Positions 1 to 64,000 of a stretch of 64,000 nucleotides of DNA are shown here, piece after piece (positions within the stretch are counted from its first letter, which is position 1; each line of letters begins with the position of its first letter). This DNA comes from Adineta vaga. Taxonomy: Eukaryota; Animalia; Rotifera. The position numbers were made by a program, and so were the translations under genes. The stretch lies in assembly GCA_021613535.1 (NCBI GenBank), contig CP075492.1, positions 13,764,001 to 13,828,000 on the forward strand, given 5' to 3'. Under the pieces are notes generated by a model. It saw only the letters and a program-made list of their open reading frames with translations. It was not told the DNA's origin and did not search any database.

Positions 1-784
1 AAGCATTCACGTAAAGATAAATACTGGTATGAATCGTTTAGGATTGGATATAGATGAAATTCCGGTGTTTCTGAATATTCTCTTCAAGTATACTAGGTGT
101 CGTCTGATGGTGAAATCGATTTATACCCATGTAGCAGCTAGTGATGATCCTCAGGAAGATCAATATACAGCCGACCAAACACGTGCCTATCTTTCCAGTG
201 TTCATATCTTGGAGACAGGTCTTGGTTATACAGTATTGAAACATATGTGTAATTCAATGGGTATTTTACGTCATCCAAATCTTCATTTTGATATGGTGCG
301 AGTAGGAGGTGGTTTATATGGTGCTGCTGAATGTTTCCTACCATATATGTCAACATTGTTACCTGCTATATCTATGATGAGTACTGTCACACAAGTACGT
401 CATGTTAAAAAAGATTCGACAATTGGTTATAACCGACGTGGACGAGTCAATCGTGATTCTTTTATTGGGATCCTTCGTCTTGGTTATGCCGATGGTTTAC
501 GACGACAACTAGGAAATGGACATGGACATGTATGGATACATGATTGTCGAGTGTCATTTATTGGTTCTATATGTATGGATTTTGCTATGATCGATCTGAC
601 CGATGTTCCAGTTGATAACAAGTATGAATTAGAAAATGAATCTGTCGAAATATTTGGTAGTCATAATAATATTGAAGAAATAGCTCGGTGTTCTGATACG
701 ATTGTGTTTGATTTTATTTCAACTATTGGTAAAAGAGTAAAGCGTGTGTATATCGAGGATGAAAAGAATAAAGAAGATTTTTAG
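1..784 (+). CDS. alr: Alanine racemase family PLP enzyme, 5'-truncated by the window edge; bacterial-type, intronless in the visible part
   Basis: Frame is open from base 2 (SIHVKINTGMNRLG). Motifs: YTH, CNS, DMVRxGxGLYG, TIGY (catalytic Tyr), GYADG, GSICMD, RVKRVY. The PLP-binding Lys lies upstream of the window. Confidence 0.9.
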   Translation, partial: SIHVKINTGMNRLGLDIDEIPVFLNILFKYTRCRLMVKSIYTHVAASDDPQEDQYTADQTRAYLSSVHILETGLGYTVLKHMCNSMGILRHPNLHFDMVRVGGGLYGAAECFLPYMSTLLPAISMMSTVTQVRHVKKDSTIGYNRRGRVNRDSFIGILRLGYADGLRRQLGNGHGHVWIHDCRVSFIGSICMDFAMIDLTDVPVDNKYELENESVEIFGSHNNIEEIARCSDTIVFDFISTIGKRVKRVYIEDEKNKEDF

Positions 785-907
785 TGCTTACAAAATAGAA
801 TTTTATGTTCCGTAACAGATTAAATTAGAATGTAGTATATTTATTTAAAAGCATTAAACGGCACAAATAAATATATGAACAAAAAAATGACAAATAAAAG
901 ATTCTAT

Positions 908-3201
908 TTAATTAATTATATTATAAACGCTGTCTTGTACTATTTTCTTTCCTTTGAACATATCTGTTAACCAATGACTATCGGCATTCTTTTCTTCTAT
1001 GTAAAGATCAAGTGCTTTTCGACATCTTCGACGAATATTGAAAAGATTCATTAAGTCTGTTGATGATAACAAATGTATTTCTTCACATGCTTGAAATACA
1101 TATTCGATAAAGCCATGTTGAATTCCAACTAAAATTGCTTCATTCTGTTCTGGATGAGCTGATATGCATAACAATTGCGCAGCAAATTGACGCACACATT
1201 CACTAATATTTTCAAGAGAAATACTTGCAATTTCGATAACACCATAAGTTGGTTGATTCGATGTTACTTCATACATACCAGCACAAATATCAGATTCGGG
1301 TAAGAAACCGTAAAGTGCTCGAAGACATCTGATCGCCATCATTCCGTAAGAACTAGCACATTTGGCTGGAAGTGACGAAATATATTCAAAAGGAATGGCT
1401 GATATTGATAGTAAAGATAAAATTGCATCAGTCTTTTCTTCAGATGATAATAGAACAAGTGAACTAATTGGTTCTAAATGAACATTCGAACATCGAGGTG
1501 CCGATGGACGAGTAAGAATTGAATTGAAATTAAGAGTTAAACTAGTATCTGGAAGTTTTATTTCAACATCTGTGAATGTTTCATAAGATTTAGTTCTTTC
1601 CATTGGTATTTCATATTGAGTTAAATGACGAATCCATGCTTGTAGAATGGAAACTTCTTGTGATGTAAATGCACCAAACATACGTCCACCCCATTTCATT
1701 TCACGAACAAGTTTACTTCGTTCCGGTTCACCACGAACAATCCATTGACTATCAGCAAGTGTACGTAGGAAGGTCAGCGAATGATTAGGATAAAGAAGTG
1801 GATCGAGCCAATCATTCAGTTTCATTCCTGTTCGACCTCCAATTTTTCCCAAACATGATGCATGAATTGAATGAGCTGCAATTGATTTTTCACCAAAGAT
1901 TTTTTCTAATGACTTGTCAAGATCAGAATACGGTATTGGTGTTGTAGGAAGTTCAGATGCGAGAAGAAATCCTGCTTGAATACGTTTCCAAGCCGTACTT
2001 TGTTCGACGACAGGCAACGATGTTATATAAGTAATAACAGAATTGACTCCCATAGCTGCATGTCCTGAATGTTTATTATCAATGGAAACATGTAGAACAA
2101 AATAATATGGATCAATGTTTAATTCACGCAGTTCATAGATTGTAATAAGAAGATGTAACGGTAAACTTTCATAGGACATATTAAAACCGAGAATTTCTGG
2201 TAGAAACATATCAGGAAAAAGAGAAATACACAATTGTGCAATAGCACCAGTCCATACACGCACATCGTTATTAGCATTTCGAAAGGATGAAATGAAGTCT
2301 TTTGAATCTCCACGACCAATATCATTTGCATCGATGGATTCTAAGAGTTGTCGATACACCCAAACATGATTTTTCTGTAAATCACCATCACCTAGTTCTT
2401 CACTTAGAATTTGCCATAAAGTTTTCGTAAATGAACGATACATCATATTCGTTGTAGTTCGATGTATACCACCGATCCAAGCACCATCTACATATTTGAC
2501 AGGTGCAACTGTACGAAGCCAATACTTGGCATAGGTTACATCAGGAAATAATTCACGGGAACCTCCATTTTGTCGACGTTCAAGATACTCTTTATAACCT
2601 ACAGTAACATCGAAGTATTCATCATCAAGAAATTTTGTGAGTGCTGCTGATGAGAACGTAGGTACAGCATTGAGTATATTTCGTGACGAAGATGTACGTG
2701 CTGAATCAATTGTGAAATCAAAAAGTGAAAGAAGTCGATTGTAAGCGACATGTAATGCTTCGGGATAATGTTCGAGATTTTGTAATTGATGATAGAGTTG
2801 TTTGTCGAGATCGAGTTGAGAAATCAATGCAGTTAGATCTTCTGTCTAAGAAAAAAAAAAGAATCGTCTTTTTTTTCATAAAACGCATTTCGTACTAAAT
2901 GACCCTTAAAATAAATATCATACACGTTGATTATCGCTATTACTTTCAATATGTTGAGATAAGAAGAATGTTTTTCTTTCGATTCATTTTTATTATCAAC
3001 AACAGATAAACGACGTGAGTATTTTTAAATGAAATTTTCATCAAGTTTATATTTATAAAAACGTACCTTGTTGAAAGTAAATTGATCTGTGATTGTTTTC
3101 TTTTTATTAAATCCGTTAAAAATATTTTTTTTAATTGAATGCACCATCCAATAATAGACGAAGAGTAGAAATGCAAAAAGAGAGGAGAAGACACTCAGCA
3201 T
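908..3201 (-). CDS. Heme-oxygenase-like diiron oxidase (iron-containing redox enzyme family), about 690 aa, with N-terminal hydrophobic anchor; exons 3201-3067 and 2845-908
   Basis: Metal-ligand motifs VDGAW, SEELGDG-x4-NH, GFNMSYE and YFVLHVSIDNKHSGH. A polyT-cttag acceptor at 2846 and an aag|gtacgt donor at 3066 join in phase 0 to a 45-codon exon MLSVFSSLFAFLLFVYYWMVHSIKK...FNK. Confidence 0.85.
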
Positions 3202-3653
3202 ATTAAAAAAAAAGAAACTTGAATATACACAACGTATTCATGCAAGACAGATAGTTATAGGTATGATTACGTCTTCTGTATATTTATACATACATTAATG
3301 TGACGCTCTCGCTTACATGCGCTGTACGCATGCTGTTTGCCCTCACTTCGGTACATTTTGCTGTACTTTGATATTACCTTTCCTTACCTTCTATTGACGG
3401 ATGAGTATATAAGCATGTGTTTTGTATCATATCGATGCGATTTATATGAGGAAGAAATAAATAAACGCGTAGTCCCATCAGCGTAAGCATCTCCTCCATC
3501 GAAAATCGTCACAATTATATTGCACGCAGGCTCCTCGATACTTATGTAATGTATGTTTTTAACTTAGAGTGCAATACGAAAAAAGTTATTGAGTACAAAA
3601 TAAAATTATTTTAGCATTCAAGTCTTCACAATTGGATATATCTCAGTGATACA
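3202..3653. promoter_or_regulatory. Probable bidirectional promoter between the HDO and methyltransferase genes
   Basis: 452 nt between two divergent ATGs, locally CpG-rich (3300-3355), with TATA-like tatataag near 3407. Inferred from geometry only. Confidence 0.5.
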
Positions 3654-4681
3654 ATGTCTCCAACAATGAACGACGATATCTTATTACAACTTGCACAAGC
3701 TATAAAGCAAACTGATTACCATTTTATTACAGTGACACCAGCAGTGAGTAAATTTTTTCTGTCCTTCAATCAGATGATATATACACGTGCTTTAATCTTA
3801 AGACGCATGCACGTGTCAATCGTCGTGCGGAGAATCGTTGGGCAAGAACGTTAAACGATGTGTTTGGATGGAGTCGACCATTTCATAGTGATCTATTCGT
3901 CGATAACAAAGATCTATTTGATCTTATGCATAGAGCACAAATACTTGTTGAAATAAAAGATAATAATGAAGAAAATTGGCGAAGTTCTATACGAATATCA
4001 AGTCTGGATAATGAATTATTTTTACATTCTGCTTATCCTACATCAGCTGCTGATTCTGTTTTCTTTGGACCGGACACATACCGATTTTCACGTGCTATTC
4101 GTGCAGTTATAGATGCACGTCCTTCGACGGCTCCTGCTGTACGTCGTGTCGTCGATATTGGTTGTGGAGCTGGACCAGGTGCTATTATGCTTGCTAAAAC
4201 TTATCCAAATGCGGAAATTTTAGGAGTTGATATTAATGATACTGCACTTCGTTTAACTTCAATCAATGCTCGTCTCGCAAATGTCAATGTCATTGCCTGT
4301 CATAGTGATCTTCTGAAAGATGTTCAAGGTGATTTCGATATGATTATATCAAATCCACCTTATCTAGTCGATTCTTCAATGAGACGATATCGACATGGTG
4401 GAGGTTCGCTTGGAGCAGAATTGTCTGTTGCCATTGTCAATTCAGCTTGCCAACGACTTACCAATGGTGGAACATTACTTCTTTACACTGGTTCGGCAAT
4501 TATGAATGGTCAAGATCTATTTTATGAGGAAGTTAAGAACAAATTAGATAATTCTGGCTTATGTTGGACCTATGAAGAAGTCGATCCTGATGTATTTGGT
4601 GAAGAATTAGAAACTGAAACTTATGTTCATGCAGATCGAATTGCTGCTGTTGTTCTTATTGCAACAAAAAACTCAGTTTGA
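3654..4681 (+). CDS. Class I SAM-dependent methyltransferase, HemK/PrmC-like NPPY type, 322 aa; exons 3654-3743 and 3803-4681
   Basis: A 59-nt phase-0 intron (gtgagt...taag) joins YHFITVTPA to THARVNRRAENRWARTLNDVFGWSRPF. Motifs VFFGPDTYRF, VDIGCGAG, DIN, NPPY, YRHGGG. Confidence 0.9.
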
Positions 4682-4697
4682 TTATTATAAACGAAAT

Positions 4698-5003
4698 TAT
4701 TAGAGAGACTAATGTGTTTCTTTCGAATGTTCGTAGTTTATTTAGTAAAATGTAAAAACACACACACACATCACACCACTCTCTTCTCTAACACTTTACC
4801 GAGAAAAACATGTATATATATATATATATATATAATCACACAAAGAAAAGTGAATACACATATATCACGAATAAAGAGAAGAAAGAGATGATATCATCAA
4901 AAGAAAGGATCTAAGTCGAGAGAGAGATGAAAGATGAAAGACGAGATCAATGGAAAGAAAGAGAAGACTAGAGAACATGAAGAGATAGGTGTCACCTGTA
5001 ACA
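4698..5003 (-). mobile_element. Probable solo LTR (306 bp) with 5-bp target-site duplication GAAAT
   Basis: GAAAT at 4693-4697 and 5004-5008. Termini TATTA...TAACA are one substitution from a TGTTA/TAACA inverted pair. The minus strand has a TA run followed by AATAAA near its 3' end. No ORF. Confidence 0.65.
4813..4834. repeat. (TA)11 microsatellite inside the putative LTR
   Basis: Read directly from the sequence. Confidence 0.9.
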
Positions 5004-6110
5004 GAAATAAACTATACATTTTGAGAATATGCATGTTGAATATATTTAACATACTAAACAAAGTCAGATATTATCAATTTGACTATAGGTTTTAATTAAG
5101 AAGTCTTTTGCATTTATACTATCAAAAATGAATTGAATCATTTTAAAGTAAAGATAAACTTGTAACATGCATCGATGGGTAATGTTCTGGAGTATAGACT
5201 GAATTAGGAAACAACGAAATCAATTTTACGTAAACTTGTATTGCAAATGAAGAACATCAATATTTACCACAAATTATTATCGAAGTCATCGCTGATCGAA
5301 ATTCGAATCCAGAATTTGAAATTATGTTTGATTGTGATTATGGTCAATGCAACAGTGGCGTTAATTTCAACCACATCATGAGTCTAATCGATAAAATTAT
5401 TCCCAAAAACGAATCAGAAATAAACAGCACGATATCGACTAAAACAACTCAACCATCAATTTCAACAACTTTAAATCCAACGATCATCAGTAAGTATGTA
5501 ACATCAAAGAATAACAGATTGCACCAGACAAGTACTGCAAGCATGATGTGTATTATTCACAAATTTCGAAAAATATTCTAGTGATAATTGATCATCATAC
5601 TACTAATAATGAACGAACAAAGTTATGGAACTAGTGCAGCTAATTTCATTCCAATTAACTTAAATAAAGATGTATTGGATGTCACTTTCGACGACTGCAA
5701 TTTGACTTCATTTAATTTTGCTTCGTAAAGTGATGTATAACTATGCTGATTATTACCATATTTATGTGCTAAAAATGATTCAATTCCATGACAACTAGAA
5801 GAGAATTATATTGATTCATCAGTAATATGACTGATAACTTCTTGTGTATACGTTTCCCAGTCAAAACGATACAAGATAATAAAAAGAACAGTATTGATAA
5901 ATATTTCAACATAGTAGTCATACCAATCGAAAATCTAAAAATATTCGTATATAACTTGTTCAAATAAAGGCCATTATATAAGCACATAGGAAGGTCAATA
6001 TCACAAAATCTGATCAAACAAACAACTGATGTTCAATTTTTCATTCCAGTAGAACAGATAAATCACCCACACGCACCCAATCTCTTATTTCTTCGGGAAT
6101 AATGAGTAAT

Positions 6111-6741
6111 TGGTTTGGTATTGGTATCATTATTGGATATGACGTTGATTTTCATGTTTAAACAGCTACAGGACGATTATTAAGCGTTGGATTATACTTG
6201 TTGAATTTAATATTAGTAGCAACATATACTACTAATTTTTAGCATCGGATCTAACGATATCAAAGTCAAAACATATTACATCTGACATTGTTGATCTAAA
6301 GGGTGGAAAGATACCTTTCAGTCGTATTGGTGTTTGTGTGAATACAGCTGATGAAGAATATTTTCTTCAAGAAATATCAGATGGAAGTCGTATTTATTAT
6401 CCATTAAAATCTTTGCAATATATGATTGATGGTCTATTGAACGGTAATATTGATGCAACTTTCTTAGACAATGGTTCTGCTGAATATATAACGAATCATA
6501 TCGATTGTAATTTAACTTTAATTGGAGAAAGTTTTACTCCAGTTGTATTTGCTATTGTTGAATGAAAACAGTAGTTGTATGAACAAGACTTTGAAACAAA
6601 GAATTGTATTGAATCAACTAAAACAATATTTTCAATGGATATTGAATACATGGGTGGATTATTTCTTACATTTGGTGTCATTTGTGTTTTATCCGTATTG
6701 CTATTTATATAGATCAAATGGTCAAAGATAAGGAATTATTA
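6111..6741 (+). pseudogene. Decayed fragment (pore loop, M3, S2, M4) of an AvGluR-type glutamate receptor paralog
   Basis: WFGIGIIIGYDVDFHV*TATGRLLSVGLY...ATYTTN/LASDLT...EISDGSRIYYPLKS...CNLTLIGE aligns by eye to the 35333-38020 protein. Stops at 6159 and 6563, frameshift in the T-run near 6238. Confidence 0.85.
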
Positions 6742-7154
6742 ATGTAAAAAAACGTTGTTTTTTTCAAAACTTGTTTTGTTAGTTGAAAAGACGAGATGAT
6801 TCATATGCTGTAAAAGTACACAAACACGATGAAGTTTGTTTTAAGAAACAATAATAAGGTACTTGATGAAAAATTCGTAATGTTATTTGCATGATTTTAT
6901 TAAAACACTGGCATCGAGTCACATCGTAGCCTATCCCATAAGTCAACAAAAAGAAAGAAGTGAGCATTTTTTCTCAATGCATTTCTTCCTACGGTTTTTA
7001 TTTTGATTTAATTTCATCATAATAACGTTTTTGAGAGAATGAAAATAAATGTTATTAGTAGGCATTCGATTCATTTGAATATAGTGAGAGAATTGTAACA
7101 GGTGAACAGAAAAAAATCGTTTGTCAACTTTATTTTAACGTCTTGTCGAGCAAA

Positions 7155-8701
7155 ATGAAGAGATTATTATTACTTTTTTTTATTACTATATTACAATTTT
7201 ATATTACAGGTGTGTTTTGTGATCTTTGTCGTATTAATATTATCATCGTAATGAACTATTTCTAGGTCTTATTGCAACACCGTCTGATTATACTTGTGGT
7301 GATAATAATCGTGAAGCTAGATACAGCTATTCACCATCATCTCATTCGGCAAGAGATTCATCAATAAATTGTTCGGTAGCAGAATGCACTTCAAGTTTAA
7401 CTGATCCTAACAGCTGTCGTTCATCATCAACCCCATGTTTCACTTATCAACTGTACAATAGTACCAATATTTGTGCTCCAGCTGTTATGTGTTCAATTTT
7501 CGACCCATGTGACAATACTACATATCAATGTACGGCAAATGCGACGGTTTGTGTCATAAATACATGTTGTTCACCAAAAGCAGTGTGTTTGCCATTGTAT
7601 ACGTTGAATTTCTGCAAACCTAGTGGTAAGAATAGTTTAATCTGTGCGATTACATCCATGCCGCCAAGAAATATCTTAAATTTTTCTTTATTTTATTAAG
7701 AATGGTCAAACTCTGGCAGTTTGAATACACCACGGCACTCTCATTCAGCATCTATTTTAAGTGATGGGAAAGTATTAGTTGCTGGTGGATCAAATAATGG
7801 TGTGTATTTAAAAAGTGCGGAGCTATTCGATCCAGCAACAGGAATTTGGACGAATATTAATCCTATGCGTTATGCACGAGAATCACATACAGCATCTGTC
7901 CTATCGAACGGAAAAGTTTTAGTTGTTGGTGGTTTTAACGGATCTGTTGTAGATTATGCAGAATTATATGATCCATCAACAGGGAATTGGAGCCTCACCA
8001 CTCGTCTGAATAATACACGATATTCACATGCAGCTGTTGTCTTATCAAATGGATCAGTATTAATTACTGGTGGACTTAATAATGTTGCTCTAGCTACAAC
8101 TGAATTATACGATCCAGTAACAGAACTTTGGACAGTTGCAAGCAGTATGTCTAATGCACGATTTTATCATACATTATCGATGTTATCTGATGGATCAGTG
8201 TTGGCTGTAGGTGGATATGATGGTTTCTATTTAAATAGTGTAGAATTATTTAATCCTCTCAATGGAAGTTGGATCCTAACTGGCAGTATGAATAGTTCAC
8301 GACGCCAGCATACTGCATCTGTATTAACAAATAGAACGGTATTAGTTACAGGTGGAAGAGATTCTTTTGGTTATTTGTATAGTTCTGAATTATACGATCC
8401 AACAAGTGAAATATGGTCTCTCACAGGTAGTATACATATTGCACGATTTGGACATACAACAACTGTTTTACCTAATGGAAAAGTGTTGATGACTGGAGGA
8501 GATGATGGTACTAGTAATATAAGAAGCACTGAATTATATGATTTTTCCACAGAAACTTGGACAATAATTAGTAACGTAAGTGATGCAAGATATTGGCACA
8601 CAGTATCAATATTAAATAGTAGAAAAATATTAGTCACTGGTGGACGACATAGGCATTACATCAATATCTACTACACAAATTTTTTAATCATCAGAAATTG
8701 A
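7155..8701 (+). CDS. Secreted kelch-repeat beta-propeller protein with Cys-rich N-terminal domain; exons 7155-7209, 7266-7625, 7701-8701
   Basis: Signal peptide MKRLLLLFFITILQFYITG, two phase-1 GT-AG introns, and six full plus one partial repeat of R-x2-HTASVLxNGKVLVxGG...ELYDP...W. Confidence 0.85.
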
Positions 8702-9103
8702 TTCATGGAAAAGAACAGGAAATTTTTTTATCGACTATATAACTTCTTTGGATGTTTTCCTTTTATCTCAATAAACTTCGACTCAGATCTAGATGAATAC
8801 TGAAATACCGCGAATAGAATAGATGCATTATCAAGTTTTACAATATGAAAAGTTCAACATACAACAAAAGATAGAACTTTTCTGAATAATTGATGACTTT
8901 GAATGCTATAAGGAACATAAAACAGATGAATTAATGCAGAAGAAGAAAATCCAAATTATGATTTTCGTCAATACAAAAGAAATATTTAGTTTAGAATTTA
9001 TTAGAAAAATTAAAAAATGCTAATTATGATAAAATAGTGTTCTCAATATCTTAATTAATGAAATATATATGATATAAAAAATGAAATTGAACGTTTCGTA
9101 AAA

Positions 9104-12100
9104 TCATTGGACTACATCTATATCGAGCGATTTGAATTCGTCGATGACATCATCCATAGGTTGCTTAAATTTAACTTCGTCTAAACATAATATATTATCA
9201 TAAGTTTATATCGATGGGAAAATATTACCTGGCATATATTTGTTTCCATCTTTAGCATTCTTTTTCTTTTGTACCCAATATAGCCCAGCGACGACTACCA
9301 CTATCACCACAACTACTAGGGCAATAACAATTCCAACAATAAGACCAATATTATTTCCAGTATTTGATTCCGTGTTCTTTACTTCGGATGAAACGTAATA
9401 GGAACGACCATTGATATAAACTGAGGAAACAGTTAAGCCAGGTATAGCACGAGGATCCGATAAAATCGATTCCACTGCCTTTGAAATACTAACAGAAAGA
9501 GAATCTACTTGGAATAAGAAAACCATTTCTCCTGTAAAAATAAATATATTTCAATTCGAATTTTCGTCAAACAAATTCGTAAATATACCTTCTACTATGA
9601 CGACATCACTAATTAATGGCATACCAATCTCTAATAAATAGTTATAGATCATTGCTCTTTTTATTTCAAGTAAATTCGAGGCTTGAAGTGCATCATAATT
9701 ATTTATAAATGTTATATTATTGGATAGAAAACGGACATCAGTAACAAACGCATCTACGAAAGAGAACATATGAGAAAGAAAGATTGAAATAATTTCATTA
9801 CACATACTATTATCATCATCATTGTCATCATTATTCTTATTTTTGACAAGGATGCCATTGGATGTCAATGTAATAACATGTTCATTATTTGTTGATACTA
9901 AACGAATATTTAATATAAACATACCAAGAGAATTAATCGTAAAATCCGGTATTGTAACAGGTTTTGTGGGTTCACTGATGATAGATCTAGAAGAACTAGG
10001 TTTGATTAATGTACCTTCTCGATGAAATTTCGGTAGAGTATATAGTGTAACATTAGCTGTCCATGTCCAGCCATCCCATTGTGTTTTTCCTATTTGACGA
10101 CGAGTTATATTATCAATAAGTATAATAGAAATGTCGAATGTTTGATCAATATCAATCACATAGGTATTATTGATTTGTTGACCAGCTAAACTAGCATTTG
10201 TAACAGTAATAGGGTCACTTCGAACAGTAAGATTTGTTCTTAGAAAAAACGAACTAAGAAAAATGAATAAAATAGTAATGCATAATGTTAGAAGCGTTTG
10301 AATAAATACCTATTGACGCCGTCTGGTTGAATGAATGTAAACTGTACTTCAAATACACCAATGTCTGGCAAACCGAAAAGACTATATTGTGTTTGTCCTT
10401 CTGTATAATTAGCTATAGCACCAGGTAAGATTACATTTGGTTGATTAACAATTGTAGCTTTGACTTGCCATGGTCGATCGTTCGAACCTAATTTCTGAAT
10501 AATATTATCTTCTGAATCATAGGCAACAAGTACTGGTTGAAAGGTACATGGACTCTGTTGACGACATTGATCGGGCACTATTTTTAGTTTGGTTCGATTG
10601 ATTATACTCAAGTTGGCTGTAGAATAATTGAACGGTTCTTGTACACTTAAACTGAAAGGACTTGTACCATTTGTAAAGTTGAGATCTGCCCAAGTTTTTT
10701 TCAATTCACCCGATTGATAACTGTTGATGATTGCTGAAGCTATATTCGATAGTACTTCAGCACTAACACCGCTAGTTGAGGTGGCCTTAGTTCGAGGATC
10801 ATCTCGTATTTCAATAATTACTCTGCTAAACTCATCGCCGTTTAGGCTACGACTACTATAAATAAAATGTTTAAGAAAAGTAGTAAGTTATATTTTAAAT
10901 TTACCTTAAACGAGACTCTCTCACGATTTTAACTCGGCGAATTTTTACTGGATCAAATCTGAATACAGCAGCTAAGTTATTGGCGACGTTGGTAATAAAG
11001 AAAGTCGACTCATTCATCGGTGGTATACCAAAATCGAGAAAAAGTAATGGAGATTGTTTAAGTTCGATTGTAGTGTTACCATCGATTAGAAAATAGACCA
11101 GCCGATATGTTCTATTTACAAATGAAACAGAAATATTCAAAGTCAATACAATATAGATAATAAAAAGAAATCCATTCAAACCTATCGAAATAATTTGATC
11201 CACTAGGTGATGATAGATTCACTTTATTGGGTTCATCAAGTAATAGAAGAGCACCGGCTTGTGGATCACGATTGGTTGGTGAAACATATATGTTATTAGC
11301 GTAAATATCAATTTGTTGTAATGATTTGTAATAAAAAGCCAATATACATCTCACTGACGAATTCGAATTAATTAAACGAAAACGTATATGTTTTGGTGGA
11401 TCATCATTAAGATAGATCTCATATTTCATTTCAGAATGAACAATTGCCATAAATGTTGATATACGTCGTCGATTTCGGATTTCCGTATTACCGTTAGAAT
11501 AATGCCGAGGTCCACTGATTAAATCAATATAACCACTAGCAGACATGATTGCAACAGGTGCGAGAGACCGTTTTTCAGTATCGTCGTCCATACTTTCAAT
11601 AATTAACATGTAATAATTAGTCATGTAATCACACATATACATTTGCCATGCCGGTTTGAAAGCACATGAACCACTACGACTAATCCCACGATATGGATAT
11701 TTTTCACTAATATTAAATTCTCTTCCGAACAAATCAGTTCTTGCTGCAGGTGGAATTCTCCAATCACCAATGCCGTGATCTCGGTTATCTACAAATACAG
11801 TGATATTGAATCTTTCTTATAAATAAACGATTTTTTACTCCATATAATTTCTGATTGGGAAGTCGCACTACTCGATTTATCGAGTAGAGTTCCATCAATA
11901 TCCTTCACGACATTCTTTTTCTGACCGTCACAATCCATACCTAAATTGTTGATAAATTATCGATCTTGCCCATAGTAATAATTACAATCAACTTACCATT
12001 GCAAAATTGTGGTTGGACATATTTCAAATCTGGTTTTCCATTAAAGAGTATATTTGAATTCGATACATTATATCGAAATATTGAACTTGTTGTGATAGGA

Positions 12101-15100
12101 AATTGTACATCAGCATTACTTTGAGAAACTTGAATAGCTGTATCATGTCGATTGCAAACATTATTAAAGAAAGCAAGAATAGTGTTTGTAATTGACATGG
12201 ATCCATCAACTAAAAACAAGAAACAGATTGTTTTTATCAAATAAATCATGAAATTGTCACTTACGACAAGGATAGTCTTTAGTTTCTGACCAAGTCTCGT
12301 CCGGCATATTATTTCTTGGTGAGAAAATTGGAAATACAATGCCTGATCGACTACCGTTTCCACCTATAATCGGATCTTGTGATACGGTTGGCATAGCCGT
12401 TGTTGAGTATTTAATATTTAACGTATTCAAAACAATCGTATCGCCACAATCATTAGGTATCATTGCCCCAATGACAATAGAATTTTTTACAGTGACGCGG
12501 CTCCGGAAAATCACATGACTTAAAGCTATAATATGGTACAAGCAAACAAGTTCAATAATTCAAAAATTGATGAGAATAAGTTCTTACGCGATGGTCCAAT
12601 AACAAATGTAAATATGCCAACATGATTATCAATAGATGTGCATGAATCAATAGTAATATTTCGGAATGTATTGATATAGAAACCATAATACCATGCTTTA
12701 TAAACTCTAATTGATTTCAAAAATAAAACAATATCACTATTCTATCCGATCGAACTATTGTATCTTTCTAACATATTCCTACTTTTCTTATTGTTCTTAA
12801 AAACTTATGATAATTATTTCTATCAGATGACTCTCAATATCTCCACTTGTTCATTTATGTACTTACGTAAATTCTTTGACTTGAATACATTCTAGAAAAA
12901 CAATTACAACAGTGAGATTTCACTTGTAAAAATCTATAAATAACATACGTCGATCAAAAAAAAATCCTTTATCACGTGGCCAAATACTAACACCAACCAT
13001 AGCTGAATGAACTTCATTATTCGAATAACTATTATTTATGTATGTTGGAACAAGTGTACTTGAACATGCATCACCTTGAATACGATAAGCTACACGTTCC
13101 ACACCAGCAACTAAATTATTCTACAAATAACAGAATATGAACGTTAAAAGACAAGAAATAATTTCAAGACATTACTTTCATAACGACACTACCAGCATTA
13201 TGAGACATAATTGCTCCATCATAATTCTTATTAATTTGAGCTACGGTTGAATTTTGAGCTGTACCTGTCCAATAGATAGTTGTAACAAGATTGTTCTGAA
13301 TAATATTATTTCTTCCAGTAATGACAATAGCAGATCGGTATGTATTGTAGATGACATTGTTTGAAATTGATATGAAATGTGTAGTTTTGGTACTGATTCT
13401 ATAAGAAAAATATTTCTAAAGATAATGAAGAACTAACTTTATCTTACGCTGCATTAAATCCACCATCAAATGAACATTGATGAATATATGAAGGCCATCG
13501 AGAATAAGATCCATTAAGGTTCTGAATATATAAACCTGATTTATCATCACTTTCAGACGAATCAGCAAATTCTCCAAAGCCAATAAATTGTATATTTGAT
13601 AGACTCATATGAAATATGTCAGGTTTGTAATTGGATGAACCATTGACAATGGATATTTTAAAGCCAGATAGATTTGGTATTGAACTAGTGCTCATCATGC
13701 GAATATTGCGTGTTAATAAACCAACTGCAGCAGCTATATTAACGACGGATCCATTGGGAAATGCATGTCGCAGAACAATATGAGTATAACTCAATGGTTG
13801 TGTTGTACGAATAATTGTACTATTGATTAAACTAACGATACGATGTCTTTCTGTATGTGATATATTTGTATCTGTTGTTGTTATAACGAATTCATCACCA
13901 ACTTTCCAATCAACTGGTTCACTGAGACTAATGGTATTATTACCTGCGTGGGCAGTAATAGCAAGACGTGTCCATATAACATCATGCGATAAACCGTGTA
14001 AATCAAGTCCACTTTGGTCAACCGTAAATGGTGCATAAATGGATCGTGTTTGATTGGTGATAATACTCTTAATTACACTCTTATCTGTTAGAATTATATC
14101 GATGTTTTCATTAAATGGCGACAATTCTGAACCTATATATATATATAAAACATCAAAAAGCTTCTGAAAATATCCGTTTGCTTATAAATTCTATGCTTAC
14201 CAGCCACTAATCGGCCGCCATCAATGACAATATTATCGACATACATTGTATGATTTCTTCCCTATTAAAGCATTATAGATCGAAAAATCAAACATATGAA
14301 CACATGAAAAATGTCACTAACCCGTTGAAATTCAAGAACACCTTCAATTCTTAACGTTTGAATACGTGGTAATGGCTGATCGATAATGAGATGATGACAC
14401 CAAGGAATAGTAATATTTTTATAATCACCTGGTTTTCTTTGATCTAAAGGAATATTCCAAAACTAATTAATACAAATAAATGAAGATTAACTTACACCAA
14501 TTAGGATAATACTGATATTCTGTCCAATCGGCATCTCTGGACCAATATTTCACCTCACGTGATGTGCACTAGCAAGAAAAATGATATTTTACGACATACT
14601 GTTTACAGAATTAATTTTATAGATTATATTGAAACTCGAGACAATGTAACAGATTCCATCTATAGTACTGAATTAACCTACTTGCGTTTGAATTATCAGT
14701 GAATCTTGACAATTCGAAGCTGAACATATAAACCAATAAACAACCATGTGAGCATCATTTATTGTATTCAATATCGCTGAATTTTTAACTAGTAAATAGA
14801 ATAGTATGAGACAAAAGAAATACAACTGATAGATATACATACTAATATAAGAGAAAATATGTGTCTGATTATCATAAAAATATGCACCATGATCACTATT
14901 AACACCGGAGAGCGGTGTACTTGATTCGTAACTGTACATTCTGTCAGGTTTAGATTCCAATTTATGATTAAAAATAATATAATCACCTGGATTCATATCG
15001 TAAAGGGTAATCCAATAATAGGCATACGACCAAAACGACTTAAAAACAAGTATAATTTACATTTAGAATACAATTTAAAACTTACTTTCAAATCAGGAAA

Positions 15101-18100
15101 ACTAAGTTGATACGTACGATTTACTTGTAACGTTGTGACATATCCTTTAAGATATGCAAATCCTAACGCAGACCATGCTACATTTGTTGTATGATTATTT
15201 TCATCAGATATAAGCAATGGTCCATGATTTATGTTCCAGTCAGCATTATAGTTTTCAGTTAGCGTCATTCGAACCCATGATCCATTTGATAGTGAACATT
15301 GAACAGCATTTTCAAATTGAGGAGCCAATACACATGAAGATGATCCATTGGTCAAACCGTTTCTTGCCAATACCATCATCGATTCATTTTGACTAGTTAA
15401 TGTTCCATCTTCATCTTTGTAGATACCGTCATAATCCCATCGAAATTTTATACGATTTTGAACATTTATAAAAGATATATTCGAAAATTTCATTAAAAAA
15501 CCTAGATTATAATAGCACAGAGAATTTATTTTATATATTCTATGATACATACCTCCGCATTGATCTTTACAGTAATCGGCAATCAATGGTCCACGAATAG
15601 CTGATATATTATATTGTACAAAATTGATAAAAGTAACATTGTGTACAGGAAAATCACGATCACCAGGAACTACAATTTCAATCATGTTCAAAATATACAA
15701 TCCTATGAATTTATGAATTAGTGTTTTTATCTTACCAATGAGACCCACTGTTGATTCCGTTATGTACTGATTTGAATCATCTAAGTGACCAATAATTATA
15801 GAATTTAAAATAGAAGAAGTGTCTTCATCATTGTAGGATCTTGAGAGAAGCCCGGAGTAAAAGGTAATATTTTGAGAATATCCAGATATACAGTGAATAC
15901 CCACATCTATGTTGTCAAAAACTAGTGCATCCTTGATTTGAATAGGTTTTGACATAACATATTCCATGCCTTTTCTATTCTTCCACGATACTAATCCTTC
16001 AAAGATAGCTTTCAATGCTCTATTATCAGATGAATTGCCAGATATAGTCGGTTTGTATTGAGGATAAATCCAGAGACCATAGAGACCTGTACTATGAACA
16101 CTATTATTATAAAAGCGACCGAGTGGTTGTTTATGTGGATAGAAATCTTCATTTGTATTATTTGAAAATTTATCGACTATTTCAAGTAACTGATACCAAT
16201 AACCATGATGAGTGCTACCAACTACAGCATTATGTTCAAGAATATTATTCGGATTAGATAACTATATCAATAAATAAGTTTTACATACATTCGAAATGAA
16301 CGTAACACTTACCCAGAAAGCAGCCGGTATAAGATCTTTCTCATTAGAATACGAACTTGATTGAATTGAAACTAATAAATTACTTCGAAATATATTACCA
16401 GTTTCAAAGCCATCGTTCAAAAAGATACCATGACCCCTATAAAGAATTGCATGTAATTATTAGACATACATTATAGCACAAAATCATACATTATATCATA
16501 GATGACATTGTTTTCTATAGTCATATAATTAGTAGCATGAATGTTAATAGCACGATTATATGATAGATGAATTGATGATGATTTAACATAGGATGTATTC
16601 ATGTTTCCACTTCTTTGTAAGTATATTGGATAACGATTTTCACCCGATGATTTTACTTGACCAACATTAAATAGCTAGAAGAACAAAACATATTGACAAA
16701 AAAAATCGAAATATTTATTCACATATACTTCAACGTTAGAAATACGAATGATAGCTTCTTTGGTATCGATAAATTGTGTATCTGGACTACCATTATTGTT
16801 GCACCAAACTTATCAGTATCAATCCCATAAGTACATGTATTGACGGCAATTATGTCTAAACAGAATACATTTATTAGAAAAAAACCTTTAAAACGTAGTA
16901 TAATGCTTACCATTAACCAAATTAGGAACGCATTGTCTTTTGGATTGGTTATTTGTGGTTGCAAATGTTCCTAAATGAGAAATATTCGTTAACATTAGCG
17001 AATAAAAATGATCTAACCTTGAAAAATGATATTATGAGACAAAAGTCCAACTTCACCATGAACTTCGATTGTTGTCGTATTAAATTCATAAGTATCACCT
17101 AAATGTGTGTAATTCAATGATGCATCAATTGTTAGTGTACGTCCATCAGTAGAAATATCTATTATTTGACGAACTTCAGTCTCAATCTGACTGTTAAAAT
17201 CACCAGTAGTTGCAATAATGATTTTACTATTGTTTGGCCATCCAACTGCATATGGAAGCGTAATTGTTGATGAACCATTGACAGCTGTCATTTCTAATTT
17301 TGCCCATGCATTCACTGAAGTTTTCCCATCATATCAAGTGTACCATTGACGTACACCCAATACTTTAGAACCAACTATAATCAAATAGTATACGGATGAA
17401 GACGAAAACAAAAGATATTTGAAATAAATACTCACAAACAGGTATATATCTGAGTCTAAATATCCATACATAGTGATAACAGCACGATGTTGAAATGGAT
17501 TTGTTTCCGTACCGATTTGTAAACGACCACCATTAACAATTATAATAAATTCGGCATTCAATGCGATATCTTGAGAATCATCAAAGATTAATGTTGCATT
17601 ATCGATAACCAATGCTTTTAATATTGGCGTGGATATATCTAAGTATACTGTTGTACCGTTTTCAATTGATACGATTGTATCGGCTTCAGGTGGAACATCA
17701 CCACCCCATGTCCATGGACTTGACCAACGATCAATATATTGAAACGTAACATTTCCAGCAGCATAAGCCTCACCATTGATAGATACATGTACAAGTGAAT
17801 TGAGATTGGTTTGATAATGACTTCCGGTTTCACATGTAATACTTGTTAAATTAACTGCCACATTCTCACAGATCGTATTGTCAATAGTGACTGTGATTAC
17901 ATCGGATGAATTTCTATACAAAGAATATATATTTACATAATCATTTCTATAGATTTCTTACGGAAAATTGGTTCCATTGATCGTAACCTTTGTACCACCA
18001 CCTGTTCCTCCTAGTTTTGGTGTAATCGATGTTATTATTGTTGTTAAATTTGCTGCATAAGTAAATATTATGCTTTCATACATATCATCAACAGTTACTG

Positions 18101-21100
18101 TTAAATTACATGGATTATTCGTTCCATTTATGGCAATACTCGGCGTGATACAGATCAATTGAGTATTTGATACAGTTCTTACTGATAAACATGATCGATT
18201 ACATACACTAACACTTATATTAGTACTGTTGAATCCATCACCATCTATGGTAACAGGAAGACCACCACCATAGCCTCCTTCTGTTGGGAATATGCGAGTT
18301 ACGAGAAGATGGTGAGAAAGGAAAAGATCCGAATTCGAATCGCCAATATCATTCACATGTACAACCAGTTTATGACGTCCAGCTGATAAACCAGTGCTAA
18401 CAGCACACGTTATGAATGTTGATGACATATTTACGATAACACATATAGAACTTCCAACAAGTACGGTTGTGTTTTCAGCTATAAAATTATTTCCATAAAT
18501 AGAAAGGACTGTTGAAATATTGTCTGTAGTTGCATTTACTGATGTAACAATCGGTGTTACAGAAATATTATAAGTAAATAGAAGTGAAGATTCTAGAGTA
18601 ATATTATTAATAATAACAGTAACATTCACTTGATTCGAATTGTTGCCTTGAGCAGGAATATTACAATGGATTTCATTTTTTGTTGCATGAATAACAGGAC
18701 ATAAATTTAAACCAACCATTACTAGAACATGATTGATTGTATTAGAAAATCCGTAACCAATGATAATCATTTTAGTACCACCATAAATACCATTGGTTGT
18801 TGGTGATAAACTGATAAGGTTGCCTTTTGATGTAATATTAATTGAAGAACCGATTTTTCCAACACCTAAATTAAAAATTTGTTTACAATCTAATGAATTA
18901 AAGTTCAAATAACTAACCATCAATGAATCCAACAATACGATGAACACCCATTTCTATACCAACGATGAAACAAGTCAAGGATTCATTTGTCACTTCCATG
19001 ACATTGCACGGATTATCGTTTATATACAGATGTGTGTCTACATCTGTAATATTACTATTATAAACTAAATTTCGACCGGTAAATGTCAGATTAGTTGGAC
19101 CATTGAGAACTTGTGGAGTTACCGAATCAAGGTATGGTGTTACACTTGTTAACCAAGCAAACTGGCATGATGCAATCGAACATCTAACTGGATAATCACG
19201 AACTCCTATAACTATAGTTGCATTGTGATTGATATATAACGTTGCCGGTAATGTTTGTAAAACAATTTTAGAATATGTAATGTTTGCAAGATTTGTGTAT
19301 TCTTGATTCGCAATGTATATACGTGTATAATTTGGAATAAAGCCAACACCATCAATTGTTACTTCAGTACCACCATAGATTGAACCTAAAAGAATAGAGT
19401 TCATATATGTTATTGAGTTTTTGGAGGAACTATACCGGTCATGGGAGTTATGTTCAGTATTGATGCTTGAAATGCAAATTGTAATTGATCTTGACTTTTC
19501 AAATAACCATAACGGTCACGTGCTACACGGACAAGGTAATTAGTTGAACCATTCAGCATTGAATTTGATGTTATTTCACAGATGAGTTCCGTTGATGTCA
19601 TGTTCATAATTGGACAATGATACGATGATCCTATTTGAATGTCATATTCACACATATTTCCATCAAAACCCATTCCTATCATAAATCATTCAAAATGATT
19701 AAAAAACAAATTAGATTAAATCATTACCTGTTATTGTCAATAATGTTCCAATGGTACCGATAGTAGGTGACACTGAGATAAGCGAGTTCAATGTAATAGA
19801 GTAGCAAGAAATTGTGTCGGTTGTAATGATGTTGTTAATGTTTGATTACATAAACTTTTATTAGAAACATTCGAAGAACATGCTGTGTTCAATCAGGAAC
19901 TAAACAGATCATAGTTTTAAAAAAAAAGCTAAAAATACAGTTCGTCGTGTCTGACGTACCTTGTGATACACAATAAAATCGTTGACCTGTATAGATTGAT
20001 GTTGGAGAACACCACAACCGAGTATCATTTACTGAAGTACAACTAGTATAGTTCACCGAATCATATGTAAATGGAAAGATACATGTTTGAGCTACAAAAA
20101 TCAAACTTGAGTTAATTAGAAGAAAATATTTTCAAAGTTAATATACCCATATAATGATTTGATATCACTTCAGTTGTCCATACGTCTGGTTCGGATGCAA
20201 TAACATCAATGATACCACGAATCGAAATATCTCGATATGGTACAATTAATGGTGACCAATAATAAAAAGTGCCCAATGAGTTAAATTGAAAGGAAAATGT
20301 ACCTAGAATAAAGCAATGTATACGTGCAATACTAAATGCTGTTTACCTGAAGATGTTGCTACACCAGAATCAAAACCATTGACAGTTGGTATTGTACTAT
20401 AAGCATTATCTAGTTGTTGAATTTTATATCGACGTGTTAAAAGATTTGCTAATAAATCCCATTTCCAAGTAACAATAGTACCTTGTTGTATCGTTTGATG
20501 CTGAGGTGACCAAGCAAAACCAGCACCATATAATGGATCAATACCATCTGCGGTAATTGTTACCTGTTGAACAAAAGATGGTGTTCGACAAAAGATTTGA
20601 TCTGATTGTATAGACATAATATCACATGGAAGAAGACGATTATTTTGATTACGAAATTGAATAATTGTCGAATTGTGAAAACCTTCACCGGAAACATAAA
20701 TATCACTACCACCATATAATGAACCAATTTGAGGAGATATTTGTTGAATATAAAATCGATATTCGACAGGAGTAGAAGATTGAGCCAAACCGGTTGATGT
20801 ATTAATAACAATTGGATGAAGTCCAGCGGATAATTCAGGTAAATTAATTTGAATCAAAGTATTGGATGCTGATAAAATCACAGCTTTCTTTGAACCAACA
20901 TAAACTGAAAGTGACTGATTTCTAAATCCTATACCACTAATATTCAATTTTCCACCAAGCATCGTGACGACCGTTGGTTGTATTGAGACAATGAAGGGGC
21001 GATCAGTTATATTGTAAGTAAATAATGATGACGCATTCACTGATTTTTCATTATCAATAACCGATATTATGACTTGTCTATCACTGTGTATCGTAGAAGA

Positions 21101-24100
21101 AGGTACAGTACATATAATCGATGAAAAATTAATCATTTGAGAATTGCTACATAAATTTCCATCGACAGTAACTTTAGTATTCAATGAAAAGCCAACACCG
21201 TTAATTGTTAATGAATAGCCTCCACCTACTCCTCCTTCACTTGGATTGAATGTATCAATTGTTAGAGGAACATTGATTGTACGATTTATACTACTCGATA
21301 CGAAACCTTTATCGATTACATTCACTTGTACAATCTGCGGACCTGATGGTGATTGGACAATTGTACACATGATGAATGTCATGTTAGCATCAGTCACATT
21401 ACATAAACCTTGTTCACCAATTGAAACTTTATTTGATTCGACTGATGAACTGAAACCATCACCAGTAATTATTAAGCTTGTTCCATTCTGTTCTATTGAT
21501 GTAATCATTGGTGTCTGCTCGTTGGAAAATTGAAATGGACAATTGTTATCACCATTTGAACAATAAGAGGGAAGACCATTAACAAGAACTTCAACCTATA
21601 CATATGTATACATAATCGAAATAACACATTGAAAATATACAAAGAGATCCTTACTTGTGGTATGTTATGATATGTTCGTATCATATCATTTGGAAGATTA
21701 TAGAAAGTATTTCCATCATTGCCAACTTGAATTGATGATGCACTAATAGATAAACTATTTGGTCGTATATTTGTTGTATTGATAATTGATATAAGTGGTT
21801 GTTTTGCCTTTGAGAACCAACTTATATTATACGAATAAACGGGACATACACCTGTTCGAATCACCGATACGTAACCAAATTTAGCAAATGATTGAAAGAG
21901 ATTTGTCATTTCGGTTCCTGTCAGCGTCACCGGAATTGATGAATAAATTTCTCCATCGAATTCAATATCATAAGTACCTTCAATTGGTTCTGATGTTTTT
22001 GTTATTGATGTCACATTAGCGAACTAGTAATATTAATTATATAATATTACAAATTTAATTCAAATCAATATTTCACTTACTGTGGAAGGTAATGTTTTGA
22101 TCATCGTTGGTGAACGACATGTTGTATATTGAAATGAAATATCAATCGTACGATTTCTCGATGAATGATTTATTCGAAGTGAATTGTATAATAATTGATA
22201 TTGTGGATAAAATCGTCGGACACCTTCAATTGATGAATTTTGACAATAATATGTTTCGTTGGTAGACGATCGACAAATAGGTATATTCTCTTCATTAAGT
22301 GTACATCGAGTATAACTTTTACCATTGTAAACGAATGGAAATGTACATGGATTCGATGCAGATTGATCACTGATGCTAATTATATCTGCATCTTCATATC
22401 CAAATGGATAATTTGTTCGTAATGTAACTGTATCAAACATGAAATCATTCGACGATGAATCAAGAAAAACATTCTTCACAGAAAACCAACTAACTCTGAG
22501 ATAGGATGAAAAAAAATCTTCAAATGTTTCACGCAATTTTATACATTTATAATGCCAATAGTTATCTGAAACTAATGACACAGGTATTGGTAATGTTTCT
22601 ATAGTAGTTGTATCAAAATCGAGATCACTTTCGACTTGGAAATATAAAGTAATATTAGTAGCTTGCTGTGGAATTTTATATGCAAAACATAGATAATCAG
22701 CTACCTCTAAGTTTTCTGTAACTAAGTTCTTATCAAGATTACCAATTGTAAGCGCATGACGACCACAAAATGCCATATCTTGAACATTCAATGTTTCATC
22801 ATATGGACTGTTTGTTTCAAAATCATTTGTATAGACTATAGATGAATCTGCATCTTTGTTATAAAGTGAAAGTGGACATCGAATTGTGAATAATTCTTGA
22901 AATTGGTTTTCAAGTATTGTATTAGTAATTGTACCGTTGAGAATATCAAAATATTGTGTTGTTGCTCCGTCTAATTCCAATGCGAAATGTGAACCCGATG
23001 ATACACCTTTCGTTATTTCTGTTGCATTTTGTGTATAATTATTGTTTATTGTGATTATCGTCAATAATGGAACATCACCCATTTCTATAGGAAAAATTAT
23101 TCTGTAGGAATTGTAATTGATTTCTACTGTAACTTGTAATGGATGAATTGTTGGTAAATCATTTAAAGCTTTCGCTGCATCTACTTTAGTAGGTGAGTCT
23201 ATGAAAATGACTAAAAAAAAGTTAAATAGTGATCAACGATGTATGATTTCTTTCGTGGTTATTCAATAAGTTACCGGTATAAACTCCTCTGAAACCAATT
23301 TGAAATGGATCAGATATAATAGGTATATGCTGAACTTCAGATACAGCAACGATAGATGTGTTTGTTGTGTAAATAATTCTCTATTAAAAGAAAATACTAA
23401 ATATCAATCAAAAAAATGTGCTATAATGTACTTGATATTCTTTTACATCGGGACTATTAATCATAATCTTTTGAATATCTACCAATCCCGTATTTCCACT
23501 TCCGATTGTAGTTTTTCCATCGACCATTTTTACTTTTATCGATAAACGAAAAGCACCTCTTTGACTTGATCCCATACAAATCATATAATAACTAGAAGAA
23601 AAAATCCGATCAGAACAATACATGATTCGCTATGTTTATAATTTTACTTCGTATTCTTTTGTAATAAGATTTCATTTGATCGAAGTGAACTTCGATTCAC
23701 AATCTGGACGATGTTATCTTGATTTTCATCCGTACTTAAGTATAAAATACTACTGACATTTGTATCCAATTGAAATGTAAAATTAGCAGTTCTAGGTGGA
23801 CGAAGATATCCAATAAACCAGACAGTACCCATAGAAAGATTTGCAGAATAAAATGAAGCTTCTTCTATCCATGTTTTATTAGCATTGATACCAGGCATTG
23901 GAGGTGTTGAATTTGCCCAGTGATCCTACAGAATTTGTTTCAAAAAGATGAGTAAAGAAAAAACGATATTTTATAGAACATACTAAATCAATGTAGATAT
24001 TCTCATAATATCGATGCAAACCACGACCACCTACAATCGCAATAGAAATATGCTTATGTTTATATTTCGTCAATAGTAAATGAACTAACCATGATAATCA

Positions 24101-25238
24101 GTACGATTGTTGTTATTATTTGACAGATGTGCTAATTGACATTGAATGGTAGTTGAACTTACACTAAGAATTGTGCAGGATGTATCGGCCACATTAACAC
24201 TCAATGGGTATTGATTACTATCACTGAAATACTGTCCAGTAATAGTCAAGACTGTCCCACCATTGATGCTTCCATTATTTGGTGAAATATTTGAAATAAC
24301 TAAAATAAATGATTTAGTACGAACATCGAATACAATACGATGAAAAAATTTACCAGCATAAGTTTGAAAAGTATACAGTTGACCAATAGCTGATAATTGA
24401 TATACATTCAAAGCCGTAGACGAACGACCATATGTATATGTTACAATTAAACTAACGTTAAAAATTCCTATTCGTAATATAGATATAGTTCAACGAATAT
24501 AGAAAAGATAAGAAGTCACCTACCAACTTCATTACTTTCATACCGACATAGAAGAGATGTGTTTGTTATATTCGCATAACTAAATGAAATTTGATAAACA
24601 TTTTTTGTATCGTAAAATGCAAAAACTTACGGCGTATTACGAATAGGGTCAATCAAACTACAACGTTGATCACCAATATATACACTATTCAAACATTAAA
24701 TTTGAAAAAAGAACGACTCAAAGAGCATATATATTCTATACCGTGAAATGATTGGAATATTATCAGGTAAGCATTCATTTGTATCACGTGAATAACATTT
24801 TGTTTTAAAATCTCCAGATACTGAAATTAATCTTTGTGATAATCTAGTTATGGATGAAATACCAGTGATCATTGGTGTATACATTTGTGAAGAATTAAAA
24901 TACGCATAATACAATGATGGATATTGAGTGAGTGGAATCAAACTATTATTGACATAAACTCGAACTAGATATCTATCTACTGGCATTGCTGTCGTATAAC
25001 ATGGCAATCGTGTATCAGTAATTCCGTCAGTATAGACAATACAATCATAGACCGTATAATTATTCACAAATTGTACCTTGTAGTTCGTATTTGATGATGA
25101 TATTCCATTAAACGCACTTGGTACAAAGCCGATACCTCGAATCCACAAGTCTGTCCCTCCATTTGTACTTCCGTAGCTCTCATTTCGAACACCATTGTTA
25201 CGAGTAGTGACATAATATACGAGAGGAGTAGTTGAGAC
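9104..25238 (-). CDS. Fibrocystin-L (PKHD1L1)-like giant type I membrane protein, multi-exon; first exon unresolved; local frameshifts near 17330-17445
   Basis: Many IPT/TIG repeats (GSxxGGTxxTIxGxGF), a PA14-like segment (23644-23898), a cupredoxin-like segment (about 20260-20520), two G8 domains, a PbH1 beta-helix region, a C-terminal TM (IGLIVGIVIALVVVVIVVVVAGLYWV), and a last exon 9180-9104. Confidence 0.85.
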
Positions 25239-26188
25239 TGAAAGATGGAATAAAATAACATCTACTATAGTGCTTGATACTACATAACCTATTATTATTA
25301 AATCGAGAACTACAGTGTGTTTCTTTAAGTTTTTGTTGAAGAAACGTTTGCGTTAGTTTTTATGTGAAAAGAGTGTACAAAATGGGACAACAGTTTTTTG
25401 TTTTCAATCAATATTTTTCTTTCATTCTTCTAATGCAATACTGAATGAAGTGAAAAAGAAAATACGAAATAGAAGGCTTTAAAAATAAGAAGAAATGGGG
25501 GAGACCCGTTAGTAAATAAGAATAATCATATGAATATTACCATAACAAACGAAATAAAAAGAAAAGGAAATATATTTTTATTCTATATCTAAATAGGTGA
25601 GAGCATAGTTTGAAAAGTTTCGTCAGTAAAGTTTGTGATAATTATCGATTGTTTTCTAAATGAATATGTATAATCTGTAGAGGTTTTGATGTTTTTGGAA
25701 AGAAAATGTAAATTGTCAATATATTCAAACAAAAGCATGTGCAGCGATCAAAATATGAGTTTTCTCTTTTATATAGAGATGGAGAAAACCTGTGCACTGT
25801 TCGTTATAATCTGAATGTCAAAAGAATACATACCGGTTGATATAATGATGCTCCAAATTAGTAATTGACCGATAAACAGCTCTATAAAACTCATTTTAAG
25901 CGAAAACGAAACGATACTTTCGTTTCTTTAATTTCACTGATACAGTGCGAATTCAGTTGGTGATTTTATACCAAACAATTTTTTTCTCTTCTGTATACAT
26001 TTTTTCTGTTTTTATAATGTTTACACACACACACACACACACTCTCTCTCTCCTATTGTTGTTCGTGCTGAGTATAGCACTTTCATCAGACAAAATCACG
26101 AAATTGTTATTGAAGTCAAAGCTTATAATGGAATTCATTGAAATAAGAAAAAATCAACCAGTATGTTTGCATCTCAAAGTGATTATTA

Positions 26189-28301
26189 TTATTCAACAAA
26201 AAGTACGATGTTACATCTGGATCGTGACGATATTTTTCGAAGTCTCTCTTCGGCCGTATCGGATAATGAATTCTTCCATAATTCAAATATTTTCAATGTT
26301 TGATTGGCTTGAATCATCTCGGCGATTGATTGTACACTTCGATCTGTGATGAAATTATTACCAACAGTCAACTTTTGAAGAGTTTCATTCTTTTTTAAAG
26401 CATTCAACATTATAGCTAAACCTGAATCACCGATTCCCATTGAATTCATATAAATTTTGCGAAGTGTCTCATTGTTGAGTAATAGTCGTCCAACGAGCGC
26501 ACCTCCTTCATTGCCAAGATTATTTTCACTTAGATGAAGAAATTTCAGGGATGTGTTGGTTTCTAGTGCTTCACATAGAGCGCGAAGGCCCGTGGCAGTC
26601 AATTGATTATTAGAGATGGCAAGAAAATCAAGTGTATGATTCTTATGAAGCATACTGGCAAGTGTTTGCACACCTTCATCGCCCATATTTACTGAATTTA
26701 AATGAAGCTTGAGCAATGTTGAATTATGATGTAATACTCGAGCTAGGTTTGCAACACCCGTTGCACTTAATGGATTACCGCTGAGATCGAGTGATTTCAA
26801 TGTACAGTTGATAGTCAATCCTAGACCCAAATGAGTTACACCTATAGAAGTTATATCACTACTACGAAGAGTCAATTCTTCACAATTATCATTCACTGCG
26901 AGTTCAATGCCAATAATGACCATATCATCGTCTAAGAATGCTTGATCACATAATTTTATTGAAGAAAGGGCTCGAGTATGCATGATGGTCTGTTCAAGAA
27001 CTTTGTTAGAATAAAGTTTTTGCGAAGATGATATTGAATTATTTTGACGATTACTGTAACACAAAATAAATATTATCGCTATTTTTTAAAATAAAACGTA
27101 TTTACTGATTCTACGCGTGGGTGTCAAGAGTTAGACTGAAAGATTGCTTATTTTATAATTAATACTCATTTTAAAAGATGCAAAAGGAATGTATAAACGC
27201 TATATTTTACTATGTCCCTAAAAACCGACTACTCTATCCATAATTTAGCACAAAATTTTGAGATTATTATTTCAGAATCACATACCTCGATGTTGTCGAT
27301 TTAGTCATGGATTTAATCGATCTTGACGAAGAATATTCATCATTTCCAGTTCTATAATGAACAACAATGAGTAACAAATTAATTCTACAATTTCATTACC
27401 GTATTGCAGAACTATCTTCGTTTTCTATATAAAGCTCAATATCTCGCAGTAGTTGATGGCAAGTTGGTCGTTTATTCGATTCTTGCACCCATGTACTGCT
27501 AATTAGGTTCGCAAAATCGTCCGGTACATCTGACGGTATGTTCATTCGTTTACCTTGAATTACCACTTCCCAAATGAATTGTTCTCGAGTAACGTCTTTG
27601 TAAGGACTTGAACCAGTTGCTACCTCCCATAACATATGCCCACAGAATACACGTCACTTTCTTTAGTATGAAATGCTCCCGATCTGAATAATTCAGGTGC
27701 TTTCCATAAAAGAGTCCCGAAGTCTCCATCAGCGATTGATTGTGTACCAATTGTTGAACGAAACCTAGCCAAACCAAAATCACCCACTTTGACACAGAAT
27801 CGATTTTTGCTTTGCTGTTTTTCCCAACACATGAGAAAATTGAGTGATTTTATATCGCGATGAATGATAGGGTGTGGCTTGAACTGATGCAAAATGATTG
27901 ATACCCTTCGCCATTTGATAAGCAATCGACCATTTATCAGCCCACGTAAGTTTCATGCTGTGCAGTACATCATACAACGATCCAAGTGCCATGAATTCAA
28001 CGATAATTGCAAGGCAATCAGGTTCAAAGCAAACACCGAGCACATTCAAAATTTGAGGGAATCGAATACGATGCATAATGCTGATTTCTTCCATAAAACT
28101 ATCTTTTTCTTCAGCCGTTACAAAATCAGCATGAACACGAAGTTTTTTAATGGCTACTGTTTCGTGTTGACTTGACCAAAAACCACGATAAACATCGCCA
28201 AAGCCACCACTGCCCAGTCGCTGCTCAAATTTTAGATCTCGTTGACTTATTTGTAAAAAATCGTTGTTTGCATATTTTCTTGCCATGATCCTCAATTTCA
28301 T
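26189..28301 (-). CDS. TKL-type protein kinase fused to C-terminal ribonuclease-inhibitor-like LRRs; two frameshifts in the kinase exon; exons 28301-27400, 27351-27286, 27053-26189
   Basis: GSGGFG, VAIK, HRDIKSLN, DFG, WKAPE and SDVYS are spread over three frames. There is an extra base at 27891-27894 and a missing base near 27635. Two phase-2 introns connect the kinase in frame to the 28-aa LRR ORF. Confidence 0.8.
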
Positions 28302-28581
28302 GGAAAGTGAAGCAATCAATATATATATAGTGTGTGTGCTCGTAAAACATTTATCAGTATAAAATATATTATTTTATTGACGTCTTTTCTTCCAAGATAA
28401 ATAGAAGAAAACCTGACTTTGCTATACTTAAGAATCATATTCTTATTTCTAAAAAAGATAAAACTTTTTTTTATGACTATTTTATTCATTTTGAGGATTT
28501 CGGTGAATATATGAATTTCATTGTAGATTTATTTTATACTAGTAGCATCAGTTAGATTCTCACGAATTTATTTATAGAAAT

Positions 28582-29653
28582 TCAGAAAATAAGTCTAGAA
28601 TCACCACACACTTTAGACATAGGATGATTTAAATAAGAAAGAATCATCATATCTTGTTTATCGAGTTCGAAATCAAAGATAGACATGTTTTCCATCATTT
28701 GAGTAGGATCACTTGTTCGAGGATTGACTACGACGCCTTGTTGCCAATGCCAACGAAGTATAACTTGAGCAGGTTTTTTCTTATGTTTATCAGCAATTTT
28801 TATAACATCAGGATGTTGAAGTAAACTTGGAATTGGATTCCAATCAGTGCCCAGTGTCGCACCACGGTCAGGACAGCCAACAGATGAATAACTATTAAAT
28901 GTAATATTATGTTTTTGACAGAAATCAAGAAGCTCATCTTCATGCCAATAAGGATGAAATTCTACCTGAAATGGAAGAATATTGAGAATAAACAACGATA
29001 TATTTATTCTATCAATAAACTATACCTGATTGACACTAGGAAGTGTAGAATTTAAACTGAATATTTCAAGCAAATGATTTACTTGATAATTACTAACGCC
29101 AATAGCACGCACCTAAAGGATGAAAAACGAATTTTACATCCCAAAATAATTCCAATATCAATATAAAACTTACTCGTTTCTGTTGAAATAGAGTTTCTAA
29201 TGCTCGCCATGTTTGTATGCGTTGATCACGAAAAGATCGCATTGACTTATCCGCTTTGTCTGGTACCTGACCAGGCCAATGAATAAGAAGAAGATCAACA
29301 TAATCAGTTTGTAATGATTTCAGAATAGCAGCAAAATTTTCTAGTGCTTGATCATAACTAGAGGCATCTACCTTCGATGTGATAAATATTTCAGAACGCG
29401 GTACGCCACTAGCCACCCATCCCGTACCAACACCATCACATGAAATATAATCATCAGAAGTATCAATACGACGACCACCCATCTTCAGCCATGCTACAGT
29501 CGCATTATGGCCTTGGTCACATCCCCAATATTCACCACCAGAACCATCAAGTTTACCGTAACCTCCTGTACCCAATCCAACTACAGGCATATAAACGTCG
29601 TTGTCAGCAGCATTCCGTAGTTGAACAACAGGTTGGTTCTTCATCGAGCGCAT
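28582..29653 (-). CDS. Aldo-keto reductase (AKR5/2,5-DKG reductase-like), three exons
   Basis: GLGT, IDTSDDY, FITSK and DLLLIHWP (D-Y-K-H tetrad), RAIGVSNY, NQ|VEFHPY, AQVILRW; two short GT-AG introns. Confidence 0.9.
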
Positions 29654-30172
29654 CGTTAATGTTGTATAGAGAATGAAATAATAAGTGATAAAATGAAGAA
29701 AATATGTTGACAGTAAAACAAAACAGTGGCAAAAAACTGCATCATTGACAGAATGAAAAATAAAATAAAAGGAACACGTGTGTTATTGCTTTTACTTCAC
29801 CAAAACAGTTATAATCAAAGAAAAGAAATAAAACTCCAGGATGATATGAAAATTACATGGGTGAGGGTGAGTGAGGTGTCGATCAAGAGAATAGCATCAT
29901 GTACACCTACACCCCCGTTCTCACCCTCAAATAAATGCGTTATAATGATGCCGCAAAGAAAAGACGAAGCGAAAGCCAAGCAAAACAACTTCGTTCTCTC
30001 TATTCTACGATGATTCTATTCGTTGCCATATGGCAATAAACAGAAAACGATTGTTGCACAAAAAAAGGCAGTTAATAGAATCAAAATTTTCTATGTAAAT
30101 AATTTTTGATTTTGATTTTAGATCTTCCAATAGTTAACTGTGTATAACCACTAACATAAGAACAGTACACCA

Positions 30173-32214
30173 ATGGACTACATTATCCACTCATAATGAT
30201 GACTACAATTTTGAAATTTATTCTCTCTTTTGGCTTGATGCTGAAGTGAATATCTCATCCGAAAATATTGATGCGCAGAACCGAATCCGTGCATTTATCA
30301 ATCATTTGAAAACGTTTGAAGATGCTGAAGAATGCAAGCATCAGATACAATCTCTCTCTAGTCATGATCGACTTATTCTCATTGTTAGTGGCAGATTGGG
30401 AAATGAAGTAGTTTCGTGTATTCATCAACTTCGTCAAGTCTGTTCAATTTATGTTTATTGCTTAAATAAGAAAAAACATTAAACATGGACCAACGAATTC
30501 TCAAAGGCATGAACAAATTTCAGTATGTCTCATGCATATCATATTAATGTTTTAGGTTAAAGGTGTGATTGTGACCTTAGACGATTTAGTTGAGCAAATT
30601 CGATCACAATATATCAAAGAACAGCAAAGTAAAGTTGATGAGCCTATTCTCATTAGTATTTTCAAAACTAACCTTGGATATGAACGGTCAACAACAGGAC
30701 TGAATGGTCAGTTTATCCATTTGCAGTTACTTATTGACTGCTTTATTCGTATACAACCAACTAAAAATGATATGAATGAATTGCTCTCTTTTTGTCGAGA
30801 ATATTACAAAGATAATAAGATACAGTTAAGTATACTAAATGAATTTGACGAGACATATTCTCCTGATCAATCACTATCGTGGTACACAAGAGATTCATTT
30901 CTCTATCGTTTGCTAAACAAATCGCTACGCACACAAAATGTTGATCAACTCTTTCTTTTTCGTTTTGTGATTTGCGATCTTCAACAACAGCTTCAGAAGT
31001 ATCGATGTACTTCTTCTATGCGTCTTTATCGTGGTCAACTGATGTCAAAAGAGGAATTTCAAGTACTGCAAGATTCAGTTGGAGAATTTATTTCAATGAA
31101 TTCATTTCTATCGACTACTCTCAATCGTCAAGTTGCTCGTTCCTTTCTAGGTGATTCCAATGATCTTGAACGGGTACTGTTCGAGATAAACACTGATCCT
31201 CGTCTCGATAACATCAAACCATTCGCGAATATTACTTTGCTCAGTAATTTCGCAAACGAAGAAGAAGTATTAATGATGTTGGGATCGATCTTTCGATTGA
31301 TTAGTATATTTTGTGATAACGATGGTATATGGATTATTCGTATGGAACTTTCCAGTGATGACGATCACAGCTTTAAGCCTATTTTTGATTATATGAAAAA
31401 TGATTATGGTGGAGGTGATGCGAAGACAAATATTTTACGTTTTTGCATTGTTCTGATGGAAATGGGCAAGTTGGACGAAGCTGAACATTATTTCCATCGT
31501 TTATTAGAAGAATTATCTAACGAGCATAAAGATGTACGTCGTTGTCATTATTTACTTGGTATTTTATACACAAAAAAAGGTAACTACGATACAAGCCTAG
31601 ATTGGCACTACAAAGCTCTAGAAAAGAAAACGAAACATGGAAAAAATAACGATCTTGATCTTGCACATAGCTACAATTGTATTGGGAACATTCGTCGTAA
31701 GCAAGGTAATTATGACGAAGCACTCAAAATGTTTCACACTGCGTTAACTATATACAATCGAGTATTGGGCGAAGAGCATGTGGATGTAACTAAATGTCTC
31801 GCTAATATTGGAAATGTCTATCAGCGAAAAGACGACTATCGAAAAGCATTGAAGTATCATCTAGAGACATTATCAATTCGTCAGAAATACCTTCCTGCTG
31901 ATCATCCTCATCTAGGAGCATCACATTATAATGTTGCTACGGCATATCGTTATCTTGGGAAGTCTGAACTTGCTCTAGAACATGCAAATATATCGCTAAA
32001 GATCTCGCGAAAATCGCTTCCTCCTAATCATCCAAACATTGCTTGGGCGATTGAAAATATAGGTTATGTCTGTGAAGATATGGGCCAATTAGATGAAGCG
32101 TTATCGCATCTGAAAAAAGCAGCTGCTCTCTATCGTGAAACATTACCCTTGACACATCCTTACATAGCTGACGTTGAGAGAAATATTCAACGTATTTCTT
32201 CTCAGTTACATTGA
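30173..32214 (+). pseudogene. ART-TPR gene 1: N-terminal alpha/beta domain disrupted, ADP-ribosyltransferase plus TPR ORF (30556-32214) intact
   Basis: LYRGQ, FLSTT and NEEEVL motifs followed by about 6 TPRs. The ATG at 30173 is out of frame with the following domain, there is an in-frame TAA at 30480, and the intron donor at 30507 is GC. Confidence 0.75.
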
Positions 32215-32284
32215 TTTTCTACGCACATATATTTTTTTATAAAGAAAACAAAAAGATGAGTTTTAATCTATTATAAGGATTAAT

Positions 32285-33030
32285 GTCAATTTTCGCTCAA
32301 AATACTCGAAAGGTAATAAGCTATTACCATGCTTTTCCCCAAAAACTATGTGGGCGCGTAAATTGAAGCAAACACTTTTCTATCCAATTTCGTTGTACAA
32401 ATGTAATATCTTACTGAATTGGATAATTCAACAATAGCATGTTTGAATCCTTTCTGACGCGCATGATCCAATGTTAGACGGTGTACGTTCGTTTCAAGAC
32501 TTAACAAAGAATAATATTTTTACGAATAAGAATGTATCTCTATATGAAATATTATCTGTCATCATCATGTTCTTCCCATCCTGGACGAATTGCACCAAGT
32601 AAAATTTATACAACGCAATTTTCTTTCAATTCACCACCCTCAAGAATCTCGTTTTCTCAGAAATAGTTCGTTTCTAATTTCTTCAATAAATTGTTTACCG
32701 GTTCCAAGAACTATAAACCACCCACATTTTCTGTTGGTAAAACAGGGGGATTTTCTTCTAAAGTTTTAGCATTATTGTCTTGCAAACAACCATGAAGTTC
32801 TTTTGTTTGTTTGTTTATCTATGACTACAAGTGACAGATGATCTTTGTGTATGCAAATTGATCGAGATAAAGCTATAGAATAGAATTGATTATAGATAGC
32901 GCATAGAAAAACAGTCATGGGATTTTGTTTTGTACATATGAATCGATCAAGAGAGCAGCACAATTAGATAAATGACGTTTTTGTAAGATTGCATATGTTG
33001 CCTATTTTCCATCTTTATCGACGATATTCG
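32285..33030 (-). pseudogene. Decayed GNAT-family N-acetyltransferase (arylalkylamine NAT-like)
   Basis: Minus-strand fragments PMTVFL...HLSLVVIDKQTN, LLGAIRPGWE and LTLDHARQKGFKHAIVELSN interrupted by several stops. Boundaries approximate. Confidence 0.55.
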
Positions 33031-33535
33031 TAGACATGAAACAGAATATATAAGATTTTTTTCTTTCAACGAAACAATATATAGTTGAAAGAGTAAAAAA
33101 AAACTTATCCATCATTTTTTAAAATGTTATTACCACGCGCTTTGTGTAAAGAATAGAAGAGAACAGAATGAAAATATCGATGGTTATGAAGATGATATTC
33201 ATAGCTCTTTTAGTTTTCATGTAATGAGAATCGTATTGAAGAACATAATAATTTTATTACACCCACTGTCTCTCAACGAGTTATCGCCTAAATTCATACT
33301 GAATGAGAGCTCGTTGAGAATATGTGATAAAGAATTGTTCAGAAATTTTGATTTAAAAATAAACTGAAAATATTTTCTAATCATCTTGTGCGCAGTTTAA
33401 CGAAAAGTTAATTAACGTTTTTGAGAACAAATAACTAGAGTGAGAATTAACTTCACACTTATTCTCTCGCGTCTATATGAATGAAGAAGAGCTTTCACAA
33501 TAATTTCTGTCGTCATTATTACACAGTAAAAAAGT

Positions 33536-34795
33536 ATGAAGAGTTCGTTTATTTTTCTAAATTTGATCTTGATGATAAATGCTTTCGAACCTATTACATT
33601 TACCTTGAGTCCATTTGGAAATCAGTTTCAAGTAGCACATACAGTTGAACTTCTAACAACATCGTGCAATATTCTCACCATTATTCGTTGTACTACACTT
33701 TGTTATCGTCACATTCAATGTCGAACATTCGATTATGATTCAACTTTAAAAAAGTGTCGTCTCTTCGAAGGATCTGTTGATACAGGTACGCTGATATCTG
33801 CTTCTTCATCAACAATCGTTGGCTGGATCATTCTGAAGCAATCGTTATACAATTTCTATAATGCTACAAATAATAACTGCATGAATAGTCGATTTTTAGA
33901 CAATAACATTGTCTCTAATCTGTGTCAATGTCCAATACATACGTTTTGGAATGGATCCGTCTGTGCCAATCAAAAATATGTTGGTCAAGGATGTGTAAAT
34001 GACAATTGTTGTCGCACAGATCTAAATCTCACCTGTATTTCATCAATATGTACCGGTAAAAACTGTTCAAAAAATGTACGTTTGTTCACAATATCCTTAT
34101 AGATATAAATAACTCTTCAACAGTGGAATCTCTTACAACAACAACAACAACAACGGTCGATACAACAGAACCCGTTAGAACTACAATACATGATACCACA
34201 CAAGCTTCAATAACTACCGATATATATACAACAGGTTCGATTATATTTGATTTTTTTTTCTATAAAATTGAATCTATGCTTAAAAAATTAATTCTTGTCA
34301 AAACTCTTTCAAACAGATGTTCCTAGATGTATTCAACAGTCAACAACAGGTGGTACACTCTTATATATTCTCAATCCGACATCCACTATATATCCATTGT
34401 ATACTTGTTATTCATATACATGGATAGCAACAGGAGCATCTGCAACATTATCATTTTTCTTTCGTCACGATCCAGGTGGTTGGATGGTTGACGATATTAC
34501 TGTCTATCGTGGTCCAACACAATTACTGGTTAATGGAGGATTTGAAACAGGTAATTTAACAGGATGGATTCGCACAGGTATTTGTAATCTCAATATCGGA
34601 GAAGCTTATTTTGGTAATACCTATGCTAAATCAGGTGATTGGTATTATTATGATCTTTGTGCTGGTGATGGTAATGGTGATACAATTAGTCAAACATTCT
34701 CTACAATTCCTGGTGAGATATATAATATCACCTTTTGGTTAGCAAATTATGACTGTTGTGATGAAACTGAAATTGCTAATATAACACTGATTTAA
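33536..34795 (+). CDS. Secreted protein: PAN/apple-like and Cys-rich modules, Thr-rich linker, C-terminal carbohydrate-binding-like beta-sandwich; exons 33536-34055, 34103-34234, 34317-34795
   Basis: Signal peptide, CxxxC...CRTFDYD...CRLF, CQCP...WNGSVC, a poly-Thr linker, LLVNGGFETGNLTGW, and two phase-1 introns that keep the frame. Confidence 0.8.
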
Positions 34796-35332
34796 TGTGA
34801 TAATAAATTCGCTTTTTGTTGTTCGTTGTATATCTATTAAAGACTAGCGGGAATAAAAAAGAAGGAAAAAATGAAATAATAAAGTGTTGTCTATGTTAAA
34901 ATAAATGTTTTGTTTATTGATGCATCTGTGAAATTGAAAAGAGTTTGTTTTCTTTCAATAGATATATAATATAAGTTATAAATTCTTTTACAAAAAAAAA
35001 ACTTTCATGAAATTAATTTTTTAAGCGATTCAACGCCTGAAAAAACGTAACATCACATTAATTTGATTTTAATGGAAAAGACATCATTCTCTTTTCTTTT
35101 TCTTCCTTCATATACAAACGAAGAACAAGAAAAAAATCTTCTGAAAATATATCCACGTTAATTTGATAGTTGTTTATCACAGAAAAAGATGAGGAAGGCA
35201 ATCAAAGTAACTTCTAGTTTTTTTTCTAAAATTCATTCTGTCATATTAATCGATATTTCTCTTTTTGCACATGAAATAGTATATATGGAGAAACAAGTTT
35301 AATATATTCCAGATTTTCTTGCACGAGAAATC

Positions 35333-38020
35333 ATGAGAATATTTCGAGAAAACATCTCATGGTTATTATTATATGTTCTCCATAATTTAAAAAGCGTTAT
35401 GGCGATTTGGCCAACGCCTAGCAATTCTAGTCTTCAATTGCTAGGTTTTTTTCCAAATGCAGAAAATACATCTCAAACGAAGGAATTGTCTATTCATACT
35501 CAAGCAATGTTCAAAGCAGCTGTTTTACTTTCACATCAATATAATATTACTGTCGAAGGACAATATATTCAATGGCAAGCAAGTTTTACTGATGGAAATG
35601 TGATGAATACTCTTGGTAATACATGTCGAGCGATCTCCTCTTCGAATATCGTAGGTATTATCGGTCCGATATTCTCAAGAGAAGCTCATCAAATTGCAGA
35701 TTTTGCCAACAAAATTGGTATTCCAGTGGTATCATCTACGGCTACCGATTCTGATCTATCGAATCGAGAGAATTATCATGCATTTTATCGTACAGTACCA
35801 TCAGATAGTACGATAGCATTAGCACTTGCGAAATTATTCATTCGATATAATTGGACATCGTGCATTATTATCTATCAAAGTGATGTATATGGTACTGGCG
35901 GTACAAAAGTTATTAGTGAAACATTTCTTAAATATAATATAGAAGTAACAGATTTAATTGTTTTTGACATGGTCATGAATTCAATTCGAGGTAATTTAAG
36001 AACTTATTTAACAACTAGTATATCGCGTATTGTCATTTTATGGACGGATATTGTTTATATATCACAAATTCTTCGATATGCACTTGATGCCGATATTCTT
36101 GGTCCACATTTCACTTGGATATTAACTTCAAGTATATCATTGGATTCTTTTGATCAAATTTATCATTCAAAATTAATTGGAATACTTACTATTGAACCTG
36201 TCACAGGTACTGTTGTTGATGCACCTATTAATTCAACATTATTACATGCTGCTTATCAACTTTGGCAACAATATGAGCCCGAATCATTTCCTACATCAGC
36301 AAAAGTAAATTCTTACGCATTATTTGCTTTCGATGCAACATGGACATTAATTCAGTCATTACAGAAATTTTGTTCTTCACTGAAAGATAATTCGTCATCA
36401 TGTTCAGCATATGATGGACCTTTATTTTGTTTTGATCGTCATTTTATCCATTCGAATTTATTATTCAACATTATGAATTCACTTAGTTTTCTTGGTGTTT
36501 CCGGTCATGTTCAATTCACTATGAATGTGACGGATCGGGTCAATGGTTCGTATTATTATGCTCAAAATATTCAATATACATCCAATCATATTAGTTTCAC
36601 TCCAGTTTTGAAATATGATTCATCCGATGATTGGCAAACATATTCGAGAACAAATGTTATTATTTGGCCAGGAAATTCATTAACTCCTCCAATAGATCGA
36701 GCTAGACTTAAAGGTATTACTTTACGTATTGGTGTTATTGAATCAGTTCCATTTACAATAGTTGCAAATGTAATAGATACGTCGGGAAGAAATACTACGA
36801 AATTAACCGGTTATGTACTAGATTTAATTGAATATTTACGTGATAAAATGGGATTTGTTGCTGATGTTCAATTAGCACCACCTAATACAAGTTATACAGG
36901 TTTAGTTCTCGCAGTAGCTAATGGTGATTATGATATTGCTATAGGTGATATAACAGTAACGAGTGCACGACGAGAAATAGTCGCATTCTCTAATTCTATC
37001 TCAGATAATTCTATGCGAATACTGATGCGGAAGACGCCTGCTATTCAAGTTGATCTTTTATCTTATTTAAAACCATTTTCACGAAATTTATGGTTATTAT
37101 TATTAGGTGCAACCATTTTCGCTAGTATTATTCTTTGTGTAATCGAACGACCTGATAATGCAGCATTACAAAATCGTTCAATAATATCATCAGGTGCGAT
37201 GATTTTATGGTTTTCATTTGGTACAATTGTTGGATATGGGGCCGATTTTCATGCTCAAACAGCTGCCGGACGTTTAGTTAGCGCAGGATTGTATATATTA
37301 AGTTTGGTCCTAGTTGCATCTTATACTGCTAATTTAGCATCGGAATTAACTATATTGAAAACGAAAGATTTAATTGATGGAATGGATGATTTAAAAAATG
37401 GAAAGATTCCATATAATCGTATTGGTATTCGTATTGGAACAGCAGGTGAAGATTACTATTTAAGAGAAATATCTGGAGGTAGTCGAAATTTTTATCCATT
37501 AAAATCTCGACAAGAAATGTATGATAGTTTACTTGCTGGAATTATTGATGTATCATTTATGGATATTGGCACTGCTGAATATGTCACGAATAATATCTAT
37601 TGTAATTTAACATTAGTTGGAGAAGATTTTGATAAAAGTACATTCGGTATTGTTACACCTAAAGAATGGTTATATGCAAAAGATTTAGATGTAAATATTT
37701 TATCATTGAGAGAAACTGGTATTCTTGATAATTTAAAGAAGAAATGGTTTCAGACAAAGGCTTGTCCGCAAACTAGCGAAATATCAACAGCATTAGGACT
37801 TGAATCTTTAAGTGGATTATTTCTTACCTTTGGTGTTATATGTGTTTTATCTATTGGTCTATATGCATGGAATAAGCGAAATATGATTCGAAAATATGTA
37901 AATATCTTACGACATCAAAAGACAATATCACTAAGAAGTGAAACGTATATGGTAGATTTTACTAATAAGCCACATACTTCTACGACATCTTCGTCTACTA
38001 TATCACAAATCATTGCATAA
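35333..38020 (+). CDS. AvGluR1: Ionotropic glutamate receptor with K+-channel-type selectivity filter (AvGluR1 or a very close allele/paralog), intronless
   Basis: Signal peptide, LIVBP-like ATD, S1 (GDITVTSARRE), M1, pore WFSFGTIVGYG, SYTANLA, S2, M4. The S1/S2 sequence matches the AvGluR1 ligand-binding domain as I recall it. Confidence 0.9.
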   Translation: MRIFRENISWLLLYVLHNLKSVMAIWPTPSNSSLQLLGFFPNAENTSQTKELSIHTQAMFKAAVLLSHQYNITVEGQYIQWQASFTDGNVMNTLGNTCRAISSSNIVGIIGPIFSREAHQIADFANKIGIPVVSSTATDSDLSNRENYHAFYRTVPSDSTIALALAKLFIRYNWTSCIIIYQSDVYGTGGTKVISETFLKYNIEVTDLIVFDMVMNSIRGNLRTYLTTSISRIVILWTDIVYISQILRYALDADILGPHFTWILTSSISLDSFDQIYHSKLIGILTIEPVTGTVVDAPINSTLLHAAYQLWQQYEPESFPTSAKVNSYALFAFDATWTLIQSLQKFCSSLKDNSSSCSAYDGPLFCFDRHFIHSNLLFNIMNSLSFLGVSGHVQFTMNVTDRVNGSYYYAQNIQYTSNHISFTPVLKYDSSDDWQTYSRTNVIIWPGNSLTPPIDRARLKGITLRIGVIESVPFTIVANVIDTSGRNTTKLTGYVLDLIEYLRDKMGFVADVQLAPPNTSYTGLVLAVANGDYDIAIGDITVTSARREIVAFSNSISDNSMRILMRKTPAIQVDLLSYLKPFSRNLWLLLLGATIFASIILCVIERPDNAALQNRSIISSGAMILWFSFGTIVGYGADFHAQTAAGRLVSAGLYILSLVLVASYTANLASELTILKTKDLIDGMDDLKNGKIPYNRIGIRIGTAGEDYYLREISGGSRNFYPLKSRQEMYDSLLAGIIDVSFMDIGTAEYVTNNIYCNLTLVGEDFDKSTFGIVTPKEWLYAKDLDVNILSLRETGILDNLKKKWFQTKACPQTSEISTALGLESLSGLFLTFGVICVLSIGLYAWNKRNMIRKYVNILRHQKTISLRSETYMVDFTNKPHTSTTSSSTISQIIA

Positions 38021-38197
38021 ACTTTTTTTTTCTGTTATACTCCCAATAAAATTGTTCATATTAATGATATAATTGGTATAAACATTAGCAATTGTCGAGC
38101 GACTCATTTTTCTGTGATTTTACTAAGATTTATTAAAAATTCTTGTATATTTTGAAATAAATCTTTAAAAAAATAAGTTCTATTAGTCCCTCACAAA

Positions 38198-41100
38198 TCA
38201 CTGTAGGCTACGTATTGAGTCTACTAAAGCTTGATTTTCTTTCACCTCTGCATGATCGGCACCATAACCTAGGCGAGCACTATTAACAGATTTTTCTGCG
38301 TGTCTAAGAGCTGCTGTATAGTCTTTGAGTTTTCTATAAATCATTGCCGTATTATAATACGTAGTAGCCATTGATTGATGGTCAGGAGAGGGCAATGTCT
38401 CTTGAATTTTAAGCGCTTTTTCGTAGAATTCAACGGCAGCAGAGTCATCTCCCATTGCTGAATGTATTGCTGCAATCCCACTATAAAGTGGCGCTAATAA
38501 TGGATCATTAGATGGTAACTTCTTCATTCTAATATCGAGTGCCTTTTGATAAAATATCAAAGCATTTTGCTTATCATCAACAATTTTATAAGCAATAGCG
38601 ATATTGTTGTAAATAGTGGCTAGCTGAAGTTCATCTCTAGAGGGAGATTTTTCATGAATTTCAGCTGCTTTTATATAATACGATAGCGCATTGGTGTAAT
38701 CTTTCATATCAAAATATACTGAAGCAATGCTATTACAAGTTGTGGCAAGTGTTAAGTCATCAGATGCCAGCCTTTCCGCTCGAATAGTCAATGCTTTTTG
38801 ATAGTATTCGAGAGCCTTTGATTTATTGTTCATACTGAGATGAACAATACCTAGGTTGTTATAGTTGGTGGCCAATTCTAGATTATCAGCGGACGGAGAC
38901 TGTTCACGAATAGCAAGTGCTTTCGTATAATGAGAGAGTGCTTTCTCGTGATTTTTCATTGAGTAATATATTGACGCAATACTACTGTGGCTTGCAGCAA
39001 TTATCATATCATTATTGGAAAGAGCTCTTTCCCGAATAGCTAGTGCCTTCTCGTGATATCGAAGAGCATTTGATTTATCATCCATCGAATTGTAAGCGAC
39101 TGCAATGTTATTATAGTTAGTGGCTAAATCAAGATCGTCTTTTGTCAAAGATTTTTCTTCTCGGATTGCAATTGCTTTACTGTAAAATACAGTTGAGTTT
39201 GAATAATCCTTCATGCTAAAATACACCGAAGCAATGCTGGTATAAGTCGATGCTAACAGGAGACTATCAGGAGTCAATTTTTTCTTACGGATAGCACATG
39301 CTTTCTCGTAATACTCTAATGCTTTTGGATAATTCTCCATTGAATCGTATACTATTCCGATATTACTGTAAGAAGTAGCTATATCTCGATGATCTTCTGG
39401 GAGTGTTTTTTGTTCAATCTCCAGAGTTTTTTCATAATATGATAGTGCCTTTTGGTACTCCTTCATTGCATTATAAGTTAAGCCAAGGTTACTATAAGTA
39501 ATCGTTAAATTACGATGTTTAGACGTAGAAGATTTCGTTTGTATTTCCAATGCTTGTTCGAAAAATGAGAGAGCCTCTGCATACTTTTTCATTGCATGAT
39601 TTACTGATCCAAGTTTGTTTAAAGTCGTAGCCATCTGATTTGATTCATTAAGTTGTGGATTTTGTTTGCAGATTTCATAAGCTTTCTGATGCATAGATAG
39701 CGCTGTTGCATACTCTCGCATGGATTGATAAACTGAACCGATGTTGTTGTATGAAATAACAATTGATGGATGATTCGAAGGCAAGGTAGCTTGCTCAATT
39801 TCAAGCGATTTCTGATAATTTGATAATGCAGCTGATTTATCGCCCATCGAATAATAGGCCACTCCGAAATTATTATAGGTGCTAGCTAAACTTTGATGGT
39901 TCTCAGATAAAGCTTGCTTTTGAATTTCAAGTGCTTTTTCGAAGCAGGAGAGTGCTTGAGGATATTTCTCCATTGAATTATGTATTGAGCCAATACAATT
40001 AAAAATAGTAGCGTTATTAGGATGATTAGCAGGCAGAGATATTCTTTGAATTTCTTGTGCTTTTTCATAGTATTCTAGCGCCGTCAAATGATCACCCATT
40101 GAACAATGAACAGAACCAAAATTAGCGTAACTTGATGCTAAATCTGGATGTTTTGGAGGAAGTGATTTTATACGAATGTCAAGTGCCTTTTGTGAGTAAT
40201 CGAGCGCCTTGGGATAATTGACCATATCGCAATATAATCCGCTAATGTTACAATATATAATTCCAAAATCAGGATGATTCGATGGCATCGTTTTCTGACG
40301 AATATTGAGCGCTTTCTCATAAAATGAAAGCGCTTTGTCGAATTCTGCTAATGTTTTATATATTAAACCGATATTACCATAAGTTGTAGCAAGTGCAAGA
40401 TCATCTGAAGGAAGCGACTTCTTCTGTATGTCCAGTGCTTTTTCATATGTTGAAAGTGCACATGTATAATCACCTAATGATTCATATACTCCAGCAATAT
40501 TGTTATATGTCGTAGCAAGTGATGGATCATCAGGTTCCACAAATTCCATTTCGGCTTTAAGCGATTTTTCATAATATTCTAGTGCAGTCTTGTATTCACC
40601 TTTCTCATTGAAGACATAGGCAAGTTGATGATTGAGATGAAACTGTCTACGTTTGTTCGTTTCATCAGTACTTTGCAATTGTGTGCCGTATATGTTATGA
40701 GCTTGATCGAATTCGCCCATTTTAATCATAAGATGACCAAGTTTGCTCAGGGGAGAACCTTCACCGAGTTCTTTTCGCATATAATCAGCAAGAAGTTTTA
40801 GTTGTGGATCATTATCACTTGTGAGAGCTAAGTTCACTTGCCAGAGTCGATTGGCTAGTTGTTCTGTACCCAAGATTCGAAAAACTGTATGCATCGAAAA
40901 AAGATTTTCTTTTTCACCTTTATGACACGTTTCTGTTTCTACTTCGGCAAAAGGAACTGATGATACCATTGGATTAATTTCCATTTGAAAGATAATTGCC
41001 ATGACTTTTGAATTTTTCAATTCTTTTCTTGCGAAATACTTGGCAACATTTTCATCGGTAGTCGTCGATAAGAAATTATTGAACGAGAGAAGACCACCTT

Positions 41101-42178
41101 GACTTTCTTTAATCTTTTCCAAATCCTCCGGTATCATTCCTTGTCCACGATAAACGACGAATTTATCATTATCACGTATTTTCGACTGTGCTTTGTAGAA
41201 TTCTACGATTTGCTGATGAAGATCCTGTACAAAGAATCCCATTTTCATGATTGTTTCGACGTCTTGGACTCTTAAGGCTCGGTTCAACGACACATACAGA
41301 AAGGATTCTTTTGTATACCATTTTATTGCTAAGAGATTCGTATATTCTACAGCAAATTCATCAATCAGACCTAACTGCAGAATATTATCTGCATATTTAG
41401 GTCGACAATATTCAATTAGTTTAATTTTTGTCTCGGAATCGTGTTTCATTTCTATAAGAATTTCTTTCAGTAATTGAGTATACATAAATGATTGATCTAA
41501 TTCATTTGATATTGAGCTTGGCACATCCATTCGACGTATAATACTGATCGGTGTCAAACTTCCAACGAGCCCACTATCAGCTTTGATCTTTTGAAAGATG
41601 TCTTCCATGCTGAATAAGATTTCTTTTACTTTTTGTGACCATTTATTAGCCCAGGGCAAACGTTGTCGTTTCACTTGGCTAAAAATATAAATAGCTTCGA
41701 GCTGAGATTTCTCATGAACAAGCGGTACAAGTTCTTCGCCCAGACCATCTGACACAATAAGATAGACATTTTTATCATCAATATTATCGAGATAATTTAC
41801 ACATTCTGTAGACTTCGTGCATGTATAAATCGCTGGAGTAATTCGTTGAAGTTTTGTTATTGAATCATGATACAATTTCTTTGTTTGATCAATATTTGCA
41901 TCTGCCCATATAATGACGATATTTTGATTGACATCGCTAGTCGAATGTATTGATGGATTCTTAACATTGTTTTCAGATATTGTTGGCCTGTAAACATGAT
42001 CATTTAGGTGAGATTCAATACTTGTTACACTTTTTCTCGTATTTTTCTTTGATGAAGCACTAGATATACGCTGTATTGATTTATCTACTAGTGTAGTTTG
42101 TTGATTACTAGAACTTATGATTTCGGGTTTTGTTGTAGGAGGAATAACGTGAACGGTCGAACTATTTCCACAACCCAT
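38198..42178 (-). CDS. ART-TPR gene 2: N-acylation motif, alpha/beta domain, ADP-ribosyltransferase, about 20 TPRs of 42 aa; intronless and intact
   Basis: Starts MGCGNSS. ART motifs VYRGQ, FLSTT and GEKEN. Repeats of LATxYNNIxxxYxxMxDYxxALxYYEKALxI. Confidence 0.9.
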   Translation of the reverse strand: MGCGNSSTVHVIPPTTKPEIISSSNQQTTLVDKSIQRISSASSKKNTRKSVTSIESHLNDHVYRPTISENNVKNPSIHSTSDVNQNIVIIWADANIDQTKKLYHDSITKLQRITPAIYTCTKSTECVNYLDNIDDKNVYLIVSDGLGEELVPLVHEKSQLEAIYIFSQVKRQRLPWANKWSQKVKEILFSMEDIFQKIKADSGLVGSLTPISIIRRMDVPSSISNELDQSFMYTQLLKEILIEMKHDSETKIKLIEYCRPKYADNILQLGLIDEFAVEYTNLLAIKWYTKESFLYVSLNRALRVQDVETIMKMGFFVQDLHQQIVEFYKAQSKIRDNDKFVVYRGQGMIPEDLEKIKESQGGLLSFNNFLSTTTDENVAKYFARKELKNSKVMAIIFQMEINPMVSSVPFAEVETETCHKGEKENLFSMHTVFRILGTEQLANRLWQVNLALTSDNDPQLKLLADYMRKELGEGSPLSKLGHLMIKMGEFDQAHNIYGTQLQSTDETNKRRQFHLNHQLAYVFNEKGEYKTALEYYEKSLKAEMEFVEPDDPSLATTYNNIAGVYESLGDYTCALSTYEKALDIQKKSLPSDDLALATTYGNIGLIYKTLAEFDKALSFYEKALNIRQKTMPSNHPDFGIIYCNISGLYCDMVNYPKALDYSQKALDIRIKSLPPKHPDLASSYANFGSVHCSMGDHLTALEYYEKAQEIQRISLPANHPNNATIFNCIGSIHNSMEKYPQALSCFEKALEIQKQALSENHQSLASTYNNFGVAYYSMGDKSAALSNYQKSLEIEQATLPSNHPSIVISYNNIGSVYQSMREYATALSMHQKAYEICKQNPQLNESNQMATTLNKLGSVNHAMKKYAEALSFFEQALEIQTKSSTSKHRNLTITYSNLGLTYNAMKEYQKALSYYEKTLEIEQKTLPEDHRDIATSYSNIGIVYDSMENYPKALEYYEKACAIRKKKLTPDSLLLASTYTSIASVYFSMKDYSNSTVFYSKAIAIREEKSLTKDDLDLATNYNNIAVAYNSMDDKSNALRYHEKALAIRERALSNNDMIIAASHSSIASIYYSMKNHEKALSHYTKALAIREQSPSADNLELATNYNNLGIVHLSMNNKSKALEYYQKALTIRAERLASDDLTLATTCNSIASVYFDMKDYTNALSYYIKAAEIHEKSPSRDELQLATIYNNIAIAYKIVDDKQNALIFYQKALDIRMKKLPSNDPLLAPLYSGIAAIHSAMGDDSAAVEFYEKALKIQETLPSPDHQSMATTYYNTAMIYRKLKDYTAALRHAEKSVNSARLGYGADHAEVKENQALVDSIRSLQ

Positions 42179-42917
42179 AACTGAAGAATCGGCACCTCTT
42201 ATTGCTTATTGTTCTGTTGAAAATGAGTACTTTCTCGAACTTCAACAATAAATACAAAAATAGAAAAACACAACTTTCACCGAAACATGATTGAAGTATC
42301 GCCGTAGAGACACATCATTGTTTTTCATGGCTAAATAATCTACATAACAACTTTTAAAATTTCTTTTCTCTCTCTGATGTCAACAAATCGTAGATTGGTA
42401 TGCAAATATGCGTTCTTCCTACTCATTTTTCTATGAAAATTGGACGGTATAGAACATACACGGTGGAAAACCATTGTTTTGGATGAAACTTAATAAAAAA
42501 AGTTTTAAAATGATAATAAACTGGAATTCTTACGTTCTTCTGCGAAGTATTTTTTTCTATGAAACATTTACATCTGTGTTGTTAAGCATCAAACCATTTA
42601 TATCTTCATTTTTTTTCCTTTCTAAGCTTTGAAATATGCAAAACTCATTTTCTAACATAATTATAGAATTTTTTCGTCGGATGTTGCTGTTTGTACTAAG
42701 TATTTTTCAGAAAGGTGATTCACTCTGTTCGTTATTTTCTCATTCATCGCACATGAAGGACTGAGATTTTTTACGATGAGTAAGAAATAGAGCAAACTCA
42801 TAAGAGTATATTATCTAGGTGTAAACGATTACTCATTTTAAATCTCACCTATCGCAAATATTTAAATGAAAACTAATATGTCGTTACTTTACAGTAAATA
42901 TAGAAAGTTTAAGTTTA

Positions 42918-44422
42918 ATGAGTTTAATGCATCGTTTTCTTGTATGCTTTCTTTTTATCCGATTGACTATAAATGAAAATGTTGATGTTAACAACAACGT
43001 TTAGCGCTGTAATTGGTCAGCATGTAATGTTACTGGTTATCCTTCCGAATGGCTCGGTTACTCACTTGATTGTTGTACTCTTTCTGTACCCTTGAATTAT
43101 GCACAACCAAATAGATCTATTTCAATTTCAATGTCACGTCTTCATCCAGTTGAATCGAAAATTGAAAATAATACATTATTTATTTTAATGGGTGGACCCG
43201 GCTGATCTGGTTGGAGTCTAATGGAAAATGCTGCACAACTTATTCCTGCTGCACTTGCAATTATAATAATATTACCTGATCATCGTGGTACTGGATTGCC
43301 TACTGTTCTTGTTTGTGATGATCAAGATTCACAAAATATTTCTCCTGATTGTATTACGTATTTCATATCGAAATGGGGAGTGACAGGATTACATCAATTT
43401 TCTATGACTGTAGCTGCTCATGATTTAGCAATACAAATTCAATCCTATCAAGCTGAATATTCAGGTCGAGTATCTGTTTATGGTGTGTCCTATGGCACAC
43501 AATGGTTAGATCGTTTTCTACAAATCTATCCAACCTTAGTTCAATCAGCTGTAATGGATGGTGTTGTAAATCCTTTGTTAGGTTCAGTCAGTCGTTATGA
43601 TATTTGGGCATCTGCTGTTGGTTCACAATTTTTAACTTATTGTCAAATACAAGTAGAATGTAATCAATATTTTCCTATTGATCAGCCACCGCCAATTCTG
43701 CTGTTCAACATATTAACTCAACTAGATGCTAGTAAACAAAAATGTGTAAACAATTATTTCAGTCAATATCAAATTACTTCGGATAAAGTTCGTGCGTTAT
43801 TTTTTGCAATGATTCAATCTGCTGAACAATACATGGATCGTACAATTCTTTAGAAAAATGTTTGGAATTGACAATCTTAAGCAAAATATACGTAACATCC
43901 GAAGTCGATGAGAAAACTATTGTTGCTTGGCATAAACCAACGATATCATGTCTCCGAATAATGCTCGACAATATATCCGAATACTTCCACAATGGCCAAA
44001 GTATCCAATTAGATCAATATCATTTTCAAGTCGCATCCTACACACCATTGCTAATGATTTCTGGTCAACTAGATTCGTCTACTCCATTTGATCAAGCTAC
44101 CCAATTAGCTTCAATTACTTCGAAAACACGGACATTCTATGCAATACCAATAGCTGGACACATCACAATCAATATTGCTGCTGTTGGTTACTATTGTCCA
44201 TCGCAGTTAATTTGTTCATGGACATTTCCTGATCTATTTCCAAAAACATGGAGTGATTCTCAATTAGGACGACACTATTCAATGAAGTTCATGAATATCA
44301 GCCGACCATTTCACAATCATACTGATAAATTAATTCCTAATAGAGTAAACTTTCGATGTTTGACTCAAATATATCTGTATATATGTTTTTTGTTTAGCAT
44401 TGAATTGCGAACTATATCCTAG
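42918..44422 (+). pseudogene. Secreted alpha/beta-hydrolase (TAP-like/S33 peptidase) pseudogene, intronless, bacterial-like
   Basis: Signal-like N-terminus, VPLNY, GGPG*SG (TGA at 43203), TAG at 43002, DHRGTG, nucleophile GVSYG, DGV, GQLD, GH, and a frame break near 43853. Confidence 0.8.
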
Positions 44423-44593
44423 TAACTTGTTGATTGATGAAATTTTTATAACAATGAAAAGTATATAGTAAACGTTTTTCTTAGCAAAATTCAATTTTTA
44501 GAAATGCTATCTCGATTTATCTGAGTCTGCAATGATAAAGCAGGATGGAACTAGAGTAGTCCTTGAACATTATATTCTTTTATTATTAGTAGT

Positions 44594-47500
44594 TTAGTTT
44601 TTATGAAAAAAGATAAGTACGATGACAAAAAGAAAGAAAAACATTAATCGACATAGAGATGATGATTTATCACACGAGTATTCATCACATGAAACGTTCT
44701 CGATAGAATTACCGATATCTTGTAAAGACTTTTCAATGCGTCTTAGATCTTTCTCAGCATTAAGTATTTGAAATAAGTCCAATGCTTTTCTATAATAATT
44801 CTCTGAAAGTGCTCTGTCTCCAAAATGATAATAATAGATATTCCCAAATATTTCATTATTTTTTGCAATTAAATCATACTGATTATCATAATGTGTTTCG
44901 ATGATTTCCATTGATTTCTTGCAGTAATTCATACCGGCCTCATAACGATCCAACTTGCAATAAATTTCACTTATTTGACTGTAAAATTTCCCCATTTTAA
45001 TAGGATCATTCTGTTTCAGATTTTCAACTATATCAATCATGTATTCATAGATTTTTATTGCTGATAAACAATCATTCTGTTGACAATAGAATGACGATAA
45101 TTGCTGGTAGAGATTGAAGAGTGTATCATAATTTACACTCTGAACATTCTTATAGATATTTATCGCATATTCTAAGTGTTGAATGGATTGATTGGGTTTA
45201 TTCGCCTGTTGATAATATGATGCTAATCGTACATGCAGATCACTGGATGTTAATTCACAATTAGAATCCATGATTTCATGAATGTTTAAAGCGTTTCTTA
45301 AATTTTCAATAGCCAAGTCATATTCATTGATTCCTACGTATACTTTCCCAATGATCTTGTATATTCGAATGGTTTCAACATCGTTGACATTATATTTTTC
45401 TCGAATGGAGAGAGATAAATGATAATAATCTAGAGAAAAAGGATAGTTTTTTTCCTTCTCATAACTAGATCCAAAGAGAACATATATATCAGCTAAAGAT
45501 ATTTCATTCAAAGCCGATGGAAGAATTTCTTTCTGTATTTCCACAGCATGTTGATAATTTTCTCTATTGCTAATTCATATTCTTGCTTTTCATCATAACA
45601 AGTACCAATTCGTTTGTAGAGTTGAATAATTTCTATTTTATTAGCTACTATTTTCTTTCTCAAGTCTAAAGCCATTTGATAATGAAGAATAGTTAAATCA
45701 TAAATTTTCTCACTCCAAAAACATAAGGCAATCTTTTCATGAACTTCAGCAAGTTTCATTTCATCGCAAGGTAAGATCTTTTCTTCAATTTCTAATACCT
45801 TTTCGAAATGTAATCTCGATATATCAAATTGTTTCATAAGACCATAACAACGAGCAATATTCAAGTAAATCATTCTTTTCATTTCTAAAGAATCATTCAT
45901 CGATTTCATGTAATATTCTATAGCTAAATCATATTGATGATTTTCTTCATAAAAATCAGCAAGTTCATTGTAAGTTAAGGGAAAAATCGGATGATTATCA
46001 GGAAAAACTGCTTTGCGAATTGATAGAGCTCTTTGACCATAGTCAATGGCATTCTCATAATCGTCCATAAGATAGTAACCTTTGGCGATAATTATATATG
46101 CATCTGATTTGGATACCGGATCGAATAATCGATCAGAATCATTGAAAATTTGGAGTCATTTTTGCGAATGTTCGAGACCATCAGTCAAATTATTAGATGA
46201 AAAATAAATTATTGCCATATTTGTATGAATTTCTAACATGAGATCAGGATTATCGTTAATACTATCTTCAGTTATACTTCGTTCATAACATTGTAATGCT
46301 AAATCATATTCTTCTCTATAACTATAAATTCTTCCTAGAAGTAATTCAATATCTTTCATATCATTCGGAAGAATAAATCTATTGATTTGATATGCTGCAA
46401 GTGCATATTGTAATGCAAGATCTTGTTGTTTATTTAACATATGACAACGAGCTAATCCTTTCAGTACAAAATATCGTTCATATTCATATAATCTTGTTCG
46501 ATTTCTTAGATTCTTCAAAAATACAATACTCTTCTCATATTGTCCCATTTGCATCAAATACATTCCAAACGTAAGAATACTTTGGAAATTACTATTCGAA
46601 TCAATGATACGTTGTTCTAATAATTCTCGTTCTCTATCGATATAGATATTTTGTATACAATCAATATCTGCTACAGCTATCATCGATACAATCCATTGAT
46701 TTCCATCGGAATTAATATCAGTAATTTTAAATGTTACACCTAAATCAAATAGAACTTCTTGTTCATCTGGTATTTGACTAAGATGAGATATGTTTGCGTA
46801 AATCAAATTTTTACTTGATTGTTTTGGATCAACAGGAATTTCAAATAAAACATTACTAGCAAACATTTCTGCTACAGTTCGAGATAGACTTGTAGAAAGA
46901 AAGCCATTGGTTGAAACATATTGATTCCTCATTGTTTTCAATCGATCGATATCTTCGTCAGATAAAGTTAAACCACGATAGACTTTCAAGTATGGAATGT
47001 GTGTACGATGCATATCTAAACGATTCTTATTGTAGAGTTCTTGTAATTGTTTCGAAAGACAAATAATAAAAGAACGTAAATTGTAGAGAGCATCAATATC
47101 TTCAGATCGTAAAGCTTTATTGATAAAATTAAATGGAAAATAATTATTTGTGTACCAACGAATAGCTTCGAATAAATTGTATGTTTGTTCGAATTGATCA
47201 ATTTGTCGAAGACTTATACGATCATTTGCATAATAAAAACGACAATATTCTAACATTTCTTTTTTCGATGTTTCAGGTTCGATAGAGATCAATGAATCAT
47301 GTAATAATTGATACCAAGCATAGTATGCTGATTCATGTTCCAGATTACGCATAGATCTATTTGATTGTTCAATAATTTTAAAGATCGACAGATGTTTTAA
47401 TAATGAACGCATACGTTTTTCAATGAATTGAAACAATGATTTGTATTCTGTATAAATACCTATTAATTTAATATTGGTTCTATCATCGAAATGATGTTGA

Positions 47501-47817
47501 TACAATTGTCTCTCGATACAAAATATGAAGATGGAATCAATTTGATTGTTATGCTGAAAATTTGTTACGATTTCTTGTGAATAGCGACCAGCGATGATTA
47601 AAATGATTTTATAATCTGTTAAATCATTGATAAGATCAGTGAGTTGTTGAATAGTTGAACAAGTGTCTGTATGTGTATGTAATTCTTTCAATATTTGATG
47701 AATTTCAGGTTCGATAGAATCGTCCAACCAGATGATGAATAGTTCGTCATTTTTATTTAATACAAAAGTATTTATTAATAAGGTGATATCAGATGTATGT
47801 AGAACTCTTTTTGACAT
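44594..47817 (-). pseudogene. ART-TPR gene 3 with C-terminal hydrophobic tail; in-frame TGA at 46158-46156 and frameshift near 45560
   Basis: IIWLDD N-domain and VYRGL, FLSTS, DEQEVL motifs. TPRs continue in frame past the TGA, shift frame in an A-run, and end LMFFFLFVIVLIFFHKN. Confidence 0.8.
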
Positions 47818-47981
47818 TATTAGTGTCGAAATTTTTGTTTGAGTGAGAATGCACGTGGCAAAGATAAATAAGTATCCTTTTGTTTCTCTCGAGCTTCACT
47901 TCTATTGCATGCTGACGTTCTATTTCATCAGAAATTCAATAATATTTATTGAAAGATTAGGATAAAGAAAAAGAAAAATGT

Positions 47982-48395
47982 TTATGAGCACATGACTTCA
48001 ACAATAGCTTCTTTTGGTTTGTTATTCATGCCAGTTCCAGGATATGGAACAACATTTTTAAGAGTAACTGTGTATACATTAGTACCGAGAGTTACTTCCG
48101 CAACATTTATAGCAGCTGCACCCAATACCAAATCCACAATACTTGATGTTACTTTGTTAGAGAGTGATACTTGTACTGTAGCTTGTCCTGCCCAAATACA
48201 CATGACATTTGCTGGACATCGGCTGTCTTGAATAGAATTGATTTGAAGTTCTACATCACCACAAACTCGTTGTGTTCCACCAATACGAAGTCCCTGTTCT
48301 TCGATAATTGGTCTAATTGGCTTGATAGACAAACTATTTGCATAGGAAACAAGCACAATAAATACCAAAATCACTAAAGATTGCGATTGAAGCAT
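47982..48395 (-). CDS. Small secreted protein (137 aa) with DSRCPxNVxCIWAG motif, bacterial-type hypothetical family, intronless
   Basis: Signal peptide from the ATG at 48395. DSRCPANVMCIWAGQA and VVPYP resemble uncharacterised bacterial exported proteins/lipoproteins (from recall). Confidence 0.75.
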   Translation of the reverse strand: MLQSQSLVILVFIVLVSYANSLSIKPIRPIIEEQGLRIGGTQRVCGDVELQINSIQDSRCPANVMCIWAGQATVQVSLSNKVTSSIVDLVLGAAAINVAEVTLGTNVYTVTLKNVVPYPGTGMNNKPKEAIVEVMCS

Positions 48396-48912
48396 GATTG
48401 TTGTTTTTCTTTTGTGAGAAAAAGAGAGGAGAAAAGTGTATACGTCGATTTTTTGAATCAATGAATGACTATAACTGATGTGTTTTTATAGAATATATAT
48501 GCCCAATATAAAATATTTGATACAGAACGAAACAAAAACAAAATAAGACATATGATATAGATTCTTCGCAGGTGGTATGATAGAGTATTAATGTCGATAA
48601 TAACGATATAATTGACGAAAAACGACAGAGAAAAATATTTTGAATCATCACAATCGATATACAAAAAAAACCTAAGTGCATTTTTATAAACTTTTTATTT
48701 TGCATCAATCTAAATTAGAATATAGCACAATCAATTATCTTTCATTATTAACACGAGATATTTGAAATCTGTTGATTAAATTTAGCAAAAAAGAAAGATA
48801 ATTACGGAAGGCGTATGTCTTATACACGATATATTTCATGTCAATTAATCGAAATAAAATCCTAAAAGCAAACATTCTTCATTTCATAAAATCGCAATTC
48901 TTTGAAGACATC

Positions 48913-49953
48913 ATGTCAGAATCCATTGTTTCATCATTACTATTTTCTATAAAACAAATCACTATCTATTTTGGTTTAGCAATTGTTGTTGCTGGAGTTT
49001 TAGGTGGATGTCTTAATATAATTGTATTTCTTAGTCTTCGAACATTTCGACAAAATTCATGTTCATTTTATTTAACTATCATGTCTATATTAAATATTGG
49101 AGAATTACTTGTTGATCTATTGCCTCGTATTCTACTGGCTATTTATAATACAGATGGAACAGAAACATCATTATTCTATTGCAAATTTCGATTATATCTT
49201 GTTCAAATTTGTACTTTACTTTCATTAACATGTTTTTGCTTGGCTACATTTGATCAATATTGTGCGACATGTTCTCGACAACGTTTACAAAAATTTTGCA
49301 ATATGAAATTTGCTCGCCGCTTAATTATCATATTTGGTTGCATTTGGATTCTTCATGGAATACCATACTTAATATTTTTTCAACATATTTTATCACCAAT
49401 TACACGGAAAGTCAATTGTTCTATGGTACATCCTATTTTTCTACAATATCGTATATATGTTATTGTACTTATTCTTTTTGGTATTTTACCACTTGTTATA
49501 ACGATTTCATTTGGTTCATTGGCTTTTTATAATACTCGACAAATACCTCATTATACAATACCACTGCTTCGACGAGAATTAGATAAACAATTGACAACAA
49601 TGGTTTTATTGCAAATTTTTATGAATATTTTTACATTGTTACCATATACAATTGTCAATATGATTTCATTAAATATGAAAACTATCGATGATCCACTTCT
49701 GCAGGCACAAGTTCAACTGCGTTCGATTATAACGTTACTTCTCTACTATGTATATTATGCAGTAAGTGATCTTGAATTCAATTTCTTTTTTTTTCTTTAT
49801 CATCTTTATTTGTAGAATCCATTCTACATATATATTTGTGTATCAGAACGATTTCGTCGACAGTTGATCTATGTTTTATTTCGCATGCATCAAAATCGAT
49901 GCAAACAACAACGAAAAATTATAGTTATCAATCAGATATCACCACAATCTTAA
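48913..49953 (+). CDS. Rhodopsin-like orphan GPCR; exons 48913-49761 and 49816-49953
   Basis: Seven hydrophobic segments, GCLN in TM1, CKFR, DQY at the DRY position, and YYA|NPFYIY across a phase-0 intron. Confidence 0.85.
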
Positions 49954-50030
49954 GATGATTAATAATGACCATGGATTTCATTTGTGATTTCACCATAAGA
50001 TACGCAAAAATAAAAATAAAGTAGATTCTC

Positions 50031-51919
50031 TCAGCTCTCAATTCGTGATGATATAGCATTCGGCATGTTTGCTAACATATTTCTCCATCCATAGCTCATC
50101 AGATTGCACGAAAGATTTAGTTTGGCAAGTGTCTAGAATACATAATAAAAGAAAACATATAATCCATAGGTATATCTTAGAAGTGTCACTTACAAAATTT
50201 GTTTGTAATGCATTAACTAGATATTGTACACCTTCTGTGTGAATGTTGTTCGATTCTATATACAATTCTAAGAGCGTCTACAGCAAAATGATGGGAATGA
50301 TTAGAAAATATTCAAGTTACTGTATTGTTTTGTATTCCATTGGCTAGATACATTGCACCTTCATCACCAATATTATTACGTCCAAGATATAACACTTTGA
50401 GTGTCTATAATATATGGCAGTGAATAAATTTTGTAGATAATACGTAATGTGATTAAATTATACCGAATTTGTTTGAAAAGCACTGGCCAAATGATGTGCA
50501 CCTCGAACATTTATATGATTTCCACCTAGATGCAACGTTGTCAGTGTCTATGTCGAATATAATCAGATGTTACAAAGAGGAAAATTTTCTCAAAGAATAC
50601 AACTGACAGAATTATTTTGCAATGCATCAGCTAGATATAGTATACCTTCATTGGCAATCTGACAATTCCATATTATCAATGTTATGAGTGACTATTTGAA
50701 AAGATAATGATTAATATACTATAGTGAAAGTTAGAGAATGTTGAACTGACTGAATTATTTCGCAAGGCATTCGATAGATGTCTTGCACCTTCATTACCAA
50801 TCATATTCTCGGCAAGACCTAATATTTTCAATGTCTACAATAGTCCTTGTTGATGAAAATATTTTTCAGAATGCAAAAATACGATTCACTTTATTCTGAG
50901 ACAACGCATCAGCTAAATATTCGACACCCATTTTGTCAATTTCGTTCAGTGTGACATCCAGGTCTATTAATGTCTACATTTATTGATATTAACAATAACT
51001 ATTTGATTTTTTAGATAATGAGAAAGTACTATACTTACTTTATTGTATTTCAGTACACTAGCTAGATAGCGTACACCTTCATTGCCAATGTTACATTTTC
51101 CAATAAATAAATGTGACAATACCTTAAGTAAAGCGATGCTAGTGAAAACATGGCAGTTGTTCAGAAAAGATTGCTTACAGTAGGATTTTGTAAACTATTT
51201 GATAAATAACGTGCACCTTCAGTATGAATACTTGTCCATGCAAGACATAGGGTTAATGTATCTAAAACAGATGATAAAAGATAACAGTACAATTGACAAT
51301 TTTGTTGTTCATCATCACTCACTGTATTATTTTTCAAACCCATAATAAAGAATCTTAACCCTTCAGTACTAATACGATTTTCACCACAGTTCAGTTTTGT
51401 CAATGTCTACAGAAGTATACATAATTCATCTTCATTATGTGCGTCATTGTTTCGACGTTATTTTAAATATAATTTACCTTATTTCTTTGTAAGACATATC
51501 CCAATTCTCGGGCAATTTCATCGTTCAGATGGTGGCCACTAAGTTCTAATGTTGTGATCGTCTATGTTACATAAAAATAGTTCATAAAAATAGAGTGAAC
51601 TAAAGAACTTCGCATTACAGTATTCGTTTGTAGGGATCGTATTAAACATTTAAATAGATCATTGTTCAGAGATCGATGTTTTAGATCGAGTATAGTAAAT
51701 ATCTAAATAATAGTTCGTATTTGATACTTTGCAACAACAAGAAACATGGAAACCTCAAGATTCTACCTGATACGGTTGATAAGTTTCGATGATTGCATTT
51801 AATCGTACACATACATTACGTGCTGATAAAAGTATTGAAAATTCATTAAGATGATCCAAAATACGATAAATTAATTCAATAGGTAAAGTATGAAGCGATG
51901 GTGGAACTCTTTTTGACAT
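50031..51919 (-). CDS. F-box-like domain plus RI-type LRR protein, one 28-aa repeat per exon (13 exons); one exon is 83 nt
   Basis: Exon 1 reads MSKRVPPSLHTLPIELIYRILDHL. Eleven internal phase-0 exons of the form TLxxLxLxxNxIGxEGAxxLAxxLxxNx follow. Stop at 50033-50031. Confidence 0.8.
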
Positions 51920-52301
51920 TATTATTATTTGTTATAAATTCCAGACTGCCTATATTTACATAGAGAGAGCAGTAAAAGTACAAAAAGTTACTTTAGTTGG
52001 AAAAATCTTTAATAACATTTATGCATTATAGTTCTTTCTTTTTTTGAGGGTGTCGATTCAACCAACACACACATATTCATTTGAGTGTGCTTGTTTCTTT
52101 TTCTTTTTTTATGCATGCAATACAACAAAGAACGAAAAAAACGAGTCAAAACATTACGATAGAAATGACAAAAAATATGAAAAATCCATCTTTTGTCACT
52201 TACACTTTTCGAGAAAAAAAATAGTCGCGCATTCAATTTCAGATTTTAGCTATGTTAAAGTGGTGGCGTAGAGAGTCATTCTCTATTTAAATGAATAATA
52301 A

Positions 52302-53333
52302 TTAATGCCGTAGATGTATTTGTATTAATTGTCGAACGCAATGACGATAAAAAAGAAGAATTCGTTCGTAAAATACTTCACGAAAGAATTTACTCGAAAG
52401 CATCGATGCATAAAACGATACGGCATAATTGAGAAAGTATAATGAACTACCAAGTGACTCAGCAAATGATTGTGCAGCTTGTTGTTCAACTGTTGGAGTT
52501 ACAAGTTTAAAAACAATGTTACGATAACTGGCTGTACCAAAACGTAGTGAAGAAAGTGATACACTTAGAGATATTTGTATTGCAATGATCTACATTTTGG
52601 TAATTTTTATGAAGAAATTATAATAAACAAGATCATACCTTAATAAACTTCAATTCCAGTGCTTCCCGATGATTCATTTTATATTTTCCTATCATCGTAG
52701 GCATCACTCGGTGTCGAGATTTTCTAAGTGTCATAAAAGTAAGGAGAGAAAAGATTAACATAAGCATATGGGGTAAAAATATCACAACAACGATTAAATA
52801 GCCTGCATAGACAAAGATATAGATACTTCCTGGACTAATTTGACATTTATTGTTATAAACATCAAAAAGAATAAATATGTGTATTGGCATCGTAATACCA
52901 CGTATCAATGCAGCAATTGACAACCGTTTTACCATTTTAATTTGACCCCATGCACGTATTCTGCCATTTTCTGATGTACAGAAGAATCGATCCATTGTTG
53001 CCAAAGCCAAATAGTAAGAAACGAGTTCAGGTAGTGATATAGCCAGATAATAACGAAATTTACAAAACACAGCCGATTCATTCATCAAATTACCACCAGA
53101 ATGACGTAAATCAGACGAATTGAAACACATGTTAGAATAGTAATTAATTGTGATATTGTGAGACATAATAAATAGAATGTAGCTGAGGACTGGCGCATTC
53201 GTCGACTGGTAAGTGTGATTAGATTGCCGATGCAACCAATTGTACCAAAGATGAAAGTGACAAGATCGATAGAAAATGTAATGTCGGAAACGATTTGTGC
53301 TAGTCTCGTTGAATAGCTGCCAGTATTCGACAT
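52302..53333 (-). pseudogene. Rhodopsin-like GPCR with one frameshift near 53107; one intron near 52590-52638
   Basis: TM1-2 lie in ORF 53085-53333 (GCIGN), TM3-5 in another frame (CKFRYY, MDRF), and TM6-7 in the last exon (NYAVSFY). Confidence 0.75.
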
Positions 53334-55108
53334 AGCTAGGTATATTTTTCCTTTCTGAGTGCTTTAATATAGGGAAGAGATAAAGGTTTGTAACGCAGTA
53401 AAGAAATATGTGCAAACCAAATGAACTGAATTTTTATTTCTTTTTTGCACTTATGTGTCATCTGAAAATAGATAGTTCAAGGATGATGTATTCTTGGTCT
53501 TATTAATTAGTTCTCTTTAAATTAGTGAGCTCTGACGTTCATACATATATGGGATCAACATGCAATAATGAACGAGCGGCAAAATATAACTATAAAAAAC
53601 AAGGGTCGTTATGATGACGCACGCTGCATAAATGTGGAAAAGAAATAAAAAGAAAATTATTGGATCATAATGTAAGAGCAGGAAGAGATATGTCCTGTCA
53701 TTTTTTTTTGTCTTTTATTCTAACATTAAAATATTTGATTCATGATATATGTGCATTCTTACAAAAGAAATTAGTATGTCTTCATAGTTTTAATTTGGTA
53801 TAGGCTATAGCAGCGTATCTAGGATTTAGTAGGTGGCCTGGCGACGCCTTACATCATTTATAAAAACCTATGAATTATGCTTCATAATTTTAAATCAGTC
53901 TCTAATTTTTCACTTTTACGAAGTGAGATCCTATCGACAAAATAGAAGTATATATTAACTAACAAAAGGTAAATGAAAGTTATTTTAACAATATCTGACT
54001 ATTATTGATAATCAACATTGGAATCTCTTTCTTTTGTCTCTTGTTTCATAACAATTTAACGATGCATTTCGCTATAAGAGTGGCACTGGTTGATTTCATC
54101 TAGTACTGATAAACGAAGGAAGAAAAATATCTTTAGAACAAATAAAATTTTATCAATTCATCTATGAATGTGTTGTTCTGGTTAAAAAAAGATAATTCCT
54201 CACAACCAGTTCTATTTCTTGTTTTATATTCTGCTTTTGATATCATATTAATTGTAAAAAAAACATTTCGTATTCGAATGAATTTTTAGTATTATGTATT
54301 GAAAATCTACGATCGAAAGAAGATCAAAACTGAACATGATTTCACGTATTGTTTGTCAAGAATTATTTCGAGAAAACTGAATTGATTCAATTTAGATGTA
54401 TGTTAACAGGACTATTTTTAGATTTAGAAATATTTTACTGTAAAATAGAATATCATGAACTCACATCCAATAGGTCTAATTGATAAATCGAAATCCCTTG
54501 CCATCAACAGTATATTAAAAGGTAATAGATATTCTCTCTTGAGTGTTGATAAAATTGATTGCTACTGTAATTCTATTTACTTAATTGAGTATTTAGAGAT
54601 TAACTAAGAAGATCGAATTGATAAAATTCACAACAAAAACTAGATCATACATACTGAGAATATCTGTAAGACGTGTTCACTCGTCAACTTACCGCTTGTT
54701 TATGTTCACAGAAGTGTATTTCTCTAGTTCATATTGTATTTTATGAAAAACTTTTACAAATCTGTCTTTTACCATACAAAAATAAACAAATATCAGTTAA
54801 CTTCTCAAATGATTTAATGAATAGAACAAATTCTTCTTAATCAATTTATTTATATACTAAGAAATACGAATCGATATTCCTTTGAACATAAACTTCTCTT
54901 AAAAGTCAGGTAGTTATTTTGTATATATCTGTCGAAAAGTGTCTCAAGTAACATAAACAATTGTACAGTTAATTTTACTGATTGACGAAAAGTTCCAAAC
55001 AAACATTTTCTTTCTGTACATAATTTTATTTCAATAATCTTTTATTGTATAAGAACAACTAATATATGAATAATTACACGTTTTCTTGAACATTACAAAG
55101 ATTTATTA

Positions 55109-55699
55109 TTAGATGTTTCGAGTTGTATTATCAAAATAATTTCCAATCTTATCTACAAACTCAATATAAAAATTGGGATAGTGACTGATATTAAATTTCT
55201 CAGCAATATCATCAAGAACTTTTTCAACACACACTTTAACGTCGATTTTATCCCCATATCCACAGGCAAATGTATGAAATTCTTGTGCTGTACAGTTCAT
55301 CTTGGCAATGTCTATCCACCAATAGAGTTCGTTAATCGTATGGCTCGTATCAAGTTTCTCTAATTTCTCCATCGTTGATTGACATTGTTGCAAAAGTGAA
55401 GAAGCATTTGGCGGGTTAATCGAACCGAAACATAACACGTTGAAATCAACTGTAAACTTGGTTAAATGCTTTGGTAGATGTTTTTCTGTGCAACAATCTA
55501 CGACCACATCACAAATTGCTTTGAAATATTTAGGTAATGGATCAGATGTATTTTGATGTAACCATGACCAATGTAATTCAGCCAATCTAGTTTTATCGGC
55601 AGCCATTTGTGCAGCAGTAATACTTTTACCGTTGACATTAATTATTGGAAGTAGAAAAAGAAGAGAGACATATTGAAGTAAGATTCGGTTCATTGACAT
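55109..55699 (-). CDS. Secreted Cys-containing protein of unknown function
   Basis: 196-aa intronless ORF with a signal peptide and 8 Cys. No family recognised. Confidence 0.65.
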   Translation of the reverse strand: MSMNRILLQYVSLLFLLPIINVNGKSITAAQMAADKTRLAELHWSWLHQNTSDPLPKYFKAICDVVVDCCTEKHLPKHLTKFTVDFNVLCFGSINPPNASSLLQQCQSTMEKLEKLDTSHTINELYWWIDIAKMNCTAQEFHTFACGYGDKIDVKVCVEKVLDDIAEKFNISHYPNFYIEFVDKIGNYFDNTTRNI

Positions 55700-56266
55700 A
55701 ATCGAAACAGAAAGTTCTGTCGTGAACGATCAAAACGATGTATGATATGTAATTCACTAACCCATCTCTACATGGAAGAAGAGAGAGAAAAAAGAAATAT
55801 TCATGTATGCGGACGTCGGAAGAGGTGACTAAACAATTTTTTGCCGTCTATATTCGCCTGATAGTTTATGATAACAACGGTAAAGACAGAAGGCGAGATG
55901 TATCACAAAAAGACAACGTATTTCAAAGACAAATTCGATAATAACGATTCACGTGCAAATTTTTTCATTTGTAATGAACATAGTAAAAGAAATTCGATAT
56001 GGAAGCTCTGATCTATGCAAGAGTAGATTTGAATAGCATGATATTATTGTGTAGAATATATATTAGCAAAGTATTCAATGATGGATTTCAATTTTCCAAT
56101 AATTCTGACTATGATGGTATTGACAGGAGACAGGAATATGCTGATGATGATTATTGTTACAAATTATTCTAAATTTTGTTTAAAAATCTTGAGGGTGTGA
56201 GTATGTGTGATGGTATTCTTTTTATTTCACACCCACACTCACACTCACACTCTCGAGATGGACTAT

Positions 56267-56521
56267 TCAAATTGCCGAATTATGATCGAATGGGATTGCT
56301 ACCATTTTGAGACCATATCTCAACACGACCGGCACTTTGAGCAGTAGCGTATAGACAGTATTGTTGATGTCAACAAATAAACCAAATGGACGGGAGCTTG
56401 TATTAGCGAATGTAATGCCATTAGGATCCCATGTTGCATTAGAACAGAATTTCAATTGAAGATTATGTCTATCATTTGCCTGCGAACAATATTTACCTAT
56501 AATTGGATTGCTGATTAACAA
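56267..56521 (-). pseudogene. Remnant of an NHL-repeat protein N-terminus
   Basis: KFCSNATWDPNGITFAN...PFGLFVDINNTVY matches the usual start of bdelloid NHL proteins, then the frame is lost. Confidence 0.6.
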
Positions 56522-56742
56522 AAGAATTAACCAGAAAATTGAACTGCTATTCTATCACATGTTGAAGGAATTCGCATCCAGACGAGAATAATTTTGATTG
56601 AGTAAAAAGTGAAAAAAGATATTATTTTTTGTTTTATATTTCCGACAAAAAACAAACAAAAATGTCCATTTAGGAGATGAATTGCAATGTACTTGTATAG
56701 CCTGACTGAGTTTATGATTACAAGATGAAGAAAAACAATACA

Positions 56743-61852
<5,110 letters not shown>

Positions 61853-62696
61853 TTACAAAGAAGATTGTTTATCGATAAATTACTCGAATATTAACTTATG
61901 AGATGACGAGAAAATATATTACGAAGATATGTACCAACGTGAAAAGAATCACGTTTTTTTTCTTCTTATTACGTGTTATAATTCACAATAATTACATTTT
62001 AGTACATTTGTGTTTTAATTATTCTAATTAGTCAATCAGGATATCGATAAATAATAATAATAATACATCATTTATTCAAATGTTTTGAAAGATTTTTTTA
62101 TTTGATCATCAGTATAAAAAGAAAAGACAATTTCATTCATGTTTATTAACATTTATAATAATTATATTTTTTGTAATTTCATGGACATACATATTATACT
62201 ATTACTGAAAAAGAAATAAATAGATTTTTACTTTCACCTGCATGTTTTTTTCTCATATATTCTGATGATTATTTTTTTGAATATAAAAAGTTGAAAAGAT
62301 CATGAAAATGGCTGGAGATAATTAGAAATAAAACTAGATACTCACAACGCGCATGTCATTTACAAATGAATAAAATATCAACTAGGAGAGAAATCATTTG
62401 ATGATTTAGAAACTTTGTATTTAACTCAGTTTGTAGACACTATCACAACTGTGCAGAATACTTCACTTTTCATGCTATGCATAGCAACAAAATTTTATTT
62501 ATTTCAGAACAAACACAAAGATACATTGAAAAAGAGAAAAAGTTTAATTCACTGCGAATTCAAATTTTAAAGTTCAATTAATTAAATTAAATTAAATTAA
62601 AATTAAACGGCATTAATTAAGAGATGCAAAAGCTTCTGACATATTTCACTGGCTAATGTTATAAATTCATGATTATTGAATGCAAAGAATGGCAAA

Positions 62697-62992
62697 TTAA
62701 AATGGAAGTAATTCAAGGAGCTTTTCGAAGAGAGGTTTGAGGAAATCAAGAGCATCTTTAGCTCCAATTTTTTCTCCACCACTTTCTGTTTTTTCTCCTG
62801 CTTCTTGTGTCTTCCCATCAGGATAAAATAATCCACCTAAAATGAGTTAATATTTCAACAATCAATTTCTTTACTTAATGCTCTCCTACCTGTTGTCATT
62901 CCATAAGGTGAGCCGTAATAGGAAGAATAATTGAGAGATTGATAGTATTGCATTTGATTTGGATACATGTTGTATGATGGATAGTAAGCCAT
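62697..62992 (-). CDS. 80-aa Tyr-rich microprotein; exons 62992-62890 and 62836-62697
   Basis: A 53-nt phase-1 intron (gtagga...ttttag) gives MAYYPSYNMYPNQMQYYQSLNYSSYYGSPYGMTTGGLFYPDGKTQEAGEKTESGGEKIGAKDALDFLKPLFEKLLELLPF*. GC is higher than in the flanks. Confidence 0.65.
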
Positions 62993-63396
62993 TGGATCTT
63001 GTTTTGTTGGTCGATGAAGAAATAGGACGAAAATGAGATGATTGTGATGAAAATTCAATCGTTTATATACACTTTTGCTAACCAATGTTAAGAAGCATGT
63101 CAAATGAAGATTTTAATGAGTGAAGATCATGCATTTTCAAGTGTAAAATTGATTATGGATTGATATGAATATATCAGAGTAAATCATTTCCTACCATATC
63201 AAAATACCGTTGTCAATTATTCGGTTGAAAACAAAAACAAAATATCTTCATGTTCAAAGATATTAAGATGTAGACAAATGTCATGCCGATATACTTGAAT
63301 GACGTTTCAATTTCTTTGAATAGTGTAACAGATTGATTTTGTTATTGCGATGTGACATACATATGCCTTGAAACTATCAAACCTAGAAGTTCATTA

Positions 63397-63580
63397 TTAT
63401 GAATGTACAATAATAATAGGTTTCCGCTTTTTTTCGTTGCGATCATTCTTGTTGTTCTCGCACGTACGATAAATTCCAAAACAATATTCTAATATATTTA
63501 GAATTACAACGAAAACTACGACAACTGTCAAAGTAACAATAGAAATATAACCAAATGTTTTTGAGATGGAAAATGTGTAT
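63397..63580 (-). pseudogene. Remnant of the TM/C-terminal tail of a membrane protein
   Basis: SKTFGYISIVTLTVVVVFVVILNILEYCFGI followed by a basic tail. No intact upstream exons were found. Confidence 0.4.
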
Positions 63581-63842
63581 CTGTTCATATATATATGTAT
63601 GTAAAATTGACAAAAAGAAAACAAAACAAGACAGAGAGTACAGATAAAACTTAATCCTGCACATTCATATTGCCTCGTTTCATTTTTCTTGTCGTTCTAT
63701 GCATGTGTATTGACGTTTGTCTTTCATCACGATTTTGTAATGAAAATATGTATATAGAATGACATTTCATCCTACTTACTAACTGCGCATTTGTTTCTTC
63801 GACATAATACGGAATAATTGTAAAAAAATAAGGCGAGATACG

Positions 63843-64000
63843 ATGAGTAGACGTTCATTAAATGATCACACTTTATATACATTAACAACAACATCTTCGG
63901 ATACACCTTTTCATCGAAAATTAATGAAAAAATATGATCGATGGACGGTAATCTGTTTCATTATTGGTCTAATTAATATTTTCAGTGCGAGCTGGATGTT
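63843..64000 (+). CDS. 5' end of a probable membrane protein, truncated by the window edge
   Basis: MSRRSLNDHTLYTLTTTSSDTPFHRKLMKKYDRWTVICFIIGLINIFSASWM is open to the end of the window. Confidence 0.5.
   Translation, partial: MSRRSLNDHTLYTLTTTSSDTPFHRKLMKKYDRWTVICFIIGLINIFSASWM

What the first reader, a model, noticed from the sequence alone, without database searches (positions are those of the whole stretch)
1..4681. Candidate horizontally acquired mini biosynthetic cluster in an animal: racemase + diiron HDO oxidase + NPPY methyltransferase
Seen: three enzyme genes of non-metazoan type within 4.7 kb. The HDO and methyltransferase are head-to-head 452 nt apart, the racemase is tail-to-tail with the HDO (123 nt gap), and all three frames are intact in a window full of pseudogenes. 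Established: HDO enzymes (SznF, BesC, UndA, FlcE/FlcD, RohS) oxidise amino acids or fatty acids, giving N-oxygenated, desaturated or C-C-cleaved products. NPPY methyltransferases act on amide or amine nitrogen. Bdelloids carry many foreign genes, including alr. Recalled but unverified: this HDO subfamily and the VFFGPDTY methyltransferase are neighbours in proteobacterial and fungal genomes, with no product I can name. Inference: a retained two- or three-gene pathway making an oxidised, methylated, possibly D-amino-acid-derived defence metabolite.
Basis: partly seen in the sequence, partly recalled or inferred. Interest (0 to 1): 0.9.

Follow-up and report, generated by a model that had tools for sequence, protein, structure and literature searches.

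The report
Mosaic borrowed-enzyme cluster in rotifers
A tiny freshwater animal keeps, side by side and transcribed, an iron oxidase borrowed from fungi and a methyl-adding enzyme borrowed from bacteria, the same two kinds of gene that sit together in bacteria and in many fungi, which points to an unknown small-molecule pathway that the animal may have put together itself.

Summary
The window is Adineta vaga. In detail: three intact genes (Alr, a PF14518 diiron HDO, an NPPY methyltransferase) with 123- and 452-nt gaps. RNA contigs confirm the introns, and all are under purifying selection. The HDO–methyltransferase head-to-head pair recurs in A. ricciae, A. steineri and three metagenomic bdelloid contigs. 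The same two families are adjacent in 71 of 80 bacterial loci and head-to-head in Dothideomycete fungi. A D-Ala-ligase variant just upstream of the window forms an Alr–Ddl module that stays next to the pair in three lineages, in three different arrangements. The pair does not look co-transferred. The HDO is fungal-type (membrane anchor, groups with Pezizomycetes, whose HDO loci lack the methyltransferase), while the methyltransferase is bacterial-type. Best model: a cluster assembled in bdelloids that N-oxygenates and methylates an amino-acid scaffold, possibly ligated to a D-amino acid. Substrate, product, co-regulation and a defence role are not shown. The proteins have been in GenBank since about 2008 (HDO misnamed 'ATPase-like'). 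I found no paper on the pathway. This scan noted the same locus from the neighbouring window, but not on other DNA.

The parts
2..784 (+). Alanine racemase (Alr), last exon; first exon and the head-to-head Ddl gene lie just before the window (L091 5871-6293 and 4601-5698, window offset -6347)
   Evidence: PF01168/PF00842, TIGR00492 above cut-off, best model Bacteroidota-type PRK11930; covered by RNA-type contigs; full gene in L091
908..2845 (-). HDO exon 2, 645 codons plus stop: heme-oxygenase-like diiron domain (ligands E150, H160, E226, H252, D256, H262 in exon-2 numbering) and a C-terminal helical domain
   Evidence: PF14518; ligands conserved in 89-90 of 90 homologues; model pLDDT 94.8, best folds RohS Z 18.9, SznF 16.5, HrmI 16.1
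2846..3066 (-). HDO intron, 221 nt, GT-AG, phase 0
   Evidence: sequence; skipped in RNA-type contig X1, not in X12
3067..3201 (-). HDO exon 1, 45 codons: hydrophobic N-terminal segment followed by lysines (probable signal anchor)
   Evidence: hydropathy 1.94; similar leader in five other bdelloid loci and in 96 of 120 homologues, mostly fungal
3202..3653 (.). 452-nt head-to-head spacer holding both 5' UTRs; probable bidirectional promoter
   Evidence: RNA-type contigs reach 3529 from the HDO side and 3487 from the methyltransferase side; contigs cannot fix start sites
3551..3614 (+). 5'-UTR intron of the methyltransferase, 64 nt, GT-AG
   Evidence: skipped in runs X1 and X6
3654..3743 (+). 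Methyltransferase coding exon 1, 30 codons
   Evidence: intron position after the TPA motif shared with the other bdelloid loci
3744..3802 (+). Methyltransferase intron, 59 nt, GT-AG, phase 0
   Evidence: skipped in runs X1, X5, X6
3803..4681 (+). Methyltransferase exon 2: class I SAM fold with DxGxGxG, NPPY and FFGPDTY motifs
   Evidence: PF05175; nearest solved folds GenN and AerE N-methyltransferases, TM 0.6-0.7; 58-62% identical to bacterial proteins

Best explanation
A small-molecule pathway cluster put together in the bdelloid lineage from genes of at least two donors. The core is a divergently transcribed pair: a membrane-anchored, O2-activating diiron HDO of fungal type and a SAM-dependent NPPY methyltransferase of bacterial type. 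They most likely act in turn on one amino-acid-derived scaffold, the HDO oxidising an amine or guanidine nitrogen and the methyltransferase methylating a nitrogen (or the new N-OH), as SznE/SznF do. In A. vaga, A. ricciae and one more lineage a second divergent pair, Alr plus a Ddl with an altered substrate pocket, sits next to it and probably supplies a D-amino acid and ligates it to the scaffold, taking the place of the amide ligases (YbdK, cyanophycin synthetase) found beside some bacterial copies. Shown: gene structure, splicing, selection, ligands, folds, linkage, discordant placement. Inferred: shared pathway of the pair (about 0.7), N-oxygenation as the chemistry (about 0.45), Alr-Ddl in the same pathway (about 0.45), separate donors (about 0.65). 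Role is open: stress protection about 0.35, defence about 0.35, other about 0.3.
For: Pair adjacent in 71/80 bacterial methyltransferase loci, with two distinct HDO subfamilies filling the slot (45 long, 26 short). Head-to-head in Ascochyta and 13 fungal-type metagenome loci and consecutive locus tags in five more Dothideomycetes. Head-to-head in six bdelloid loci with different flanking genes. Alr-Ddl adjacent in three permuted arrangements. dN/dS about 0.09-0.23 for all four genes. Diiron ligand set matches the SznF pattern. Top folds are N-oxygenases and small-molecule or peptide N-methyltransferases. HDO placement inside bacteria rejected (delta lnL 260 or more), best with Pezizomycetes; methyltransferase placement inside the fungal clade rejected (delta lnL 244 or more), best among Proteobacteria. 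Seven HDO loci nearest the rotifer one or named Pezizomycete/Daldinia lack an adjacent methyltransferase.
Against: No enzyme of either subfamily is characterised; no PDB sequence match for the HDO and fold identity is only 13-17%. Many fungal and bacterial HDO loci have no methyltransferase (only 11/39 bacterial HDO loci carry one), so the HDO can work alone. One bdelloid contig (L088) has the methyltransferase without the HDO. Alr-Ddl is not within the available flanks in A. steineri, L002 or L089. A sister relation of rotifer and fungal methyltransferases was not rejected in free-tree AU tests (p 0.72, 0.74) and was borderline on one fixed backbone (p 0.06) though rejected on another (p 0.002). 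No Pezizomycete methyltransferase was sampled. Co-regulation was not measured.
Confidence: 0.5

Rival explanations
1. Single co-transfer of the head-to-head pair from an unsampled fungus whose methyltransferase was still bacterial-like; the pair works as in fungi, and Alr-Ddl is a separate bacterial acquisition.
For: Same head-to-head layout as Dothideomycete fungi; fungal-type HDO with membrane anchor; rotifer-plus-fungal methyltransferase monophyly not rejected; fewer events needed.
Against: Rotifer methyltransferase is 56% identical to bacterial and 35% to fungal ones, no closer to fungi than bacteria are (36%); 34 columns side with bacteria against 1 with fungi. It lacks the long fungal stem that the HDO shares. 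The nearest fungal HDO loci have no methyltransferase beside them.
Confidence: 0.25
2. Only HDO plus methyltransferase form a unit, serving a general stress or dormancy function (desiccation, oxidative stress, nitrogen storage) as their bacterial context suggests; Alr-Ddl makes D-Ala or a D-Ala dipeptide on its own and is a neighbour through local synteny.
For: A homologue is named after PA2179, and PA2178-PA2181 are co-induced within the PA2134-PA2192 trehalose/glycogen stress locus (PMC3224232). Bacterial neighbours include cyanophycin synthetase/cyanophycinase, YbdK ligase and Zn-dehydrogenase, not export or resistance genes. Three of six bdelloid loci lack Alr-Ddl. TRPM or ART-TPR genes near two loci hint at regional synteny.
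Against: The two modules stay adjacent through a transposition and an inversion while immediate flanks change. The Ddl pocket is altered the same way in all three lineages.
Confidence: 0.35
3. The methyltransferase modifies a protein or peptide amide (HemK/AerE-like), perhaps the HDO itself or a D-residue-containing peptide, and no free small molecule is made.
For: NPPY motif and weak HemK/PrmC profile hits; AerE, which methylates peptide Asn amides, is among the two nearest folds.
Against: Scores are far below HemK/PrmC cut-offs (70-76 bits against 115-199); GenN, a small-molecule N-methyltransferase, scores equally; no conserved precursor peptide emerged from neighbour clustering (ORFs of 110 aa or more only, so short peptides were not tested).
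Confidence: 0.15
4. Chance clustering of unrelated foreign genes in an HGT-rich region.
For: Bdelloid genomes hold 8-12% foreign genes (PMC8885841).
Against: The same two families are neighbours in bacteria and fungi, and the pair is kept head-to-head in six bdelloid loci whose synonymous sites are near saturation.
Confidence: 0.05

Closest known systems
SznE/SznF (streptozotocin): arginine N-methyltransferase plus HDO N-hydroxylase
   Same: Methyltransferase and HDO acting on one amino acid (PMC11705231); same six-ligand pattern; SznF fold match Z 16.5.
   Different: No cupin domain; 15% identity; last His spaced +6 rather than +3; membrane anchor and extra C-terminal helical domain; I did not test whether the methyltransferase is related to SznE.
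RohS, HrmI/BelK HDO N-oxygenases (amine to nitro or hydroxylamine)
   Same: Best structural matches, Z 18.9 and 16.1; same Pfam family PF14518 naming ('iron-containing redox enzyme').
   Different: 13% identity, no sequence-level match; substrate unknown; other HDO chemistries (FlcD, BesC, UndA, CADD) score Z 10-13 and are not excluded.
Bacterial 'iron-containing redox enzyme' plus class I methyltransferase operon (PA2179-type), uncharacterised
   Same: Same two families adjacent; methyltransferase 52-62% identical.
   Different: Co-directional operon; soluble 300- or 470-aa HDO only 30-40% identical; partners are YbdK or cyanophycin genes, never Alr/Ddl in the 80 loci.
Dothideomycete head-to-head HDO/methyltransferase pair, uncharacterised
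   Same: Divergent layout, anchored long HDO.
   Different: Methyltransferase only 28-35% identical and on a long separate branch; the rotifer HDO is closer to Pezizomycetes than to this clade.
AerE (aeronamide) and GenN (gentamicin) N-methyltransferases
   Same: Nearest solved folds, E about 2e-15, TM 0.62-0.72.
   Different: 18-20% identity; no RiPP precursor or aminoglycoside context.
Bacterial Alr/Ddl of peptidoglycan synthesis; A. vaga Alr HGT
   Same: Alr keeps the catalytic Lys and Tyr motifs; Alr transfer in A. vaga is reported (PMC5169069 citing Flot 2013).
   Different: No peptidoglycan in the host; Ddl has Gly for the conserved His of the HG motif and Phe/Leu for the omega-loop Tyr in all three lineages; linkage to HDO and methyltransferase not found described.
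Bdelloid NRPS/PKS clusters induced by a fungal pathogen (Nowell et al. 2024, PMC11258130)
   Same: Horizontally acquired biosynthetic genes in Adineta.
   Different: No NRPS/PKS here; these genes are not mentioned in text or held supplements; locus is mid-chromosome, not subtelomeric.

Membership tests
HDO superfamily (heme-oxygenase-like diiron) | PF14518 match above cut-off | tested here: met
   104 bits against 28.9
HDO superfamily (heme-oxygenase-like diiron) | Heme-oxygenase-like helical bundle | tested here: met
   predicted model, Z 18.9/16.5/16.1 to RohS, SznF, HrmI
HDO superfamily (heme-oxygenase-like diiron) | Three His plus three carboxylate ligands in E-x-H...E...H-x3-D-x-H order | tested here: met
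   E150, H160, E226, H252, D256, H262 conserved in 89-90/90; SznF set; assignment is by spacing and conservation, not by superposition
HDO superfamily (heme-oxygenase-like diiron) | Diiron cofactor assembly and O2 activation | not testable with these tools
   needs protein chemistry
HDO N-oxygenases (SznF, RohS, HrmI) | Sequence orthology to a characterised N-oxygenase | tested here: not met
   no PDB sequence match at E<=1; 13-17% structural identity; it may work like one but is not a member by sequence
HemK/PrmC release-factor glutamine methyltransferase | Score above TIGR03534/TIGR00536 cut-off | tested here: not met
   75.8 vs 199.1 and 69.9 vs 115.5 bits
Class I SAM NPPY N-methyltransferases | DxGxGxG, acidic residue at strand 2, NPPY, Rossmann-like fold | tested here: met
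Alanine racemase (fold type III) | TIGR00492 above cut-off; catalytic Lys and Tyr | tested here: met
   180.8 vs 168 bits on the partial protein; motifs; Tyr354-equivalent is Phe in Adineta, Tyr in L090
D-Ala-D-Ala ligase (canonical specificity) | His63 and omega-loop Tyr216 equivalents; score above family cut-off | tested here: not met
   His to Gly and Tyr to Phe/Leu in three lineages; 197 vs 246 bits on TIGR01205 with an in-frame intron included; ATP-grasp catalytic motifs kept
Biosynthetic gene cluster | Conserved physical linkage across genomes | tested here: met
   pair in six bdelloid loci; four genes in three
Biosynthetic gene cluster | Co-regulation | tested here: inconclusive
   all three window genes present in one RNA-type run, but contigs give no levels; Nowell 2024 supplements gave no hit
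Biosynthetic gene cluster | A shared product | not testable with these tools
   needs reconstitution and LC-MS
Cluster transferred in one piece | Congruent gene trees and same donor | tested here: not met
   HDO with Pezizomycetes, methyltransferase among bacteria; deep sister relation to fungal methyltransferases not excluded

The most novel reading that the evidence does not exclude
Bdelloid rotifers rebuilt, from a fungal oxidase and a bacterial methyltransferase acquired separately, the same gene pair that bacteria and Dothideomycete fungi keep together, then added a repurposed bacterial racemase-ligase module, giving an animal a four-enzyme cluster that makes an N-oxygenated, methylated D-amino-acid dipeptide not known from any microbe.
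Probability: 0.22. Interest if true: 0.88.

Novelty: new variant of a known kind. Interest (0 to 1): 0.62.

Why it matters
Metabolic gene clusters are rare in animals, and a cluster assembled from genes of different kingdoms would show selection for linkage acting after transfer. The locus also points to a widespread, uncharacterised HDO-methyltransferase pair (at least 576 bacterial methyltransferase loci, P. aeruginosa PA2179-type, many ascomycetes), so solving its chemistry would assign function to hundreds of genes and might add a reaction to the HDO family. It gives a testable purpose for the long-unexplained Alr and Ddl of an animal without peptidoglycan. It corrects a propagated annotation: fungal homologues are named 'ATPase-like' after this A. 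vaga protein.

Tried and rejected
Contamination: rejected (spliced introns, host-like GC3, chromosome position, orthologues). HDO leader as a rotifer invention: rejected, fungal homologues have it. HemK/PrmC identity: rejected by cut-offs. GenBank 718-aa HDO model with 28 extra residues: not supported by the RNA joint. Alr/Ddl as microbial neighbours of the pair: none in 80 bacterial loci. First genome scan with the single protein found nothing; all-against-all script timed out. The AU result (p 0.007) came from searches cut off by the time limit and is not used; only its identity and column counts are. The careful methyltransferase tree did not finish, so supports are SH-aLRT only. The 2008 Science paper and PMC4858778 were not held. 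Ten literature searches found no description of the pair or cluster; PMC6916707 (Alternaria cluster) is unrelated and PMC3499245 does not mention these genes.
Full report
Identity and gene structure. The HDO and methyltransferase match Adineta vaga proteins at 99-100% (B3G436/ACD54584 'ATPase-like', B3G454/ACD54602 'HemK family-like'), and the window is identical to chromosome CP075492.1 near 13.76 Mb of 20.35 Mb over the 14,681 nt that overlap. The three frames are stop-free, with gaps of 123 and 452 nt. Pfam gives Alr N and C domains, PF14518 and PF05175. RNA-type contigs skip the HDO intron 2846-3066, the methyltransferase intron 3744-3802 and a 5'-UTR intron 3551-3614, all GT-AG; the DNA-type run does not. 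The HDO is thus 690 aa, not the 718 aa in GenBank. Contigs from the two genes overlap at 3487-3529, which fits a shared promoter, but contigs cannot show start sites or levels. Spliced models were searched exon by exon; the joined step was left out.

The cluster is larger than the finding. L091 shows UGT(+), Ddl(-), Alr(+), HDO(-), methyltransferase(+): two head-to-head pairs joined tail to tail. Earlier scan notes s1-489731 and s1-490126 pointed to this and I confirmed both.

Conservation in bdelloids. The HDO and methyltransferase are head-to-head in A. ricciae (L001), A. steineri (L004) and three contigs of one ENA metagenome (L002, L089 at 46% GC; L090 at 38% GC), 62-71% identical, with the methyltransferase intron at the same position and a hydrophobic HDO leader exon. 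I take the metagenome contigs for bdelloid from these introns and the trees; L002 and L089 are probably close relatives. Alr-Ddl is adjacent in three lineages in three orders: Ddl-Alr-HDO-MT (A. vaga), HDO-MT-Ddl-Alr (A. ricciae), HDO-MT-Alr-Ddl (L090), with different immediate flanks. It is absent from the available flanks of L004, L002 and L089. L088 carries the same methyltransferase as L089 without the HDO. Rough NG86 dN/dS against A. vaga is 0.09-0.23 for all four genes, with dS near saturation; allele differences in the HDO and methyltransferase are mostly synonymous (17 against 5), less so in Alr (5 against 7) (partial list).

The pair in microbes. Of the 80 bacterial loci closest to the rotifer methyltransferase, 71 have a PF14518 gene directly adjacent: 45 a 470-aa type, mostly upstream in an operon, and 26 a 300-aa type, mostly downstream (an annotated example). 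Two different HDO subfamilies in the same slot argue for a functional tie. Other neighbours are cyanophycin synthetase (8), YbdK-type ligase (7) and Zn-dehydrogenase (23); none had Alr or Ddl. From the HDO side the tie is looser: 11 of 39 bacterial loci had the methyltransferase and 14 had cyanophycin synthetase. In fungi the pair is head-to-head in Ascochyta and 13 metagenome loci, and locus tags are consecutive in five more Dothideomycetes. It is absent beside the HDO in Maublancomyces, Tricharina, Tirmania, Daldinia and the three best metagenome matches. A homologue carries the name PA2179, and PA2178-PA2181 are co-induced inside the P. aeruginosa PA2134-PA2192 trehalose/glycogen stress locus (PMC3224232). 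That PA2180 is the HDO is my recollection, not checked.

Origins disagree. The HDO is 45-51% identical over its length to Pezizomycete proteins and 30-40% over about half its length to bacterial ones; it shares the fungal anchor and C-terminal domain and groups with Pezizomycetes (SH-aLRT 94). Moving the rotifer clade into bacteria costs 260 or more log units, and sister to bacteria has p-AU 0.01. The methyltransferase is 56% identical to bacterial and 35% to fungal members; all listed Atlas clusters are bacterial; placement inside the fungal clade costs 244 or more log units. What is not settled is where the long fungal branch attaches: rotifer-plus-fungi as sisters was not rejected (p 0.72, 0.74) or 88 (p 0.06), and was rejected in 93 (p 0.002). 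My fungal methyltransferases include no Pezizomycete. So separate donors are favoured (about 0.65) but a fungal donor with a bacterial-like methyltransferase remains possible. Alr scores best against the Bacteroidota-type MurF-Alr model.

Likely chemistry. The HDO model is confident (pLDDT 94.8) and matches RohS, SznF and HrmI best, all N-oxygenases, ahead of FlcD, CADD, BesC and UndA; identities are 13-17%, so this ranks folds, not reactions. Six candidate ligands are conserved in 89-90 of 90 homologues and follow the SznF pattern. The hydrophobic leader followed by lysines suggests a P450-like anchor with the enzyme in the cytosol (inference). The methyltransferase is nearest to GenN and AerE and below HemK cut-offs. 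SznE/SznF is the precedent for this enzyme pairing on one amino acid. Alr keeps its catalytic Lys and Tyr; the Tyr354 equivalent, which from my knowledge tunes specificity, is Phe in Adineta. Ddl keeps the ATP-grasp motifs but has Gly for His63 and Phe or Leu for Tyr216 in all three lineages; from my knowledge Tyr216Phe shifts DdlB towards D-lactate, so the product is unlikely to be plain D-Ala-D-Ala. I therefore favour an oxidised, methylated amino acid, in some lineages ligated to a D-amino acid. No substrate or product is shown.

Role. Defence is plausible given PMC11258130, but these genes are not mentioned there, no exporter is part of the conserved unit, and the bacterial context is stress and nitrogen storage. 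I rate defence and stress protection equally.

Novelty and verdict. The single genes are old records (GenBank ACD545xx/546xx; the 2008 date and source paper are from my knowledge, the paper was not held), and Alr transfer is published. Ten searches of the open literature found no account of the HDO-methyltransferase pair, of the four-gene linkage or of the split origin; subscription journals are mostly not covered. New variant of a known kind; interest 0.62.

Noticed in passing
P0141 (UniRef100_A0A914YX34, Panagrolaimus superbus): A nematode methyltransferase of this family nests inside the rotifer clade (SH-aLRT 99). Either animal-to-animal transfer between desiccation-tolerant animals, a shared donor with AT-bias attraction, or contamination; no contig on record.
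   Followed up: partly
L088 9704-15757 versus L089: Two contigs 99.8% identical from just upstream of the methyltransferase onward; L088 has other genes in place of the HDO. A rearranged haplotype or a chimeric contig.
   Followed up: partly
L147, L151, L152, L155, L158, L161, L162 and others; L020, L033, L034, L073, L083: Bacterial long-type HDO directly beside cyanophycin synthetase, with or without the methyltransferase and cyanophycinase; suggests Arg or beta-Asp-Arg as a candidate substrate.
   Followed up: partly
P0031 (A. steineri, 678 aa): Gene model joining the C-terminal half of this HDO to NHL repeats; probably a mis-joined model or a broken copy.
   Followed up: no
L002 7347-9252: HDO split into two frames, against an intact copy in L089; sequencing error or a broken allele.
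   Followed up: no
L091 2697-4228; L090 5481-6995; L001 13082-14389: Lineage-specific enzyme neighbours: UDP-glycosyltransferase in A. vaga, P450 in L090, amidinotransferase/arginine-deiminase-like gene in A. ricciae; possible tailoring genes, not conserved.
   Followed up: no
window 5950-6740: Fragmented ionotropic glutamate receptor-like sequence with in-frame stops (read by eye); an intact GluR-type ORF lies at 35333-38020.
   Followed up: no
window 30565-32214, 38198-42178, 46156-47817: TPR-repeat genes, two with ADP-ribosyltransferase domain hits; already noted as s1-498864.
   Followed up: no
P0024-P0029 names: The 'ATPase-like protein' misannotation of the A. vaga HDO has spread to Pezizomycete homologues.
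   Followed up: yes
P0452-P0493 (860-1030 aa): Longer eukaryote-type homologues of the HDO with unexamined extra domains.
   Followed up: no
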